Positions 1 through 64,000 of a stretch of 64,000 nt of DNA are shown here, piece by piece. The position numbers and the translations under genes were made by a program. A model generated the notes under the pieces. That model saw only the letters and a program-made list of their open reading frames with translations, was not told where the DNA came from and searched no databases. Within the stretch, counting starts at the first letter, position 1; each line of letters opens with the position of its first letter. Source of the DNA: an uncultured Candidatus Saccharibacteria bacterium. GTDB taxonomy: Bacteria; Patescibacteriota; Minisyncoccia; UBA6257; 2-01-FULL-56-20. The stretch is taken from NCBI GenBank assembly GCA_964365185.1, contig CAYIOP010000003.1:40828-104827 (forward strand), in the 5' to 3' direction.

Positions 1-126
1 GCTGATTTTTAAAGTCGGCGCGATAATCATAATTACCCCGCCAATCAAAATCATTCCCACCACCACCGCCACCAAAACCTCGATTAAAGATTGCCCTTTT
101 TTATAAAAATTACTTTTAAAACTCAT
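1..126 (-). CDS. prepilin-type N-terminal domain protein (pilin/pseudopilin), C-terminus beyond window
   Basis: Reverse-strand ATG at 126 gives MSFKSNFYKKGQSLIEVLVAVVVGMILIGG, which carries the class III signal peptide 'G-x-x-L-I-E' prepilin motif and continues past coordinate 1. Confidence 0.5.
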   Translation of the reverse strand, partial: MSFKSNFYKKGQSLIEVLVAVVVGMILIGGVIMIIAPTLKIS

Positions 127-154
127 CTTAAATAAATCTTAATCATTTAAATAT

Positions 155-718
155 CTAGGGTGTTGTATAAGTTATTACCCCAAAAGACGAAACTGAAATT
201 GTTGACGAAACCGACTGGTTGTTTACTAAATAAATCGCTACGCTACTTGTCTCAATGGCGTTAGATACATTTCTAAGTTCTCCTACAACTTCTGAAAAAG
301 AAATCGCCCGGAAACATTTTTCAGGCCCCGGCGGATCAGTCCAACCAGCCCAAGTTGTCGATTCATTATAATCAATCGCAGCCGGCAAAGTATTCCTATA
401 AGCAATTTTTCCCGGGTAATAGTAACCGTCATTAGTAAAATAAATTCCGTAATTAGACCATCTGCTTGATCCGCCGCACATTTTCCTCTCAAAAAATACC
501 CCCCAAGTAGTTTCTTTCTCCCAAGCCACTGCCCTATCTCGCGCGTTATTCAAAGAAAAAACAATGTTTTCCACCGAAGTATCAAATTTTTTCCGAACAT
601 TCTGGCTAAAAAAATTAACCATAATTACCGCCGTGATGACCGCGATAAGCGACACCACCACTAAAAACTCAATCAAAGTAAAACCCTCTCTCCGAGAATT
701 CCTCATCTCACTAATCAT
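155..718 (-). CDS. prepilin-type N-terminal cleavage/methylation domain protein (minor pilin/pseudopilin)
   Basis: N-terminus contains GFTLIEFLVVVSLIAV, a type IV prepilin motif followed by a hydrophobic helix; it lies in the pilus locus. Confidence 0.6.
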   Translation of the reverse strand: MISEMRNSRREGFTLIEFLVVVSLIAVITAVIMVNFFSQNVRKKFDTSVENIVFSLNNARDRAVAWEKETTWGVFFERKMCGGSSRWSNYGIYFTNDGYYYPGKIAYRNTLPAAIDYNESTTWAGWTDPPGPEKCFRAISFSEVVGELRNVSNAIETSSVAIYLVNNQSVSSTISVSSFGVITYTTP

Positions 719-764
719 AACACATTTACCCCAAACTATTCTGAAAAACTGAAATAAAATTCGC

Positions 765-1973
765 TTAAAACTGAGAAGTTAATTGATAAATCGGCAAAAT
801 AATCGAAACTGCCACAAAACCCACAAAAATACCCATAGTGAGCAGTAACGCCGGCTCCACAAAAGCCACTAAGGACTTAACACTAGTTTCTATTCGAGAA
901 GCGTAAAAATTAGCCAGTGTTTCTAATACATCCTCCAAATGGCCAGCTTTTTCTGATATTCCAATTAAATTAGTCACCAACTTCGGAAAAACCACTTCTC
1001 TCTTAAAGGCCTCGCCCACAGTAAGCCCTTTGGCTAAACCCTCTTCGCTAATTCTTCTTAAACTAAACTTAAATTCATCCACATTAACTGTGTCCGCCGC
1101 AATATTGATTGTCTGCATAATTGGCAGGCCCGCCTTCATAAGCGAGCTAGTGGTTGAAGCAAATCTCTGCACCGCCAGTTCCCGATATACTTTTTTTACC
1201 AGCGGCAACCGGCTAAAAACCTTCTGAATCAAATGATGACCAATTCGATTTTTCCAGAAAAAATAAGTTCCAAAAGTAATCAAAACCAAAAAAACCGATC
1301 CAAAAATTAAAGCGTTCGCGTTTATAAAAAGACCGACCGAAAAAACTACTCGCGAAAAAAAAGGTGGGTTGATACCACTCTCATCAAAAATTTTAGCGAT
1401 TTTAGGCAACGCAAAAGTCACCAAAAAAACGAAAATCATCACCGAGGTCACTAACAAAATCAACGGGTAAATCATCGCTGACTTAATGCTGTTTCTAAGT
1501 TTTGCCTCTTGCTCCAAAGAAACACTTACTTCTTCAAAGGTCTTCTGTAGATTTCCAGAAACCTCCGCGGCTTTAATTAAATTTATAAAAACCGGAGAAA
1601 ATATTCGAGGGTATCGGGCAAAGGTTTGATAAAACGGTTGACCTCTCCCTAAATTATCCCTTACTTCCAGTAAAAAATTCCGCATCGCGGGCTTTTCAAA
1701 ATCAGCAATTAAAATATCGATAGCGGAAAGCAAATCCGTACCTACTTTAAGCATTAAAGCCAGATACCGAGTCAAAAATATTTTGTCAGTTAAATTTATT
1801 CCTCCAAAAATCCGCCGCGCCGCCCGGCTGCCTCCAGCTTGAATCGGCCTCACTGATATCGGTTTAAGTTCCTTACCCACCAAAAACTGCAAGGCCTGCT
1901 GGAAAGTATCTGTTTCCAAATCCCCCTCGCTCATCTTGCCATTTTTATCTGAAGCTAAATAATGAAAAAGCAT
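765..1973 (-). CDS. pilC: type IV pilus assembly protein PilC / GspF-family inner-membrane platform
   Basis: 402 aa with a duplicated T2SS-F-like architecture and several transmembrane segments, immediately downstream of the PilB-like ATPase. Confidence 0.75.
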   Translation of the reverse strand: MLFHYLASDKNGKMSEGDLETDTFQQALQFLVGKELKPISVRPIQAGGSRAARRIFGGINLTDKIFLTRYLALMLKVGTDLLSAIDILIADFEKPAMRNFLLEVRDNLGRGQPFYQTFARYPRIFSPVFINLIKAAEVSGNLQKTFEEVSVSLEQEAKLRNSIKSAMIYPLILLVTSVMIFVFLVTFALPKIAKIFDESGINPPFFSRVVFSVGLFINANALIFGSVFLVLITFGTYFFWKNRIGHHLIQKVFSRLPLVKKVYRELAVQRFASTTSSLMKAGLPIMQTINIAADTVNVDEFKFSLRRISEEGLAKGLTVGEAFKREVVFPKLVTNLIGISEKAGHLEDVLETLANFYASRIETSVKSLVAFVEPALLLTMGIFVGFVAVSIILPIYQLTSQF

Positions 1974-2159
1974 TTCCTATATATTATAACCTATCTCACC
2001 TTTACTACCCTAATAAGTTTGTCAACTATTTTTAAAAAGACCTCTAGTTCAAAATAAACGGTATTTTTTATTGGATTTTTTACGTTAGGCCTTTTGGCTA
2101 CGGAAAAAATTCAAGAAAAAATATGCCCGCTTAAACCAACCCTAAAAAATAAAACCAAC

Positions 2160-3875
2160 TTACTCCCTAATCACCCTCAAGACCTCGTCAATCGTCGTCA
2201 TGGCAAGCTCCACTTTCATTAACCCGTCCTCAAACATCGTTCTCATCCCGTTTTCTCGCGCCGTCATCATCAATTTCTCCAAAGTAAAATCCTTGCTAAT
2301 AATTACTTTTTTAATTTTCTCATTCACATCTAAGTATTCAAAAATTCCCAACCGGCCTCGATAACCAGTTGTCCCGCAATTCGAACAACCCTTACCTCTG
2401 TAAAAATTTTTAGGCAATTTAACTTGGTTAGGATCCAAAGCCAATTCCGTAAGCTGATTCCGAATCACATCTTTTACTTCCGGCTCAATTTCATAAGAAG
2501 AAATACAGGTCTGGCAAATTCTCCTCACTAATCTCTGAGCAATAATCAAATTCAAAACCGAAACCACTAAAAAAGGCGGCACTTTTAAATCAAAAAGTCG
2601 GGGTATCACTGTCGGCGAATCATTAGTATGCACCGAAGACAAAAGCAAATGCCCGGTTAAAGCCGCCTGAACCGAAATTCCGGCTGTCTCCGCGTCTCGA
2701 ATCTCACCCACCATAATAATATTCGGGTCTTGCCTTAAAATCGCTCTAAGTCCCGAAGAAAAAGTAATACCAGCTTGAGTGTTAATCTGAGTTTGGTTAA
2801 CGTAGCGCATATTATATTCCACCGGATCCTCAACTGTAACAATATTGACTTGTGGCCGGTTTAAAATATCCATCAAAGCGTAAAGCGTCGTTGTTTTACC
2901 TGATCCAGTTGGTCCACAAATCAAGACCATGCCGTAGGCCGTCTTAAGATTTTCCCTCATCAACTTCACATCGTCCGCTAACACCCCTAATTCTTCCAAA
3001 GAAAGCGGCTTTTGAGCCGCCTCAAGTAACCGCATCACCACCTTCTCGCCGTAAAAAGTCGGTAAAATCGAAACCCTAACATCAATCACTTGATTAACAA
3101 TCTGATAATGAAAACGTCCGTCTTGAGGCTTAAAATGCTCGTCGATTTTAAGACCAGAGAGAATCTTAATTCTAGCCACGAGCGCCGAATGAATCGCTTT
3201 GGGCATCCTCATAATTTCAAAAAGAATGCCGTCAACTCGATAACGAACCAAAGTCACATCTTCTAAAACTTCAAGATGAATATCCGACGCTCTTGAAGAC
3301 ATGGCGTATGACAAAAGATTCTCCACAATTGAGACAATCGGCAAAAGCGAAGCTGCCTCCTCAATTGTTTTGGCTTCCCCTCGAAGCGACTCCTGAATAT
3401 TTTTTTCAATCAGCTGCTTAAAATCTTGAGATGATTGCAACCCATAAATGGCAAAGCCCCGATTCAAATCGCTATCCGTGGCCAAAAAAACATTAATCCT
3501 GGATTTAAGATGTTGCGATAAAAATTTAACCGTCTCCAAGTTACTCGGGTCAGTCATCGCCACATTAAAGCTTCCGTCTTTTTCTTTATTAAAAACGATC
3601 ACCTCTCTCCTCCTCGCAATGTCTTCAGGCAAAATCTTAACCACTTCCGGATCAACGTTTTTAGTGTCAAGCTTAGCCAATCCCACTCCCAAAATCGAAG
3701 CTAAAAGATTGCCCAAATAAGTCGCCTCAACTACACCCTGAGAAATTAATAAATCTAAAATGCCTTGATTTTTACGCTTAGCATCATCAACGATAGTTTG
3801 AAACCGTTCTGCAGTCACTAGTCCCTCTTGAACCAATTTATTTTTAAGTTGTTCCTCTGGAATCGGTAAATGCAT
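2160..3875 (-). CDS. pilB: type IV pilus assembly ATPase PilB (GspE family)
   Basis: Walker A motif GPTGSGKTTT, GspE signature regions, and a C-terminal Cys cluster (CQTC...CSNCGTTGYRGR). I moved the start to the ATG at 3875 (MHLPIPEEQ) to avoid the upstream overlap. Confidence 0.85.
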   Translation of the reverse strand: MHLPIPEEQLKNKLVQEGLVTAERFQTIVDDAKRKNQGILDLLISQGVVEATYLGNLLASILGVGLAKLDTKNVDPEVVKILPEDIARRREVIVFNKEKDGSFNVAMTDPSNLETVKFLSQHLKSRINVFLATDSDLNRGFAIYGLQSSQDFKQLIEKNIQESLRGEAKTIEEAASLLPIVSIVENLLSYAMSSRASDIHLEVLEDVTLVRYRVDGILFEIMRMPKAIHSALVARIKILSGLKIDEHFKPQDGRFHYQIVNQVIDVRVSILPTFYGEKVVMRLLEAAQKPLSLEELGVLADDVKLMRENLKTAYGMVLICGPTGSGKTTTLYALMDILNRPQVNIVTVEDPVEYNMRYVNQTQINTQAGITFSSGLRAILRQDPNIIMVGEIRDAETAGISVQAALTGHLLLSSVHTNDSPTVIPRLFDLKVPPFLVVSVLNLIIAQRLVRRICQTCISSYEIEPEVKDVIRNQLTELALDPNQVKLPKNFYRGKGCSNCGTTGYRGRLGIFEYLDVNEKIKKVIISKDFTLEKLMMTARENGMRTMFEDGLMKVELAMTTIDEVLRVIRE

Positions 3876-3925
3876 AAAAAAAATAATATTATTAGTCCCT
3901 CGCTCTTTAATAAAAGGGTGAGAAA

Positions 3926-4588
<663 letters not shown>

Positions 4589-4602
4589 CTAAACGATTAT
4601 GT

Positions 4603-5211
4603 TTAGAGATTTAATCCTGGCTGAGTTCCAACTTCATAGAGCCCACTAGAAGTTCCTCCGTCATTCTCAGAACTACTAGCAAACTTAGTACTTTCTAATC
4701 GAGTATTAACTTCAAAACCGCCAGATCCATCAGTCGCGTAAGCATAATAAGAACTGGAACTATTCGGCGAAACCGGATCAACTGGATAGGCAGAAACTGG
4801 AGCTCCGGAACTAATCGTATTTAAATTAACCGGTATCCAACCAACTCCACCCACATTTCTCTTATTTGACTCTGTTGTACTCGCAACTATAGTAATAGCC
4901 GCCGCAAAACGCCCGCCGCAATTAGCTATAGGTGGACGAGGAACAGAAGCTGCCGCATCGCTCGAAATAGAAATATAACACACACTTAAAGCCGTGCTAC
5001 TCCCGTAATTAGGCGCACTCACATCCGCTCCATATAAAGACAAAGCGCTTTTCAAAGTGGCGAAATCCGAAGTCCTGGTGGAGTCCCGAGCTTGTCTTAA
5101 TAATTCGGCCGGATTTAAAGTTAAGATCACGACCGTCGCCAGAATCGCGATAATACCAATTACAATCAGAAGCTCAATCAAAGTAAAACCCTTCACCTGT
5201 TTTCTAGGCAT
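4603..5211 (-). CDS. type IV pilin (major pilin, PilA-like)
   Basis: N-terminus MPRKQVKGFTLIELLIVIGIIAILA is a canonical prepilin leader with GFTLIE; 202 aa. Confidence 0.75.
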   Translation of the reverse strand: MPRKQVKGFTLIELLIVIGIIAILATVVILTLNPAELLRQARDSTRTSDFATLKSALSLYGADVSAPNYGSSTALSVCYISISSDAAASVPRPPIANCGGRFAAAITIVASTTESNKRNVGGVGWIPVNLNTISSGAPVSAYPVDPVSPNSSSSYYAYATDGSGGFEVNTRLESTKFASSSENDGGTSSGLYEVGTQPGLNL

Positions 5212-5349
5212 TTATATTTATTTATTTTCTTTAAGACCTTTTTCCTTTAAATTCGACCTTTGCAAAACCTGAAAGTATTATAGCATAGATTGATTTTCGC
5301 CTTAAAAATCAAGTGTGGATAACTCCCAATTTTGCGTGAGAGTAAACGA

Positions 5350-5383
5350 ACCAACAAAATTGAGTACCCCGCCTTTGGCGGGG
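5350..5383 (-). terminator. putative intrinsic terminator downstream of the RluA gene
   Basis: Hairpin CCCCGCC-ttt-GGCGGGG at 5367-5383, followed on the minus strand by the U-rich tract UACUCAAUUUUGUU. Confidence 0.4.
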
Positions 5384-5471
5384 TTGCCTATCAAGTATTT
5401 CTGCCTATTCCCGCTTCTAAAATTTCCATATCTGCGTCCCTCGCTCCTTTTCAAGAGTGAGGGATACGCTT

Positions 5472-6245
5472 CTATATCATAGCTAAACTTTTAATTACTC
5501 GCTTAAAATCCTCTGGCTCTTCGGCTTCAACCTTAATCCGCTCGCCATTAATTTTCGTAAATTCCAAGGACTCCGCGTGCAACATCAATCTACCTGGATT
5601 AAATATCCCAATTTTTGTTTTTGCATAAATCTTATCTCCCACTACCGGATGCCCAATTAAAGCCAGATGCACGCGAATCTGATGAGTTCGACCTGTCTTT
5701 GGAAAAACATTGAGCGACGAAAAATCTTGAAAAGATTTCTTGTTGCTAAAACCTTTAACCTGCAACCTATAACCTGCCATCATTTTATATTCAGTTATCG
5801 CCTTCTTTTCCATTTTAGAAGAAAAAGTTGTTCGTTTTATGGTCCCAGATTTTATCCCAATCGGCTGGTCAATTATTCCCTCCCTCTTTTCGATTAACCC
5901 ATAAACCAAAGCTATGTATTTTTTTATGATCTTCCTTTCTTGAAACAACGACTTTAAATATTCAAAAGTCGCCTGATTTTTCGCCACCACCATCACTCCG
6001 GAAGTATCTCTGTCCAACCGATGCACAATTCCCGGCCTCAAATCTACTTGCCCTGAGTTTGTCGAAGGGTCCCCCACTCCCTTTACCTCTGGGTAATTTT
6101 CCAAAAGCCAATTCACTAAAGTTTCCTCCTTTTGGAAATTTGAAAATTGATCATTGAAAATTCTCGTCCGATGGACGAGGAGTCCCGCCGGCTTATTTAT
6201 AACCAATAAATCCCCATCTTCATAAACTACTTTTGGTAAATCCAT
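5472..6245 (-). CDS. RluA-family pseudouridine synthase
   Basis: HRLDRDTSGVMVVAKN catalytic-Asp motif, as in RluA/RluD-type synthases. Confidence 0.8.
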   Translation of the reverse strand: MDLPKVVYEDGDLLVINKPAGLLVHRTRIFNDQFSNFQKEETLVNWLLENYPEVKGVGDPSTNSGQVDLRPGIVHRLDRDTSGVMVVAKNQATFEYLKSLFQERKIIKKYIALVYGLIEKREGIIDQPIGIKSGTIKRTTFSSKMEKKAITEYKMMAGYRLQVKGFSNKKSFQDFSSLNVFPKTGRTHQIRVHLALIGHPVVGDKIYAKTKIGIFNPGRLMLHAESLEFTKINGERIKVEAEEPEDFKRVIKSLAMI

Positions 6246-6251
6246 TGGCGT

Positions 6252-6679
6252 TTAAATTAAATTCAGCTTAACCACCTCCGGCACCGTAAAAAATTCAAGC
6301 GCCCCGCCTAATTTAATGCCTTTAATCTTATATTCCCTATCCAACCATAAAAATTCTTTAATTTCGGAATTAATTTGAATTTCGCCTCGATAATCAACAA
6401 AATATAAATCCATAATTAAAGGCACTTTTTCAAAATGCGCCTCACCTTCATATCTTTTAAAAAATGAAAATGCGTTAAATTAACCTGTAATTCTTCATGC
6501 AGTTCCCGCCTTAAACATTCTTCAAAACTCTCGTCTCGCTCATGCTTGCCTCCAGGAATAATAAATTCCTCCTTGCCTCTTTTTCGAACCACCAAAAGCT
6601 TGCGATCTTTAATCGCTATGGCTCCAATTTTATGAATTCCTTCTTGAGGAATATCTCCGCAAAAACAGGTCTTAAACAT
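6252..6679 (-). pseudogene. Nudix hydrolase, apparently frameshifted
   Basis: The N-terminal frame (start ATG 6679) holds the Nudix box GGKHERDESFEECLRRELHEELQV and then hits a stop at 6416. A second frame (6252-6470) continues with Nudix-like C-terminal sequence (...HFEKVPLIMDLYFVDYRGEIQINSEIKEFLWLDRE...). The junction is in a homopolymer run (ttttaaaaaatgaaaatg, ~6460-6480). Confidence 0.45.
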
Positions 6680-6753
6680 AGGTGAGTGTGGATGGAATGG
6701 AAACCAAGACCTTTGTCTTACTGTGCCCCGTAACAAACTTTCCATCTCCTCTG

Positions 6754-6825
6754 TGGGCACACTTGGAATTGAACCAAGGGCCTCTGTCTTATCAGGACAG
6801 CGTTCTACCACTGAACTATGTGCCC
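6754..6825 (-). tRNA. tRNA-Ile (anticodon GAT)
   Basis: The reverse complement folds as a cloverleaf: acceptor GGGCACA/TGTGCCC, D-arm GTTC-AGTGGTA-GAAC, anticodon arm CTGTC-CTGATAA-GACAG, T-arm CTTGG-TTCAATT-CCAAG. Confidence 0.8.
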
Positions 6826-7225
6826 ATCAATGGAAAGTTTGGTATCGGGGTTAGGACCGTGTTTTATTTCACCCGCCTAAATTTTACGCAGTAAAACTTG
6901 GGCGGGCAAGCTAAACTACACGCCCTTTAAAAATTTTGACTACTTAAAACTACCTCAACGTAAGCCTTAATAGCCATCATAATTTTTCTTTTGATTATAG
7001 TATTAGAAAGTGTTACTGAGCAAGTTCTGTGTCTAAATGACTCTTCGTACAAAAAACTTGCTTTCTTGTTTTTAGTTATATATGGCTTATAAAATTGATA
7101 TTTCTTAAAACCCAACTCGTTCTTCCAAAATTGACTTGATTTTAATTTTACAGAAGTTAAAGTAGAAGAATCGTAAATGGGTTTTTATAAGCATCCATAA
7201 TTTAGCTTACTCCCCAGTTTTGTTT

Positions 7226-7297
7226 GCGCGGTTAGCTCAGTGGTAGAGCGTTTCGTTGACATCGAAAAGGCCAGAAGTTCGATCCTTCTACCGCGCA
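7226..7297 (+). tRNA. tRNA-Val (anticodon GAC)
   Basis: Acceptor GCGCGGT/ACCGCGC, D-arm GCTC-AGTGGTA-GAGC, anticodon loop TTGACAT, T-arm AGAAG-TTCGATC-CTTCT; CCA is not encoded. Confidence 0.85.
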
Positions 7298-7334
7298 CCC
7301 TTAAAAAATTTCTTTCCCGTATTTAATCCCCCAC

Positions 7335-7538
7335 CTACAAACCTAAATTCAGTTGAGACGCTTTTTCAATATTGAAATGAGCGGCTTCGCCATCAAAAGA
7401 TTTTAATTCCGTTGACTCATTAAAGCTTAAAACCAAAAACCTCGCTCCCCAAATATAAAACATCAAAATAACAGTCAGAAAAATGCCCGCGAAAATAATT
7501 AAAATCTTATCAAAATGTTCTCGAAAAAAAATTTTCAT
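7335..7538 (-). CDS. small membrane protein (hypothetical)
   Basis: 67-aa ORF with a single transmembrane helix, immediately downstream of the 7545..8078 gene. Confidence 0.3.
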   Translation of the reverse strand: MKIFFREHFDKILIIFAGIFLTVILMFYIWGARFLVLSFNESTELKSFDGEAAHFNIEKASQLNLGL

Positions 7539-7544
7539 TTCTTA

Positions 7545-8078
7545 TTATTTAAAAAATACTTTTCCTACTACCGTCACGTAATAACCCTCGGCTCCCCTGT
7601 TAATATCAAAATTATCAAAATTCAACAGGAACTGATTCGATTCCCTTTCTAATCTCCTCATTAACGCCACAATATTGCTTAAATCTCCGCTTAATCGAAT
7701 TGAAAACTGAGCTTGTCCAAAACCCTCCTCATTTGGTAAAACCTCATTGCCTTGAAAACTAAAAGTAATGCCAACTTGGTAATTCGAGGCCTCCCTATCC
7801 AACCATCCTGAAAAATTAACCACTAATTCATCTCTTGTGGCGATTAAACGCTCAAGAGCTTGGCTAAATCGAACAGCTTCTGTTTTTTCTTTTTTAAGAC
7901 TCGCCAAAGTCCCCGTTAAATTAGAACCCTGTCTAATCAAGCTCTTTTTTTCTACAATCTCTTGAATATTTTTGTTAATTTGAGCTCGAGACCAATAAAA
8001 AGCCGGAATAAAAATCATCGCTCCGCCTAAAATTATCCCAAGCGTAATCCAAATTTGGCGCCGATAATCAGATGACAT
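7545..8078 (-). CDS. membrane-anchored protein, possibly a PilN/PilO-like pilus assembly component
   Basis: N-terminal transmembrane helix, a coiled-coil segment and a C-terminal globular part. The assignment by similarity is weak. A TATAAT box precedes the gene on the minus strand (revcomp of 8081-8111) and an SD-like AAAAAGG sits immediately upstream of the ATG at 8078. Confidence 0.4.
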   Translation of the reverse strand: MSSDYRRQIWITLGIILGGAMIFIPAFYWSRAQINKNIQEIVEKKSLIRQGSNLTGTLASLKKEKTEAVRFSQALERLIATRDELVVNFSGWLDREASNYQVGITFSFQGNEVLPNEEGFGQAQFSIRLSGDLSNIVALMRRLERESNQFLLNFDNFDINRGAEGYYVTVVGKVFFK

Positions 8079-8080
8079 CC

Positions 8081-8111
8081 TTTTTATTATAACATATACC
8101 CCGTAGGAAAT
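8081..8111 (-). promoter_or_regulatory. conserved promoter motif ATTTCCTACGGGG-TATAnn (copy 1)
   Basis: Reverse complement reads ATTTCCTACGGGGTATATGTTATAATAAAAAGG-ATG. The same 13-nt block next to a -10-like hexamer recurs at 32855-32880 and 32981-33007. Confidence 0.45.
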
Positions 8112-8162
8112 TAGATATTTTTTGCTTTATTTCAAAAACCAAAGTTATAATAACTAACATCT

Positions 8163-9194
8163 ATGGAACCAATCTTCTACAACTCTTTAAATTTAGCGCT
8201 CGAAAGCAATTACTCAAAATTGACTCGACTAAAAAACCATTACCAGACTTGGCAAAGAGCCTGGGAAAATATTCAAAATTCAGAAAAGCAAAGTTATAAT
8301 CCCGAAAAAGAATGGCAAAAATTAGAAAATCTAAATATCAAGCTGTGTCTCTTAGGCGACCTCTCATTTCCTCCTTTACTTCAAGAAATTCCTCACCCGC
8401 CTTTTGGTCTCTATCTTTTAGGCAACGACAAAATTATTTCTCAAGAATCAATCGCGATTGTTGGCACTCGTAAAGCCAGCCAAACCGGTAAAGAATTGGC
8501 TAAACATTTTTCCACCTCTTTAGCCCAAGCGGATTTAAATATTATAAGCGGCTTAGCTCTAGGCATTGACACCAAAAGCCACGAAGGCGCCCTGGAAGCT
8601 AAAAAAAACACGGTGGCAGTTTTTGGCAACGGCTTAGATTATATTTATCCCAGAATAAATGAAAAGTTAGCAAAAAAAATATTGGATCAAAGTGGCTTGC
8701 TGGTTTCAGAATACCCACCGGGCACACCCTCTCTTCCTTACCGCTTTCTTGAAAGAAATAGAATTATAAGCGGCCTCTCTCGAGGCATTCTAATTATTGA
8801 AGCCCCTGAAAATTCAGGATCGCTGGCCACTGCCCGTTTTGCCCTTGATCAAAATCGGGAAATTTTTGTTGTCCCCGGCTTTATTAATCATCCTAATTTC
8901 AAGGGCTCAAATGAATTAATCCGCCAAGGAGCCACTCTCGTCACAAAACCGGAACATATTTTAGAAGTGCTGAAACCAGAATTTTTAACCACGCCTAAAA
9001 ATCCTCCAACAATTTTTAACATTACCCAGGAAGAATCTAAAATTCTAAATACCTTTTCCTCTACTCATCAAACCTTAAATATTGACAAAATTATTGAACT
9101 CACTAAACTTGACGCCCAGACAGTCAACCAAACTTTATCTTTCCTTGTTATTAAAAATTTAATCAAAGAAACTGAAAACGGCTATACCCTCTAA
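8163..9194 (+). CDS. dprA: DNA processing protein DprA (Smf)
   Basis: Rossmann-like DprA core (IAIVGTRKAS...GLALGIDTKSHEGAL...) plus a C-terminal wHTH-like tail. Confidence 0.85.
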   Translation: MEPIFYNSLNLALESNYSKLTRLKNHYQTWQRAWENIQNSEKQSYNPEKEWQKLENLNIKLCLLGDLSFPPLLQEIPHPPFGLYLLGNDKIISQESIAIVGTRKASQTGKELAKHFSTSLAQADLNIISGLALGIDTKSHEGALEAKKNTVAVFGNGLDYIYPRINEKLAKKILDQSGLLVSEYPPGTPSLPYRFLERNRIISGLSRGILIIEAPENSGSLATARFALDQNREIFVVPGFINHPNFKGSNELIRQGATLVTKPEHILEVLKPEFLTTPKNPPTIFNITQEESKILNTFSSTHQTLNIDKIIELTKLDAQTVNQTLSFLVIKNLIKETENGYTL

Positions 9195-9258
9195 AATGCA
9201 AAATTTAAAAATTAAAATTCAAAATAGCAAATCAAAATTATAAAATTAATTTTAACTT

Positions 9259-9399
9259 ATGAGTAAAAATTTCGATTTACGAAACCCCGCAGCCGGCAAG
9301 CTCGGTGTCCCGCCTCGGTGGGACTTGCCGAGCGAGGACAAGGAAGATTGGCCGCTGGAGCCAATCATCCGGGTTGAGTGAATTAAAATTTTTACTCAT
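9259..9399. repeat. MITE-like element: 14-bp perfect terminal inverted repeats around a GC-rich structured core
   Basis: ATGAGTAAAAATTT (9259-9272) and AAATTTTTACTCAT (9386-9399) bracket a ~115-nt GC-rich segment containing nested hairpins (GTCCC-GCCTCGGT-GGGAC; CGGCAAG...CTTGCCG) in an otherwise AT-rich intergenic region upstream of topA. Confidence 0.5.
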
Positions 9400-9441
9400 A
9401 TAAAATTACTCCGGTTGATTTTTTAACTTTAAATTTTATTC

Positions 9442-11478
9442 ATGAATTTAGTCATTGTTGAGTCCCCCACTAAAGCCAAAACCATCGGTCAGTTTTTAGG
9501 CAAAAATTACAAAATTGAATCTTCTTACGGACATGTTCGCGATCTTCCTAAAAGTAAACTCGGCATTGATATTGAAAATAACTTCGAACCTCAATATATC
9601 ATCCCTAAAAAAGCCCAGAAAAACGTTACCGCCTTAAGGAAACTCTCGGAAAAAGCCGATTCTGTAATTCTAGCTACTGATGAAGACAGAGAAGGCGAAG
9701 CTATTGCCTGGCACCTCATACAAGCTCTAAAACTTGATGGATCAAAAATCCGCCGCATTGTCTTTCATGAAATCACGAAAAGCGCCATCAAAAACGCCCT
9801 AGAAAATCCCAGAAATATTCTTGAGGATCTAGTTAATGCCCAACAAGGCCGCCGGATTTTAGATCGCTTAGTTGGCTATAAACTTTCTCCTTTTTTATGG
9901 AAAAAAGTTGTCCGTGGACTTTCGGCCGGTCGTGTCCAATCTGTGGCTCTTCGCTTAATTGTTGACCGAGAAGAAGAGATTAAAAATTTTAAAGCCGAAG
10001 AATACTGGACAATTATCGTTGACTTGGAAAAAGGCCACGAAAATTTTGAAGCCGCTCTCTCTAAAATTAATGGCGAATCAATACCTAAACTCGGCCTCAA
10101 AGCCGAACCGGAAGCTAAAAAAATCGCCGGCGATTTAGAAAAATCTGAATATCAAGTTCTATCCTCGGAAAAAGCCAGGAATCAAAAAAATCCTCTGCCC
10201 CCATTTATCACCAGCACTCTTCAACAAACCTCTTCTCGTTATTTGGGCTACTCAGCCAAAAAAACCATGTTTCTCTCTCAATCGCTTTATGAACAGGGTT
10301 TTATAACTTATATGCGCACCGACTCGGTTAATCTCTCAAAAGAAGCTCTGGATTTATCTCAGGACTGGATAAAAAATAATTTGGATTCTAAATATCACCG
10401 CGAACCAAGAATTTTTAAAAGCCAATCCAAGCTCGCCCAAGAAGCCCATGAAGCCATTCGTCCTACCTCGCCCGATTTTTCTCCCCAAAATTTTGGCGGC
10501 GAAGCTCATAAAAAACTCACTAAAGACGAATATAAAATTTATGATTTAATTTGGCGCCGATTTATGGCCTCCCAATTGCCAGAAGCTGTCTTTGACGCCA
10601 CTCGAGTCGAAATCGAAGCTAAAAATTCCGAAAATTCTATCGCCTATATTCTAAATTCTAATGGCAACATCCTTCATTTCGATGGCTTTCTAAAAATCTG
10701 GCCGGCTAAATTCGAGGACAAAGAAATTCCTAATCTTCAAAGAAATGATCAACTAAAACTAGTTGCCGTCAAACCCTCTCAACACTTCACTGAACCGCCT
10801 CCCCGGTACAACGAGGCCTCCTTGATTAAAACTCTTGAAAAATACGGCATTGGCCGTCCCTCAACTTATGCGCCCACCATCTCGGTTATCCAAGAAAGAA
10901 ACTATGTTGAAAAAATCGAAAGACGTTTTCATCCCACCCAAATCGGCGCTATGGTTAATAAAGTTTTAACCGAACACTTCCCTAAAATTGTCGACATCGA
11001 ATTTACTGCCAAAATGGAAGAAGAACTGGATCGAGTCGCCGAAGGCAAAAAAAAGTGGCAGGAAACTATCCAAGAATTCTATGAACCCTTCGCCAAAAAC
11101 TTGGAACAAAAATATGAAGAAGTGGAAAAACAAAGTCCGGCCAATGAAACCACTGATGAAAAATGTGAAAAGTGTGGCAAACCGATGTTAATTAAATTCG
11201 GTCGTTTTGGAAAATTTATGGCCTGTTCCGGTTTTCCGGAATGCAAAAGCACAAAAACTTTAGGAGAGGGACCTAAAAAAATTGGCTTAAAATGCCCAAA
11301 ATGTAAAGAAGGAGAAATTATCGAAAAAAGAGTTAACAAGGGTCGCGCCCGAGGAAAGATTTTTTGGGGCTGCAACCAATATCCGACTTGCGATTATGCC
11401 TCCTGGACTGATCCTCGTCTGGAAGAAAAAACTGATGCTAAAAACGAACCCTCCTCTGAAGAAAAACCTAACCCCTAA
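9442..11478 (+). CDS. topA: DNA topoisomerase I
   Basis: Toprim N-terminus MNLVIVESPTKAKTI, the Top1A catalytic region, and C-terminal zinc-ribbon repeats (CEKCGKPM..., CPKCKEG..., GCNQYPTC). Confidence 0.9.
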   Translation: MNLVIVESPTKAKTIGQFLGKNYKIESSYGHVRDLPKSKLGIDIENNFEPQYIIPKKAQKNVTALRKLSEKADSVILATDEDREGEAIAWHLIQALKLDGSKIRRIVFHEITKSAIKNALENPRNILEDLVNAQQGRRILDRLVGYKLSPFLWKKVVRGLSAGRVQSVALRLIVDREEEIKNFKAEEYWTIIVDLEKGHENFEAALSKINGESIPKLGLKAEPEAKKIAGDLEKSEYQVLSSEKARNQKNPLPPFITSTLQQTSSRYLGYSAKKTMFLSQSLYEQGFITYMRTDSVNLSKEALDLSQDWIKNNLDSKYHREPRIFKSQSKLAQEAHEAIRPTSPDFSPQNFGGEAHKKLTKDEYKIYDLIWRRFMASQLPEAVFDATRVEIEAKNSENSIAYILNSNGNILHFDGFLKIWPAKFEDKEIPNLQRNDQLKLVAVKPSQHFTEPPPRYNEASLIKTLEKYGIGRPSTYAPTISVIQERNYVEKIERRFHPTQIGAMVNKVLTEHFPKIVDIEFTAKMEEELDRVAEGKKKWQETIQEFYEPFAKNLEQKYEEVEKQSPANETTDEKCEKCGKPMLIKFGRFGKFMACSGFPECKSTKTLGEGPKKIGLKCPKCKEGEIIEKRVNKGRARGKIFWGCNQYPTCDYASWTDPRLEEKTDAKNEPSSEEKPNP

Positions 11479-11547
11479 CAACCTTCTATCTTGATTTTGA
11501 TTTTGATACTTGACACTTGATACTTGAAACCCGAAACTATTTGAGTA

Positions 11548-12996
11548 ATGACCGTAGAAGAAATCGCTACCAAAAACCCTAAGGGCCTGATTGGACAAGC
11601 CTTTGAATTTGCCCTAAAAACCCTTAAAGAACAGAAACGCGAAAACGGCGAACCTTATTTCGAACACTGTCGCCTGACAGCTGAATTTTTAAATGAGTGG
11701 CACCTCGACGAAGCCACTGTTGCTGCCGGTCTTCTTCATGACATCTGCGCCCGAACCAACACTACTCTTAAAGAAATTGAATCGCGATTCGGAAAAGAAG
11801 TGGCTTTTTTAGTTGAGGGTATGACTAAATTATCCTTAGTTAAGTACAAAAATACCGCCACCAAAATTGAAAATCTGCAAAAAATGATCTTGGCTTTAAG
11901 CGGCGACATCAGAATCATCCTCATTAAATTAGCCAATCGGTTGCATAATCTAAAAACTATCGAAGGCGTTCCCGAAAGTAGGAAAGAAAAATTAGCGCAG
12001 GAATCAAACGACATCTACGCTCCTCTCGCCAATTTAATCGGCATGCAAAACTTAGCTAGCGAGATGCACGAACTTTGTTTCCCTATTCTCTATCCTAAGG
12101 AATATGAATGGCTTATTAAAAACGTAAAAGACGAGTATTCCGATCGGAATGAATACCTAGTTCATTTCAAACCCTTACTAGAAAAAAACCTGGGAGAACA
12201 TAATCTAAAACCGGTCTTTATAGATTTCCGCGCTAAACGCTATTCCAGTTTATATTTTAAGCTCTTAAAATATGACATGGATCTCTCAAAAATCTACGAC
12301 TTAGTTACCACTTGGGTAGTTATGAAGGACGTTAAAGAGTGTTACGAGGCCTTAGGTATTATCCATCAAATCTGGCCGCCTTTGCCTGGTCGCATCAAAG
12401 ATTATATCGCCTCTCCTAAACTAAACGGCTATCGCTCACTTCACACCACCATCATCGGTCCGGAAAATAAATACATCGAAATCCAAATCCATACTCCCCG
12501 GATGCACGAAGAAAATAAAAATGGGCTTGCTGCTCACTGGCTCTATAAACAAAACTTAGAAAAAAAAGAAGTGCCAAAATCCTTAAGATCCCGGTTCAAA
12601 GAAGTACCCTTAATTCGCCACCTCAGACGCTGGCAAAACAAAACCGTCAATTTGGCTTCGAGCTATCAAGAATTTGCCGAAATGACTAAGATTGATTTTT
12701 TTGAAGATAAAATTTTCGTCATTACTCCCAAAGGCGACGTCATTGATCTTCCCAAAGATTCAACCGCTATTGATTTCGCTTATAAAATTCACTCCGATAT
12801 TGGCCAGAGCGCTGTAAGAGCCGAAATCAATAACTCCCTTAAACCTTTAAAAACCAAACTTACATCCGGCGATGTCATTAAAATCATCACCCAAAAAAAC
12901 AAAAAAGCCGATCCCGAATGGCTCAAATTCGCTAAAACCATTCATGCTCGAAATCACATTCGCGAAACCCTCAAATCTAAAATTCTTCCGTTTTAA
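11548..12996 (+). CDS. RelA/SpoT-family (p)ppGpp synthetase/hydrolase homolog, short form
   Basis: HD region (LLHDICART...), RelA_SpoT synthetase motif (YRSLHTTIIGPENKYIEIQIHTPRMHEENKNGLAAHWLYK) and a TGS domain. There is no ACT domain, and the HD motif lacks the usual VVEDT. Confidence 0.7.
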   Translation: MTVEEIATKNPKGLIGQAFEFALKTLKEQKRENGEPYFEHCRLTAEFLNEWHLDEATVAAGLLHDICARTNTTLKEIESRFGKEVAFLVEGMTKLSLVKYKNTATKIENLQKMILALSGDIRIILIKLANRLHNLKTIEGVPESRKEKLAQESNDIYAPLANLIGMQNLASEMHELCFPILYPKEYEWLIKNVKDEYSDRNEYLVHFKPLLEKNLGEHNLKPVFIDFRAKRYSSLYFKLLKYDMDLSKIYDLVTTWVVMKDVKECYEALGIIHQIWPPLPGRIKDYIASPKLNGYRSLHTTIIGPENKYIEIQIHTPRMHEENKNGLAAHWLYKQNLEKKEVPKSLRSRFKEVPLIRHLRRWQNKTVNLASSYQEFAEMTKIDFFEDKIFVITPKGDVIDLPKDSTAIDFAYKIHSDIGQSAVRAEINNSLKPLKTKLTSGDVIKIITQKNKKADPEWLKFAKTIHARNHIRETLKSKILPF

Positions 12997-13059
12997 TCAA
13001 ACCTTAATAAAACTACTCGAAAATCCATTAATCTTATATTTATAATTTTAACATTTTCC

Positions 13060-14082
13060 TTAACTGCCAATCTTATCAAGAATACTTTTCAACTCTTCAT
13101 CGGAAAAAAAACTAATGGTAATTTTCCCTTTGACGCCACGCTGTTCAATTTTAACCGGCGCTCCCAGCTTGGACGTCAAACCGGCTTCAGCCATTTTTAT
13201 CTCTGCCGCTAAATGACTCCCTCCGGCTGAATCTCGCCGGCCGAATTCAACTTTGGCCTTAAGCTCTCGAGTCGTCATTTTACTGTCTAAGATATCATCA
13301 AATAACCTTTTCTGGGCCGCCGGATCAATCATTGAAAGCAATAATCGTCCGTGGGTCTCGGAAATTTGATTCTTGGAAAGCGCCTCCTGAATATAAACCG
13401 GCAAATCTAAAAGGCGAACCGTATTGGCTATCGCTTCTCTACTTTTTCCGAGCCGAGTGGCTATTTCCCTCTGAGTTAAATTAAATTCATCTTGCAACCG
13501 AGAAAAAGCCCGAGCAGTTTCAATTGGATTTAAATTCTCTCGCTGCAAGTTCTCAATAATCGCCATCTCTAGCCGCTCACGCTCAAAATCCAACCGCTTC
13601 ACAATCACCGGCACCCTTTCAAGTCCTAATAATTTTGCCGCGAGTAGTCGCCGCTCTCCAGCCACCAAAATATATTCCACCTCTGTTCCGACTGACGTCT
13701 CCTTCTCTACTTTGGTTACAACGAGCGGCTGTAAAATTCCCACTTCCCTAATCGAAGATGCTAAATCTCTAAGCGATTCCTCATCAAAATCTTTCCTTGG
13801 TTGATGAGGATTAGGTTTAATTTTATCAACTTCAATCTGAAAAATTGCTTGCCCGCCTAAATTTTTATCTATAAAATTTGGACTGGCCTGCCCCGAGCTT
13901 ATCGAATGATTCTCCTTATCTCCCAAAGATAAATCACTCTCTTGGCTTAAAATCGAAGCTGTATAATTTGAATTTGCCGCGGATTCTGCTTTATCCTCAT
14001 CTTGATTTGCTACCGTGTTATTATCTCCATCCTTTTTTTTTATCGGCGGTATTAATGATTCCAATCCCTTACCTAAAGTCAT
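13060..14082 (-). CDS. parB: chromosome partitioning protein ParB/Spo0J
   Basis: ParB box (GILQPLVV...LVAGERRLLAAKLLG), an HTH region, and a long low-complexity N-terminal extension. Confidence 0.85.
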   Translation of the reverse strand: MTLGKGLESLIPPIKKKDGDNNTVANQDEDKAESAANSNYTASILSQESDLSLGDKENHSISSGQASPNFIDKNLGGQAIFQIEVDKIKPNPHQPRKDFDEESLRDLASSIREVGILQPLVVTKVEKETSVGTEVEYILVAGERRLLAAKLLGLERVPVIVKRLDFERERLEMAIIENLQRENLNPIETARAFSRLQDEFNLTQREIATRLGKSREAIANTVRLLDLPVYIQEALSKNQISETHGRLLLSMIDPAAQKRLFDDILDSKMTTRELKAKVEFGRRDSAGGSHLAAEIKMAEAGLTSKLGAPVKIEQRGVKGKITISFFSDEELKSILDKIGS

Positions 14083-14127
14083 AACAATAGTTTAAAATTT
14101 ATTTTCTACATTTTTATTCGCAGCATT

Positions 14128-14157
14128 TCCTCCAAAGGAGGATCCTCCTTTGGAGGA
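14128..14157. repeat. perfect 30-bp palindrome TCCTCCAAAGGAGGA|TCCTCCTTTGGAGGA between parA and parB
   Basis: Exact inverted symmetry centred on GGATCC, and each half can itself form a hairpin. It belongs to the same GGAGG/CCTCC-rich family as the elements at 51711-51772 and 55500-55561. Confidence 0.7.
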
Positions 14158-14183
14158 CGCACTAATTTGTAGATTGGAATTAT

Positions 14184-15005
14184 TTATGTAACATTGAAAT
14201 TCCCAAAATCAGGGCTGGAACCAACTTGAACCCCGGTTAATGTTTTTTCTTGAGCAGTAATCTCCTCGGCCAAATTTTTATAAGCTAAAGCACCGATCGA
14301 ATCAGGCCGATAAAGCATGACTGGTTTTGAAAAACTAGGGGCCTCTGCCAAAGCCACGCTCCTTGGAATCTCGGTCTTAAAAACTAAATAAGGAAAATTG
14401 GTTCTTAGGTCCCTTGCCACTTCACGACTCAAACGTTCATTGCGATTATACATAGTAATTAAAGCTCCTGTAATTTTAATTTTATGATCCAAATTACCTT
14501 TAATTAAATCAATAGTTTGAAGAAGCTGCCCTAAGCCCTCTAAACTGTAATATTCAGCCTGAACCGGAATCAAAACCTCGCTCGAGGCCATCAAGCCATT
14601 CACCGTAAGCAAACTAAGCGACGGCGGCAAATCAATCAAAATATAATCGTAGCTATGCCGAACTCGATTTATAAATTTTCTCAAAAAATATTCTCGCTCC
14701 GGCAAATTTACCAATTCAATGAGCGCTCCGGCTAAATGCGGCGCGGCTGGCACTAAATGAAAATTAAAAAGCGCTGTCGGACGCAAAATATAATCATGCG
14801 GCGCGGCATTAATAATGCCGTGATAAACACTAAGTTCAGTTTTTAAAGGATCGTATCCCAAAGCCGAACTGGCATTAGCTTGAGGGTCAAAATCAACCAA
14901 AAGCACTCTTCTATTTAATGCGGCTAAATAACTTCCTAAATTTACGGCTGTGGTAGTTTTTCCAACCCCGCCTTTTTGATTACAAATTGAAATCACCCTG
15001 GCCAT
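14184..15005 (-). CDS. parA: chromosome partitioning ATPase ParA/Soj
   Basis: Deviant Walker A motif KGGVGKTTTAVNLG at the N-terminus. Confidence 0.9.
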   Translation of the reverse strand: MARVISICNQKGGVGKTTTAVNLGSYLAALNRRVLLVDFDPQANASSALGYDPLKTELSVYHGIINAAPHDYILRPTALFNFHLVPAAPHLAGALIELVNLPEREYFLRKFINRVRHSYDYILIDLPPSLSLLTVNGLMASSEVLIPVQAEYYSLEGLGQLLQTIDLIKGNLDHKIKITGALITMYNRNERLSREVARDLRTNFPYLVFKTEIPRSVALAEAPSFSKPVMLYRPDSIGALAYKNLAEEITAQEKTLTGVQVGSSPDFGNFNVT

Positions 15006-15106
15006 TTCGCTTTACTCTACCTTATTTTTGAATTATTATCAATCATAAATTAGGGGCGAGTGGCGGCCCGTCAACCAACGGGAGCAGATTTACCCGTACT
15101 AATTTT

Positions 15107-15188
15107 GCCGCTGTGGCGGAACTGGTAGACGCGCACGACTCAAAATCGTGTGAGGAAACTCGTGTCGGTTCGACTCCGACCAGCGGCA
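15107..15188 (+). tRNA. tRNA-Leu (anticodon CAA)
   Basis: Class II tRNA: acceptor GCCGCTG/CAGCGGC, anticodon arm CACGA-CTCAAAA-TCGTG, long variable arm, T-arm GTCGG-TTCGACT-CCGAC. Confidence 0.8.
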
Positions 15189-15289
15189 CTCTTTAAATGG
15201 AGACTCCCTGCCCCGTTAAATTACGAAGTAATTTTTTCGGGGTCTCCTCGCCCACAAACAAAATTAGCCCGACTAAAAATCGAGCTAAT

Positions 15290-15430
15290 TTTGTTTTATG
15301 ATGCTAAAGAATCGAACTGGAGTGGGGTCGGGAGAACATCTGGTCTCCCGTGTTGGAATGAGCGGAGTGGATTCAAAACCGAGGGTTTTGAACGAATCCC
15401 GCAATGCGAGGCGACGTGAGATTCCCGCCC
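15290..15430 (+). ncRNA. candidate structured small RNA ('element A') co-transcribed with tRNA-Leu; family unknown
   Basis: GC-rich and hairpin-dense in an AT-rich genome: a terminal helix GGGGTCGGG/CCCGCCCC, internal hairpins CGGGAGA..TCTCCCG and GGATTCAAAACC..GGTTTTGAACGAATCC, and a 3' block GACGTGAGATTC. It is homologous to the element at 57163-57268 and is followed by a hairpin/T-run at 15451-15486. Confidence 0.3.
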
Positions 15431-15450
15431 CGGCCAACCATATATATATT

Positions 15451-15486
15451 AAAAAACTCGCTATTTTCTAAACAACGAGTTTTTAA
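15451..15486. terminator. hairpin with flanking A/T runs (bidirectional terminator-like)
   Basis: AAAAACTCG-ctattttctaaacaa-CGAGTTTTT lies at the end of the tRNA-Leu/element A unit and abuts the stop of the minus-strand ORF at 15483. Confidence 0.35.
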
Positions 15487-15731
15487 TTTCCTCTCTTGGT
15501 TTCAAAAAAATCTTCCATCTCTTCTGTAAAAGAAGAATCGCTGATTTTCTCTTTCTGAGGGCTAAACTCTGCTTCAAAACTGAAAATTCCAAAAAAACAA
15601 CTTACTGAAACTTTGTCTATCTCAGAAGCCGAAATATCACGCAGCACTCTCTCTACTAAACCGATAAAATGCCGGTTAACCACAAAAACCGCCATCCCTA
15701 AAACCAAGAAAAAAGCTATTATATAAAGCAC
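15483..15731 (-). CDS. hypothetical small membrane protein
   Basis: 82-aa ORF with an N-terminal transmembrane helix and an acidic tail. Confidence 0.35.
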   Translation of the reverse strand: MLYIIAFFLVLGMAVFVVNRHFIGLVERVLRDISASEIDKVSVSCFFGIFSFEAEFSPQKEKISDSSFTEEMEDFFETKRGN

Positions 15732-15822
15732 TATTCACCTCACTAATTACTATCAAAAGACCAAACTAAAAATACTCTAAATCACCGCTAAGTCAACCCC
15801 TGAACTAATAATTAGTAAGGGG

Positions 15823-16374
15823 TCAACCTAAGTTTTTTTGGTCACCAACTTTTAAATCAAAATACGGCTTAATAATTTCTCGAACAGCTAAAGCGCTTAA
15901 AATTCCTAAAATCGCGCCGAAAACAATATCTATCGGCCAGTGGACGCCCACAAAAATACGAGCTAATCCATTCACCAAAGCCAATCCCAAATACCAAACA
16001 AAATATTTCTTGTTTAAATAAAAAATCACCATCGCTAAAGAAAACAAAATCACGGCGTGGCTCGAAGGAAAAGAAAATCCCGAGACCCGAATTAACGATT
16101 CTACGCCTAAAATTTGAAACGGCCGCTCTTGGGGGAATAAAAAATTTATAAATCCCACAATTATTCCACGGCCTAAAATCCAAGCCAAAAAAATATAAAC
16201 AAGAAAAAAAATCCGTTTTTTCCAGACCGGTTGTGAAAAAATCAAAAACAAAGTTGATATAAAAATAAAATAAGGCAAATATTCAGCTAAAAAAATTCCG
16301 AGGCGATCAAGCCAAATATTCCTATGCGCCAACCAAAAAATCAAATTAAAAACCTCTGTATTTAAATTTTGCAT
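15823..16374 (-). CDS. PAP2-family phosphatase (phosphatidic-acid/undecaprenyl-diphosphate phosphatase-like)
   Basis: PAP2 motifs: ...ERPF..., FPSSHA, and ARIFVGVHWPIDIV (SR..HxxxD); polytopic membrane protein. Confidence 0.7.
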   Translation of the reverse strand: MQNLNTEVFNLIFWLAHRNIWLDRLGIFLAEYLPYFIFISTLFLIFSQPVWKKRIFFLVYIFLAWILGRGIIVGFINFLFPQERPFQILGVESLIRVSGFSFPSSHAVILFSLAMVIFYLNKKYFVWYLGLALVNGLARIFVGVHWPIDIVFGAILGILSALAVREIIKPYFDLKVGDQKNLG

Positions 16375-16404
16375 CTAATCTCTAAACCCCGATTAACCAA
16401 CTCC

Positions 16405-16605
16405 CTACCTATTCACGAACGGCAAAAGCCCCATATAACGAGCTCGCTTAATAGCTTGAGCTAATTTTCTTTCGTGCTTGGCGCAAACATTAGTATGTTT
16501 AGGATCGATAATCTTGGCCTGACCTGAAACAAAACGCCGAAGTAAATCCACTTCTTTATAATCAATCTGTCTTAAATTTTGAGAACAAAAAAAACATTGT
16601 TGCAT
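16405..16605 (-). CDS. rpsR: 30S ribosomal protein S18
   Basis: IDYKEVDLLRRFVSGQAKIIDPKHTNVCAKHERKLAQAIKRARYMGLLPF matches the S18 signature (IDYKD...KQQRxLAxAIKRARxLxLLPY). Confidence 0.8.
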   Translation of the reverse strand: MQQCFFCSQNLRQIDYKEVDLLRRFVSGQAKIIDPKHTNVCAKHERKLAQAIKRARYMGLLPFVNR

Positions 16606-16705
16606 GTTAAATAGGTTATAAGTGTTAAGTGTTAGAAATATATGTTAAAAGTAAATTAAAATCAAATCCCTAAAACCTATCACCTAAAAATCAAAACCTT
16701 ATTTT

Positions 16706-17275
16706 TTAAACTTTCTTAACCTGCAGCGAATCAAGTTCAACCGCGGTATCTCGACCAAAAATAGGAACCATCACTTTTACATGTCCCCGCTCTTCATCAA
16801 CTTCAGCTATCTTACCGTCATAATCCTTAAAAGGTCCGTCAATAATTTTAACCAAATCGCCGACTATCAAATCAACCTTAAACTTACTGATGTCACTGCC
16901 CATCCTGGATAAAAGCAATTCCACTTCTTCCCCTGAAAGAGGAGTTGGTTTAGTGTTATCCGCCCCCACAAACCCCGTCACTCTTGGCGTATTTCTAACC
17001 ACATACCACGAATCCCCGGTTAAAATCATCTCGATTAATACGTAGCCAGGATAAATTTTCTCTTCAATAGTTTGTCTTTTGCCGCTTTTAACTTTAACTT
17101 TTTTTTCTTTCGGCACAATCACTTTAAAAATCTTATCCTCCATTCCCAACATTTCAATTCGCTGTTTTAAATACCGGGCAACCGCTTCTTCATAACCAGA
17201 ATAAGTATGCACGGCATACCACTGCCTTGTCTCAATTTTATCTTTTAATACTATTGTTTTATCTATTTGATTCAT
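16706..17275 (-). CDS. nusG: transcription termination/antitermination factor NusG
   Basis: NGN domain (WYAVHTYSGYEEAV) plus a C-terminal KOW domain; lies in the conserved secE-nusG arrangement. Confidence 0.85.
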   Translation of the reverse strand: MNQIDKTIVLKDKIETRQWYAVHTYSGYEEAVARYLKQRIEMLGMEDKIFKVIVPKEKKVKVKSGKRQTIEEKIYPGYVLIEMILTGDSWYVVRNTPRVTGFVGADNTKPTPLSGEEVELLLSRMGSDISKFKVDLIVGDLVKIIDGPFKDYDGKIAEVDEERGHVKVMVPIFGRDTAVELDSLQVKKV

Positions 17276-17288
17276 AAAAATTTTAATT

Positions 17289-17477
17289 CTAGTTAATAAT
17301 AAAACTCTCCAAAATTAATCTAAAAATACTGTCAAAAATACCTAAAAATATCATTATCCCAAAAGAAATACCGATCACTATCAAGGTTAGTCGAAAGGCC
17401 TCCTTTCTAGTCGGCCAATTAACATGTTTGAATTCTTGACGAGCTTCTTCAAAAAATATTTTAATTCTATTAAACAT
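17289..17477 (-). CDS. secE: preprotein translocase subunit SecE
   Basis: 62 aa with a single C-terminal transmembrane helix, directly upstream of nusG. Confidence 0.7.
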   Translation of the reverse strand: MFNRIKIFFEEARQEFKHVNWPTRKEAFRLTLIVIGISFGIMIFLGIFDSIFRLILESFIIN

Positions 17478-17614
17478 TAATCGATTGCTTTTTAATTTTT
17501 TACTCTTGTTATAAACCCGCCCAATTTGAAGTTTAATCTACATCAAAGTCGAGCAAGATTGATTTTAATTTATATAAAAACTCTCGATGAAATCGGAGTA
17601 TATTAGTATTCCGC

Positions 17615-19678
17615 TTAGATGTCAAGGTTTTTTACCGTCAAAGCATGAAGTTCGATAAATTTCTTGCGCGGCGCCACCTCGTCTCCCATTAAAATATCAA
17701 ATAACCTGTCCGCCGCTTCCGCGTCCTCAACCCTCACTTGCATTAAAAATCTATGCGCCGGATCCATAGTTGTCTCCCATAACTGATCCGGATTCATCTC
17801 TCCTAAACCTTTATAACGCTGAATATTCACTCCCTTAATTTCTTCCTGAACTATATCTTCCTCTCCTTCTTTTGGCGCGTCATCTTTAATTTCTAAACTC
17901 TTATCTAAATTTTTCGCTTTTCGTTTCTCACTTCTCGCTTGTTGTACTTCTTTAATCGTCTTTTCTTTTTCGCCTTCAGTATAGGCGTAGCGAATTTCTT
18001 TTCCGGCAGAAATTCGATAAAGCGGCGGTTGAGCAATATATAAATATCCCGCCTCAATAATTTCTTTAAAATATCGGTAAAACAAAGTTAAAAGCAGTGT
18101 TCGAATATGCGCCCCGTCCACATCCGCATCCGTCATAATAATCACTTTGTGATATCTAATTTTTTCTAAATCAAACTCCTCCGCAATCGCTGTTCCAATC
18201 GCTGTGATGAGCGCCCGAATTTCTTGATTAGTAAGCATCTTATCTAATCTGGCTTTCTCAACATTTAAAATCTTGCCTTTAAGCGGCAGGATTGCTTGTG
18301 TTCGTCTGTCCCGGCCAGATTTCGCTGAGCCGCCGGCACTATCGCCCTCAACAATAAATAATTCCGACTCTACTGCTTCCTTCGAACTGCAATCAGCCAG
18401 CTTTCCCGGTAAAGTTAAACCTTCTAAAATCCCTTTTCTTAAAACCGTATCCCGAGCCGCCTTGGCCGCTTTTCTAGCTTTAGCTGCCAAAAGTACTTTC
18501 TCAATAATCCGCCTGGCTTCACCCGGATGCTTTTCAAAAAAATCTTTGAGGGTTTCGCCCACCACACTCTCCACCGCGGTTCTCGCCTCTGGATTGCCCA
18601 AACGAGCTTTGGTCTGCCCCTCAAACTGCGGCTCTCGAAGCTTTACCGACAATACCGCGGTTAAACCCTCTCGAGTGTCTTCGCTGGTTAAATTTTCATC
18701 CTTTTCTTTTAAATAGCCCTCGCTCCGGGAATAATTATTTAAAGTTCTGGTCAAGGCGGACCGAAACCCGGTCAAATGCATGCCGCCGTCCGGCGTATAA
18801 ATATTGTTGGCAAATGAATATTCTTTTGTCTCTAGGGCATCGGCAAAGATAAAAGCCGCCTCCACCTCAATATTTTCATGCTCCTTATTGGCGTAAAAAA
18901 TTTCTCCTTGCAATGATTTTTCTTTACGGCTTAAATATTTTACAAACGACAAAAGGCCGCCGTCAAAATAAAAACTATGGGCAAGCGGCAATTTTCCACG
19001 CCGATCAAAAAAACTGATTCTTACACCTTTAGTCAGATACGCCTGCTGTCGCAAATGTTCTATAATCCTCTTTGAATTAAACTCGATTTCTTTAAAAATC
19101 TGGCTGTCTGGCAAAAAAACCACTTTCGTTCCGGTTAAAGAAGAATTACCGATCTTTTTTACCTTGGCTTTTGGCTCTCCTCTTTGGTACTCCTGCATAT
19201 ACAAACCACCCTCCCTCTCCACTTCAACTTTAAGCCACTCGGATAAAGCATTGACCACTGATACTCCCACGCCGTGCAAGCCGCCCGCCACCTTATACGA
19301 TTCGCCTCCAAATTTTCCGCCGGCGTGAAGCGTGGTTAAAACCGTCTCAAGCGCCGATTTCTTGGTCTGCTTATGAACTTCAACCGGTATCCCCCGGCCA
19401 TCGTCCATTACGCTCACTTGATTATTGGCCAAAAGTTCCACGCTAATATTCTTAGCATGCCCGGCCATGGCTTCGTCGATCGAATTATCAACCACTTCCC
19501 AAATTAAATGGTGGAGTCCGTCAGTCCCGGTTGAACCAATATACATCCCCGGCCGCTTCCGAACCGGCTCTAAACCCTCCAAAACATAAATATCATCCGC
19601 GCCATAGGAGGGTTTTTTGTCTTTAACTGCCAACTCCGACGCCTTCACTTTTTGGTCTTTTTTAGCTTCTTTTGCCAT
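17615..19678 (-). CDS. gyrB: DNA gyrase subunit B
   Basis: GHKL ATPase motifs (GLHHLIWEVVDNSIDE; GLHGVGVSVVNALS), a Toprim domain (EGDSAGGS) and the GyrB C-terminal tail. Confidence 0.9.
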   Translation of the reverse strand: MAKEAKKDQKVKASELAVKDKKPSYGADDIYVLEGLEPVRKRPGMYIGSTGTDGLHHLIWEVVDNSIDEAMAGHAKNISVELLANNQVSVMDDGRGIPVEVHKQTKKSALETVLTTLHAGGKFGGESYKVAGGLHGVGVSVVNALSEWLKVEVEREGGLYMQEYQRGEPKAKVKKIGNSSLTGTKVVFLPDSQIFKEIEFNSKRIIEHLRQQAYLTKGVRISFFDRRGKLPLAHSFYFDGGLLSFVKYLSRKEKSLQGEIFYANKEHENIEVEAAFIFADALETKEYSFANNIYTPDGGMHLTGFRSALTRTLNNYSRSEGYLKEKDENLTSEDTREGLTAVLSVKLREPQFEGQTKARLGNPEARTAVESVVGETLKDFFEKHPGEARRIIEKVLLAAKARKAAKAARDTVLRKGILEGLTLPGKLADCSSKEAVESELFIVEGDSAGGSAKSGRDRRTQAILPLKGKILNVEKARLDKMLTNQEIRALITAIGTAIAEEFDLEKIRYHKVIIMTDADVDGAHIRTLLLTLFYRYFKEIIEAGYLYIAQPPLYRISAGKEIRYAYTEGEKEKTIKEVQQARSEKRKAKNLDKSLEIKDDAPKEGEEDIVQEEIKGVNIQRYKGLGEMNPDQLWETTMDPAHRFLMQVRVEDAEAADRLFDILMGDEVAPRKKFIELHALTVKNLDI

Positions 19679-19834
19679 TTAAGATAATTTAAAATAAGGC
19701 CTGCTTGGCCAATATTATTATTTACATTATAGCAAAAAAATCACCCCTAAACAACAGCAAAATTTTGTAGGTAATTTTCTAAATTTAGACCTTTCCTCTA
19801 AGAAAAAAATCGTTTATTTCAATCAATCAAGGTT

Positions 19835-19892
19835 TTATAAATAATTTTCTGACTTAGACCTTTTGGCTAGGAAGAAAATTTTTAATCTAAAC
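19835..19892. repeat. REP-like intergenic repeat (AATTTTCTGACTTAG(A/G)CCTTTTGGCTAGGAAGAAAATT family), copy with a degenerate partner at 19771-19810
   Basis: Near-identical copies occur at 27110-27170 and 41476-41536, and a diverged copy at 2083-2113. All sit between the stop of one minus-strand gene and the start of the next. Confidence 0.6.
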
Positions 19893-19906
19893 TTTTAAAT
19901 AATTTG

Positions 19907-19955
19907 TCCTTAGTCCTTAGTCATCAGCCATCAGTCATTAGTTATTAGTTATTTG
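19907..19955. repeat. tandem heptamer array (TCCTTAG/TCATCAG/TCATTAG/TTATTAG), about 7 copies
   Basis: Seven consecutive 7-nt units with the consensus TYMTYAG, abutting the stop of the 19956..22262 CDS. Confidence 0.7.
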
Positions 19956-22262
19956 TCATTGTGCTAACCCCAAATCCCTCAAAATCGGCAGAATCACTTC
20001 ATAACCAATAATATTTTTTATGTCTACAACTTCCATTAATTTTAAAAACTCATTCCGAGCTAAATCACTTTCTCCTCGATAAAAATACGCCACAGCCAAT
20101 TTCGCCAATGACTCCGAATCTACATCACGGCCGCTCATAGCTACCGCCGTCTTATAAAATTCTATCGCCTCATCTAAATATCCTGCGTCAGCAAAAAAAT
20201 TTGCCACAATTCTCGGCTCGTTAAAATTTCTCCATCTCCGGCCTAATTCAATAGCTTTCTTTATCTCGTCATAACCAGTTTTAGTATCGCCCGCATCAAA
20301 AGACAAAAGACCGTAATAAAAATGAGCATCCGGAACTTTAGGATTAAGTTCCAAACCATATCTCACTAACTCTAACGCCTCTTCTCTTTCTCCTTTTATC
20401 AACTTGGTCTTAGCAAGAGAAAAATAAACCTGCTGCCTGTCTGGACTAAGTTCTAAAGCGATCTTCGCTTCTTGTTCCGCCTTAGACGTAAGCAGTGCCA
20501 AATCTAAATCCGAAACCTGATTATATAAATCAATCAACATATAATGATTAAAGGCGTCTTTTGGATGTTCATCTTTTGTCTCCTCCATTGCTTTTATCGC
20601 CAACCAAACCTCCTCTTTAGCTGAATCACCTAAAACTCCAAGATGGCCATAAAAATAATTCTCGGCCACTGTCGCCGCGTAATCACGCTTAAAATCCCAA
20701 GCATAAGGAGTCCAAACTTCAATACCTTTTTTAAAACTCGCAATAGCTAATTTCGAATTGCTTTTCACAAAACTGGTAAATCCAAGATACTGATAATAGC
20801 CCGCCCTCATCACATTAATATTTAAAACGTAAACCAAAATCAAACTTACTAGTATCGCCGATGAAACCATTATGACCCCCTTATCGTTATTATGGCTCTT
20901 CTCAAGTTTTTGATGATTAACATTTACCTCTTGAATCTCAACCTTTTTTAGATTTCCACCAACAAAACCAATCAGTAAATAAAAAATTAAAAGCGGTCCC
21001 AAGGTATCAAAAACAAAAAAACTTCTTATGAGATATGTCGTAAGCGTCACCGCGATAATCTGCCCTAAAAATTTATCCTTCAACTTAAACGCGCCGTAAA
21101 AAAGAACGCCCACTAAAAAAATAAAAGCTAAAAATAAAACCGCGCCCCCGGTAACCAAATACTCCAAAAAAAGATTATGCGGTTTATCAAAACGGGTTTC
21201 CTGATAACCCATTTCAAGCGTTTTAGGGTCATAGTGCTTGTTAAAAGGCAAATTAAAATTTTCATAGCCCCAACCCAAGATCGGCTTTTCTTTAAATCCT
21301 TCCCAAGCCGAACTCATTGCCGATAACCTCGGCATCAATTCCTGACTGGAAAAAGAAACATTCTGAAAACGATTAATACCCGGCACCTTACTCCAAAAAG
21401 AATTGGACTTAGTTGCTAAAAAAACAAAACCTAAAAAAACTACTAATAAAAATACGGACAAATAAACATAACGGCTTTTAAAAAAATTAACCTTAAACCT
21501 CGGTGGTCGAAACGCAAAAAATCCTAAAATCATCAGCAAGCCAACCATCAAACCCAAAATATCACCCCTGGTCTCTGTTCTAAAAATACCAGCGACATTT
21601 AAAACCAAAGTTAAACTAACTAAAATAACTCCATAACTTTTTTTATTAATCGCCCCGAAAAAATCATTATCTTCTCTAAAAAAATTAAAAAGAAAATAAA
21701 GCGCCAAAAAAACGTGGGGTAAAAGATAGCCAGCCAGAAATGTCGGATTGCCAAAAGTCGCCCCCGGCCTTGTTCCGATCGGCTCATTTAAAAGCAAATC
21801 CGGTTTAAAAATCTGCCAAAAAGCCAAAATAGAAATTATTGAGGAAGTAATCAATGACGCGTAAAAAACCTTTTTCCAATTAATCTCGCGAGCTAAAGAA
21901 GAAAGCACGGCCGCTAAAGCCGCGAAATGAAAAATTGTGATTACTCCGAGCGCCCGGCTCTGTGTTGACCAAAAACTCCTAAAAATATCTTCTCCTAAAA
22001 ACGCCGTGACCGCTAAAACAAAAATAAAAACTAGAAGTCCGATTAAAACTATATTTTTTTTTAATCGATAACGCTTATCAATCAAAATTAAGGCCAGCCA
22101 CAAAAAAAACAAAATCTCCACCACTCCTTGAAAAAAAGCGGTTTTGGGCAAAGTGTAAGGCAAAACACTCTGTTTAATATAAAAAAGCGGAACACCAATA
22201 ACCGTTACTAAAACCAAAAACTTAATTGTTTTAATTAAAAAATCTCGAAGTTTATTACTCAT
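19956..22262 (-). CDS. O-antigen ligase-like polytopic membrane protein with C-terminal TPR repeats
   Basis: The first ~440 aa are multi-transmembrane with a Wzy/O-antigen-ligase-like hydrophobic profile; the C-terminal ~300 aa carries TPR-like helical repeats (e.g. AIEFYKTAVAMSGRD...). Confidence 0.55.
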   Translation of the reverse strand: MSNKLRDFLIKTIKFLVLVTVIGVPLFYIKQSVLPYTLPKTAFFQGVVEILFFLWLALILIDKRYRLKKNIVLIGLLVFIFVLAVTAFLGEDIFRSFWSTQSRALGVITIFHFAALAAVLSSLAREINWKKVFYASLITSSIISILAFWQIFKPDLLLNEPIGTRPGATFGNPTFLAGYLLPHVFLALYFLFNFFREDNDFFGAINKKSYGVILVSLTLVLNVAGIFRTETRGDILGLMVGLLMILGFFAFRPPRFKVNFFKSRYVYLSVFLLVVFLGFVFLATKSNSFWSKVPGINRFQNVSFSSQELMPRLSAMSSAWEGFKEKPILGWGYENFNLPFNKHYDPKTLEMGYQETRFDKPHNLFLEYLVTGGAVLFLAFIFLVGVLFYGAFKLKDKFLGQIIAVTLTTYLIRSFFVFDTLGPLLIFYLLIGFVGGNLKKVEIQEVNVNHQKLEKSHNNDKGVIMVSSAILVSLILVYVLNINVMRAGYYQYLGFTSFVKSNSKLAIASFKKGIEVWTPYAWDFKRDYAATVAENYFYGHLGVLGDSAKEEVWLAIKAMEETKDEHPKDAFNHYMLIDLYNQVSDLDLALLTSKAEQEAKIALELSPDRQQVYFSLAKTKLIKGEREEALELVRYGLELNPKVPDAHFYYGLLSFDAGDTKTGYDEIKKAIELGRRWRNFNEPRIVANFFADAGYLDEAIEFYKTAVAMSGRDVDSESLAKLAVAYFYRGESDLARNEFLKLMEVVDIKNIIGYEVILPILRDLGLAQ

Positions 22263-22408
22263 CTCAAATCTAATTTTACCAGTTTTATCAGCCCTAAGCT
22301 ATATTCCTTAGAAATCGTAAAAACAAACCAGCCCCGCTAAAAGCGGGGCTGGTTCTGCTTTAGATCTCAGGCACAAGGAAACTGAAATCCTAAGCCAAAA
22401 CTCTTAAA

Positions 22409-25400
22409 CTACAAGCCAGACGTAAAGTTCACAGTGCTTATAGGAATTGCTACCAAAGTCTTGGTCGGCAAGGTAAGCTCTGAAACTCCAGCTCCATCCG
22501 TAGCATCTGTCCACTTAATATGAGCTAGAGCATTAATCTCCGCTGTTAATGTCTGAATAACATTCGCCGCCCCAGCCAAAGTCTTAGTCAAATCAAGTCG
22601 TAAAGTCCACGTCCTAGAGGTGCCTTTGCCGACTATCTGACCAGCTGTGGTAGCGCCTAAGATAAAGCTCTTGGAGCAAGTAGTAGTACCACCTGCGCAA
22701 GCCGTAGATGTCACATTACCGCTTCCTAAAGCAGTATTATTCTCATCCAGCAAAGTTACTCCATCCAAGAAAGTGCTAATCGAAGGAGCACTACCCGAGA
22801 AAGTTACAGTCACGCTATTGACCACTAAGTCACCCGCATTATCAGCGCTAAAGGTAAGTTGGGCAAAATTATCCGAAGCACTCTTGCCTCTTCCAGTTGT
22901 CGCTCCAAGCGGCGTAGCAGTAAAGCCAAGCTTAGTTCGAAGCATAGTCATCGTATTCATTGTCGTTCCCGGCAATGAAACCGATGAAGTCGCGGACGAG
23001 GTCTTGCCATAAGCCACCACAACTTCTCCGGCGGTATCTATCGCGGTATCAGCTGTTGTAGTTGAAACTCTAAAGATGTGAGTGGTGTTATCAACTACTC
23101 CCGAATTACTGTAGCTTCCAACATCACCTTTCAAAGTCAAGAGAACTGAATTAGATCTCGGGACAATAAGCGGATCCGTGAATGTGAATTTGTGGTAATA
23201 ACCAGGACCTGGGCCAGATGTTGAAGCATAGGTCGTCTGGATTCCTACGGTCGCTATCAACGTACCTCCATTATAAAGATTCAAATTCCCAAAACCTTTC
23301 TTTGTAGTAGTGGTTGACGCTACTTGCTGGAAGACATAAAGATCAGTCACCTTTATATCATCAATGTTCGAGGTCTCAGCTAATCGGAAATAACCCAAAT
23401 CAACACCATTGGTCCCCATCACGATCTGATCTGATGGAGCTTTTGAGGTGTCGTGAGTTACGGTAAGCGTTGCCTGACCAGCCACCTTAACGTCTTGGCC
23501 AGCAGTCGAAGTGCAGCTAATTGAAGTATTAGTAGCTGCTCCTGATCCACTGCAAGCGCTAAGTGTTGTTACTGTCGCGTAAGTATTGGCCGCTGCTCCA
23601 GTTAAGATATCAGCTATCACGTCCACTGTCTTTGACTGACCAGCTGGAAGATTCAAACTACCAGTAAAGGTATAAGTAGCTGAAGCTGTTAGTGTCGGCT
23701 GGGTAGTGCCAAATTGCTGACTACCACTCATCAACTTCAAATTTTGGAAGTTGGTTGAGCTAGCGCTGGTTAAAATGCTAATCGTTGAAAGATTAACGCC
23801 TTCTGCCGAAGAAGCAGTTAACCTATAAGAACCAATTACCACCCCTTGGGCGCCAGCTGAATAAGTTACAGTGCCATAAGCCGGGTTTTGAGCCAGAGTT
23901 AAGGCATTCGCCGCTAAGGTGAGCACACTGCCGGTCACTGACGCGCTTGAAGCTGTGTTCGAAGAAGTCACGCCAGTTAAGTTGCTACTACCAGCATTAA
24001 GCCCAGCTCTTAGCGTAGAAAAGTCAGCTGTTGATTGAATATCACCTTTTAAGGTAAGGATTACGGCAGTATTGGCCGGAACCACATAGTTAATCGGTGA
24101 AGTCGAGTTACCAAAACAATTTACAGGCGTGCTGGTTGCTTGAGAATCACCGCTATCCGTACAAGTTGTATCCGTCATCAAAGATGAAACCGTTGAACCA
24201 ACCTGGTTCCCTCTATCATCCGTCAGAGAGATGTTTTTAATGGTGTTATCAAGATTAACCGTGCCGCCAGTAAACGTCAAATTAAAAGTCAAATGCTTCA
24301 CTCTTAACGCTTCACCAGCCGCGTAGATTTTAACTTTAAGTAAAGGTGTGTTGCTGCCACCCTTAGCCACATTGCCAGTCGGGGTATCCGTTGACAAGGT
24401 AACCGTGAGCGCTCCGGCGTTAATTGTGACGGTCGCGCTGGTAGTATCAGTTAAGGTAACTTTAATTGGAGTATTATACTGGGTGTCAATCGCGCTCACG
24501 TTGAAAGAATCATAGAATCCAAAATTAAAACTTCGATTCGGACTTCCCATTACATCAGCGTAAACTTGAATTGTATTATTCCCAGTTGTGAGCTTCACCA
24601 CGCTCGCGGAAAGGTCAAAATTGACATCGCCGCCAGCCGCGGAAGCTATCGTCGAACCAACATCAGCTCCATTAATCTTAAGTTTAAGGTTTTTCAGATC
24701 AGCTTTTTCGGCTGAACCAACCGCTTTTAAGGTTAAGCTCTTAATATTCACTGGGCTGTTTCCGACATTAAAATTCCAAGCCGAAACAATCACCCCTTGG
24801 GTACCAGCGTCAACGCTGGTTCCAATTGACGAAGAAGTAACCACTAAGGTAGCGATGCTCGGATTAGAAACCGTAGTCACTGTAAAGGTGGCTCCGTTTA
24901 ATGGGAAAGTGCCAGCTGGCGTGATGCTCGTACTATTGGCATCAGTCGCCATGACATCTGTCGCAGCCAGCAAACTAAAGGAGATAGTATTTCCGGCTGT
25001 AAGTCCTGAGGCTGGATCGATCGCCAACCAAACCTTCTTGGTCTGACCAGCATTGATATCAATGTCCAACCCAGTAAAGGTAATAACACCGCTTGAAAGC
25101 GAACTATATTGGGCAATAACTTTATTAGTGCCACCATCAACAATGTACGCTCCAGAGATGCCATTATCAGCCACTACTCCTCCTTTCTTAAACTTAAGTT
25201 CTGTCACGCTAACTCCACCCGAAGTTCCAGCCGTGAGATTAACTCCCAAAACTGGGGTTCGGCCAGCGCCAGCGATCAAAGAACCAGTTGTTGGATTATC
25301 AGAAGCATAACCAACCGCTAATCCACTTGAAGGAGCTGGTGGTTGACCAGGTCCAGGAGGAACATATCCGCCACCGCCTGCAAGCGCTGTGTATTTGGCT

Positions 25401-25831
25401 TTTGATTTAGCGCCAAAATAACCCGCTGTTGGCGTAACGCCGTTGGCTGCCTGCCAAGCTGAAACCGCTGCTTTGGTCTTAGCGCCAAAGTAATTTGATT
25501 CAGCCCCAGGCGCGCCCGGACCAGCTGTTGACACTGTAAATCCAGCGCCGTTTAGGTACTTCTGTAAACACATAACGTCGTCGCCAGTCACACCCATGGT
25601 GAGGTCACGAGTGAAACCACAAGCGCCGCCGGTTGGAGGAGTACCGCCTTGGCCTTGAATTTGCGCAGTGAGCGCTGCAATTTGAGCCATTAACGAATTA
25701 ATCATCGCTTGAAGCTCTGAAACAGTTTGTCCATGAGCCACTGGAATAGTGGGGACAAACATCATCACTCCCGAGAATCCCACAAAAGTGGCCATCGCGA
25801 GTGATAAAGAAACAATTTTCTTAGTACTCAT
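22409..25831 (-). CDS. large secreted/cell-surface protein with an N-terminal peptidoglycan-binding-like domain and a long Thr/Ser/Gly/Ala-rich repetitive region
   Basis: Signal peptide; a PG_binding_1-like segment (CLQKYLNGAGF...GAKTKAAVSAWQAANG...); then ~900 aa of low-complexity beta-rich repeats. GC content is clearly higher than in flanking genes. Confidence 0.6.
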   Translation of the reverse strand: MSTKKIVSLSLAMATFVGFSGVMMFVPTIPVAHGQTVSELQAMINSLMAQIAALTAQIQGQGGTPPTGGACGFTRDLTMGVTGDDVMCLQKYLNGAGFTVSTAGPGAPGAESNYFGAKTKAAVSAWQAANGVTPTAGYFGAKSKAKYTALAGGGGYVPPGPGQPPAPSSGLAVGYASDNPTTGSLIAGAGRTPVLGVNLTAGTSGGVSVTELKFKKGGVVADNGISGAYIVDGGTNKVIAQYSSLSSGVITFTGLDIDINAGQTKKVWLAIDPASGLTAGNTISFSLLAATDVMATDANSTSITPAGTFPLNGATFTVTTVSNPSIATLVVTSSSIGTSVDAGTQGVIVSAWNFNVGNSPVNIKSLTLKAVGSAEKADLKNLKLKINGADVGSTIASAAGGDVNFDLSASVVKLTTGNNTIQVYADVMGSPNRSFNFGFYDSFNVSAIDTQYNTPIKVTLTDTTSATVTINAGALTVTLSTDTPTGNVAKGGSNTPLLKVKIYAAGEALRVKHLTFNLTFTGGTVNLDNTIKNISLTDDRGNQVGSTVSSLMTDTTCTDSGDSQATSTPVNCFGNSTSPINYVVPANTAVILTLKGDIQSTADFSTLRAGLNAGSSNLTGVTSSNTASSASVTGSVLTLAANALTLAQNPAYGTVTYSAGAQGVVIGSYRLTASSAEGVNLSTISILTSASSTNFQNLKLMSGSQQFGTTQPTLTASATYTFTGSLNLPAGQSKTVDVIADILTGAAANTYATVTTLSACSGSGAATNTSISCTSTAGQDVKVAGQATLTVTHDTSKAPSDQIVMGTNGVDLGYFRLAETSNIDDIKVTDLYVFQQVASTTTTKKGFGNLNLYNGGTLIATVGIQTTYASTSGPGPGYYHKFTFTDPLIVPRSNSVLLTLKGDVGSYSNSGVVDNTTHIFRVSTTTADTAIDTAGEVVVAYGKTSSATSSVSLPGTTMNTMTMLRTKLGFTATPLGATTGRGKSASDNFAQLTFSADNAGDLVVNSVTVTFSGSAPSISTFLDGVTLLDENNTALGSGNVTSTACAGGTTTCSKSFILGATTAGQIVGKGTSRTWTLRLDLTKTLAGAANVIQTLTAEINALAHIKWTDATDGAGVSELTLPTKTLVAIPISTVNFTSGL

Positions 25832-26315
25832 TATTTAATTTATTTTTAATCGACTTAATTATTTTTTACTTATCAATCTCGACCTTTACCCGCCTAAATT
25901 TTAGGAGGGGTTTATATACTTACGTTCGTTCGGTAATGACCAATTTTTTATTTTCGACCGACCGCCAATCTAAGTGAGGATTAGAGGCAGAAGAAATAAA
26001 AAATATAAGTCAGTTAATATCAATAATAAAAAAATCGCTCTGTCTAGAGCGAAGCTGAAAAAAATAAGTTTAGTTTATAGAAATATTAAGGTTTTAGCGC
26101 AAGCGCCAAAGCCCCCTATCACCTATAACCTAACACCTAATTTATAGTCCAGCCTCACTCTGAACTTTTTACCTACTTATTATATTGCCAAGTTAAGTAT
26201 TAACTCTGTGGAAAACTATTAGTCCGCTTAACCGGCACATATAGAATAAAACGAACTATCTCCCAAAAAGTTACCCACGCACCAGTCCCACTAAACGGGA
26301 TGGTACGGACTTCGC

Positions 26316-27029
26316 TTATCTTTTTAGTCGATAATAAGTGGAAGGACCTCCATTTCCAAAACGCTCTATCGAACCAGAATTTACCAATTTTTCAAGATCA
26401 TATCTAATAGTTCTTTCGCTAATATCCGGAAAAACATTCTGTAAATCTCTAAGTCGGCAATATCCGCTTTCTCTAACCTTATTTAAAATAACACCATGGC
26501 GTTCATCACTCGGTAAAGAAGAAATCTTTGCCGCATTGCCTGATATTGCCGGTTTCAAACCTTCATTATAGATGGTGTTGGATTGACTATAATTATTTAA
26601 GATCAAACTATCAACGCTGCTACGAACCTCTTTTTTATTACTAAAAACAACATCCAATCCACTCAAAGTTTCTTTATTCCCAATATTAGAATCAGAAAAA
26701 ATATCAGCTAGTTCAACATCACTAATCTTTGCCGCATTGCCGTATTCTTCAATTGCCGAATTAAGTTTATCTAATTCACTAACAATAACCTGAACAGTAT
26801 TGTAGCCCAACAAACCAACTCCACTCCCAAGTTTAAGCAAATTATCTAAAATCCGAATCTCTTTTAAAGCTCCATCAAACTTAGCCTCTCCAATCGCCTC
26901 TATAATCTTCAAAACTCTTTCTTCTAAAGATCGCCCCAAACTATGCTCTTTGACTTGTTGACTAACTACCCGTAAAACCGCGTAGGCGATTTCAAAAGAT
27001 TTTTGAGATAAAAAACTAGAGTTATCCAC
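26316..27029 (-). CDS. hypothetical protein with a C-terminal winged-HTH (DeoR-like)
   Basis: The C-terminus GYCRLRDLQNVFPDISERTIRYDLEKLVNSG resembles a DeoR/GntR-type HTH. Confidence 0.4.
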   Translation of the reverse strand: MDNSSFLSQKSFEIAYAVLRVVSQQVKEHSLGRSLEERVLKIIEAIGEAKFDGALKEIRILDNLLKLGSGVGLLGYNTVQVIVSELDKLNSAIEEYGNAAKISDVELADIFSDSNIGNKETLSGLDVVFSNKKEVRSSVDSLILNNYSQSNTIYNEGLKPAISGNAAKISSLPSDERHGVILNKVRESGYCRLRDLQNVFPDISERTIRYDLEKLVNSGSIERFGNGGPSTYYRLKR

Positions 27030-27109
27030 AGCCCCCAGTATATTCCGATCTCCAAAACGAAGTCAACCCAACGCGACATTATTCGAAAATCTTGATTCTC
27101 TCTCAAAGT

Positions 27110-27170
27110 TTTATGAATGATTTTCTGACTTAGGCCTTTTGGCTTGGAAGAAAATTATTTACAAAACTTT
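27110..27170. repeat. REP-like intergenic repeat (same family as 19835-19892 and 41476-41536)
   Basis: TTTTCTGACTTAGGCCTTTTGGCTTGGAAGAAAATTATTTACAAAA, about 90% identical to the copy at 41489-41534. Confidence 0.6.
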
Positions 27171-27177
27171 GATCTTC

Positions 27178-27981
27178 CTACTTAACTCCAAAATTACGGT
27201 GATTAGCTAAAAACCGGCTGGCCTTATCTAAGCTTTCAATAGTTCCACAATCAAGATATTCTCCGCTAAACTCAAGACCAAAAATTTTGCCGCGAGATTT
27301 AATTTCTCTCTCAAATCCGTCAGTAATCGGCAAACAATCATTGGTCAAAAAACCGCCCTTGGCCCGCTTTAAAAATTTCATTTGCTTCAAAATTGAGGGT
27401 AGCAATATGTAAGCTCCCATAATCACCAGATTCGAAGGCGCGTCTTTTTGCTTGGGCTTCTCGATAATTTTCGAAATCCGGTAAATCTGGGGGTTTGATT
27501 TTAATTTTTCAGCCGCCACCACTCCAAATCTTGAAACTTTATTTTTGGGTATCCTTCTCAAAATTAAAATCGATGAGTTAAGTTTGGAAAATGAGTTAAG
27601 CAACGATTTGGTAACCGACTCATCAACATAAAAAATATCATCGCAAAATCTAAGTCCAAAGGGCTCTTTTTTAATTAAATCTTCCGCTGGCAATATCGCA
27701 TCCCCAGTTCCCAAAGGCGCATCTTGCGTCCTAAGAAAAAACTGCAGATGTTTAAATTTTTTTTGAAATTGAGCCAAATGTTTTCTAAAAAAATCCTTTT
27801 GGATTGGGTTAATCACCAAAACCGCCCGCTTAATACTGGTCCCTCTGGTCTCTTCTAAAACATATTCAATTAAAGTTTTTCCGTTCGCCTTAATTAAGGC
27901 CTTGGGAGTTTTTAAGGTTAAAGGATAAAGACGCTTTCCTAGCCCGGCTACCGGCAATATTAAACTCCTAACTTGATTCAT
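27178..27981 (-). CDS. sugar-phosphate nucleotidyltransferase (G1P thymidylyl/uridylyltransferase-like)
   Basis: N-terminal LILPVAGLGKRLYPLT, a GxGxRL nucleotidyltransferase motif. Confidence 0.65.
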   Translation of the reverse strand: MNQVRSLILPVAGLGKRLYPLTLKTPKALIKANGKTLIEYVLEETRGTSIKRAVLVINPIQKDFFRKHLAQFQKKFKHLQFFLRTQDAPLGTGDAILPAEDLIKKEPFGLRFCDDIFYVDESVTKSLLNSFSKLNSSILILRRIPKNKVSRFGVVAAEKLKSNPQIYRISKIIEKPKQKDAPSNLVIMGAYILLPSILKQMKFLKRAKGGFLTNDCLPITDGFEREIKSRGKIFGLEFSGEYLDCGTIESLDKASRFLANHRNFGVK

Positions 27982-28002
27982 ATTTTAACATTTAGAAAAA
28001 AA

Positions 28003-28746
28003 TCAAAGCCCAAAATCCGTGCTCGCTAAAATAAAAACCGTAAAACAAAATAAAACCGTGAAATTTATTAAAATCTTACGCCGATTTAATTCACCTCTTA
28101 AATAAGAGAGCATCGCCTCCATTAAAAACCACGCTACTATAAAAAGCATTACTGACCTATAAAAAGGACTAAACGGCAAAAAAACCATCACCCAAATTAG
28201 CTGCCAAATCCAAAATGACAAAAATCCGGCAATCAAAGATTTTCTAAAACCATCCACTCTTACCTCTTTTGTCTTAAAAAACTCATCGTATTGAGTCACA
28301 TTCAAAAATAAAAAGAAGAGAATGATCGCTACTCCAAACGATCCCAAAATCATTCCAACTCCCAACCAATCTTGAACTTGACTAAAAAATACCCAAAAAA
28401 GAATAAGCGCAATGCCAAAAATCGCCGCTTCATAACTCGATCTCCTCTTAATAAAAAGTAAATCCTTAACCCCAAAAATCATATAAAAAATAAAAGCTAT
28501 AAGGAACGCCAACCAAAAACTTTTATCCGCCAACCCTGGCGAAATTAAAACCAAAAACAACAAAAACGGAAAAAGAAATTTAAACGACTTAAAAAACGGG
28601 AAAAAATAAAAAAACAAAGCCAGACTCAAAAAAATCAAGAAAGGAAAGTAGGCCCAGGCCAAACCTAAGAACCCGGCCTTAGCTACTAAAGACCAATGAA
28701 TTTGCTTTAAAGTTAACTTTAACTCGGTCGCCATCTTTAAGTTCAC
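28003..28746 (-). CDS. polytopic membrane protein (hypothetical)
   Basis: 247 aa, Phe/Leu-rich with multiple transmembrane helices. Its 5' end overlaps the clpB 3' end by ~68 nt, so the true start is uncertain. Confidence 0.4.
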   Translation of the reverse strand: MNLKMATELKLTLKQIHWSLVAKAGFLGLAWAYFPFLIFLSLALFFYFFPFFKSFKFLFPFLLFLVLISPGLADKSFWLAFLIAFIFYMIFGVKDLLFIKRRSSYEAAIFGIALILFWVFFSQVQDWLGVGMILGSFGVAIILFFLFLNVTQYDEFFKTKEVRVDGFRKSLIAGFLSFWIWQLIWVMVFLPFSPFYRSVMLFIVAWFLMEAMLSYLRGELNRRKILINFTVLFCFTVFILASTDFGL

Positions 28747-31348
28747 CTTTAATAATTTGATCCGCTAGTTTATCTAAGATTACTTTCTGAATCAAGCGCT
28801 TAAGCGGTCTGGCGCCAAACTCTGGACTAAATCCTTCTTTTGCTAAATACACCCTGGCTGATTCGTCAACCGAAATTTTAATTTTGTGTTTCACTAATCG
28901 CTTTTCAATCAAATCCAGCTGAATATCCACAATTTTCTCTATATCTCCCATTTTAAGCGCCTCAAAAATGATAATCTCGTCAATTCGATTCAAAAATTCC
29001 GGCTTAAAATCATCTCTAAGCGCCGCCATCACCTTATCTTTATAATTAGTCACCTCCGCCTCATCTTTACTAACTTTATCACCCCCTAAGTCAAAACCCA
29101 AACCCTCCATCGCTTTAAAATAGCGGCTCCCGACATTTGAAGTCATAATAATAATCGAATTTCTGAAATTCACATACTTGCCCTTGCTATCCGTAAGTCG
29201 TCCATCATCCAAAAGTTGAAGCAACAAATTAAAAATTTCCGGATGGGCTTTCTCAATCTCATCAAAAAGAATTAAACTATATGGCCGGTGACGAATAGCT
29301 TCGGTTAACTGTCCACCTTCCTCATGCCCAACATAGCCCGGCGGAGAACCAATAAGTCGCGCTGTGGCGTGCCTTTCCATATATTCCGACATGTCAAACC
29401 TAAGCATCGCCTTTTCATCATTAAACATAAACTCCGCGAGCGCCCTAGCTAGTTCGGTCTTACCCACTCCAGTCGGACCTAAAAACATAAATGATCCGAG
29501 TGGCCGATTCTCATCCGAGAGTCCTGCCCGCGCCCTCCGTAAAGCGCTGGCCACCGCATGAATCGATACTTCTTGCCCCACCACTCGAGCCCCCAAAACT
29601 TCTTCAATCTTCATTAATTTCTCGCCTTCGGACTCCAAAATTCGCTTGAGTGGTATGCCCGTCCAATTAGAGACAATATTCGCCACATCTTCTTTATCCA
29701 CCGAGTCCTTTAAAAATCTATCCGGCTCCGCGGTTTGTTTAACATCCGTCTTCTTCTTTTTAACTTCTCCTGGTTTTGAAAAATGTTTTTTTTCAAAGGC
29801 CTCTTCATCTTTCTGCGCTTGAGGCAACTCTCCATAAATTATTTGCGCCACTCGCTCAAGATTACCCGCCCTCTCCGCCATTTCCGCTTCTCTTTTTAAG
29901 CCATCAATTCGCCGCCTTAAGTCGTGAAAATTTTCAAAAACCACTTTTTCTTGTTCCCATCGTTCAGAAAGCTGACTATTAAATTGCTTTAATTTCTTTA
30001 ACTCCTTCTCGATTTCTTTTAATCTCTCGCTACTTTTAATTGTCTCGCTTAAGAGCGCTTGTTTCTCTATTTCTAATTTCATAATCTCGTGACGAACTCG
30101 GTCTATTTCTTTAGGCAAACTTTCTGTTTCCAGCCGCCTCGCCGCTGCCGCTTCATCAATCAAGTCCACTGCCTTATCCGGCAAAAATCTATCCGTAATA
30201 TAACGAGCTGACAAATTTACCGCCTCCACGATCGCTTCGTCCGTAATTCTAAGTCCGTGATGAATTTCATATTTTTCCTTAAGACCTCGTAAAATTGCGA
30301 TACTATCATCAATAGTCGGCTCATCCACCATAATCGGCTGGAATCGCCTCTCTAAAGCCGGGTCTTTTTCGATATAGCGTTGGTATTCCCTAATCGTGGT
30401 TGCTCCAATCGCATGCAGCTCCCCTCTCGCGAGTGATGGTTTCAGCAAATTCGATGCGTCCACCGCTCCTTCAGCCGCTCCCGCGCCCACAATCGTGTGA
30501 ATTTCATCAATAAAAAGAATTATTCGCCCGCTTTCGTTTTTTATTTCTTTTATAAAGGCCTTTAAACGATCCTCAAATTCTCCTCTAAATTTTGTTCCGG
30601 CTATAAGCGCCCCTAAATCCAACATAATAATCTGCTTATTTTTTAAAGGCTCTGGCACATTCCCTGATATAATTTTCTGGGCTAAACCCTCGACAATGGC
30701 GGTCTTGCCCACTCCTGGTTCACCGATTAAAACCGGATTATTTTTTGTCCTTCGGGATAACACCTGAATCACCCGCCGCAGTTCATCCTCTCGCCCAATT
30801 ACCGGATCAAGCTCTCCGGCTTTGGCTTTATTAGTTATATTAATCGCGTATTTCTCAAGCACTTGAAATTTTGACTCGGGTGTTTCATCAGTAATTCTTA
30901 CCGATCCTCTAAGTTGGCCAAAAACCCTAAGCGCCATTTCTTTTCTTAAACCAAACTGCTGCAAAATCGATTGCGCGAGTGACGTCACATCTAAAATCGC
31001 CAGCAGTAAATGTTCGCAGGAAATAAACTCGTCTTTCTGCGAAGTGGCGACCTTCGCCGCCTGTTCCAAAACCTGCATAAGTTCCTGCGAAAGATAAAGC
31101 TGACTAATATTGGTTCCGCTTACCAGCTTCGGCAATTTATCAAGCTCCGCTTCAACTTGGCTATGAAGTTTTTCCAAATTCACTCCCGAACGCGCCAAAA
31201 TCGGCTGGACCAGTGATTGCTGGTCATATAACAAACTTGCCAAAAGATGGATGGCTTTAAGCTCTCCGTTGCTTTTTTTAGCCGCTAACTCTTGAGCGTT
31301 TTGAAGCGCTTCTTGAGCTTTAATTGTAAAACGATGAAAGTTAGGCAT
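28679..31348 (-). CDS. clpB: ATP-dependent chaperone ClpB
   Basis: Clp N-domain, two AAA+ modules ([15 protein letters not shown]; [15 protein letters not shown]), and the coiled-coil M-domain between them. Confidence 0.9.
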
Positions 31349-31487
31349 ATAAAATTAGGTTGGAGGTGTTAGTCGATAGGTTTTAAATACCCCAAACCTA
31401 TCCACAAAACCTAAGCTGAGTTTAACACATAAATATAAAAATTTAAAGATTTCTGCAACCTATAACCTGTAACCCATCACCCATCAC

Positions 31488-32792
31488 CTATTGCATTGGT
31501 CTTTTGCCAAGTTTTACGGTTATATTTAAAATTTTTCCCTTGCGATTAATTTTAAAGCTCGCTGACTGCCCAACTTGAAGTTCAGAAATAATTTCTCCCA
31601 AACCATTGTCGTCGCCAATTTTCTTTCCATTCACTTCCAAAATAATATCTTCTGCTAAAATTCCGGCCTTATCAGCCGGCGAACCCGACTCCACTCCTGG
31701 CCCTTCTTCGTTGCCGCGAATAAGCGCTCCGTAATCAGCCAACAACCTTTCCTTCTTAGCCAATTCCTCCGTCACCAACATATACCGCACACCCAAATAA
31801 GGCGTCTGAATTTCTCCAGTTGTTTTAACCGAACTAATATCTCGTTTGGCTTTATTAATTGGAATAGCAAAACCAATATTCTGAGCGCCCGAGACAATCG
31901 CCGTGTTAATACCAATTACCTCTCCTCTCAAATTAAGTAGCGGCCCGCCGGAATTACCCGGATTAATCGCCGCGTCAGTCTGAATCACGCCGGATATTGT
32001 TTCAGCCCTCCGGCCATCTGAAGCTGTAATTTCACGCGACAAGCCGGAAATCACGCCCACTGAAACCGTATTTCTAAATTCACCCAAAGCATTTCCAATC
32101 GCAATCACCGACTGCCCCAATTCTATTGAACTTGAATCCCCTAATGTGAGCACCTTAAGTCCCCGAGCATCAATTTCAAGCACTGCTAAATCTTGCGCTG
32201 AATCTCTGGCTAACACCTTGGCTGAATATTTCTTGCCATCATTCGTAAAAACCGTATACGAAGCGGCGGTATCAGAAACCACATGTCGATTAGTCACAAT
32301 CAAACCGTCTTCCGCCACTATAAATCCACTTCCGCCGCCTATTTCCCTTAATTCCGTTCCTTTTTCACATGGTTGGCTAAATCCAAAAAAATCATCGCCA
32401 AAAAACTGCTGAAATTCTCTTGGCAAATCCGGGAAGGGATTAAAAGGGCAATTCTCGATAATCGCTACGTTTTTAGACACGGTAATCGAAACCACTGCCG
32501 GCGACGCCTTTTTAACTGCCGCAATCACTGCCTGCTCATAATCAAGCGCTGGTTTATAAAGCGACGTTTCTTTATTTGATTCATTATTAGATTTAACTAC
32601 TTCGCCATTTGCGCTTGGCAATTCGCTATTATCATCTCCGCTATTGCTAAAAGGTTTAGTAATGCTCCCCCATAAATCTTTGAAAAAATCCGCCCGTGCC
32701 GATGGCGCCTTAAACGCTGAACCCAAAAAAATAATTACTGCCAAAGCCACTGTAATAGAAACCAGAGCTTTTTTATTTTTAATTAAATTCAT
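31488..32792 (-). CDS. HtrA/DegP-family serine protease with a PDZ domain
   Basis: Signal/transmembrane N-terminus, trypsin-like catalytic motif GNSGGPLLNLRGEVIGINTAI, and a C-terminal PDZ. Confidence 0.85.
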   Translation of the reverse strand: MNLIKNKKALVSITVALAVIIFLGSAFKAPSARADFFKDLWGSITKPFSNSGDDNSELPSANGEVVKSNNESNKETSLYKPALDYEQAVIAAVKKASPAVVSITVSKNVAIIENCPFNPFPDLPREFQQFFGDDFFGFSQPCEKGTELREIGGGSGFIVAEDGLIVTNRHVVSDTAASYTVFTNDGKKYSAKVLARDSAQDLAVLEIDARGLKVLTLGDSSSIELGQSVIAIGNALGEFRNTVSVGVISGLSREITASDGRRAETISGVIQTDAAINPGNSGGPLLNLRGEVIGINTAIVSGAQNIGFAIPINKAKRDISSVKTTGEIQTPYLGVRYMLVTEELAKKERLLADYGALIRGNEEGPGVESGSPADKAGILAEDIILEVNGKKIGDDNGLGEIISELQVGQSASFKINRKGKILNITVKLGKRPMQ

Positions 32793-32854
32793 ATTTTATT
32801 TGATTATTTTATTTTATATACGACCAAAATTTTGATAATTGTTAACTGAATAGT

Positions 32855-32880
32855 TCTATTATATATACCCCGTAGGAAAT
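32855..32880 (-). promoter_or_regulatory. conserved promoter motif ATTTCCTACGGGG-TATATA (copy 2, upstream of htrA)
   Basis: Reverse complement reads ATTTCCTACGGGGTATATATAATAG, about 60-75 nt upstream of the htrA ATG (32792). Confidence 0.45.
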
Positions 32881-32980
32881 AGCGAAAAAATACTAAATAT
32901 TTTTAAGCTACTATAATCCATATAAACATTAGATAAATATTAGATAATCAAAAAAAGTCGTTAATAAACTAACAAAAAAA

Positions 32981-33007
32981 TATTTATTTCCTACGGGGTA
33001 TAATACG
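32981..33007 (+). promoter_or_regulatory. conserved promoter motif (copy 3, plus-strand orientation), an inverted partner of copy 2
   Basis: TATTTCCTACGGGGTATAATACG. No plus-strand CDS follows it; it points antisense into the 33057..33635 gene. Together with copy 2 it forms a ~17-bp inverted repeat around a ~95-bp AT-rich spacer. Confidence 0.4.
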
Positions 33008-33056
33008 AAAAAATCTCAAAAATGTTTCAAAAAATTATTCACGTCATACGTATCGG

Positions 33057-33635
33057 TTAAAATAAAATGGCTTGCTCCGGCTTCCGAAGCTGTACTTTTT
33101 TAATCTCTCCCGTTTCTTTGTTAGGAATCAAAAAATATCCGTCCTTTAAATATAAATCATAAAGTTCTTTGGTGATTCGCACATCTTCCAAACAATATTT
33201 TTTAAGCTCCTCAATTTTTCCGGCTTTATAAAGCTCAATTGCCTCTGCTCCTGATTGCGACTTCGGCACGCCCAAATTCGCTTCAGAGAGTCGGCTCAAA
33301 CTAATCCTCCGCCCAACTGCCATCTCAATCTCTTGAAGCAAATCCACTCTCTCCTTCTGCCAAAGATCAACTTCCCTGGTCTCGGACATCCTTAAAAAAT
33401 GCGCTTGAAGCACTGGAATGTCATACCGGTTAATACTAAAACCCACCAATCTTTCAGCTCCCTTAAAAATCTCCGCCGCCTTCACTAATTCATCTTCTTC
33501 AAAACAAAAATATTTATTTTTCAAATACGAATAAACTCCGACCGCCGAAATTTGAAGCGCCTCAAAATTATCCCGCCCTACTCCTGGGTCAGTAAAAAAA
33601 TTTTTGGTTTCAATGTCGAATACAATAGTGTCCAT
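33057..33635 (-). CDS. DEDD-type 3'-5' exonuclease-like protein (RNase H-like fold)
   Basis: FDIETKNFF (Exo I DxE motif) and later acidic motifs. I placed the start at the ATG at 33635 (MDTIVFDIE) to avoid overlap with the upstream gene; ATGs at 33659 and 33734 are also possible. Confidence 0.5.
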   Translation of the reverse strand: MDTIVFDIETKNFFTDPGVGRDNFEALQISAVGVYSYLKNKYFCFEEDELVKAAEIFKGAERLVGFSINRYDIPVLQAHFLRMSETREVDLWQKERVDLLQEIEMAVGRRISLSRLSEANLGVPKSQSGAEAIELYKAGKIEELKKYCLEDVRITKELYDLYLKDGYFLIPNKETGEIKKVQLRKPEQAILF

Positions 33636-33672
33636 AGTTTGCAACTTGCCATTTGCCATTTGCGCTTTGCCA

Positions 33673-34161
33673 CTACACATGCCTATCCGCCACATGACTC
33701 GCCGCATAACTTTCCGGCTTGGTTCTTGCCTCAAAGTTATAGGCCCGTATCATCCCTACCACTTCATTTATCATCGCTTTAGTCGGTCCATGTTCACCAA
33801 TATCCGCGTGAATCTCAAAATCAAAATCCACTTTTTTAAAATTCTGAAACTCATCCAAAATTTTCTGCGCCACCTCAAGTGAAAGCAAAACCTCTTTTAT
33901 AATTCTATCTCGAAGCGTATGAAATTTACCGAGCTCCAGTCGCCGCCAAAAATATCGGCCGCCATTCCCAACCCGATGCACCACCACCGCTGTCACGAAA
34001 TCCGCTCTCCCATCAACTAACCGAAGCGAATCCGTGCCAATCGTAATCTTATAACGCCGCTTCAAATCACCTTCCATGAATCGGATGACTTCAGAGACAA
34101 CCTGATTAACCGAAAATTTCAATCCCAAAGAACTGTTAAATAACAATTTTTCCATCCTCAC
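33673..34161 (-). CDS. DUF458/YkuK-like RNase H-fold protein (tentative)
   Basis: 162 aa; the ITIGTDS motif and size resemble the YkuK family. Assigned from memory of that family and not verified. Confidence 0.35.
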   Translation of the reverse strand: MRMEKLLFNSSLGLKFSVNQVVSEVIRFMEGDLKRRYKITIGTDSLRLVDGRADFVTAVVVHRVGNGGRYFWRRLELGKFHTLRDRIIKEVLLSLEVAQKILDEFQNFKKVDFDFEIHADIGEHGPTKAMINEVVGMIRAYNFEARTKPESYAASHVADRHV

Positions 34162-34255
34162 ACTATACTCTCAAAAACGATATTTAATCAATGTTTGTGA
34201 AAACAAAAAGGAGCTAAAAGCGAATTCATTTCACCTTAGCTCCTAACCGTGCCAC

Positions 34256-34690
34256 TCACACTTCTGCATTACCATTCCCTTTCGCCTCAGTTAAAATTCC
34301 TTTTTCTTCATTCGAATTCCATCGAGGAACAACCCTTGCTCCTAAAAGCTTTGATTCCAATTCATCTTGTATTTCTTGGAAAGTTATTTGCTTTCTATAA
34401 AGACCGACAATCCAAGGAATCAATGAATCGGGTTTAATTGATCCATTCCAAATCAAAAGCAGAATAGTATCGTCCTTCGACTCACTACCATTCGTATTCG
34501 AATCGTCTCCGACACTATCACCAGGTATTAAACCCACTATTCCTTCTCGGGCGTCCCGAAAATTTAATTTCCTTCTCCCAAGATTATCTAGAATTGAAAT
34601 CAACTCATCCGGCTTCACCCTTTGACCCTGAATGTGTTTAAAAAGAATTCTAAGCGGCGACCGAACAAATTTTTCTGGCACTTTTCTCAC
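34256..34690 (-). CDS. hypothetical protein
   Basis: 144-aa ORF in coding-dense context with no recognisable motif. Confidence 0.35.
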   Translation of the reverse strand: MRKVPEKFVRSPLRILFKHIQGQRVKPDELISILDNLGRRKLNFRDAREGIVGLIPGDSVGDDSNTNGSESKDDTILLLIWNGSIKPDSLIPWIVGLYRKQITFQEIQDELESKLLGARVVPRWNSNEEKGILTEAKGNGNAEV

Positions 34691-34769
34691 CTCCTTTCAA
34701 AGTTAAGGTTCTATCTTTAATCTACGAATTTCAAAGTATTTTGTCAAGTCAACCCTGTGTTTAAACTGT

Positions 34770-36107
34770 TTATATCCTAGAGGAAATAAAGTCCAAAACC
34801 TCTTTCTTTTTATCCTCAAAAACTTCTTTAGTCATCGCTTCAATTGTTACTCGCAGCAACGGCTCCGTATTTGAAGACCTCACATTCACCCACCAATCTG
34901 GATATTCCACTGTTAACCCATCCAGCTCATCTTGCTTGGCATCTTTATATTTTTCTTTAAATTTAGAAATTACTTCTGCCGCCGAAAGTTCGTTTAACGG
35001 AAAATTAATCTCGTCGCTTTTGTAGTATTTACTAAATGGTTTCACAATTTCTGAAAACGGCTGGTCGGATTCGGAAATCAATTGAAGTAAAATTAAAAAT
35101 GCGATAAATCCCGAATCCGCGTAACCATTATCTCTAAAAGCGTAGTGGGACGAAAGCTCGCCGCTTACAATCGCATTATTTTTCCTCATCGCCGCCGTCA
35201 CATTGGCGTAACCCACCGCCGACCGAACTGGCTTACCTCCCCACTCTAAAATAAACTCTCTCACTACTCTTGAACAAATGGCGTTATAAACAATTGCCGC
35301 GCCTGGTTCTCTCTCTAACATCAACTTAGCCAAAAGCAATAAGGTAATATCCGCTCGAATAAAATTTCCTTTTTCATCCACAAAAAAAAGCCGGTCGGTG
35401 TCTCCGTCAAAAATCACGCCAAAGTCAGCTTTCTCCTCAAGCACTTTTTCCCGAATCGCCACTTGGCTTTTTGGATCCAACGGATTTGAAGGATGGTTCG
35501 GAAAAGATCCGTCCAATTCAAAAAATAAAGGAATTACTTTAATCGACAGACCTGCCCCTAACATTGGTATTACTTTTCCCGCCATGCCATTACCCGCGTC
35601 CACCACTACCTTAAATTTTTTGATTTTTGAAAGATCAATAAAAGAAAAAAGATGTTCCAAAAAAGCCGGCCAAATATCAAAACTTTTAATTTGACCTTTT
35701 TTATTTGTTTCTTTAAACGGCTTTTGAAGTAACTCCAATACTTGCCGACCCCAAACCCACTCCATTCCTCGCTTGGCAATTTTCATTCCATTATATTCCC
35801 GAGGATTATGCGACGCGGTAATCATCACCGCTCCAGCATAATTCAATTTGTGAACCGCAAAATAAACAGCGTCAATCGAAACTTGCCCCAAATCATCGAC
35901 ACTGCACCCAACTTCCATCATCCCCTTGGTGAGATGGCTAAAAAGAGAATCGCTGCCAATTCTCATATCTCTCCCCACCGCCACTGGTCCTTCGCCAAAA
36001 TATGTGCCAAGGGCCTTTCCGATCAGTAAAGCCGCTGCCTCGTTTAATTCTGTGGGATAAATACCGCGGACGTCGTAGGTTTTAAAAATATTTTTGTTAA
36101 TCTCCAT
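34770..36107 (-). CDS. phosphoglucomutase/phosphomannomutase-family phosphohexomutase
   Basis: Active-site loop ITASHNPREYNGMKI (TASHNP phosphoserine motif) and the four-domain PGM/PMM architecture. Confidence 0.8.
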   Translation of the reverse strand: MEINKNIFKTYDVRGIYPTELNEAAALLIGKALGTYFGEGPVAVGRDMRIGSDSLFSHLTKGMMEVGCSVDDLGQVSIDAVYFAVHKLNYAGAVMITASHNPREYNGMKIAKRGMEWVWGRQVLELLQKPFKETNKKGQIKSFDIWPAFLEHLFSFIDLSKIKKFKVVVDAGNGMAGKVIPMLGAGLSIKVIPLFFELDGSFPNHPSNPLDPKSQVAIREKVLEEKADFGVIFDGDTDRLFFVDEKGNFIRADITLLLLAKLMLEREPGAAIVYNAICSRVVREFILEWGGKPVRSAVGYANVTAAMRKNNAIVSGELSSHYAFRDNGYADSGFIAFLILLQLISESDQPFSEIVKPFSKYYKSDEINFPLNELSAAEVISKFKEKYKDAKQDELDGLTVEYPDWWVNVRSSNTEPLLRVTIEAMTKEVFEDKKKEVLDFISSRI

Positions 36108-36199
36108 TTGATTAATCTTAAAATACCTTGACTATTATCACAATTCGCTAAAAACCTAAGTTGCCTTTAAAGTCTAAATATAAGAAAATTAACCTGTAA

Positions 36200-38293
36200 A
36201 TGGCTAAAAAGAAAAGAAAAAGAGACGAAGAAGAAAACGAAGATGAGAATGGCGACGGCTGGCTCAAACCCGAAACCAAGCGCAGTATCTATGGCGTAGC
36301 CGCGGTTGGTTTAGCGGTTATTTTAATCCTCGCCCGCATCCACCAAGCCGGACCAGTCGGCAATTTCATCTTTAATTTCCTCACCACCCTCCTTGGCTGG
36401 GGCTACCTTATCCTGCCCGTGGCTTTAATTCTCTCTGGTGGCACTCTTATCCTTACCAACCGAAAAAGGCCGTCATTAGTAGTATTTTTAGGCGCCACTC
36501 TACTTATCCTGTCTTTTTTAGGCATTGTTCATATCTTTGCGCCAAGTCAAGGCGGCTGGGTTGGATTTATTTTAGGCAGTTTAAATTCAGCTTTCGGCCG
36601 GATTGCCGCCACTGTTATCAATTGCTCTCTTTTAATTATTGCCACTTTAATTACGCTCAATATCCCGATTCGCCTAAAACTGCCCCAGCATAAAAAATCC
36701 GCTGTCATCACCGGCAACGCCAATGAAACTAGTGAAGAAAACGAAAAAGAATCCCCTGAAGAAGAAAATGAAAAGGAAGAACCAGATGATGAGCCCGAAA
36801 AAGAGGAAGAAAAAGAACCGCTGGTTAAAACCTTTGGCCTCTTTTCTCCAAAACCCAAAAAAGCCGTGGCCAAAATAAAAAATTATGTCCCTCCGCCGCT
36901 TGATCTTTTAAAATCCTCCACCGAAAAACCGACCACCGGCGACCTTCGCGCCAATGCCAACATCATCAAACGCACGCTCGAGTCCTTTGGCATGCCGGTT
37001 GATATGGGCGAAATCAATATTGGCCCCAAAGTCACTCGCTATACCCTCAAACCCGCCGAAGGCATTAAACTCTCCCGTATCACAGCGCTCAGCCAAGACC
37101 TGGCGCTGGCTCTCGCCACTCATCCCATCCGGATTGAAGCGCCAATCCCAGGAAAATCTCTGATTGGCATCGAAGTTCCAAACAAAGCTGCGGCCTTGGT
37201 CCGCTTAGGCAGCTTAATGCTCTATCCCGAATTTCAATCCTCTGGACCACTAGGATTTTGTTTGGGCCGTAATGTAAGCGGCGAACCCGTCTTTGCCAAC
37301 ATCGCAAAAATGCCTCACCTAATGGTTGCCGGTGCCACTGGCTCTGGCAAATCCATCACCATCCACTCCATTCTTATCTCCCTGCTTTATAAAAATTCTC
37401 CTCAAACCTTAAAACTTATTTTGATTGACCCAAAAAGAGTCGAGCTCTCAATTTACGGCATGCTCCCTCATTTGGCCACACCAGTCATCACTGAAAATAA
37501 AAAAGCTATTAATGTTTTGCGCTGGGCGATAACCGAAATGGATCGAAGATACGACATTCTACTTAAAGCCGGCCGCAGAGATATTGGCACTTACAACGAG
37601 TCCAATCCAGAAGAAGCAATTCCTTATCTTTTAATTGTGGTCGACGAACTGGCTGATTTAATGAGCTCCTACGGGCGAGATGTCGAAAGTTCGATTGTCC
37701 GATTAGCTCAAATGGCTAGGGCCACTGGCATCCACTTAATTCTTTCCACTCAACGACCATCTGTTGAAATTATCACCGGCCTTATCAAAGCCAATATTAC
37801 GAGTCGCATTGCGCTCCAAGTAGCCAGTCAAATTGACTCCCGCACTATTTTAGATACCTCGGGCGCTGAAAAACTTTTAGGCGGCGGCGACCTGCTTTTC
37901 ATCTCTTCGGAACTTTCCAAACCCAAACGCATCCAAAGCGCTTATCTCACTGAAGAAGAAGTAAACAAAGTCACCAAATTCATCATTGAAAACAACGACC
38001 TTGAAGAAGCGGAAAGTGAAGAAATTAATTTAAACAACAACCAGCAGCCAGCCGATGTTCTAGATGGTTTTGAAGGAGAATCGGCGGATGATGACAAACT
38101 TTACGAAGAAGCCGTAGTAACTATTCGAGATGCGGGCAAGGCCTCAGCTTCTTTTCTTCAGCGTCGCCTTAAAGTTGGCTATGCCCGTGCCGCCCGGCTT
38201 TTGGATATGATGGAAGAAAATGGTTTAATCGGCCCAGGTGAAGGCGCCAAAGCCAGAGAGGTCTTCACTGAAAATTTCCCTCCTGCTGACTAA
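36200..38293 (+). CDS. ftsK: DNA translocase FtsK/SpoIIIE
   Basis: N-terminal transmembrane segments, an acidic linker, the motor domain (Walker A GATGSGKS; LLIVVDELADL), and a C-terminal gamma wHTH domain. Confidence 0.85.
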   Translation: MAKKKRKRDEEENEDENGDGWLKPETKRSIYGVAAVGLAVILILARIHQAGPVGNFIFNFLTTLLGWGYLILPVALILSGGTLILTNRKRPSLVVFLGATLLILSFLGIVHIFAPSQGGWVGFILGSLNSAFGRIAATVINCSLLIIATLITLNIPIRLKLPQHKKSAVITGNANETSEENEKESPEEENEKEEPDDEPEKEEEKEPLVKTFGLFSPKPKKAVAKIKNYVPPPLDLLKSSTEKPTTGDLRANANIIKRTLESFGMPVDMGEINIGPKVTRYTLKPAEGIKLSRITALSQDLALALATHPIRIEAPIPGKSLIGIEVPNKAAALVRLGSLMLYPEFQSSGPLGFCLGRNVSGEPVFANIAKMPHLMVAGATGSGKSITIHSILISLLYKNSPQTLKLILIDPKRVELSIYGMLPHLATPVITENKKAINVLRWAITEMDRRYDILLKAGRRDIGTYNESNPEEAIPYLLIVVDELADLMSSYGRDVESSIVRLAQMARATGIHLILSTQRPSVEIITGLIKANITSRIALQVASQIDSRTILDTSGAEKLLGGGDLLFISSELSKPKRIQSAYLTEEEVNKVTKFIIENNDLEEAESEEINLNNNQQPADVLDGFEGESADDDKLYEEAVVTIRDAGKASASFLQRRLKVGYARAARLLDMMEENGLIGPGEGAKAREVFTENFPPAD

Positions 38294-38357
38294 ATTTTCT
38301 CCCTAAATCCCATATCCTTTCCTAAATTCTAAATCCTATATTCTATATTCTAATCCT

Positions 38358-39029
38358 ATGGATTTCCCTCAATTTCTAAACGAAAAACTTAAAGAAAAAG
38401 GATTAACTTTAAAAAAGTTATCCGACCTAAGCGGTATTGCTCTAAAGCATCTTGAAAATTTGATGACCGGAAATTTAAACGACCTTCCCGCCGCTCCTTA
38501 TGTCCGCGGCTATCTTGCCAAACTCGGCGAAGTTCTCGACTTTGACAGCGATACTTGGTGGCAACGGCTTGCCGCCCAAAAAGAAATTTCCTCCTCTGGC
38601 TCCGCTGATCGGCTTCCAGATAATCGCTTTCTTAAAAAATCATCGTCTAAAAAAATCTGGCTCATAGTTATTATAATCATCGCTCTTTTTTATTTTGGCA
38701 TCCGCCTGCCAGAAATCATTGGCCGCCCCACCCTAACCATCACCTTTCCTCCTGAAAACCTAGCTACTTTAAATTCTAAAGAGCTAATGATCACCGGCCA
38801 CATTAAAAACGGCAACAAGGTTTTAGTGAATGGTGAAGAAATATTAATTAACGCCGAAGGTGATTGGCAAAAAATTATCCCGCTTGACCCGGGCTTAAAT
38901 AATATCGAAATTACCGGTAAAAAATTCCTGGGCCGCGAAGTCAAAATTATCCGCGAGATTATCTACGAAGAACCAAAAGAAAATCTGGAAGAATCTAACG
39001 CCACCTCAACTAAACAATCAGTAGAATAA
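38358..39029 (+). CDS. RodZ-like HTH (XRE-type) membrane protein
   Basis: N-terminal HTH with ...PYVRGYLAKLGEVLDFD, a single transmembrane helix and an extracytoplasmic C-terminal domain, which is the typical RodZ layout. Confidence 0.55.
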   Translation: MDFPQFLNEKLKEKGLTLKKLSDLSGIALKHLENLMTGNLNDLPAAPYVRGYLAKLGEVLDFDSDTWWQRLAAQKEISSSGSADRLPDNRFLKKSSSKKIWLIVIIIIALFYFGIRLPEIIGRPTLTITFPPENLATLNSKELMITGHIKNGNKVLVNGEEILINAEGDWQKIIPLDPGLNNIEITGKKFLGREVKIIREIIYEEPKENLEESNATSTKQSVE

Positions 39030-39912
39030 ACTACGCGTCGAAAAGTGGTATGATACTCCACTGCCACTAGTAGCTAAAAATAAAAGCTGGAGACAATTTC
39101 TTGCCTCCAGCACTTGATCCTCTAGGATCAAGAAAACCCACATGTTCCAGGAATGTAACGTATTCCTAAAAAAGTACACCTGCCCCCTAAATTGCCGCGA
39201 AATGAGCTAACGAGAACAGAAGCTCTAGTCCCCAGTAGCCGGATACGCATTGCCGATACAGACATCTCGATTTCCTTGGTCCATACTATTCCCCGTCCTC
39301 TGGACCGCATGGTCGAAATGGTTCTTCCGGATCCCAACAACGTTTCATTCTAACCCCCATCTCCTTCTTTGTAGTCAAGACGTTTTCTCATCTTAACCTT
39401 CTTTCTCTAGCCCCACTTCTACGTGACCAGTGTTCGTTCCGAGTTCAATTCACATCCTCCAGACACCGCGGTTGTGCCGAATTAGTGAATAAAAGTGCGT
39501 CAGACAAGATCACCTCCTTCTCTATTCACCCTTTGTCGGATCAAAAAAAGAAGTAATTTCTTTCATTCTTTCACCTCCTCTCTTCCTTAAAATTTTTCTT
39601 AGGCCACCGACTCAGATCAACTCCCCGAAAACCGTGACGAACACAAAGCTCGTGAAGTCTACACAGAACTGTAAAAATTGAATTATTAGATCCCCCCCTT
39701 CGTCGCCCAATCCTACTTTCTTGTTTCATAAAATCTCCCTGTTAATATACTAAGATCATCATACAACATTTACACAGTCAAAACAAACTCACCTTATTCG
39801 CATTATTTGAATAAATTAGCATTATTAGCGATTACTCCTTTTTATTCGTATCATTCGTCCGCCAGCTGGCGGAACATTTGTAGATTGGCATTATGTAATA
39901 TAAAATATCCCT

Positions 39913-40953
39913 ATGCTCAAAAAAACCAAGGAGGAAAAAGGTGATAAAACCGAAAATAAAGACCTCGACCACGTCCTCTCTACTCTTCGGGACAAATACG
40001 GCGAAGGCGCGATTATGATGCTTGGCGAAGCCAGAAGAGTGGACGTTGAAGTTATTCCCACTGGTTCTTTTTCTTTAGACATCGCTTTAGGCGTCGGCGG
40101 GCTACCCCGCGGCCGGATTGTTGAAATTTTCGGGCCCGAATCGAGCGGTAAAACCACGCTCTCTTTAAATGTTGTGGCTCAAGCCCAAAAACAAGGCGGC
40201 CGAGCCGCTTACATTGATGCCGAGCACGCGCTAGACCCTGAATACGCCAAACGCCTAGGCGTTAAAATCAACGACCTTCTAATTTCCCAGCCCGACAACG
40301 GCGAAGAGGCCTTAAATATCTTGGAGTCCTTGGTTCGCTCCGAGGCCATCTCAGTAATTGTTGTGGATTCAGTGGCCGCTCTAACTCCCAGAGCTGAAAT
40401 CGAAGGCGAAATGGGCGCTCAATTTATCGGCCTCCAAGCGAGAATGATGTCTCAAGCGCTTCGAAAACTCACGGCCATTGCCGCCAAATCCAGAACTTTA
40501 ATTATTTTCATCAATCAAATCCGCATGCAAATCGGCATGATGTTCGGCAATCCCGAGACCACTCCCGGCGGCCGCGCTCTTAAATTCTACGCCTCGGTCC
40601 GCATCGACGTTCGTAGAGTAGCCCAAGTCAAAAAAGGTGAAAATGTGGTGGGCTCTCGCGTTAAAGCCAAAGTAGTCAAAAACAAAGTCGCCGCGCCTTT
40701 TAAGGTCTCGGAATTCGACATTATGTACGGCGAAGGCATCTCTTATGAAGCGGATGTGCTAAATGCCGGGCTAAAACACGGCGTCATCAAAAAATCCGGC
40801 GCCAGCTATAGTTTTGAAAACGAAAAACTCGGCGTTGGCTTTGACGCTATCCGCGAAAAATTAAAAATCGACAAAAAACTCTTAAAGGAAATCGAAAAAA
40901 AAGTTGAAGCCGAACTCCGCTCTCCAACCACCGTTTCTGCCTCCGAGGAATAA
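39913..40953 (+). CDS. recA: recombinase RecA
   Basis: Walker [13 protein letters not shown], loop L1/L2 regions and overall RecA collinearity. Confidence 0.9.
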
Positions 40954-40971
40954 AAAAACGTACTTCTTATT

Positions 40972-41418
40972 TTAAAAAGACGGTTCAAAATCGTTGTTTG
41001 GAGTCGAGGTTGAAGTTGAATTCGGAGTCAAACCCGGAGTTAAATCAGTTGGCACGACAGGCAATCTTAACTCGGGAACTTCTTCGAAATTATTGTTTTG
41101 ATTATCAGATTGAGGCGTTGTTCTCAAAAAAGGATAAATAAAATAAATAAAAGATCCTATTATTATAATTGCCAAAACTAAAACCCAAATCACCGCCTTT
41201 GATTTTGGATTATTTAAACCGGCCAGCATTCCGGGTTTATTTTGAGAAACCGAAGACGCCAGTATGATTTTTTCTGATTTAGGAAAATTCCCACCCGACA
41301 AAATCATCGATTTTATATCTGACTCCAAAGTTCGAATCGTAATTTCAGTTGGCGGCGGCGGCACATAAGCGGTCTTATCCGACTCACTCTGCTCATAACC
41401 ATTAGAAAATTCAGCCAT
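40972..41418 (-). CDS. hypothetical membrane protein (Pro/Thr-rich)
   Basis: 148 aa with one transmembrane helix and low-complexity flanks. Confidence 0.35.
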   Translation of the reverse strand: MAEFSNGYEQSESDKTAYVPPPPTEITIRTLESDIKSMILSGGNFPKSEKIILASSVSQNKPGMLAGLNNPKSKAVIWVLVLAIIIIGSFIYFIYPFLRTTPQSDNQNNNFEEVPELRLPVVPTDLTPGLTPNSTSTSTPNNDFEPSF

Positions 41419-41475
41419 AAACTAATTATAGCAGGTCTTTCTTTCTCTTTCCTAATCTATATGATTTATTTAAAG

Positions 41476-41536
41476 ATTTTGTAAGTAATTTTCTGACTTA
41501 GGCCTTTTGGCTAGGAAGAAAATTATTTACAAAATC
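41476..41536. repeat. REP-like intergenic repeat (same family as 27110-27170)
   Basis: GTAAGTAATTTTCTGACTTAGGCCTTTTGGCTAGGAAGAAAATTATTTACAAAATC, immediately downstream of the pnp stop. Confidence 0.6.
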
Positions 41537-41576
41537 TTGATATTTTTATTTCCGAACAATGATTATCAGTATTACA

Positions 41577-43673
41577 TTACTGAGCTTGTTTTAGAGACAA
41601 AGCCACCCTGCCATCTTCCACCCGAATGACTTTGACTCTCACAAAGTCACCCTCCTTAACCACCTCTTTTACTTCTTTAACGAAACCGTTTTTAAGTTCT
41701 GAAATATGAATCATTCCATCCTGCCCTCCACCTAAATCCACAATCGCTCCAAATTCCAAAATCTTTATAATTTTACCCTCAACCATTTCCCCTATTTTAT
41801 ATTCCTTAGTAAGCGCTTGAATATCAGCCACTGCTTGATTCACGTTATTTTTATCCGTACCCGAGACAAAAATCCAACCGTCCTCATCAATATCAATTCC
41901 ACCCAGCGCGTATTTCTCAATCATTCCATTAATGACTTTGCCGCCCGGCCCGATCACCATTCCAATTTTAGATGAATCAATTTTAAGTCGTGAAATTATC
42001 GGCGCGTATTTTGAAAACTCTGGTTTTGGTTTGTCTAAAACTCCTTTCATAAAATTAAGAATTTTGACTCTCGCCTGTTTCGCCTGTTCGAGTGTCTTCT
42101 CTATCATCTCCATATTTAAACCATTAAATTTCACATCCATCTGGATAGCGGTCACCCCTTCCTCGGTTCCAGCTATTTTAAAATCCATGTCCCCATAATG
42201 GTCTTCCGGTCCTTGAATATCGGTTAAAATTTTATAATTGCCCTGCTCGTCGGACATCATCCCCATCGCAATTCCCGCCGCGGGTTTTCGAATCGGCACC
42301 CCCGCGTCCATGAGCGATAATGATCCCGCGCAAACCGAAGCCATCGAAGAAGAACCGTTCGAAGAAACAATCTCTGAAACTAAACGGATAGTATAAGGGA
42401 AATCTTCTTTTGAAGGAATCAATCGCTTTAAGGCCTTCTCGGCAAGCGCTCCGTGACCAATCTCCCGACGCCCCGGCGACCTAAATGATCCAATCTCCCC
42501 CACTGAATAAGGCGGAAAATTATAATGGAGCATAAATCTACGCTTCCCTGATGATTCCATTGTCTCAACTAATTGCTCTGCTCCCGGCGGCCCTAAAGTG
42601 GTGATAGCGAGCGCATGGGTATTACCTCTTTGAAAAACCGCTGACCCGTGCGTCCTCTCAAAAAGTCCCACTTCCGCATTAAGTTCTCGAACCTCATCCA
42701 TCGCCCTGCCATCCGGTCGCATCTCTTTTTGAAGCACGTTTTTATGAACCAACACATCCACGGCTTCATCAAAAATAAAATCAACTACTTTGAAATCCAT
42801 GGCTCCGGAATCCCCTTGATCTTCTTTTAAAAAATTAAAGAGCTGCTGTTTCAAATCAGCCATTCTTTCATAATATTGTGATCGATCCTTAATATAAACC
42901 ACCTCTTCCAATTTTCCCGATAAAAATTTATCTATTTTTGTTTTAAGTTCGACATCTGTGGTCGCTAAAACTATCTCCGATTTTTTACGGCCAACCTCTT
43001 TGACAATTTTTTTCTGAAAATCAATTAATTTATTAATCTCTTTTTGGCCGGCGGCAAACGCCTCTAAAATTTCCGATTCCTTCGCCTCATCTCCTTGAAG
43101 CTCCACCATATTAATTTTATCTTCCGGACCAGAAAGGAATGTCTCAAAAGAAAGATCCCCGGATTGCATCTCAGAATTAGTGGGATTAAAAATCATCTTG
43201 GCTCCGATCTTAGCCACTCTTACTCCCCCGATTGGTCCGCCCCACGGCACATCCGATATCGCAAGCGCTGCCGATGCTCCCATTAATCCCACAAAATCCG
43301 GATCGTTTTCTTCGTCAAAAGCTAAAACTGTCACCACTACCTGAATCTCTCTTCTAATTCGACTATCAAAAAGCGGCCGGAGTGTCCTATCTACTAATCG
43401 TCCCGAAAGCACTGCCTCATCCGACGGCCTGCCTTCTCTTCGAATAAACCTACTCCCAATAATTTTTCCCGCCGCATAAAATTTTTCTTCATAGTCCACC
43501 TTAAGCGGCAAATAATCCACGCTCGCCTCTTTTTTAGACATAACGACCGTCACCAACACCACTGTTTCACCATAGCGCGCCAAAATCGACGCATTGGTCT
43601 GCGGCGCCAAATTTGAAAGCTCTAACCTAAGCATCCTGCCACCCACTTCAATTTCAAATTGTTTTTTATTCAT
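41577..43673 (-). CDS. pnp: polyribonucleotide nucleotidyltransferase (PNPase)
   Basis: Two RNase PH domains, then KH and S1 domains at the C-terminus (...GKIIKILEFGAIVDL...). Confidence 0.9.
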   Translation of the reverse strand: MNKKQFEIEVGGRMLRLELSNLAPQTNASILARYGETVVLVTVVMSKKEASVDYLPLKVDYEEKFYAAGKIIGSRFIRREGRPSDEAVLSGRLVDRTLRPLFDSRIRREIQVVVTVLAFDEENDPDFVGLMGASAALAISDVPWGGPIGGVRVAKIGAKMIFNPTNSEMQSGDLSFETFLSGPEDKINMVELQGDEAKESEILEAFAAGQKEINKLIDFQKKIVKEVGRKKSEIVLATTDVELKTKIDKFLSGKLEEVVYIKDRSQYYERMADLKQQLFNFLKEDQGDSGAMDFKVVDFIFDEAVDVLVHKNVLQKEMRPDGRAMDEVRELNAEVGLFERTHGSAVFQRGNTHALAITTLGPPGAEQLVETMESSGKRRFMLHYNFPPYSVGEIGSFRSPGRREIGHGALAEKALKRLIPSKEDFPYTIRLVSEIVSSNGSSSMASVCAGSLSLMDAGVPIRKPAAGIAMGMMSDEQGNYKILTDIQGPEDHYGDMDFKIAGTEEGVTAIQMDVKFNGLNMEMIEKTLEQAKQARVKILNFMKGVLDKPKPEFSKYAPIISRLKIDSSKIGMVIGPGGKVINGMIEKYALGGIDIDEDGWIFVSGTDKNNVNQAVADIQALTKEYKIGEMVEGKIIKILEFGAIVDLGGGQDGMIHISELKNGFVKEVKEVVKEGDFVRVKVIRVEDGRVALSLKQAQ

Positions 43674-43823
43674 AATTTTACTTGCCCTCCTAAGTTTTCT
43701 TTTACCCTCCTAAATTTCATCAAAATTTTGGCGGGCTGAAAATTCTGAAGGGTTGCTCTCTTTTTTTCTTTAACTTTAATTTTTATTTATTAGCGGCGTT
43801 CGCCTACGTTCGAATCGTTAGTA

Positions 43824-44381
43824 TTATTTGCGCAAAATAACCCTCGGCACCTCTTCTAAATTAGTAAATCTATCCGCCGCTTCCTGAACTTTAGCCGAAG
43901 CCGTCCGCTTAAAAGCCGCCACTTCCACCAATCTCCCAACTCCCCACTTTAAGTAGTCGATGAGTGGCAAAAAATCTCCGTCGCCCGTTACCAACACCAC
44001 CACATCGAGAAATGGAGACATCCGAATCGCATCCACCGCCATTCCCACATCCCAATCCGCTTTTTTAAGTCCGTCCGGATAAATTTGCAAATCTTTAATC
44101 CTTAGTTCCAAACCGGATTTTTCAAGTGCCTCAAAAAAAGCCGACTCGCCTAAAGCCGTGTCGCTTTTAACCACGTAAGCCATCGCTCGAATAAGTTGCC
44201 GACCAGCCACCAAGTTTTTAATGAGCTCCGGATAATTTACGCGCGCGTGATAAAGATTTCTAGCTGAATGATAAAGATTCTGAACATCCACAAAAATCCC
44301 GATGCGCTGATTAACATACCCTAAATTTCCTTTCATAATCAATGTATTCTCCCTATTATTTTTTTCGTATCCAAAAGACAT
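43824..44381 (-). CDS. NYN-domain (LabA-like) protein
   Basis: IGIFVDVQNLYHSAR ... VVLVTGDGDFLPLIDYL matches PIN-like NYN nuclease motifs. Confidence 0.6.
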   Translation of the reverse strand: MSFGYEKNNRENTLIMKGNLGYVNQRIGIFVDVQNLYHSARNLYHARVNYPELIKNLVAGRQLIRAMAYVVKSDTALGESAFFEALEKSGLELRIKDLQIYPDGLKKADWDVGMAVDAIRMSPFLDVVVLVTGDGDFLPLIDYLKWGVGRLVEVAAFKRTASAKVQEAADRFTNLEEVPRVILRK

Positions 44382-44435
44382 AACGAAAAAAATAATAGGG
44401 AGAATACGATATTTTAAATAATTATCGCCCAGGCA

Positions 44436-44702
44436 TTATTTCTTCAGCCCCAATTTTTTCACTACTTTTAAATATTCGGCCGGTTCTTTCTTTTTTAAAT
44501 AATCCAAAAGTTTCCTCCGCTTTGAAACCATCTTTAGTAATCCCCTTCGCGAGTGGTTATCTTTCGGATTTTTCTTTAAATGTTTAGCCAATTCCTCAAT
44601 TTGGCGAGTCAAATTAGCCGTTTGCACCTGCGCCGAACCAGTGTCTTTATCGTGTTTTTGACTCTCCCCAATAATCTTGGCCTTCACTCGCTTAGTAAGC
44701 AT
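44436..44702 (-). CDS. rpsO: 30S ribosomal protein S15
   Basis: 88 aa with an S15-like helical hairpin (TGSAQVQTANLTRQIEELAKHLKKNPKDNHSRRGLLKMVSKRRKLLDYL). Confidence 0.85.
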   Translation of the reverse strand: MLTKRVKAKIIGESQKHDKDTGSAQVQTANLTRQIEELAKHLKKNPKDNHSRRGLLKMVSKRRKLLDYLKKKEPAEYLKVVKKLGLKK

Positions 44703-44902
44703 TTTGTCATTCTAAATTAAAAATTGTTAAAAATCAAGAGTCCCTCATTTTTTAACTAAAGAGTGAGGGATAAAAAAACCTGTCGCAAAATATCACAAAT
44801 AATATTATAATTTTGAAGTGTAAAATTTGTATTACTAGTATCGCTCTTTTTCTTACCAACTTGTTTCTAAAACCTAAAAACTATCACCTATCACCTAAAA
44901 TT

Positions 44903-45793
44903 ATGACTATTGAATCCGCCCTTAAAAATTACTTGGATTATCTCGAAATCGAAAAAAATCGCTCCCCCAAAACCCGCGAAAATTATGAACACTACCTGCG
45001 TCAATTTATAGATTCCTCTAAAATCAAAACCCCTGAAGCCATTAACGAAAATATTGTCCGAGAATTTAGGGTCTCGCTTTCAAGAAAAAACCTCAAAAAA
45101 ATCACCCAAAATTATTATGTCATCGCCATCCGGAATTTCCTGAAATATCTAACCAAACACGACCTCAAGGTTCTCTCGCCTGACAAAATCGAACTCCCAA
45201 GGGTAAGTCGCCGCCAAATAGAAATTTTGGAATATAAAGACCTTGAACGTTTAATTGCCGCCCCAGCCGGTTCTGATCTCCGCTCCCTCCGTGATAAAGC
45301 CATTCTTGAAACCTTTTTTTCAACCGGCCTCCGTCTCTCCGAACTCTGCTCGCTCGACCGATTTTTGGACTTTAATCGCGCGGAAATATCTATTCGAGGC
45401 AAAGGCGAAAAAATCCGCGTTGTCTTTCTATCTCCTTCAGCTCTCTCTTCAATCAAAAAATATCTTGAAAAAAGATCGGATGCCGAGTCCGCACTATTCA
45501 TCAGTTTAACCAAAGCCAAAAATCCAAAAGTTCTCGGCCGCATCACTCCCCGCGCCGTGGAACGCCTAGTCGCTCTCTACGGTAAAATAGCTGGCATCCC
45601 GGCCTCTAAAATCAGCCCGCACAAAATCCGCCACCAATTCGCCACCGACCTCCTGATGAATGGAGCCGACCTGCGCGCGGTCCAAGAAATGCTTGGCCAC
45701 TCCTCTATCTCCACCACTCAAATCTACACCCACATTACCAACAAACAATTAAAAGAAATCCATCAAGCCTTTCATGGAAAAAGAAGAGAGTAA
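44903..45793 (+). CDS. tyrosine-type site-specific recombinase (XerC/XerD family)
   Basis: N-terminal SAM-like core-binding domain; C-terminal catalytic residues R...HxxR...Y (HKIRHQFATDLL...GHSSISTTQIYTHI). I set the start to the ATG at 44903, in frame with the track ORF. Confidence 0.8.
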   Translation: MTIESALKNYLDYLEIEKNRSPKTRENYEHYLRQFIDSSKIKTPEAINENIVREFRVSLSRKNLKKITQNYYVIAIRNFLKYLTKHDLKVLSPDKIELPRVSRRQIEILEYKDLERLIAAPAGSDLRSLRDKAILETFFSTGLRLSELCSLDRFLDFNRAEISIRGKGEKIRVVFLSPSALSSIKKYLEKRSDAESALFISLTKAKNPKVLGRITPRAVERLVALYGKIAGIPASKISPHKIRHQFATDLLMNGADLRAVQEMLGHSSISTTQIYTHITNKQLKEIHQAFHGKRRE

Positions 45794-45828
45794 CTTTCTG
45801 ATTTAAAGCTGTAGACGAAAATAATCTG

Positions 45829-45911
45829 TGCCGAAGGAGAGATTTGAACTCTCACGGGATTACTCCCACATGGTCCTAAACCATGCGCGTCTGCCATTTC
45901 GCCACTTCGGC
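45829..45911 (-). tRNA. tRNA-Leu (anticodon TAG)
   Basis: Reverse complement is a class II tRNA: acceptor GCCGAAG/CTTCGGC, anticodon arm CATGG-TTTAGGA-CCATG, long variable arm, T-arm GAGAG-TTCAAAT-CTCTC. Confidence 0.8.
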
Positions 45912-46150
45912 AAAAACCTCACAAAACACCAAAAAAATCATCCGTATATACCTATTTGTTAAGGCATTCATATACTACATTACAACATCGTATTTTATTT
46001 GACAAATAAAAAAATATATGATAAGATACTAGACGCAGAAATTCCGCTCTTCTTTAAAAAGAATATCGAAATTTTCTGTAGAAACGGCGATTCAAAAACT
46101 CGCCACCCGCAACTTGAAAATTGAAAATAACCAGATACAAGGAGAATTCA

Positions 46151-47242
46151 ATGAACAGTCTGTTTGTAGGAGCAGGAATCGGGCTAGTTATTGTTACTAT
46201 CGCCCTCCTCCTTTCCCTTTTCTATCTTACTCTTCTTCTCCTCGCGAAAAACAACTTGTTTTTCACGTATGTTGAAGAGGGTAGAGCTAAAGCCGTCATG
46301 GAATACGGCGAATTTCACAAGATGGTAATGGTTTATAAAGACCATTATTTTGACCAACTAGGTTTCGTTCGCCACGTAAGTGAAGAAGGAAAAATCGCCA
46401 AAATCGCGAATGGAAGAGTGGATGAAAAATCAATTCTCGACGACAAACATTACAAAATTGAACTCGAGAAACCGAAATCATTCTTGCCAAAAGGCATAAA
46501 ATGGATCGGTAACCCCTTCGTTTACTCTGTACATAGCTACACCTTTCGCTGGGATTCTTTAAGGCAAGAAGTCCTAGAAAGCGGAGCTATCATTCAAAAA
46601 ACCATCCATCACGACGAAAAAATAGATTACATCATTGTTCAAGATGATGTCTATGTAACTGTCGTGAAAGAAGCCGAGACTAAACAGATGGTTCCTTTAG
46701 ACATTCTAGCAGTTCTTACTATTCGCGTTGTAAACCCTTATAAAGCTTTATTCCGCACCCAAGAGTGGCTGGAACAAACCACCAACTTGATTACACCCGC
46801 CATTCGAAGTTTTGTAGGCAACAAAGAATATGAAGACCTAACTACCGAAATGAAAGAAGGGGGACAAACCCAGAAAGCAGCTGAACAAGGATTTCTCACT
46901 GAATCACGAATGGACGAAGAAATCCAAGAAGATTACGGAGTTCGCATCAAGAAAGTCGGTTTTATTAGAATCGACCCTTCCGGCGCAAGAGCTTTAAAAT
47001 ACGTTGCTGCTGCTTCCAAAAAATACGAAGCTCAGAAAAAAGCAGAATCAATTGAAGTTTTGGCTGATGCCGAGGAAGGTCGGATTCGGAAAGTTTACCA
47101 AGCCGTTCAAGATTTCGGTCCTACTGGCACCTCGATTCGAGGAGCAGAAGCGATTGAAAAATCGTCTCAAACAGGAAAATCGACCATCATTCCATTCCCA
47201 GTTGAAATTCTAAATTTCGTCAAACAGGTGATTGGTAGATAA
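46151..47242 (+). CDS. SPFH/Band-7 (stomatin/prohibitin-like) domain membrane protein
   Basis: N-terminal transmembrane helix, SPFH core (...GVRIKKVGFIRIDPS...) and a coiled-coil tail (AEEGRIRKV). I set the start at ATG 46151, preceded by AAGGAG; the track ORF begins at an upstream TTG. Confidence 0.6.
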   Translation: MNSLFVGAGIGLVIVTIALLLSLFYLTLLLLAKNNLFFTYVEEGRAKAVMEYGEFHKMVMVYKDHYFDQLGFVRHVSEEGKIAKIANGRVDEKSILDDKHYKIELEKPKSFLPKGIKWIGNPFVYSVHSYTFRWDSLRQEVLESGAIIQKTIHHDEKIDYIIVQDDVYVTVVKEAETKQMVPLDILAVLTIRVVNPYKALFRTQEWLEQTTNLITPAIRSFVGNKEYEDLTTEMKEGGQTQKAAEQGFLTESRMDEEIQEDYGVRIKKVGFIRIDPSGARALKYVAAASKKYEAQKKAESIEVLADAEEGRIRKVYQAVQDFGPTGTSIRGAEAIEKSSQTGKSTIIPFPVEILNFVKQVIGR

Positions 47243-47285
47243 CCATCATCTGAAACACCAAGATAGAAAGGAAGGTATTAACCCC

Positions 47286-48419
47286 GTGAAGAAGTTCGTA
47301 AAATACGGCTTAATAGCTCTTGGCTCTTTGGCCCTAATAACAGTGGTTGGATTGATTACCAATATCAATTCTAAAACACTTTGGAACGGTCTCCTCTTTT
47401 TTATTGGACTCTTTGTAATTCTGACTATCGGTATATTCGCTATCGCGATGATAGCTAAAATTACAAGATCATCCGGTCAACGCCCAACTCCAACCGGAAC
47501 AACTCCTCAAAAATCCTTTTGGGAGAAATTCCTCGAGAGTCCGATTGGAAAATCCACAGCCACCGCCACTTTTCTGATTTTCCTCTACGGCCTCATCCTC
47601 TGGCTTCTCTACGGACCAATTTCTCAAATGATCCGATCTAAATGGGCAATGCCTGAATTTTCAGCGTGGATGCTTGTAACTATCCTCGGCTTAGCATTAA
47701 TCACGCCTGCGCTTTGGAAACTCTTCGCTGTCGCTGGAATCCCTGGTGACTACAAAAATGTCAAAAGTGGACTCCGTGCCGTCTCCTTAGCTATAGCTAT
47801 CTTCCTCGCTTACGCCCATTATGGAGGAAAACAACTATTCGACGAAAAGAGTGGACAAGCCAATTTCATGGTTGATGAAAAAAACGGGCAGATGCACTTT
47901 ATCAAGCCAGCAAGTGGCGAAGATAGCGACACCGCTCGTTTTTCACCTGAAACCGGAGAGAAGCTCCGGCCCGGCAAAAAGGAAGATGCAAAAAAAATTG
48001 GGCCTCCATCTCAAAACATCCTCCAAAGAGCCGTAGAGGTAGTCAAAAGGGAAAATCAAACCCCTTGCGACACAGTGGTTCTCGCTCCCAACACCACTAC
48101 CTATTCACCCACCCAAAACCAAAGCCAGTGGGTACTCTACGTCATACCAGCTGGGAACGGCTGGTCGGGAGTAATATCCGAAAGCGACAAAATGGCTGGA
48201 GGCTACTGGTTTCAAACAGAAGTAAAAACTTTGGTTCAAGCCAGAAAAAAAGACGTATGGAGTATTAGTCAAGAAACGTACGTCGAGGGAAAATGGCTGC
48301 CCCCGATTCCAAACGGGAAAGGGATAAAAGTGCCAAAAGAATATTTCTTCAACACTTCCAACCTTAAGTGGCGCCAGGACCCTGAGCAAGAAATTCAAGT
48401 TCTTGCTCGGTGGAACTAA
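47286..48419 (+). CDS. membrane protein with four transmembrane helices and a C-terminal extracytoplasmic domain (hypothetical), likely co-operonic with the SPFH gene
   Basis: GTG start at 47286 preceded by AAGGAAGG; four hydrophobic helices and a ~200-aa soluble tail with no recognised motif. Confidence 0.45.
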   Translation: MKKFVKYGLIALGSLALITVVGLITNINSKTLWNGLLFFIGLFVILTIGIFAIAMIAKITRSSGQRPTPTGTTPQKSFWEKFLESPIGKSTATATFLIFLYGLILWLLYGPISQMIRSKWAMPEFSAWMLVTILGLALITPALWKLFAVAGIPGDYKNVKSGLRAVSLAIAIFLAYAHYGGKQLFDEKSGQANFMVDEKNGQMHFIKPASGEDSDTARFSPETGEKLRPGKKEDAKKIGPPSQNILQRAVEVVKRENQTPCDTVVLAPNTTTYSPTQNQSQWVLYVIPAGNGWSGVISESDKMAGGYWFQTEVKTLVQARKKDVWSISQETYVEGKWLPPIPNGKGIKVPKEYFFNTSNLKWRQDPEQEIQVLARWN

Positions 48420-48461
48420 AAAATTTCCTGAGTGAAAATAAAATTTACTTAGGACCAAAAC

Positions 48462-48494
48462 AAAGCTCTGCGCTCAACCGCGCAGAGCTTTTTT
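48462..48494 (+). terminator. rho-independent terminator
   Basis: GCTCTGCGC-tcaacc-GCGCAGAGC followed by TTTTTT, directly after the 47286..48419 CDS. Confidence 0.7.
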
Positions 48495-48508
48495 AATTCT
48501 CCGAACAC

Positions 48509-48546
48509 AAAAACCCCCGCGACAAATATTCGTCTCGGGGGTTTTC
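48509..48546. terminator. bidirectional terminator-like hairpin
   Basis: AAAAA-CCCCCGCGAC-aaatattc-GTCTCGGGGG-TTTT; this is the convergent terminator for the minus-strand gene ending at 48574. Confidence 0.6.
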
Positions 48547-48573
48547 AAAATCCAAAAAGCTAAAACTGGCTAT

Positions 48574-48942
48574 TTATAAGGGAACGTCTACATCTGCACA
48601 TGTTCCGGCATCGCCTCCCAAAATCGATCCCACCACTCTTGGTACCGCTGTAGCCAAAAGTCCCACTGCCACCGCAATTGCCGCATAAAGAATCTGTTTA
48701 TTCGCTGCTGCCACCTTCTCTGAATCCCCGCCCGCAGTCAAATACTTGAAAGCCGCCATAATAATAAAGATCACCGCCAGCACAATTAATACCACAAGCA
48801 AAATTCTAGTTATCCTCTCAATCACTTTTATCACATCGCAAAAATCCCTTACCGCGGGATCCTGTTGAGCTAAAGCCAATACCGGCACTATCACCTGCAA
48901 GGCCAAAACCGACCACAAAGTTATCTTTTTAAACTTTTCCAT
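48574..48942 (-). CDS. small secreted two-helix membrane protein, VirB2/TrbC-pilin-like (paralog 1)
   Basis: Signal peptide (…VLALAQQ), then two hydrophobic helices, with the motif LTAGGDSEK…NKQILYAAIAVAVG shared with the ORFs at 49041 and 49454. Confidence 0.4.
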   Translation of the reverse strand: MEKFKKITLWSVLALQVIVPVLALAQQDPAVRDFCDVIKVIERITRILLVVLIVLAVIFIIMAAFKYLTAGGDSEKVAAANKQILYAAIAVAVGLLATAVPRVVGSILGGDAGTCADVDVPL

Positions 48943-49040
48943 AATCTCTAAAATCTATTAATTATTTAGTCGCATAGAAACTTGCCTCGACCTTTCAATA
49001 TATTTATTATATATCGATCTTAAAAAAATTGCCACCCAAC

Positions 49041-49403
49041 TTAGCTACCCACGCCTAAAACATCTTTAATAATAAAAACTACTCCTTTCGCCAAAAGAAT
49101 TATACCAAAACCCACAGCCGCGTATAAAATTGTTTTCCTACCCTTGCTAAATTTCTCCGGGTCTCCAGCCGCAGTCAAAATCTGAAAAGCCCCTACAATC
49201 ACCATCACCGTTGCAATCGGTGCTGAAAGCAAAATTAAACCGTTAATAATACTATTTACGCATTCCTCTAAAGTCACGCACTTTAAAGGATTGGGAATGG
49301 TGAATCCTTGCCCACCCGGCTCTCCATCTTGAGCCAACGCCACGCCAAAAAACAAAAAATTCCCTGCCAAAAATATAAAAATTCCAATCTTTAATCCCTT
49401 CAT
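49041..49403 (-). CDS. small secreted two-helix membrane protein, VirB2/TrbC-pilin-like (paralog 2)
   Basis: Signal peptide (…GVALAQ), two hydrophobic helices, and the motif LTAAGDPEKFSKGRKTILYAAVGFG. Confidence 0.4.
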   Translation of the reverse strand: MKGLKIGIFIFLAGNFLFFGVALAQDGEPGGQGFTIPNPLKCVTLEECVNSIINGLILLSAPIATVMVIVGAFQILTAAGDPEKFSKGRKTILYAAVGFGIILLAKGVVFIIKDVLGVGS

Positions 49404-49453
49404 TTTTTAAATTTTAGCATAAAGCAAAATAAATTACACTCTAAAAATTTATC

Positions 49454-50353
49454 TTACGGACATGCCTGAGACGTAAGCTCAAGATGAAGATGACCAGCAG
49501 TAGCATAGGCAGTCGGATTCCCGCCACAATTAGCATACTCATTAATCACTCTTAACCCACACGCCCGAGCATCATCAAGAATTCCACCGATCACTTCGCA
49601 ATTATTACGATCCATTTCTCTCGAAGGAGTCACGTCTATAGCGCAACCATTATAATGTTGTGGACTTTGATGCCGAGAAATAGGTGGAAAGGCCTCGGTT
49701 ACCCGAATATCCCCATAATAATTTCTTGAAAGACAATCCAAAAGAGGAATGAGGTTTGGATTAGCTTTTTTATTAGCTGTTGGTTTAAAAGTAAAGTTTT
49801 CAAAATCGATATTCACGCAATCAGGACAGTTCGCCGCCATACCACCCCCTCCACCTCCTCCGCCGCCTCCGCCGCCCGTGGTACTTGTTGTCACTGGTTG
49901 AGGTAAATATTCAAAATCTGGCACACTGCAACTAATGTTCGGCCAAGCTATCCGCGTCTCACCCTCTCCTCGATTTCCAATCAGCCATAAAAATGTGGCC
50001 ACAATCACAAACGAGAGAAGCACAATTCCGACTCCCACCGCGGTTGAGGTCAAAATTTTCTTGCCGGAATTTAACCGCTCTTCCGACCCACTAGACATCA
50101 AAATCATCCCACCACCTATAATCAGCATTATTGGCGTAATAATAACCACGAGCAAGGTTAACCCAAAACTAATCAAATTTTGAACCAACTCCACTACATC
50201 ACAAAGGTCATCACAAACCCCGCCTTGACACGCTATAAGCGGCCCCCAAAAAGGAAATTCAAATTCCGCTGCCGAGCCCACTTTTGGTTGAACCATAAAA
50301 AATAATCCCAAAACCGCTATTCCTAAAATAATAAAGATATATTTTTTGTTCAT
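49454..50353 (-). CDS. fusion protein: N-terminal pilin-like two-helix module (paralog 3), poly-Gly linker, then a Cys-rich M15-type zinc peptidase-like domain
   Basis: N-terminal part carries …GGGMILMSSGSEERLNSGKKILTSTAVGVG…; a Gly run GGGGGGGGGGGG; the C-terminus has HYNGCAIDV (HxxGxAxD) and GHLHLE (HxH), reminiscent of zinc D-Ala-D-Ala carboxypeptidase/M15 ligands, plus about 10 Cys. Confidence 0.45.
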   Translation of the reverse strand: MNKKYIFIILGIAVLGLFFMVQPKVGSAAEFEFPFWGPLIACQGGVCDDLCDVVELVQNLISFGLTLLVVIITPIMLIIGGGMILMSSGSEERLNSGKKILTSTAVGVGIVLLSFVIVATFLWLIGNRGEGETRIAWPNISCSVPDFEYLPQPVTTSTTGGGGGGGGGGGGMAANCPDCVNIDFENFTFKPTANKKANPNLIPLLDCLSRNYYGDIRVTEAFPPISRHQSPQHYNGCAIDVTPSREMDRNNCEVIGGILDDARACGLRVINEYANCGGNPTAYATAGHLHLELTSQACP

Positions 50354-50354
50354 T

Positions 50355-51653
50355 CTACTTGGCTGCTCTTAAAATCTCCGAAACCCGCGCCTCGGCTTGA
50401 ATCAAAATTTTATCCGCCGCCCGTAAGTCCAAATTTGCGTCTCTTATGGCCTCGGAGAAAATCTGATCCACTTTCTCGCCATCCACTTGCACCCATGATC
50501 TAGCAATCAGCGCCTGTCTCGCAAAAATTTCTTGCTCCGGGTCGCCAATGGCCTCGGCAATTAACGATTTCAAAGCCGCTGGCCTCTTTCCTTCTTGAAT
50601 CGAATATTGCCTCTGCAATTCTTTATTAGTTGAAACGAAAATCACAAAATCCCACGCCTGGGTTTGATAACGACTCCTTTTGGACACTCCAAAACCCAAA
50701 TACCGAGCATAACTAATAGCTTTTTCCTCATCCACTTGCGGCACTTTGGTTACGCCGATATTTAAAAAAGGATTTTTCTTTTTGATATTCTCCAAATCAC
50801 TTTTGTAACCGAAAATCATAGCGGTTTTCCCTTGACTAAAACTCACTCCCTCATCTCCTAAATTATCATTCCAAGTGAAATAAGACGAAAGTGGATTGGC
50901 AAACTGAAGATAAAAATTAAAGGCCTGAAAACCAATTCCTCGCTTGCCGTCTTTGGCAAAAGTGGCACGAGATAAATCTGGAGCAACCATCTGCGTTCCA
51001 TTTTGAAGCATTAACAACCCCAAAATATCCGCCGCTCTTTTAATCGCTCCCCCAGAGCCACCGATAGCCGCTCCCGCTCTGTCTATATTTTTCTCAAAAC
51101 CTGATTTTTTAAGCAAAGGAATAACCTGCTGAAATTCCGGCCAAGTTTTTGGCGGATAAATAATTCCCGCCTGGTCGAAAAAATCTTTGTTGTAATACAA
51201 AACTAGAGTATCTAAATAAAGCGGCAAAGCATAAATTTTCCCGGCGCTTACAAAATCCTGCTCAATCACTTGAGGAAAAAGTTCCCGTAGTTTAATCAGT
51301 CCAAAGTCCTCTCGGTTAAGCGCGGCGAGTTTAGCTTTATTTTTTAATAAAGAATGATTGTCAACTAAAAAAACATCCGGCCCCTCGCCCAAAGCCAAGG
51401 CCTCAAGCAAACGCTCGTCATAACTGGCCTCATCAATTTGTTCGTACTGTATCTCTATATTAGGTCTGGCTATCCTAAAATTATCCAAGAGTAATTTAGA
51501 AGAACGCGCCGTCTCTATACCCCAAACCTTAAGTTTAGCCGGCTGATTACCTTGCTCGTTGCCGGCAATATTCATCACAATCAAAACCACAATCAAAATC
51601 GCCAAGCTCACCCCGATCACCATCATCACTATTTGTCTTTTTGAAAAATTCAT
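50355..51653 (-). CDS. extracellular solute-binding protein (ABC transporter, SBP family 1-like)
   Basis: N-terminal transmembrane anchor and a ~400-aa periplasmic binding-protein fold (…KIYALPLYLDTLVLYYNKDFF…); no cognate permease or ATPase lies adjacent. Confidence 0.65.
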   Translation of the reverse strand: MNFSKRQIVMMVIGVSLAILIVVLIVMNIAGNEQGNQPAKLKVWGIETARSSKLLLDNFRIARPNIEIQYEQIDEASYDERLLEALALGEGPDVFLVDNHSLLKNKAKLAALNREDFGLIKLRELFPQVIEQDFVSAGKIYALPLYLDTLVLYYNKDFFDQAGIIYPPKTWPEFQQVIPLLKKSGFEKNIDRAGAAIGGSGGAIKRAADILGLLMLQNGTQMVAPDLSRATFAKDGKRGIGFQAFNFYLQFANPLSSYFTWNDNLGDEGVSFSQGKTAMIFGYKSDLENIKKKNPFLNIGVTKVPQVDEEKAISYARYLGFGVSKRSRYQTQAWDFVIFVSTNKELQRQYSIQEGKRPAALKSLIAEAIGDPEQEIFARQALIARSWVQVDGEKVDQIFSEAIRDANLDLRAADKILIQAEARVSEILRAAK

Positions 51654-51710
51654 CCCTTCTTATTTCCTTTATAATTTTTTTCTAATTTTATTGATTGAAA
51701 ATTGTTAATT

Positions 51711-51772
51711 GTCCTCCAAAAGAGGATCTCCTCCGAGGGAGGATCGGCCTTCGGGGGACGCCTCCGGCGGAG
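51711..51772. repeat. GC-rich hairpin-cluster repeat (copy 1)
   Basis: GTCCTCCAAAAGAGGATCTCCTCCGAGGGAGGATCGGCCTTCGGGGGACGCCTCCGGCGGAG, about 97% identical to 55500-55561, with diverged similarity extending for ~200 nt. Confidence 0.7.
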
Positions 51773-51899
51773 TAATTAATAATTTCTATTATATCTCTAC
51801 CGTATCTCTAATATGTCTCTTCTTGCATTCATACTTTTAGTTTTTCACTTTTCACTTTACGCCTCCTATTCCCTATCACCCATAACCTATCACCTAATT

Positions 51900-54362
51900 T
51901 TAGATGACCACCACTCCCATCAATTTATCTTCTTTACTTAAATTCATAATTCTCACTCCCTGCGCCGCCCTACCCGTCACTCTCACTCCTTTAAGCTTGG
52001 TCTTAATAATCTGCCCCTTAGCCGAGAGAGCCATAATTTCTTCTTCCTCGCTTAAAATCCTAGCCGCCACAATCTCTCCGGTTTTAGCTGTCACTTTTGC
52101 GGTCGCGATGCCGCTCCCACCCCGACTCTGAAGCCGGTATTGGCCCAAAGCTGTTTGCTTAGCAAAGCCATTCCCCATCACCACCAAAAATTTCAAACTT
52201 TTCGCTTCTTTAATCTGATTCTCATTTATTATATCAAATCCAGCCACTTCGTCGCCTTTTTTAAGGTTAATGGCTTTCACTCCCGCCGCCCCTCTGCCGA
52301 GCGGCCTAATTTCTGACTCTTTAAACCTAATTGAGCGTCCTCCACGAGTCGCTAAAATTACCTGATCCTTCCCGCCCGAAAGTTTAACCCACTGCAAACT
52401 ATCATCTTTCTTTAAAGCAATCGCGATAATTCCATTTCTCCGAATATTAGTAAAATCACCCAGCTGGGTCTTTTTAATGAGTCCGTTTTTAGTGACCATC
52501 ATCAAATACCTTAAATCGCTTTTTTCTATTTTTTTTCCGTCGATATCGGCATAACCAATAATGGCCGTAATACTCTCCTCCGCCGGCAACTCCAAAAAAT
52601 TATGAATTGCTCGGCCCTTGGATATCCGCCCCGCTTCAGGAATTTCATAAACTTTGGTTTGAAAAACTCTTCCCTTATTCGTGAAAAAAAGCAGGTTATC
52701 GTGAGTGTTCGCGTTTAAAAAATGAGTTAAGAAATCCTCCTCTGCCACTTCCGACCCGATAAGTCCTTTACCACCCCGATTTTGACTTTTAAAAACATTC
52801 GGCGACAATCTTTTAATGTAGCCGCTACCCGAAAGAGTAATCACCACCTCTTCTTGATGCACTAAATCCTCTTCTTTAAATTCTGTAATGCCTGTTGAAA
52901 CCAACTTGGTTCGCCTTTCATCTCCGTATTTTTCTTTAAGCTCCAAAACCTCGCTTTTAATAATTTTCAAAATCCTATCCGGATTTTTTAAAATCAAACC
53001 TAATTCTTTAATGATAGCTAATTTTTCTTTAAGTTCTGATTCTATCTTTTCTCGCTCTAAAGCCGCCAGCGTTTGCAGTCGCATCTCTAAAATCGCCACG
53101 GTCTGAAGCTCGCTGAATTTAAAAATTTTAATTAGATTACTCTTTGCCTCTTCCCGATCTTTTGATTTTTTAATCGTGGCGATAATTTTATCAATCACAT
53201 CAAGTGCCTTGGCCAAGCCCGTTAAAATATGCGCCCGCTCCTCGGCTTTTCTTAAATCAAACTCAGTTCTTTTTTTAACCACAATTTTCCGATAATCAAG
53301 ATAATGTCCAATGATATCTCCCACCGAAAGCAACCTCGGCTGAATGCCATCAACGAGCGCCACCATATTCAAATTAAAATTCTTTTGAAGATCGGTGTGT
53401 TTATAAAACTGATTTAAAACTTTCTGGGGCGAAGCGTCGTTTTTAAGCTCAATCACGATTCTTAACCCTTCGCGTCCGGACTCATCCCGAATGTCCCGAA
53501 TGCCTTCAATTTTTTTATCCTGCACCAAAGCCGCCATCTGTTTAATTAACTCTGACTTATTAACTTGATAAGGAATCTCAGTAATTAAAATATCGAAATT
53601 GCGGCTTTTTCGCTCTTGAATATCCGCCTTAGCCCTAGTGGTAATTGCTCCTCGGCCAGTCAAATATGCTTCCTTAATCGCTTTACTGTCGAAAATAATG
53701 CCACCCGTCGGGAAATCTGGCCCTTGGATAAATTTCAAAAAATCCTTGGATGATGCCTCCGGATTATCCGCCGCGTATAAAATTGCGTCCGCCACCTCAC
53801 TCAAGTTATGAGGTGGAATATTAGTTGCCATTCCAACCGCAATTCCAAGTCCTCCGTTTAGGAGTAAATTCGGCAGTCGCGCCGGCAAAACCCTTGGCTC
53901 TTCTCGCGTGCCATCATAATTATCCTGCCAAGCCACAGTTTCTTTTTCGATATCTAAGAGCATCTCATCGCTAATTTTCGCCAAACGGCTCTCGGTGTAA
54001 CGCATGGCCGCTGCTGAATCACCATCAATCGAACCAAAATTACCTTGGCCCTGAATTAGGGGGTATCTCATTGAAAAATCCTGGGCCATCCTAACAAGCG
54101 CGTCATAAACCGCCGTATCGCCATGAGGATGGTAGCGACCCAAAGTTTCTCCCACGATATTGGCTGATTTTCTAAGTCTCGCTTGATGAGTCACTCCCGC
54201 ATCCCACATATCCCACAAAATTCGGCGATGCACTGGTTTTAAGCCGTCCCGAACATCCGGCAGAGCCCGCCCCACAATCACCGACATCGCATAATCCAAA
54301 TAGGACTCTTGAAGTTCGGTAGTAATTTCTCTTTTTTCAATTTTTTTCTCTCCTTCACTCAT
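51900..54362 (-). CDS. gyrA: DNA gyrase subunit A
   Basis: Active-site region (…AAAMRYTE…), the GyrA box, and C-terminal beta-pinwheel repeats. Confidence 0.9.
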   Translation of the reverse strand: MSEGEKKIEKREITTELQESYLDYAMSVIVGRALPDVRDGLKPVHRRILWDMWDAGVTHQARLRKSANIVGETLGRYHPHGDTAVYDALVRMAQDFSMRYPLIQGQGNFGSIDGDSAAAMRYTESRLAKISDEMLLDIEKETVAWQDNYDGTREEPRVLPARLPNLLLNGGLGIAVGMATNIPPHNLSEVADAILYAADNPEASSKDFLKFIQGPDFPTGGIIFDSKAIKEAYLTGRGAITTRAKADIQERKSRNFDILITEIPYQVNKSELIKQMAALVQDKKIEGIRDIRDESGREGLRIVIELKNDASPQKVLNQFYKHTDLQKNFNLNMVALVDGIQPRLLSVGDIIGHYLDYRKIVVKKRTEFDLRKAEERAHILTGLAKALDVIDKIIATIKKSKDREEAKSNLIKIFKFSELQTVAILEMRLQTLAALEREKIESELKEKLAIIKELGLILKNPDRILKIIKSEVLELKEKYGDERRTKLVSTGITEFKEEDLVHQEEVVITLSGSGYIKRLSPNVFKSQNRGGKGLIGSEVAEEDFLTHFLNANTHDNLLFFTNKGRVFQTKVYEIPEAGRISKGRAIHNFLELPAEESITAIIGYADIDGKKIEKSDLRYLMMVTKNGLIKKTQLGDFTNIRRNGIIAIALKKDDSLQWVKLSGGKDQVILATRGGRSIRFKESEIRPLGRGAAGVKAINLKKGDEVAGFDIINENQIKEAKSLKFLVVMGNGFAKQTALGQYRLQSRGGSGIATAKVTAKTGEIVAARILSEEEEIMALSAKGQIIKTKLKGVRVTGRAAQGVRIMNLSKEDKLMGVVVI

Positions 54363-54381
54363 AAATTTATTTTTTACAAAA

Positions 54382-54696
54382 TTAAGGTTTAATAATATAT
54401 TCCTTAGGAGCGCTCAAAAAACCAAACCAATCCGCCGCTTTTTCTTTGAAAAATTCATAAACCGTGGCTGCTCCCGTCTTCATAGTACCCAAAAAAGAAA
54501 AATCTTTTTTAAGTTCTTGCTCAGGCGCTGGATTAATCGCAGTTTTACTTGAACTCACCACCAAAGCATTGAAATATCCGAACCAAAGAAACACTACCAC
54601 CACCATTGCTGCTAAAGAAAAAACTACTAACCAAATCCGCCTTTGATGCTCCGGCGCTGATTGTAATTTTTCTAAAATTTCTCTAAACATCGACAT
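54382..54696 (-). CDS. hypothetical small membrane protein
   Basis: 104 aa with one transmembrane helix, directly downstream of gyrA. Confidence 0.35.
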   Translation of the reverse strand: MSMFREILEKLQSAPEHQRRIWLVVFSLAAMVVVVFLWFGYFNALVVSSSKTAINPAPEQELKKDFSFLGTMKTGAATVYEFFKEKAADWFGFLSAPKEYIIKP

Positions 54697-54722
54697 AATA
54701 AGTTATCTTATCTCAAAGTATC

Positions 54723-55286
54723 TTAAGAAACCTTAAGCAAAACCACTTCATTTTTTTTATTTTCAAAATCTTTAGATTTAAAAACTAGCTTCTCTTGAAA
54801 TTTGGGCTCTTGACCCAGCAATTTCAAAAAATCCTTTGGGTCTTGATAGAAACTCGGCACCACCACATCCGGTTCAAGCTGCTTAACAACCTCTGCCGCC
54901 TCTTTAGCTGAAATTAATTCTCCTCCGCTAATCGGTAAAAAAACCATCATTCTAGAACCGTCTAAATTCTCCATCACCTCTATCGGAGGAACTTTCGTTA
55001 TCTTACCTAAAAAAACAAAATTCATCTCATCCCACTTCACTAGATAAACCGTTTTAACCAATTTTTCTGTCGTCTCCGAAAGAATTTGCCAGCCCGTAAT
55101 TTCAATTTTTTTAAACTCATATTCTCCTGGAAATCCTATCTCATCTCGAGACGGAACAAAATCGGAAGAAACGGACGTTCTTAAAACCACATCCCCTTTT
55201 AACCGATTATTCGGGGGATCAATTAACAAAGAAAGGTCGCCTGATTGCAACCTAAAACCTCCTTCGCCGTAATAATTAAGCACCAT
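54723..55286 (-). CDS. MBL-fold-like protein with degenerate metal-binding motifs (hypothetical)
   Basis: NYYGEGGFRLQSGDLSLLIDP resembles the N-terminus of UPF0173/MBL hydrolases (…LGHAGFLIE…ILIDP), but the HxHxDH site is replaced by SVSSDF. Confidence 0.3.
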   Translation of the reverse strand: MVLNYYGEGGFRLQSGDLSLLIDPPNNRLKGDVVLRTSVSSDFVPSRDEIGFPGEYEFKKIEITGWQILSETTEKLVKTVYLVKWDEMNFVFLGKITKVPPIEVMENLDGSRMMVFLPISGGELISAKEAAEVVKQLEPDVVVPSFYQDPKDFLKLLGQEPKFQEKLVFKSKDFENKKNEVVLLKVS

Positions 55287-55499
55287 GAATCAATATTTCA
55301 ATCTATTTTAGCACAAAAAAGCCGCCCTGAAAAGACCAAATTAAAATAATTAACCTAATCTCAATAGTATTCCAATCGTATCTCAATTATTTTTCTCTTA
55401 TATCTCTACTGTATTTAAATCGTATTTTTTGATAATTAGTAATTAATTATTAATTGAAAATTGCTTGCCCGCCGTAATCTTGATGAAGGCGGAGCAATT

Positions 55500-55561
55500 G
55501 TCCTCCGAAAGAGGATCTCCTCCGAGGGAGGATCGGCCTTCGGGGGACGCCTCCGGCGGAA
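55500..55561. repeat. GC-rich hairpin-cluster repeat (copy 2)
   Basis: Near-identical to 51711-51772 and preceded by an extra hairpin GCCCGCCG…CGGCGGAGC. Confidence 0.7.
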
Positions 55562-55819
55562 TAATTGATAATTTCCATTGTATTTCCACTGTATCTCTAT
55601 TGCATTTCAATTTCTTAATATTCTTGATAATTTCTAGCTTTTATTTTATTGATAATTGGTCATTGAAAATTGATAATTTCTATCGTATTTCTTCTTAATC
55701 TAAACTTTTAGCTTTTCGCTTTGCGCCTTACATTCTCTATCATCTATCACCTAAAACCTAACGCCCGTCTCTTTTATTTGACGAAAATCTTGCCCTCCCC
55801 TATAATCATTGAACTAAAT

Positions 55820-56911
55820 ATGCCCATTGCCAGCAAAAAAATAAAGCCTATTTTAAACCAGTTAACCAAAGCTGGAGTAACTAATTTTAATGGTCCCCGC
55901 GAAGGCGATATTATAGAGGGCGAACTAATCAAAAAAACTTCTCGTGAGGCCTATTTTGATTTGAACAGTTTTGGCACCGGCATTATCTACGGCGTTGAAT
56001 TTTTAAACGCCAAAAATATCCTGAAAAATTTAAAGCTGGGCGACAAACTGTCAGCTAAAATCGCCAACCTCGACAACGGCCAAGGCTATCTTGAGCTTTC
56101 TATCTCTGAAGCTGAAAAACAACAAGTTTGGCAACAAGTTAAAGAACTGCAAGAAAACGGCGAAATTATAAAAATCAAAGTTATCGGCGTAAATAGCGGC
56201 GGCTTAACCTTAAATCTTTTAAGTTTGAAGGCCTTTTTGCCTGTTTCTCAACTTTCAAACGAACACCAACCTCAAGTCATAAACGGAGAAAAAGAAAAAA
56301 TTATTGAAGAACTTAAAAAATTCATCGGCCAAGAACTAAGCGTCAAAGTTATCAACCTTAACCCCAGAAGTAATAAACTTATTGTCTCCGAAAGAGAAAC
56401 CGCCTCGAGCAATATAAAAGAACTCTTAAGCCAATATCAAATCGGCCAAGAAATCGACGGGTTAATCTCCGGCATTGCCGACTTCGGGGTCTTTGTTCGT
56501 TTCATAGACAACCCAGCCATTGAAGGCATGATTCATATCTCTGAACTCGATCACCGTTTAATCGACAACCCAAAAGAAATTGTGAAAATCAACGACACTG
56601 TTCGGGTAAAAATAATCGACCTTAAAGACAACCGGGTTTTTCTATCTCTAAAAGCTCTAAAAATCGATCCTTGGAACAAAGTTAATGAACACTATCAAAT
56701 AGGACAAATAGTTACCGGCAAAATTTATAAGCTTAATCCTTTCGGAGCTATTGTTGACTTAAACCACGAACTCCAAGGCATGATTCACGTCTCTAAATTC
56801 GGCGACATCGAAACCATGAAAAAAACCCTCGAATTAGGCAAAGAATATCAATTTAAAATCGAATCCATCTCTCCAGAAGAAAAAAGAATTATTCTTGATT
56901 TGAATCAGTAA
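55820..56911 (+). CDS. S1 RNA-binding domain protein (ribosomal protein S1-like, four S1 repeats)
   Basis: Repeated S1 motifs (GDIIEGELIK…, GQEIDGLISGIADFGVFVRF…, GQIVTGKIYKLNPFGAIVDL…). A TATAAT box at 55801-55806 lies immediately upstream of the ATG at 55820. Confidence 0.7.
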   Translation: MPIASKKIKPILNQLTKAGVTNFNGPREGDIIEGELIKKTSREAYFDLNSFGTGIIYGVEFLNAKNILKNLKLGDKLSAKIANLDNGQGYLELSISEAEKQQVWQQVKELQENGEIIKIKVIGVNSGGLTLNLLSLKAFLPVSQLSNEHQPQVINGEKEKIIEELKKFIGQELSVKVINLNPRSNKLIVSERETASSNIKELLSQYQIGQEIDGLISGIADFGVFVRFIDNPAIEGMIHISELDHRLIDNPKEIVKINDTVRVKIIDLKDNRVFLSLKALKIDPWNKVNEHYQIGQIVTGKIYKLNPFGAIVDLNHELQGMIHVSKFGDIETMKKTLELGKEYQFKIESISPEEKRIILDLNQ

Positions 56912-56969
56912 AAAATTTCAGAGGTGCTCTCTTGATTATTTAACTCGTGCCTCCTAAAATAACTGCATC

Positions 56970-57041
56970 GCCTGGGTAGCTCAGTGGAAGAGCTTTCGCC
57001 TGAAGAGCGAAGAGTCCGGTGTTCGATTCACCGCCCAGGCA
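56970..57041 (+). tRNA. tRNA-Phe (anticodon GAA)
   Basis: Acceptor GCCTGGG/CCCAGGC, D-arm GCTC-AGTGGAA-GAGC, anticodon arm TTCGC-CTGAAGA-GCGAA, T-arm CGGTG-TTCGATT-CACCG. Confidence 0.85.
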
Positions 57042-57051
57042 CATATTATTA

Positions 57052-57122
57052 CGGGCCGGAGTATGGGGGTAGTACGCCTGTTTTGGGAACAGGTAGACCG
57101 AGTTCGACTCTCGGCGGCCCGA
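57052..57122 (+). tRNA. tRNA-Pro (anticodon TGG)
   Basis: Acceptor CGGGCCG/CGGCCCG, anticodon arm CCTGT-TTTGGGA-ACAGG, T-arm CCGAG-TTCGACT-CTCGG, discriminator A. Confidence 0.65.
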
Positions 57123-57162
57123 CAACAATTTAACTTTTTATTCGCCGAGAGTCGGACTCGGA

Positions 57163-57268
57163 AAGGGGTCGGGGAAACGGAAGTTTCCCCGAGGCGAAGC
57201 TCACGAACCGCTGGGTTCGTGGGAGTCCCGCTTTGATGGGACGACGTGAGATTCTCGGCGGCCCGACA
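57163..57268 (+). ncRNA. candidate structured small RNA ('element B'), homologous to element A at 15290-15430 and embedded between tRNA-Pro and a duplicate of its 3' end
   Basis: GGGGTCGGGG + hairpin CGGGGAAAC-ggaa-GTTTCCCCG, a 10-bp hairpin CTCACGAACC/GGTTCGTGGGAG, GTCCC-gctttgat-GGGAC, then GACGTGAGATTC and CTCGGCGGCCCGACAA, which is identical to the last 16 nt of tRNA-Pro plus AA. A terminator follows at 57277-57307. Confidence 0.35.
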
Positions 57269-57276
57269 AAAATAAT

Positions 57277-57307
57277 AGCAGACGAAACTGGGAATTTCGT
57301 CTGCTTT
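57277..57307 (+). terminator. rho-independent terminator after the tRNA-Phe/tRNA-Pro/element B unit
   Basis: 11-bp stem AGCAGACGAAA / TTTCGTCTGCT with loop CTGGGAA, followed by TTGAAAT. Confidence 0.5.
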
Positions 57308-57490
57308 GAAATGAACACAAGATCTAACAAATTGGTTGTTAGGAGTTGTGTTCGCGCCCGGTCTTAAGGGCGCGGTAATTCAGTAAAAGGTGGGTAGAAA
57401 AAGTTCAAATACCCCGCTAATTTAATCATAAATCTAACCCAAAAATTGCCAAATCCAAGTTATCCACCTAATATATAAAAAAGTAAAAGC

Positions 57491-57562
57491 GGGCACTTAG
57501 CTCAGTGGTAGAGCGACTGTTTTACACACAGTAGGTCGGGGGTTCAATCCCTCCAGTGCCCA
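57491..57562 (+). tRNA. tRNA-Val (anticodon TAC)
   Basis: Acceptor GGGCACT/AGTGCCC, D-arm GCTC-AGTGGTA-GAGC, anticodon arm ACTGT-TTTACAC-ACAGT, T-arm GGGGG-TTCAATC-CCTCC. Confidence 0.8.
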
Positions 57563-57573
57563 CAATTCACCCC

Positions 57574-58701
57574 TTAATTAAGTCGTTCAAATTTTAACTT
57601 CAATATCCTACGCAAAGATTCGTCGATTCTTTTTTCGTTAATTTTATTTTCTAAAACCGCCTGGCGCACTGCCTCCACTATCCCTTTATGCTTCGAGATA
57701 GTAAGCGTACTGATAATCATATCAGCCCCGGCATTAATAGCTTGAATGACTAATTGGCCAATCGGCAAATCGCCAGTTGATGCCATCTCTAAATCATCAG
57801 TGATAATCACGCCTTCATATTTTAATTGACCCCTTAATATCTCAATAAGAAAAACTGGTGAAAGCGTTGCTGGGACGTCATCGATTTCCTTAACCACAAC
57901 GTGCGCCGTCATCAGAACTTCCGGATGGGCCTGCCCAATAACATACTGAAAAGGAACAAGCCACTTTTCAAATTCATCGCCACCAGAAGAAACCGCAAAA
58001 TTCGTATGTGGATCTAATGTTCCGTTGCCATACCCCGGAAAATGTTTAGGCACCGCAATAATATCCGCCTCTCGGTAACCTTCAATCATGGCTTGGCCTA
58101 ACTTGCCAATAAGCTCGGGGGTTGCCTCAAAAACACGTTTGGATTTGAATAAATAGGCCTGAGGATTATTAACATAATCAATCACGGGCGAAAAATTCAT
58201 GTTAATGCCGAGCTCACGGAGTTCCTCGCCTCGCCTTTTAGCAATTCGCCGGGCTTCCTCAATGCTTTTTATCTCCATCTGAGGCGTCAGCTCACTTAGA
58301 AATTTAAACCGAACATAATCACCTCCTTCTTGATCGGTCGCAATAAATAAGGGAATTTCTGAATGTAATTTTAAATCACTAATCATTTTTATCACTCCTT
58401 CTCTATCGTTAACATTCCGAGCCAAAAGATTTACGCCTCCAACCCCGTAAACATCGATCATCTCTTTTATATGGTCATCAAAGTAAGGGTTTTTAAAACC
58501 AACAACCATCATCTGGCCGATTTTTTTCTCAAGCGGCAGAGTTTTAATGATTAACTCGATTTTATCCGTGTAATCTTGTTGAGATGATACTTTTTCAGGT
58601 GACGCAAAATAAATTTCTGCCTGTTGCGTACTACCTAAAGCAAAAATTAGGGCAATTATCGATGCCCCTAACACAGCTAAAAACGCAACCTTGCTTTTCA
58701 T
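57574..58701 (-). CDS. nagZ: beta-N-acetylhexosaminidase (GH3, NagZ-like)
   Basis: GH3 N-terminal-domain motifs KHFPGYGNGTLDPH and …ITDDLEM…. I placed the start at Met8 (ATG 58701), which overlaps the folD stop in an ATGA junction; the track ORF extends to 58722. Confidence 0.7.
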   Translation of the reverse strand: MKSKVAFLAVLGASIIALIFALGSTQQAEIYFASPEKVSSQQDYTDKIELIIKTLPLEKKIGQMMVVGFKNPYFDDHIKEMIDVYGVGGVNLLARNVNDREGVIKMISDLKLHSEIPLFIATDQEGGDYVRFKFLSELTPQMEIKSIEEARRIAKRRGEELRELGINMNFSPVIDYVNNPQAYLFKSKRVFEATPELIGKLGQAMIEGYREADIIAVPKHFPGYGNGTLDPHTNFAVSSGGDEFEKWLVPFQYVIGQAHPEVLMTAHVVVKEIDDVPATLSPVFLIEILRGQLKYEGVIITDDLEMASTGDLPIGQLVIQAINAGADMIISTLTISKHKGIVEAVRQAVLENKINEKRIDESLRRILKLKFERLN

Positions 58702-59528
58702 AAATCCGAATTCAACTTCCAAAAATTTTCGTAGAGCTTAGCCACTAGTATCGGCCCGGTGCCGCCCGGCGTTGGCGTGTAACTAATATTTCTATCCTCC
58801 TCGCCATCGGGATCAAAATCCCCATAAATTTTATTGCCTTCCCGGCTATAACCAAAATCCACCACCAGCGCTCCTTCCTTAATGTCCTTAGCCGAAAAAA
58901 TTCCAGCCACCCCCGTTCCGCTCACCACCACATCCGCATCCTTAAGTCGCGCCGGAATACCTTTCACCGTACTGTCAAAAACAGTTAATTCTCCCACCCG
59001 GTTCTGCAACCAAAACCCCAGCGGTTTGCCAATTAAAAATCCCGCTCCAATCAAAACCACTTTCAAATCCCTTAGCGATTTGCGATTTGCGATTTGCAAA
59101 TTAAGTATTTCCTCGAGCGCCTCCACGGCCGGCGGCGCCACCTCGCCTCGTCCGGTATAAAACGCGCCCAGCGCTTTTTCGCTCAAACAATCCACGTCTT
59201 TTTCTTTTGGAATCGCGTTTAAAACATAATGTTTATTGATTGATTCCGGCAAAGGTAGTTGCACCAAAAACCCGCCGCAATTTTTCGGCCGTGTGAGCAT
59301 CCCAATCTCCGCCCGCAAATCATCCGTGGTCACTCCCTCCGGCGCCCGGTGCAGCCGAAAACTAATTCCCAATTCCTCCGCCACTCGCTTTTTTTGGTTC
59401 AAAAAATTCTCCGATGCCAAATCATCTCCCACCAGCATCGCTCCCATAAACTTCCCCTGCCATTCCTCTTGGTGTTCCTTAAGTTTTTCAATTATCCCCA
59501 CCGCAATTTTTTTCCCGTCAATAATCAT
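58698..59528 (-). CDS. folD: bifunctional methylenetetrahydrofolate dehydrogenase/cyclohydrolase FolD
   Basis: Collinear with FolD (…VVLIGAGFLIGKPLG…). Contains an in-frame (GATTTGC)x3 insert at 59077-59097 encoding …QIANRKS…. Confidence 0.85.
   Translation of the reverse strand: MIIDGKKIAVGIIEKLKEHQEEWQGKFMGAMLVGDDLASENFLNQKKRVAEELGISFRLHRAPEGVTTDDLRAEIGMLTRPKNCGGFLVQLPLPESINKHYVLNAIPKEKDVDCLSEKALGAFYTGRGEVAPPAVEALEEILNLQIANRKSLRDLKVVLIGAGFLIGKPLGFWLQNRVGELTVFDSTVKGIPARLKDADVVVSGTGVAGIFSAKDIKEGALVVDFGYSREGNKIYGDFDPDGEEDRNISYTPTPGGTGPILVAKLYENFWKLNSDL
59077..59097. repeat. tandem heptamer (GATTTGC)x3 inside folD
   Basis: Three perfect 7-nt units; the same unit is present four times inside glyA at 61045-61072. 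Confidence 0.8.
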
Positions 59529-59534
59529 AAAGTC

Positions 59535-59684
59535 CTATTTTAGAGGTCGAACAATTATTGATCTTTTATCTTTAGAAACATAAACTTTCACTTTATCTCC
59601 TATTTTAATTTCTAATTCATCGAGAAATTCTTGGGGAATTATCAATCCTGCCAAAGAACCAATTTTTATAATCTCCTGAATCAT
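59535..59684 (-). CDS. small AbrB/MazE-like (SpoVT/AbrB swapped-hairpin) DNA-binding protein
   Basis: 49-aa ORF below the track cutoff: MIQEIIKIGSLAGLIIPQEFLDELEIKIGDKVKVYVSKDKRSIIVRPLK. It ends 6 nt upstream of folD. Confidence 0.4.
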   Translation of the reverse strand: MIQEIIKIGSLAGLIIPQEFLDELEIKIGDKVKVYVSKDKRSIIVRPLK

Positions 59685-59694
59685 TACAATAAAT

Positions 59695-60006
59695 CTAAAG
59701 CTTATAACGCTTAATGTAAACCCAATCCCAAAATAATTGGGATATCAATCCTATCCCTAAAAATAAAACCGGCCGGAAAAATAACATCACTCCCGCCACC
59801 ACTAAAACTATCTTCCAGTTCCTGTGGATCGGATGAACCTTAAAAGGATTCCGCCTCGGGTGATAAATCGGCCGAGTTGCCAAATGATCTAAATCCATCA
59901 GTCCAGCCGACAAAATCAAAACCAAATCTGCCGGTGTTGTTTCAATCAAATTCCCGCTCAAAAAATAAATCGCCGTATCCGACAAAACATGAATCGGAAT
60001 AATCAT
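59695..60006 (-). CDS. hypothetical membrane protein
   Basis: 103 aa with two or three hydrophobic segments. Confidence 0.35.
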   Translation of the reverse strand: MIIPIHVLSDTAIYFLSGNLIETTPADLVLILSAGLMDLDHLATRPIYHPRRNPFKVHPIHRNWKIVLVVAGVMLFFRPVLFLGIGLISQLFWDWVYIKRYKL

Positions 60007-60011
60007 CTCTT

Positions 60012-60434
60012 TTAAGGATGTTTTTTAGGTAACAAAAATACACCACAACCCGTCCATACTTCACCCCAACCATAACCCACTACTGAAGTTGCCCACGACC
60101 CAAATTCTTCACATTCTTTACGCGACTTAATATCTTGATAAAACAAATAATAGCCACCATTATCAGGACAAACATCTCCAAAACAAAAATAATTTTCAAC
60201 TACGGCCTTTCCCTGAAAAATACCTGCTGATTTAGGATACTCTCCGATCTTACTAAAATCTCTTTTTTGATTTAAATTCTGAAGTTCTTCCAAAATATCT
60301 TGAACATCATCACGACTCAAATCTTTTAATTCTCCATCTTCTTTATTATTTTTATTAATAAAAAATAAAGAAAACAAAACTACCAATAAAATAGAAATAG
60401 AAATAGAAAACAAAATTAATTTATTAATATTCAT
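60012..60434 (-). CDS. hypothetical secreted protein (Cys-containing)
   Basis: Signal peptide/transmembrane N-terminus; the C-terminal region has CFGDVCP…C…C. Confidence 0.35.
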   Translation of the reverse strand: MNINKLILFSISISILLVVLFSLFFINKNNKEDGELKDLSRDDVQDILEELQNLNQKRDFSKIGEYPKSAGIFQGKAVVENYFCFGDVCPDNGGYYLFYQDIKSRKECEEFGSWATSVVGYGWGEVWTGCGVFLLPKKHP

Positions 60435-60535
60435 AAATTATCAATACTCAAGCGGAAATTTCTCGCAAAGTTTTTTTATCCTCCTAAGTTTCGTAAGACG
60501 AAATTTTGGAGGGTAAACCTCTCGCGTACAAAAAG

Positions 60536-61801
60536 CTAATAATTTAGTGGGAATTTTAGGCATAATTCTTTTGCTTTTTGTAAAACCTCTTTCCCATCCA
60601 CCAATACTTCTTTTATCATTCGCGCCACCTCTTTCATCTCTGCCTCTTTCATTCCTCGCGTAGTTAAAGCCGGCGTACCCATTCGAATTCCCGACGGGTC
60701 CATCGGACTTCGCGAATCATAAGGAATCGTATTTTTATTCACAATGATTCCGTTTTTCTCCAATTTATCGCTCGCTTCTTTCCCACCGATTCCATGATTA
60801 GTTAAATCCACCAAAAGCAAATGCGTGTCTGTCCCGCCCGCCACAATTCTAAAACCATAATTTTTAAGTTCCTCCGCCAATGTTTGGGCATTCAAAACAA
60901 TCTGGCTTGCGTATTCCTTAAAATCCAGCTGCACCGCTTCTTCCATCGCCACCGCAATTGCCGCAATCTGATTCGCATGCGGCCCACCCTGCAACCCCGG
61001 AAATATCGCTTTATCAATCGCCTTAACAATATCCACGCCCGCGCGATTTGCGATTTGCGATTTGCGATTTGCGAAAATCACCCCCGCCCTCGGTCCCCTA
61101 AGTGTCTTATGAGCTGTTGCCATCACTACATCCGCATATTTAAACGGAGTCGGATAAACTCCTCCTGCAATGAGTCCCGCAAAATGCGACATATCTACCA
61201 TTAAATATGCGCCCACCTCATCACAAATCTCCCGAAACTTTTTAAAATCCACGATTCGCGGGTAGGCCGTGTATCCGGCCACAATAATTTTCGGTTTATG
61301 TTCTTTGACCAACTCACGAATCGCATCATAATCCAAAAGTTCTGTTTCTTTGTTTAAAGTGTATGACACCGACTTCCACGCCTTAGAAGTAAAACTCACC
61401 TTGTGTCCGTGCGTTAAATGCCCGCCCATATCAAGCTGTAGTCCCATAATCGTCTCGCCCAAAGACACGAGCGCCACGTAAATCGCCAAGTTCGCCGGTG
61501 ACCCCGAGTATGGCTGGACATTCACTCCCCATTCATCAGAAGATAAACCAAATGCCTTAAGCGACCGCTCTTTTGCTAAATTTTCAAGCTGGTCCACAAA
61601 TTCATTCCCGCCATAATATCTCATCGCCGAATACCCTTCGGCATATTTATTGGTAAAAACCGACCCCAAGGCCTCTAAAACATCCCGCGAAACAAAATTC
61701 TCTGACGGTATAAGATTGATCGTCTCATTCTGCCGCCTCGTTTCCTTTTTAATTAATTCCTCAACAATTTTGTCGTTCATTAAAACATTTCCAACATTCA
61801 A
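60536..61801 (-). CDS. glyA: serine hydroxymethyltransferase
   Basis: PLP-lysine region TAHKTLRGPRAG and overall SHMT collinearity. An in-frame (GATTTGC)x4 insert at 61045-61072 encodes …ANRKSQIANR…. Confidence 0.9.
   Translation of the reverse strand: MNVGNVLMNDKIVEELIKKETRRQNETINLIPSENFVSRDVLEALGSVFTNKYAEGYSAMRYYGGNEFVDQLENLAKERSLKAFGLSSDEWGVNVQPYSGSPANLAIYVALVSLGETIMGLQLDMGGHLTHGHKVSFTSKAWKSVSYTLNKETELLDYDAIRELVKEHKPKIIVAGYTAYPRIVDFKKFREICDEVGAYLMVDMSHFAGLIAGGVYPTPFKYADVVMATAHKTLRGPRAGVIFANRKSQIANRAGVDIVKAIDKAIFPGLQGGPHANQIAAIAVAMEEAVQLDFKEYASQIVLNAQTLAEELKNYGFRIVAGGTDTHLLLVDLTNHGIGGKEASDKLEKNGIIVNKNTIPYDSRSPMDPSGIRMGTPALTTRGMKEAEMKEVARMIKEVLVDGKEVLQKAKELCLKFPLNY
61045..61072. repeat. tandem heptamer (GATTTGC)x4 inside glyA
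   Basis: Four perfect units; the same motif occurs in folD (59077-59097). Confidence 0.8.
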
Positions 61802-61846
61802 TCACTCCGACCATTAACTTATTTTATCTCACATTCCATCGAAAAT

Positions 61847-62194
61847 TTATTTCTCATTTAACTTATCAAAAATACCCTGAATTAAAGGTTTCAAGGGTGG
61901 AATTTCCTCAGAAGCCACCTTCCAGACGATTTCCTCATCAACGCCAAAGTATTCGTGAACTAGCTTATTTCTCATGCCAGCAATATTCCTCCAAGGAATG
62001 TTGCTGTAGCTATTTTTGATATCGTCGGGAATTTTTGTAGCCGCCTCGCCGATAATTTCCAAACTTCTCACAACGGCATTGATAGTTTTCTTGTCTTTTT
62101 CAAAATTCTTAAAGTTTATTCCTTCAATAAAATCAGCTATGTCGCGAATGGAATCCAAAATGTCCTGAATATAATCGAGGTAATCTCTTTTCAT
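61847..62194 (-). CDS. hepT: HepT-family (DUF86) toxin, nucleotidyltransferase-substrate-binding/HEPN-like
   Basis: C-terminal Rx4HxY motif (RNKLVHEY), ~115 aa, start overlapping the upstream MNT gene by 4 nt. Confidence 0.7.
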   Translation of the reverse strand: MKRDYLDYIQDILDSIRDIADFIEGINFKNFEKDKKTINAVVRSLEIIGEAATKIPDDIKNSYSNIPWRNIAGMRNKLVHEYFGVDEEIVWKVASEEIPPLKPLIQGIFDKLNEK

Positions 62195-62526
62195 ACCTTA
62201 ACCAAATCCTGAAGTATCCGTTTCCCGATTCTGGGCTTAAGAGCTCTTCTAGTAACTAAATCAACTTTTGTTCCCAGCAAATCAGATAAATATCTCTCAA
62301 GTTCAATAAATTTTAACAAGCCGATCGATTCTTTAAAATCCACTAGAATATCAACGTCGCTTTTCCGACTTTGCTTATTCCTCGCATAAGAACCAAAAAC
62401 CGCTAACTCTCCGATTACCACACCAAATCTTCTTTCTACCTCCTTTTTATTTTGAGATAAAATATTTTTAATTTCTTCTAAATTTTTCATCACTTTTATA
62501 TTAATATCAACTGACTCAAAAATCAA
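62191..62526 (-). CDS. mntA: MNT-family nucleotidyltransferase antitoxin
   Basis: FGSYARNKQSRKSDVDILVDF is a minimal nucleotidyltransferase GS…DxD motif; classic HepT/MNT pairing. Confidence 0.7.
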   Translation of the reverse strand: MIFESVDINIKVMKNLEEIKNILSQNKKEVERRFGVVIGELAVFGSYARNKQSRKSDVDILVDFKESIGLLKFIELERYLSDLLGTKVDLVTRRALKPRIGKRILQDLVKV

Positions 62527-62912
62527 TCACCGTCTCATTCTGCCGCCTCGTCTCCGCCTTAATTAAATTTTCTACTTCTTTGTCTCTTATTAAAATATAA
62601 TACCCACAAAAAAGATATTCGCCAAGTAATCCCAATGCCTAGATAAAGCTTGCAAAAAATATAACACTTAAAATTCCCAAAAGTTTACAACAATCAAAAC
62701 TCGCCCTATACTTAACCTCGATGATTCTCTCCGATAAAGACATTAAAAAAGCGATTAAGGATGGTTTAATCGTCATTGACCCCCTCTTCCCGAAAGCCAT
62801 AGCCACCGTGTATCGCATGATTTCGAAATTATTATAACAAATAAAATTTATAAAAAAGGACCCTTGGTTTGCTTATGCAAACCAAGGGTCAAAGTGTCCA
62901 AGGGACTCAGAG

Positions 62913-63617
62913 TCAGACTTGCGCCGGAGCCGGAGTTTCCGAGGATTCGAGAACAGAATTGCGAGAGAACACCCGGCCACCACCGCTCCACCAGCCCGGA
63001 CCCTCGACAGAACTAGCATCAACGAGCCAGCCGTCACCGCCCCAGGACACGCCGACCGCACGAAGCGCACCGTTTTGGTCCTTGATGTAGAAGATGTTGG
63101 CGTAGCCGTTGGTCAAAAGAACGCCAGCTTCACCGTTAGCTTGCTTTTCCATCAAGGAAAACATTTCGGTGAGGATAGTTTCAGATTTTTCTTCTCCGCC
63201 CAGCTCGGCGATAATCGGACCATCGATCGAGGCCTGCTTCAGTGTGTGATAACGCAGAACCTGTTCGGCAATCCGGTCTTCGATTTTTCCGTCTCCCTTC
63301 AGGAACCAGTCAGTGAAGTTGTCGCCAAGATAGCTGATCTTAACCTTGGCTTTTCGACCAGTGTCACGAACAAACTTCTCTTTGGCGACAAATTTCGAAA
63401 TCGTGGGCGGTACGACGATAGTCGAGACGAGCTCGAGAATAGAGAGCTTTAGTTCCGTAACTTCTGCCCCACGATTTTGAACCGCAGTCACAAAAAGATT
63501 AATCGCTGCCACTGTGTTTTGGATAACCCATTGGGCGTCATCCGTAGGAAGTGGTCCAAACGCCGCCTGATGCTCAACTAGAGCTCCGGCAAGTTTCGGG
63601 ATCTGTTGTTCGGTCAT
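62913..63617 (-). CDS. hypothetical protein encoded in a GC-rich (~55%) segment, likely horizontally acquired
   Basis: 234-aa ORF in a region whose base composition differs sharply from the rest of the window (~35% GC); there are Gly/Trp-rich motifs near the C-terminus. I regard the overlapping antisense ORFs as composition artefacts. Confidence 0.45.
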   Translation of the reverse strand: MTEQQIPKLAGALVEHQAAFGPLPTDDAQWVIQNTVAAINLFVTAVQNRGAEVTELKLSILELVSTIVVPPTISKFVAKEKFVRDTGRKAKVKISYLGDNFTDWFLKGDGKIEDRIAEQVLRYHTLKQASIDGPIIAELGGEEKSETILTEMFSLMEKQANGEAGVLLTNGYANIFYIKDQNGALRAVGVSWGGDGWLVDASSVEGPGWWSGGGRVFSRNSVLESSETPAPAQV

Positions 63618-64000
63618 AATTTTCTCCTTCTTTTGACCGTTTTTACAAAAACACTGTTGGACTTAGCCGTATTGGTTTCGCCACAGCCCGGAACGGCTTT
63701 TACTAAAAGCAATTCTGGGCTATAGCGAAATCTCGCAATTATCAATTTTCTATTTTAATTATACCACACAAAATCCAATTTCGTCAATACCTCAAAAATC
63801 CTTATTTTACCGCCTTCGTCGCCCCCCCACCTTCCAAGGGGAAACTGATTTTTCTGAAACCAGAAGCGAAAGGTAAACTAAAACCTAACCCATTTTCATT
63901 AAATCGTTCGAACAAGTCCCGCCTTATCGGGACGATCCGACATTCATGCATTTCTCGCGATATCCTATTGGCTAAACCCTAGTGGCTAATTAACTAATCC

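Follow-up and report, generated by a model that had tools for sequence, protein, structure and literature searches.

A Patescibacteria-wide family of folded RNA elements with arms copied from neighboring tRNA genes, possibly self-propagating

Element B, located downstream of tRNA-Pro(TGG) in the 64-kb window (i.e., the whole stretch of DNA analyzed here), is a member of a large, uncatalogued, Patescibacteria-wide (CPR) family of folded RNA elements of approximately 110-150 nt. With roughly an even chance of being correct, the family is a protein-less, non-autonomous, self-propagating RNA element that resides at the 3' side of tRNA genes. This reading is drawn from the combination of a conserved RNA fold, arms copied from the tRNA in both orientations, and a multi-copy, patchy, decaying, and tandem occurrence with no linked protein; mobility itself is what we infer from these patterns. 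A host-functional small RNA (sRNA) is the main rival.

The features of the element B locus, together with those of a second family member in the window (element A), are collected in Table 1. The exact 16-nt repeat of the tRNA-Pro 3' end reported in the earlier note (CTCGGCGGCCCGACAA) was recovered at exactly two positions, 57110 and 57254 (chance expectation 0.04), and in context it extends to 20 nt with one mismatch (GACTCTCGGCGGCCCGACAA at 57106-57125 vs. GATTCTCGGCGGCCCGACAA at 57250-57269). The right arm of B, X, spans T-loop position 57, the 3' strand of the T-stem, the 3' strand of the acceptor stem, and the discriminator followed by CAA. The left arm, X', had been described as a degenerate direct copy of the T-arm, but is in fact the reverse complement of the tRNA-Pro T-arm and two acceptor nucleotides (18/19 identical); CGCCGAGAGTCGGACTCGG resembles a direct copy because the T-stem is palindromic. 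X' can pair either with the right arm, forming helix P1, or with the T-arm/3' end of tRNA-Pro. Between the arms, the core motifs GGGGTCGGGG (57165) and GACGTGAGATTC (57243) recur in element A (15324-15424) and three hairpins are present, in agreement with the homology to element A that had been proposed. The insert of about 127 nt noted after tRNA-Pro is a structured element of that length; taken as 131 nt, the element folds at -68.3 kcal/mol (z = -5.1).

Table 1. Features of the element B locus and element A (positions are those of the window)
Feature	Position	Strand	Description
Element A	15301-15440	+	Second family member in window; orphan; covariance model 53 bits
Promoter-like site	56932-56960		5' of tRNA-Phe(GAA)
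tRNA-Phe(GAA)	56970-57042	+	ARAGORN and Rfam; first gene of transcription unit
tRNA-Pro(TGG)	57052-57123	+	ARAGORN and Rfam; host tRNA of element B
T-arm of tRNA-Pro(TGG)	57098-57102, 57103-57109, 57110-57114		T-stem CCGAG, T-loop TTCGACT, and CTCGG, respectively
Acceptor 3' strand of tRNA-Pro(TGG)	57115-57121		CGGCCCG
Discriminator of tRNA-Pro(TGG)	57122		A; CCA not encoded (CAA follows)
T-rich spacer, tRNA-Pro to element B	57126-57142	+	17 nt; no promoter-like or terminator-like site
Element B	57143-57269	+	127 nt; typical, well-preserved family member
Left arm X' of B	57143-57161	+	CGCCGAGAGTCGGACTCGG; reverse complement of tRNA-Pro positions about 49-67
Linker AAA and GGGGUC motif of B	57162-57170	+	GGGGUC invariant
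P3 hairpin of B	57170-57191	+	CGGGGAAAC-GGAA-GUUUCCCCG; GNRA loop; family covariation in 7/8 pairs
Junction J3/4 of B	57192-57199	+	AGGCGAAG in B; family consensus UGNNGGAA
P4 hairpin of B	57200-57223	+	CUCACGAACC-GCUG-GGUUCGUGGG; covariation in 5/6 modelled pairs
P5 variable hairpin of B	57225-57242	+	Covariation in 4/4 modelled basal pairs
Conserved 3' junction of B	57243-57249	+	GACGUGA; GAC can pair with GUC of GGGGUC (P2, invariant)
Right arm X of B	57250-57269	+	Direct tRNA-Pro copy, 19/20 identical
13-bp hairpin closing the unit	57277-57305	+	Terminator-like; weak U-tract on plus strand (TTT only)
tRNA-Val(TAC)	57491-57563		ARAGORN and Rfam

Judged from sequence signals, B is probably co-transcribed with tRNA-Phe and tRNA-Pro, as tRNA-Phe has a promoter-like site ahead of it, the interval from tRNA-Pro to B has none, and a hairpin follows the tail. 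This hairpin had been called a terminator (57277-57307); the hairpin exists, but the terminator scanner scores it on the minus strand only. Two open reading frames listed for the region (56940-57128 and 57130-57330) are present on the minus strand and overlap the tRNAs. An independent assembly, an ENA contig (L001) of Hainich groundwater origin, shows full identity over the entire B region. In the 180-nt gap between the terminal hairpin of B and the promoter-like site of tRNA-Val, a GC-rich hairpin (gttcgcgcccggtcttaagggcgcggtaa, window 57340-57380) was observed that matches no Rfam family. Throughout the window (1-64000), GC skew is negative in all 2-kb bins (-0.05 to -0.34) and long ORFs lie mostly on the minus strand; the entire 64-kb window appears to belong to one replichore, in which the tRNA-Phe/Pro/element B unit occupies the minority strand.

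Element A is an orphan within the family and shows partial degeneration: its tail (CCGCCCCGGCCAACCA), with CCGGCCA as acceptor 3' strand, corresponds to no tRNA in the window, and its 5' arm shows no pairing beyond GAAUC/GAUUC. Two hairpins (ggagactccctgcccc...ggggtctcc and aaaattagcccgactaaaaatcgagctaatttt) separate it from the preceding tRNA-Leu(CAA) (window 15190-15300), neither of which is scored as a terminator by a simple scanner.

The extent of the family was established by scanning one genome per GTDB species with the pattern GGGGTCGG-N60-90-GACGTGAGATTC, which yielded 58 loci. Of these, 41 derive from Patescibacteria metagenome-assembled genomes (MAGs), all with the full core, and cover Saccharibacteria, Paceibacterota/Parcubacteria, Moraniibacteriota, Lipton- and Colwellbacteria, and Minisyncoccia; the remaining 17, from high-GC sequences, do not share the full core and were set aside as chance matches. 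Application of nhmmer and a covariance model (R1) to the collected loci, which also retrieves copies without the exact pattern, raised the total to 54 copies in about 40 Patescibacteria MAGs, and within the window the covariance model found only A and B (107.5 bits for the latter). Viral contigs scanned with the family pattern gave 0 matches. Comparison with Rfam 15 (E up to 10 for A and B, E up to 1 for five other loci) returned no consistently matching family, the best match being LOOT (27 bits vs. a 46-bit threshold), which covers the tRNA and spacer; the Rfam check recommended in the earlier note placed only tRNAs above threshold in the window. No recurrent protein family, and no integrase, was detected within 3.5 kb on either side of 42 loci, and a literature search revealed no description of the tRNA-linked element. 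Two loci with typical elements and CPR-like tRNA contexts (L019 and L059) are labelled as Oligoflexia and Bdellovibrionales MAGs; these contigs are probably mis-binned Patescibacteria contigs.

The core of the element follows the order GGGGUC-P3-UGNNGGAA-P4-GAG-P5-CGACG, and individual folding gave the same fold in all cores. Covariation was assessed in a model-based alignment of 53 distinct copies against 500 shuffles and against controls in which pairing partners were slid by 1-3 columns. Paired cells amounted to 87.1% (vs. 73.8+-0.6% shuffled), double-sided changes to 270 (vs. 97+-10 shuffled), and the covariation score to 0.335 (vs. 0.143 shuffled and at most 0.113 with slid partners); none of the 500 shuffles reached the observed value on any of five measures. 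Compensatory changes are found in 8/14 pairs of P1 as well as in P3, P4, and P5 (Table 1), the ratio of G-U pairs to A-C mismatches in P3 is 16:1, and most loops of P3 and P4 are GNRA when read on the tRNA strand. Given this compensatory covariation and the GNRA loops, the core has been selected as a sense-strand RNA; compensatory changes and strand-specific G-U pairs are also the generic marks of a structured non-coding RNA. The GGGGUC/GAUUCC and GUC/GAC pairings never vary, and covariation is therefore uninformative on them. An alternative closing helix, in which the linker NGGAA would pair with UUCCN and extend into tRNA-specific sequence, was rejected, its covariation being at chance level (P = 0.26-0.90).

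Nearly all copies lie 0-250 nt downstream of a same-strand tRNA, which is complete in every copy, and the host tRNAs comprise more than 20 anticodon types (Lys, Pro, Gly, Arg, Glu, Leu, Ala, Ile, His, Thr, Tyr, Met, Ser, and Trp). The tail that follows the core is an exact 8-27-nt copy of the 3' end of the tRNA just upstream in 36 of the 44 pattern-defined copies; the att-like duplication first noticed at B is therefore real and constitutes a defining, recurrent property of the family. The 5' arm, in turn, corresponds to the local tRNA in reverse complement, starting at G53/T54 and reaching outward until 4-12 nt past C61, and it reproduces local T-loop variants (GACTCC, GAGTCC, GAATCC, TCCAATT, and TTCAATT). 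Right arms mostly start with the element-type GUGAGAUU and continue with tRNA sequence from C61. In copies found independently of the pattern (such as L027#2, L037#2, L050#3, and L063), however, the right arm begins with the true T-loop (GCGACG followed by TTCGATTCC, and similar), which indicates that both arms reproduce the tRNA starting near position 53, in inverted orientation on one side and in direct orientation on the other.

Pairing of the two arms gives rise to a long closing helix, P1, composed of tRNA T-stem/acceptor sequence. Its inner helix (GGAAUC-GA-AC/GU-GA-GAUUCC, with tandem G-A) is universal, and its outer extension of 0-8 bp is locus-specific and missing in more than half of the copies. 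The arm duplex has a mean energy of -17.3 kcal/mol with the element's own tail vs. -13.3 kcal/mol with the tails of other loci, and the own tail ranks within the top 5% of partners in 18/43 copies; the pair at columns 11/370 is broken in 20/49 copies.

The duplication always starts at about tRNA position 54-61, and its end varies between the discriminator and a point about 45 nt further on. The direct repeat of young copies (L003, L029, and L045) extends from tRNA position 61 across the terminator of the tRNA to 8-14 nt past the hairpin, i.e., to about the expected end of the primary transcript; most loci have a 5' arm that begins 0-15 nt downstream of such a T-run, and in four copies (L018, L019, L041, and L059#2), the element abuts the tRNA at N73 plus 0-3 nt. 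By these positions, the left side coincides with an RNA 3' terminus, either that of the mature tRNA or that of the terminator U-tract, and the right junction falls in the T-loop. The tRNA genes at family loci mostly lack an encoded CCA and have C-N-A (CAA, CAT, CAG, or CAC) after them, and a true CCA that is absent from the neighboring tRNA gene occurs in the element tail at L008, L010 (twice), L026, and L027 and in element A. Inspection by eye for an origin of the tails from mature, CCA-bearing tRNAs showed C-N-A after the discriminator in both tails and genes, with CCA in some tails and not genes and in some genes and not tails. At L045:2200-2520 (-) and L054:1880-1915 (-), a GC-rich hairpin of 20-31 nt splits the T-stem and acceptor parts of the tail, after which the tRNA-derived sequence resumes.

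Relatives of the window were identified by synteny (gyrA, a small ORF, a metallo-beta-lactamase-fold gene, and S1). In L063, whose S1 protein is 82% identical, an element follows the orthologous tRNA-Pro(TGG); four positions of the acceptor stem differ from those of the window, and the tail matches these changes exactly. L064, with an S1 protein identical to that of L063, still has the tRNA and spacer together with the initial 11 nt of the 5' arm, and its core and tail are gone. L065/L066 and L067/L068 (S1 72% identical) carry tRNA-Pro(TGG) with no element. The presence-absence comparison proposed in the earlier note has accordingly turned up relatives that are empty (L065 and L067) and one in which the insert has been deleted (L064 relative to L063); the further copies beside other tRNAs to which that note had also looked were found by the dozen, and mobility is not refuted. 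A metagenome scan for empty sites with the 3' half of tRNA-Pro retrieved only three contigs, from one unrelated high-GC organism, without the element. The element-free tRNA-Pro(TGG) of L067 (4740-4994) lies beside a small GIY-YIG-domain ORF and that of L065 (4059-5613) beside two HTH-domain ORFs with faint or weak transposase-like HTH_SB/HTH_23 matches; these neighbors may represent another mobile context at the same tRNA.

Copies also occur in tandem (L003, L045, L049, L050, and L051; at most two or three together), and decayed or rearranged copies were found at several loci. A second element, upstream of the other and after tRNA-Pro(CGG), at L003:4676-4766 (-), has its motifs reordered (CCCCC-GUGUUGGAAA-GAGCGAAGCGACGU-P4-GGGGGUC-...-GGUGAGAUUC) and ends with a tRNA 3'-end copy; either rearrangement of a copy or a separate subfamily may account for it. 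Besides element A, four loci (L004, L021, L048, and L051) are orphans with no tRNA in 8 kb, and no distant tail repeat was found in these 8-kb loci. Evidence bearing on spread comes from L045 and L049, in which cores that are 99% identical reside at two different tRNAs of one MAG, the similarity starting about 10 nt 5' of the arm and ending at GAGATTCC. Cores are also 95% identical between MAGs labelled Parcubacteria and Saccharibacteria, although an inference of horizontal transfer is weakened by the fact that MAG taxon labels may be unreliable.

If the family is indeed self-propagating, the element would be tolerated because the essential tRNA 3' end is duplicated and not interrupted, leaving the tRNA intact. 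A speculative route for such propagation is copy-choice (template switching) that starts from the universal T-loop sequence and may pass through RNA. In a three-step version, replication or reverse transcription would swap templates at the T-loop sequence, which stands inverted at both ends of the core, and this path would yield the direct-inverted-core-direct layout as well as the observed junctions; the location of the left boundary at RNA 3' ends and of the right boundary in the T-loop favors a route of this kind. Several considerations weaken the self-propagating reading nonetheless. No precise pair of filled and empty sites was found among the relatives (the L064 case is an imprecise deletion), no mobilizing enzyme has been identified, and we know of no free form of the element, whether circle or cDNA. 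The 5' arm fits no standard transposition or integration chemistry. Moreover, conservation of the fold across the superphylum is also expected of a host-beneficial RNA, the tracking of four acceptor-stem substitutions by the tails of the window and L063 requires either continuing gene conversion or functional constraint, and the orphans L048 and L051, whose acceptor 3' strand reads CCGGAGC, have kept almost identical tails with no tRNA nearby.

The same observations lend some weight to the main rival, a host-functional sRNA linked to its cognate tRNA, which is possible although on balance rather unlikely. Here, the antisense 5' arm (T-loop, T-stem, and acceptor 3' strand) and the mimic tail could modulate how the cognate (pre-)tRNA folds, is processed, or comes under surveillance; alternatively, the tail could serve as a tRNA-like end on an RNA that is handled by tRNA enzymes. 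The CPR-wide conservation of the fold, the strong covariation, the conserved orphan tails, the tail that follows tRNA substitutions between orthologous copies, and the sequence-based case for co-transcription of B with tRNA-Phe and tRNA-Pro are all consistent with such a role, as is the agreement of the 5' arm with the T-loop variant of its tRNA and not with the usual GUGAGAUU, which makes the tRNA a better pairing partner for this arm than the element's own tail. Conversely, the element is dispensable and patchy in close relatives, having been deleted in L064 and decayed or rearranged at several loci, and only some of the tRNAs carry it, following no isoacceptor logic. The tandem duplicates and the frequent lack of the outer P1 extension also argue against a host function.

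More intricate activities on the tRNA itself have been considered as well. It is unlikely that the family is an RNA machine operating on its cognate tRNA, in which the 5' arm would unzip the T-arm and acceptor 3' strand and the tail would replace the 3' strand, so that the element would be a T-loop intron or a 3'-end replacement/repair device with guide and exon re-templated for each target, spreading via an RNA intermediate that joins RNA 3' ends. Quite unlikely, likewise, is a T-loop intron-like or tRNA-3'-end-swap RNA, whose 5' arm would be an internal guide aligning the tRNA body with the tail as replacement 3' exon, and in which the core or a host enzyme would join the two, either splicing out the tRNA 3' end together with the element or restoring tRNAs that had been cleaved in the T-loop. 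Trans-splicing group I ribozyme designs consist of a guide complementary to the target, a core, and a replacement 3' segment, and the element shares this order. The unconstrained minimum free energy fold of tRNA-Pro plus B, moreover, pairs the 5' acceptor strand of the tRNA with the tail of B and the tRNA's own T-arm/3' end with X' as a 20-bp hairpin. Such a swapped fold was at least as stable as the native one at 23/23 loci (23 of the 25 loci first tested; median -7.3 kcal/mol), in an energy model that ignores tRNA tertiary and co-transcriptional folding. It was still favored when X' was shuffled (median -3.1 kcal/mol), however, and much of the effect is thus a property of the energy model. 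X' itself contributes about -4 kcal/mol (median) and more than -8 kcal/mol in eight loci, B among them (-12.7 vs. -1.6 kcal/mol shuffled); the swapped fold is accordingly a modeled lead and not a demonstration. A core of about 90 nt that matches no Rfam ribozyme or intron family, and an upstream tRNA that is always complete, such that splicing is never required, further detract from the intron-like or end-swap reading. Least probable is that the layout is the attL/attR scar of integrase islands in the tRNA T-loop, with cargo lost and the core as the attP arm region. T-loop-class tyrosine integrases leave direct repeats of the tRNA 3' end that start in the T-loop and sometimes run past the gene, as seen here, and this part of the attL/attR layout noted earlier stands; the inverted, target-derived 5' arm, by contrast, has no counterpart in attP/attR and is left unexplained by the classical model. 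The suggestion of an excised-island remnant fares no better, given that the tRNA-element distance is 0-250 nt in almost all copies and no integrase or other conserved protein lies nearby. Nearly all 54 copies have an insert of 100-250 nt, neither an integrase nor a recurrent gene occurs within 3.5 kb, the 8-kb loci of the orphans hold no distant tail repeat, and stem covariation with G-U pairs and GNRA loops is a signature of RNA and not of protein-binding DNA.

Whichever reading holds, Patescibacteria possess tiny genomes, yet dozens of copies of a protein-less, strongly structured, tRNA-linked RNA have been kept. If selfish, the family would represent a new use of an essential gene by a mobile element, wherein the target 3' end is copied in both orientations with no integrase or transposase seen, and would point to a bacterial route of gene duplication, RNA-mediated or by template switching, that has gone unrecognized. 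If functional, it would constitute a new class of tRNA-specific RNA with effectively programmable arms. In either case, the covariance model can be used in the annotation of CPR genomes, where the element now yields spurious ORFs, the element can serve as a marker for strain-level genome dynamics, and it is a candidate in which to test for a new ribozyme or an activity guided by RNA.

Comparison with known systems brings both likenesses and differences to light. Like tRNA-integrating islands, the family displays a direct repeat starting in the T-loop, an intact tRNA, and a repeat that may pass the gene end, and the direct tRNA 3'-end repeat flanking the insert is present in B (19/20) and in 36/44 members; no integrase, integrase remnant, or cargo was found at 42 loci, where inserts are 100-250 nt. 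Unlike in such islands, the insert consists of covarying RNA structure of about 130 nt, the target is additionally present as an inverted copy, and one core occurs at more than 20 different tRNAs with the arms re-made each time. Small repeats such as REP/BIME, ERIC, Correia/NEMIS, RUP, Rickettsia palindromic elements, and MITEs are similarly short, multi-copy, protein-less, intergenic, strain-patchy, and co-transcribed, and form stem-loops. The family differs from these in its three-hairpin junction core conserved across a superphylum and in having neither fixed terminal inverted repeats nor a target duplication of fixed length: the duplication varies from 8 to about 65 nt, and the inner arms are a T-loop-like sequence and its complement, the 5' arm following the local T-loop, as opposed to the identical terminal inverted repeats of MITEs and IS elements.

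Group I introns in the tRNA genes of Patescibacteria sit in the anticodon loop (PMC13011429). The family shares with group I introns and trans-splicing ribozymes an association with tRNA genes in the same phylum and a guide-like 5' segment complementary across the exon junction; it departs from group I introns in leaving the tRNA uninterrupted, in lying in or after the T-loop region, and in having too small a core, and no Intron_gpI match was obtained in Rfam. Neither did any Rfam ribozyme model match the element. Dual-strand guide RNAs are exemplified by the IS110 bridge RNA and the TIGR-Tas tigRNA (PMC12045711), in which, as here, one RNA bears a segment complementary and a segment identical to one target strand; the two segments of the present element, however, cover the same target positions and pair mutually, and no IS110, Nop-domain, or DEDD recombinase gene was seen among recurrent neighbors, nor were an array or box C/D-like motifs found. 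tmRNA (including permuted forms), bacterial Y RNA, and viral tRNA-like structures resemble the element in carrying a genuine tRNA 3' strand with discriminator and sometimes CCA, whereas the element lacks an acceptor 5' strand, a D-arm, and a folded T-loop, and its tail is specific to the neighboring tRNA; ARAGORN identified no tmRNA, and tmRNA_permuted scored 10.4 bits vs. a 47-bit threshold. Nor does the sequence fit classical attP/attB logic, integron attC-like boxes, a retroviral-type primer-binding site, a K-turn or box C/D, a hammerhead or hairpin ribozyme core, or a T-box. Since the defining trait of each system compared is wanting (an integrase; a fixed inverted repeat and target duplication; an intron core; a Nop/DEDD protein or array), the tRNA-linked family is best described as a new kind of element.

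Follow-up and report, generated by a model that had tools for sequence, protein, structure and literature searches.

The start of glyA, the gene for serine hydroxymethyltransferase, is present twice in the 64,000-nucleotide stretch of DNA analysed here (the window), and the two copies enclose an MNT/HepT toxin-antitoxin (TA) pair. The duplication is real, and the explanation that we favour, with a probability of roughly 0.6, is that a self-contained MNT/HepT operon arrived by homology-assisted recombination with a diverged glyA 5' arm. With a cassette inside its start, glyA survives thanks to a second copy of its first 60 bases. The outcome is best read as an 'insertion with long target duplication', so far known for restriction-modification (R-M) systems.

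The features of the locus, in window coordinates, are the following.

60536..61780, minus strand: glyA, serine hydroxymethyltransferase, working gene (PF00464, E 1e-164)
61721..61788, minus strand: working copy of the repeat, 8 nt of leader plus glyA codons 1-20 (repeat search, alignment)
61721..61741, minus strand: exact block of 21 nt in the working copy (codons 14-20, TRRQNET), where the crossover is proposed
61789..61846, minus strand: 58-nt spacer from the HepT stop to the duplicated glyA start
61847..62194, minus strand: HepT toxin (HEPN RNase), 115 aa, RNKLVH (Rx4H) then EY (PF01934, E 2e-32)
62191..62490, minus strand: MNT antitoxin (nucleotidyltransferase), 99 aa, ATG at 62490, GS-x10-DVD (PF01909, E 4e-17; PF18765)
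62491..62530, minus strand: left cassette end, a 40-nt leader beginning GTGATTGATTTTTG (alignment by eye)
62531..62598, minus strand: fossil copy of the glyA start, ATA at 62590-62588, cut off past codon 20
62597..62625, minus strand: promoter-like TTGGCG-17-TATTAT, ending 6 nt before the fossil start codon (consensus scan only)
62684..62712, plus strand: promoter-like TTTACA-17-TATACT before the dcd stub (consensus scan only)
62721..62801, plus strand: dcd stub, codons 1-27 of a dCTP deaminase gene of the 200-aa type, pointing away from the fossil glyA start
62791..62801, no strand assigned: junction where dcd homology overlaps homology to the DGR cassette by ~8-11 nt (TATGGCTTTCG on the minus strand)
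62802..63617, minus strand: truncated diversity-generating-retroelement (DGR) cassette

In the repeat search, 61721-61788 and 62531-62598 aligned as an ungapped direct repeat of 68 nt with 78% identity and a spacing of 810 nt, in frame and collinear with the gene start. The similarity runs from 8 nt 5' of the start codon to an abrupt end past codon 20, and upstream of -8 the two copies show none above that of shuffled sequence. The exact 21-mer CGTCTCATTCTGCCGCCTCGT, which forms the end of the repeat nearer the glyA body, has two occurrences in the 64 kb even with 3 mismatches allowed, and the same search gave 0 matches in 100 shuffles. By section, the arm (codons 1-13) is identical at 25 of 39 positions (64%) and the core at all 21 (100%), a mosaic that fits a crossover. 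The first-pass annotation had reported this re-use of the glyA 5' end upstream of the TA pair, with its exact 21-mer; indeed, the similarity is not confined to the 21-mer but extends well beyond it. The core coincides with glyA positions 45-62, the first recurrent block of exact identity (at least 14 nt) in comparisons with nine relatives, and because 16 of its 21 bases are conserved in several relatives anyway, a perfect core is only moderately surprising.

The start of the working gene was taken as the ATG at 61780; an alternative TTG lies at 61801, and relatives start at the equivalent M[KN]DK. The fossil copy has ATA where the working copy has ATG, and its translation reads ...IRDKEVENLIKAETRRQNETVIDF*, just as noted when it was described as a decayed glyA peptide. 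The upstream copy is however not the decayed one of the two, since its similarity to the glyA starts of relatives is no lower than that of the working copy.

Exactly the same locus sequence was found in three independently assembled replicate metagenomes, and it is therefore not an assembly artefact. The host is a tiny groundwater bacterium of the Patescibacteria (CPR). The only long local direct repeat elsewhere in the window is one unrelated 104-nt pair, and Rfam at the gathering threshold returned only tRNAs in the window. The left edge of the cassette has a 14-nt motif, GTGATTGAWTKTTG, that recurs 11 nt before the working repeat; since the rough chance estimate for it is ~0.06, it was not used as evidence.

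Between the two glyA copies lie only the MNT and HepT genes, both intact, and the cassette originally called there is borne out by the Pfam matches (PF01934, E 2e-32; PF01909, E 4e-17). The MNT gene comes first and shares 4 nt with HepT on the same (minus) strand, which is the type VII gene order. The HepT translation contains the HEPN RNase motif RNKLVH (Rx4-6H) with a tyrosine two residues past the motif histidine (HEY), and that of MNT contains the GSx10DxD motif as GSYARNKQSRKSDVD. The type VII MNT/HepT systems (2020, PMC7641770) have the same arrangement, with MNT first and overlapping the HEPN gene, the same Rx4H and GSx10DxD motifs and a tyrosine two residues past the motif histidine. 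In this type AMPylation of a tyrosine neutralises the toxin, whose toxicity can be rescued; in our HepT the HEY tyrosine is a candidate residue. Membership of our locus in this type is however at the level of sequence only, both proteins staying below the NCBIfam equivalog cut-offs (HepT 44.9 bits against HepT_toxin and MNT 45.9 bits against MntA, with a cut-off of 60 in each case). About 30-35 nt before the MNT start stands a motif, TTGATTTTTG, that the window cassette has in common with the closest other cassettes (by-eye alignment with L090, L091 and L089). The left edge of the cassette lies within 2-3 nt of this motif, which we infer to be the cassette's own -35 box. At the other end, no terminator-like site was predicted in the spacer 61789..61846.

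The fossil is a sharply bounded stretch of 271 nt (62531-62801) that comprises the first 20 glyA codons, with ATG changed to ATA, promoter-like sites in both directions and codons 1-27 of dcd, which points the other way. The divergent dcd/glyA arrangement is intact in the relatives L005 and L016. The site before the fossil glyA start (62597..62625) is a good one according to the consensus scan and now faces the TA pair. The dcd stub shows 81% amino acid identity to the dcd of L005 (TIGR02274, E 0.003); in nucleotides, 58 of 81 are identical, with 4, 3 and 16 mismatches at the first, second and third codon positions. The homology ends sharply at 62801, only 6 of 39 positions being identical past nt 81. 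As the mismatches are mainly at third positions, there is no sign of long neutral decay in the stub, and the 36% divergence of the arm is therefore unlikely to have arisen in place.

Judged by the overlapping alignments, 62791..62801 is a microhomology joint between dcd and the DGR fragment. This fragment consists of a 234-aa target gene (62913-63617), a GC hairpin (62859-62890) and a conserved downstream stretch to ~62791. Neither a template repeat nor an RT for the target gene was found in the window or in L081, no direct repeats flank the fragment, and the 234-aa ORF showed no homology to the 196-aa ORF of L007. The confusing run of gene stubs would then be the wreck of one divergent promoter region, reached by two selfish cassettes from both sides.

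All 83 relatives compared, whose glyA is at most 80% identical, have a single glyA start, and those checked do not have this cassette upstream of glyA. The search for an empty site proposed in the first-pass annotation could be carried out at genus or family distance: relatives without the cassette or a second start were found, but no strain-level site was, because the databases searched hold no relative closer than 80% glyA identity (best 80% in 5.8 billion proteins and best 77% in genome contigs; the 90% cluster contains this genome only). In L002 and L006, relatives likewise at most 80% identical, the gap between dcd' and glyA is only 72-105 nt. The slot upstream of glyA is variable among relatives, being empty or occupied by PDDEXK_3, AbiEii, a Na/Ca exchanger or another MNT/HepT pair. 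The MNT of the pair beside glyA in L007 is only 30% identical to that of the window, and no duplication accompanies it; none was found at the non-HepT inserts upstream of glyA in L084 and L085 either.

Compared with the glyA starts of relatives, the fossil copy is 88% identical over 50-51 nt to L001, L002 and L005, and the working copy 86% identical over 36 nt, to L002 only. In the nine nearest relatives the fossil copy is closer in five, equal in two and farther in two, in an arm of only 39 nt. Its arm is 82-85% identical to L001, L002 and L005, which is above the identity of the working arm to anything.

Of 62 non-redundant related MNT/HepT loci, 19 have direct repeats of at least 30 nt on their flanks; such repeats were present in 3 of 62 shifted controls (Fisher p 3e-4) and in none of 222 random windows. 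In at least 11 of these 19, the duplicated sequence is a gene end, leader or terminator next to the cassette, e.g. the trmI 5' end from its ATG at L100 (121-134 nt, 92-94%) and the recR 5' end from its ATG at L105 (69 nt, 97%); some of the flanking repeats are hairpins or multi-copy elements, not gene ends. The repeats of related cassettes range from 38 to 249 nt and the copies at other TA loci are 73-99% identical, several loci having copies 94-99% alike. The targets include a histidine kinase 3' end, recR, trmI and terminators, and such unrelated targets, together with the range of repeat lengths, argue that there is no site specificity. None of the closest cassettes sits at glyA; they are found at the histidine kinase 3' end and elsewhere.

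Pooled over the loci, the differences between repeat copies are distributed 20/19/49 over the three codon positions (p 1e-5 against an even spread; L087 alone 5/4/18). Such an excess at third positions is what two copies that each served as a working gene, in separate lineages, would be expected to show. Part of it can come from change after the duplication in only the working copy: against the rough 44% expected from that source, the third-position share of 56% gives a p of only ~0.015 (own calculation).

According to recombination with a diverged arm, the reading that we favour, the entering unit would extend from its own promoter to the HepT stop plus the 58-nt tail and would carry no transposase or integrase; the genes called in the 13-kb locus L081 include no Pfam families of either kind, and the insert consists of MNT and HepT only. 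The incoming DNA would have borne a stub of a diverged glyA start as its homology arm, either on a circular piece that integrated by a Campbell-type single crossover or on a linear one, by homology-facilitated illegitimate recombination (HFIR). Strand exchange would have been resolved at the first block of unbroken identity, formed by the 21-mer of codons 14-20. In this way the resident glyA start (promoter, ATG and 20 codons) would be stranded upstream of the cassette, and the other copy, which we infer to be the imported one, would head the working gene. Strand exchange in the 21-mer and an imported start would leave glyA intact and the TA pair behind the old glyA promoter, a transcription pattern in which glyA is probably co-transcribed behind the TA pair. 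The predicted empty site consists of the fossil arm, the core and the glyA body (...AAGGCGGAGACGAGGCGGCAGAATGAGACGATCAATCTTATACC). The first-pass annotation had offered insertion of the TA pair with duplication, or recombination with a diverged glyA flank; the data support this view of the locus, and the second alternative fits best.

It is also conceivable, but unlikely, that the whole block of dcd stub, divergent promoters, glyA stub, TA pair and spacer was imported in one piece, from a donor with divergent dcd/glyA that had the cassette already, and joined illegitimately just before the resident ATG, so that the working start would be native and the fossil foreign. The relatives closest by several genes have a 226-aa dcd' upstream of glyA and in the same direction, not a divergent dcd, and the fossil could therefore itself be imported. 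The closeness of the fossil arm to L001, L002 and L005, above the best of the working arm, and the greatest likeness of the dcd stub, which is to L005, would agree with this, and the point 8 nt before the ATG where the similarity of the copies begins could be a microhomology joint. Two illegitimate joints and an earlier duplication in the donor would however be required, the donor copies should be near-identical, and a differing working arm would need a joint placed exactly where the gene begins. Moreover, the upstream copies at L100 and L105 (loci with no relatives to compare) show nothing foreign-looking, and, as relatives at similar distances have now the dcd and now the dcd' arrangement, an ancestor with divergent dcd is not implausible.

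That the copies were identical at insertion, made in place by staggered breaks or template switching, and have diverged since, appears quite improbable. The architecture would be that of the R-M systems, whose copies are 93-100% alike (PMC2853133), and the surveyed TA loci with copies 94-99% alike would also agree with it. At glyA, however, the untranslated copy would have had to stay nearer to relatives than the selected one, and the arm would have had to diverge by 36% without decay of the adjoining 21 nt, the promoter-like site or the dcd stub; in addition, the pooled third-position bias lies above the prediction for decay of one copy.

We give very little weight to the suggestion that the locus is the remnant of a site-specific integrative element at the glyA 5' end, which supplied a replacement start as prophages do at icd and whose integrase has since been deleted, leaving an att-flanked, cis-mobilisable remainder. 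The elements e14 and phage 21 integrate at icd into the end of a protein gene and provide a replacement end, for which an integrase is needed and a single site is reused. The pairing of an identical core with a diverged, gene-restoring arm is classic for attL/attR, and at icd, too, element-borne sequence keeps the gene intact. At our locus, by contrast, an integrase is absent in 13 kb, only the TA operon lies between the repeats, and related cassettes use many unrelated targets with repeats of 38-249 nt. Chance resemblance or an assembly chimera, for which nothing but the shortness of the repeat speaks, can be dismissed in view of the shuffles, none of which held even one 21-mer match at 3 mismatches, the in-frame, collinear repeat and the identical sequence in three independent assemblies.

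Insertion with long target duplication has been described for R-M systems (Nobusato et al. 2000, Gene 259:99; Furuta, Abe and Kobayashi 2010, PMC2853133), mostly in naturally competent species and by an unknown mechanism. As at our locus, direct repeats, tens to hundreds of bp long, flank there a small addictive unit that lacks a mobility gene. In the R-M cases these repeats match a single-copy target; they vary in length and occur at many targets, as do those of the MNT/HepT cassettes. With 68 nt, the glyA repeat exceeds the 30 bp used in defining such cases. The locus differs in its cargo, a TA pair instead of an R-M system, and in the likeness of its copies, 78% against 93-100%. Its repeat also begins at the start codon, unlike the R-M cases, and the host gene is therefore rebuilt. 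For TA modules with long target duplications, our search, with incomplete coverage of the literature, found only the R-M papers and no published report.

HFIR has been defined for naturally transformable bacteria (PMC3240628). Both HFIR, with one homologous anchor and one illegitimate joint, and Campbell integration, with one crossover of a circle, insert DNA beside the anchor, with the crossover in a short, perfectly identical block, as proposed here. They are laboratory phenomena of Acinetobacter, Streptococcus, Pseudomonas and E. coli. TA cassettes of integrons, too, are small promoter-to-stop cargoes that stand in arrays with repeats on their flanks, but the repeat at our locus is glyA coding sequence and not an imperfect palindrome of attC type, no integron integrase (IntI) is nearby, and the repeat search detected no inverted repeat at the ends of the window cassette. 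Among the surveyed loci, L153/L154, L159 and L161 may be of the integron-cassette or a similar repeat-array kind.

How TA pairs without mobility genes of their own move between chromosomal sites is poorly understood. Long imperfect duplications of adjacent gene ends offer a countable signature, found at ~30% of the sampled MNT/HepT loci as against 0-5% of controls, and homology-assisted insertion at short identity blocks supplies a testable mechanism. At glyA an addictive cassette is wedged between an essential gene and its promoter with the gene unbroken, and should therefore be hard to lose. Tentatively, and with the odds rather against so broad a statement, MNT/HepT cassettes, perhaps TA pairs generally, may be promoter-to-stop mobile units that take along part of the gene they last adjoined and home by means of this stub. 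Homeologous recombination at the first identity block would then place the cassette inside a gene end or operon of a new host, with a long, imperfect target duplication and an intact host gene as the outcome. If so, addictive gene pairs would have a route without mobility genes in CPR bacteria and other prokaryotes, and 'insertion with long target duplication' would reach from R-M systems to TA and gain a mechanism.

A free-standing LAGLIDADG ORF is located 2.3 kb from the insert.

The start of glyA is present twice in the window, on either side of a HepT/MNT toxin-antitoxin (TA) pair, as the first-pass annotation had recognised. A repeat search recovered one ungapped direct repeat of 68 nt (78% identical, spacing 810 nt), which covers glyA codons 1-20 and the 8 nt 5' of the start codon. 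Its two copies, a working one at the head of functional glyA and an upstream one called the fossil here, agree in 25/39 of the first coding bases (codons 1-13, the arm) and in 21/21 of the last (codons 14-20, the core); similarity ends abruptly past codon 20, and none above chance was found further upstream than 8 nt before the start codon. The core, at the inner end of the repeat, occurs at these two sites only, even with three mismatches allowed, and was absent from 100 shuffles. The fossil translates to IRDKEVENLIKAETRRQNETVIDF followed by a stop, its start codon being replaced by ATA. The identical sequence was found in three replicate metagenomes of one Hainich groundwater well, each assembled independently, and the gene products of the locus also on a 115.6-kb NCBI MAG contig, confirming that the duplication is real and no artefact. 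The features of the locus are listed below; the promoter-like sites come from a consensus scan only.

60536-61780, minus strand: glyA
61721-61788: working copy of the repeat
61847-62194, minus strand: HepT (RNKLVH, then EY)
62191-62490, minus strand: MNT (GS-x10-DVD)
62531-62598: fossil copy of the repeat
Ending 6 nt 5' of the fossil glyA start: promoter-like TTGGCG-17-TATTAT
62721-62801 (within 62721-62837), plus strand, 130 nt beyond the fossil copy: dcd stub, codons 1-27 of a dCTP deaminase gene (dcd) of the 200-aa type
Before the dcd stub, opposite-facing: promoter-like TTTACA-17-TATACT
62791-63617: truncated diversity-generating retroelement (DGR) cassette, with a GC-rich 234-aa gene at 62913-63617, minus strand

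The fossil had been described as a decayed duplicate. Descent by decay from the working copy is contradicted, on modest evidence, by the closer match of the fossil to relatives. In blastn searches the fossil arm matched the glyA starts of three relatives (L001, L002 and L005) at 88% identity over 50-51 nt (E about 1e-8), whereas the working arm matched L002 only (86% over 36 nt, E 0.02) and elsewhere just the bare core was found. Over the 39-nt arm the fossil was closer in five of the nine nearest relatives, equal in two and farther in two, with a mean of 28.8 matches against 26.1. As the fossil is undecayed, the 36% arm divergence is argued to be older than the insertion event, and on this reading the two copies would be alleles of two lineages. 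Exact runs of at least 14 nt first recur between this glyA and its relatives at positions 45-62; the core coincides with that stretch, the expected point of resolution for a crossover of diverged sequences. The perfect core is suggestive of such a crossover but not decisive, since 16/21 of its bases are conserved in several relatives regardless.

The protein of the dcd stub is 81% identical to the L005 dcd; 58/81 nucleotides agree, with mismatches by codon position of 4/3/16, and identity drops to 6/39 directly past nt 81, a sharp breakpoint at 62801/62802. With its glyA start, its dcd stub and promoter-like sites facing both ways, 62531-62801 is a 271-nt remnant of a divergent dcd/glyA promoter region in which both genes are truncated, and it carries few signs of decay. 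An intact, different dcd-family gene (dcd', 225 aa) lies further upstream, just past the window end, at 3114-3791 of L081, a 13-kb metagenome assembly of this locus. It presumably covers the lost dcd function, which looks like displacement in place of one dcd by an analogue. Between it and a DedA-type gene, L081 contains a free-standing LAGLIDADG-type ORF (2459-2926, GFIDGEG motif) that is absent from all relatives compared.

The best glyA matches in the species-level genome collection were Patescibacteria/Paceibacterota (CPR) MAGs at no more than 77% identity, and the nearest protein among 5.8 billion searched reached at most 80%; comparisons were made with relatives at or below the latter value and hence not at strain level. 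The nearest relatives keep the order holA, rpsT, DedA-type membrane gene, then glyA and folD. A dcd' of 226 aa lies 5' of glyA and runs in its direction in L001-L004, L006, L084 and L086, with a gap of merely 72-105 nt in L002 and L006; in others the gap is occupied by a PDDEXK_3 gene (L084, L001), an AbiEii toxin (L085) or a Na/Ca exchanger (L086). In L005 and L016 a 200-aa dcd is divergent from glyA, 44-70 nt apart, and in L007 an unrelated ORF and another MNT/HepT pair, its MNT only 30% identical to that of the window, stand between the two. Two non-homologous dcd arrangements alternate at the locus (L001-L007, L084-L086). Given the varied accessory genes that occupy it, the slot before glyA is a recurrent landing place of accessory and defence genes. 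A second glyA start was found in 0/83 relatives (at most 80% identity). At this distance, cassette and duplication are specific to the window lineage.

Homology-assisted insertion is the best-supported reading. A DNA molecule with the TA operon and the stub of a glyA start from a relative would have recombined with resident glyA at the identity block, either as a circle by Campbell-type integration or in linear form, with a single illegitimate joint (homology-facilitated illegitimate recombination). Both routes would yield the observed order of resident promoter and start, cassette, imported start and gene body. Arrival by recombination with a diverged glyA 5' flank, one of the first-pass proposals, is favoured by the arm/core mosaic and the undecayed fossil; the decay of the copy has to be given up. 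ComEC and type IV pili are common in CPR genomes, which makes uptake of foreign DNA plausible here. Judging from its anatomy, the TA pair would have been placed behind the old glyA promoter, and glyA is probably read through from the cassette, as no terminator-like site is predicted in the 58-nt spacer. One weak terminator consensus match lies inside the HepT coding region (61875-61896), and the working start is preceded by a poor -10-like hexamer (GGAAAT vs TATTAT in the fossil).

Alternatively, fossil and cassette might have been imported as a block from a donor with divergent dcd and joined at the resident ATG; that the closest relatives carry dcd' speaks for this, but it needs more joints, one of them placed exactly. 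Duplication in place, with copies identical at birth as in restriction-modification (R-M) cases and diverging later, is disfavoured by both the direction of divergence and the undecayed fossil. Against an integrase-less remnant of a site-specific element, there is no recombinase in the 13 kb of L081 and no site specificity among related cassettes; chance or artefact is excluded by the shuffles and the agreeing assemblies.

The architecture matches the 'insertion with long target duplication' described for R-M systems (Nobusato et al. 2000; Furuta et al. 2010, PMC2853133), where the repeats measure 46-423 bp, mobility genes are lacking and the mechanism is not known. Three things set the present locus apart: its cargo is a TA pair, the two copies have diverged far more, and the host gene has had its start rebuilt. 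[quoted passage not shown]

The MNT and HepT genes overlap by 4 nt and gave strong Pfam matches, with NCBIfam equivalog scores under the cut-off. The nearest homologues of the cassette (71-74% identical) occur in other CPR genomes in unrelated contexts, and the family reaches Bathyarchaeia at about 60%. The 40 nt from the fossil core to the MNT start open with GTGATTGATTTTTG. Since TTGATTTTTG recurs at equal distance from MNT in L090, L091 and L089, the left cassette edge lies no more than 2-3 nt from the junction, and the mobile unit would essentially run from the promoter to the HepT stop. No integrase or transposase was found among the called genes in the 13 kb of L081.

Imperfect direct repeats likewise flank the closest cassettes. 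In L090, L091 and L087 a histidine kinase 3' end stands on both sides, the second copy beginning at the HepT stop codon; that of L090 and L091 contains a 31-nt hairpin insertion, and in L087 the open frame is kept in both copies with mostly synonymous differences. A metagenome scan with a HepT alignment yielded 80 more loci; once near-identical cassettes had been removed, 62 loci were testable. Direct repeats of at least 30 nt shared by the 1 kb preceding MNT and the 1 kb following HepT were found in 19/62, against 3/62 at shifted positions of the same loci (Fisher p 3e-4) and 0/222 random windows in glyA loci. At least 11/19 are a duplicated adjacent gene end, leader or terminator, and the right-hand copy often begins 0-30 nt past the HepT stop; a few instead resemble hairpins or the repeats of multi-copy arrays (L153/L154, L159, L161).

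L087, 1713-1880 vs 3344-3511: repeat of 168 nt, 84%
L090, 17-325 vs 1075-1445: repeat in blocks of 82-100%
L100, 1592-2675: trmI duplicated from its ATG (121-134 nt, 92-94%), MNT/HepT inserted after the duplicated segment
L105, 3103-3910: recR duplicated from its ATG (69 nt, 97%), MNT/HepT inserted after the duplicated segment, HepT stop and recR ATG overlapping
L112: 40 nt of leader duplicated
L097, L140, L156: 3' ends of neighbouring genes duplicated
L138: terminator duplicated

L100 and L105 repeat the window architecture at other housekeeping genes. In coding repeats the copies differ at codon positions 1/2/3 in 20/19/49 cases (p 1e-5 vs even spread; L087 alone 5/4/18). The position-3 share of 56% is moderately higher than the roughly 44% that we estimate for one copy decaying and the other constrained, which fits two copies that were each a working gene during their evolution, prior to being joined. 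The recurrence among MNT/HepT cassettes is the newer finding but less secure than the single locus.

Beyond the fossil, the 234-aa gene belongs to a large unannotated family (836 matches) whose C-terminal 35 residues contain scattered hypervariable columns; Foldseek found no similar fold for it in the PDB. A homologue in L173 has a 114-nt template repeat and an RVT_1 reverse transcriptase gene behind it, and 15/15 mismatches between variable and template repeat fall at template adenines; against the same template, 22/32 mismatches of the window gene do so. By its adenine bias and this homologue, the window gene is the target of a DGR. DNA homology to DGR cassettes spans the stop codon and a hairpin (62859-62890) down to about 62791, where about 8-11 nt also belong to the terminal part of the dcd homology, a microhomology joint. 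The cassette is cut off about 120 nt past the stop, and neither template repeat nor reverse transcriptase follows in the window or L081. With the TA cassette at the glyA end and the truncated DGR cassette at the dcd end, the divergent promoter region was hit from both sides.

Further observations concern the wider neighbourhood. Between folD and a DUF6122 gene lies a lone 49-aa MazE/AbrB-type antitoxin-like gene (59535-59684, minus strand, PF04014) with no adjoining toxin partner; none of the relatives compared has it, and the sister assembly L082 shows no called gene at this position. Inside the glyA coding region the heptamer GCGATTT stands four times in tandem (61043-61070, protein ...ANRKSQIANR..., conserved in several relatives); as the 7-nt unit is out of frame, slippage would break glyA. 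Finally, a 104-nt intergenic direct repeat (51707-51810 vs 55496-55599, 92% identical) brackets gyrA and two other genes; its GC-rich core contains nested hairpins, and Rfam gave no match at gathering threshold. A repeated structured element or a small RNA may be present here.
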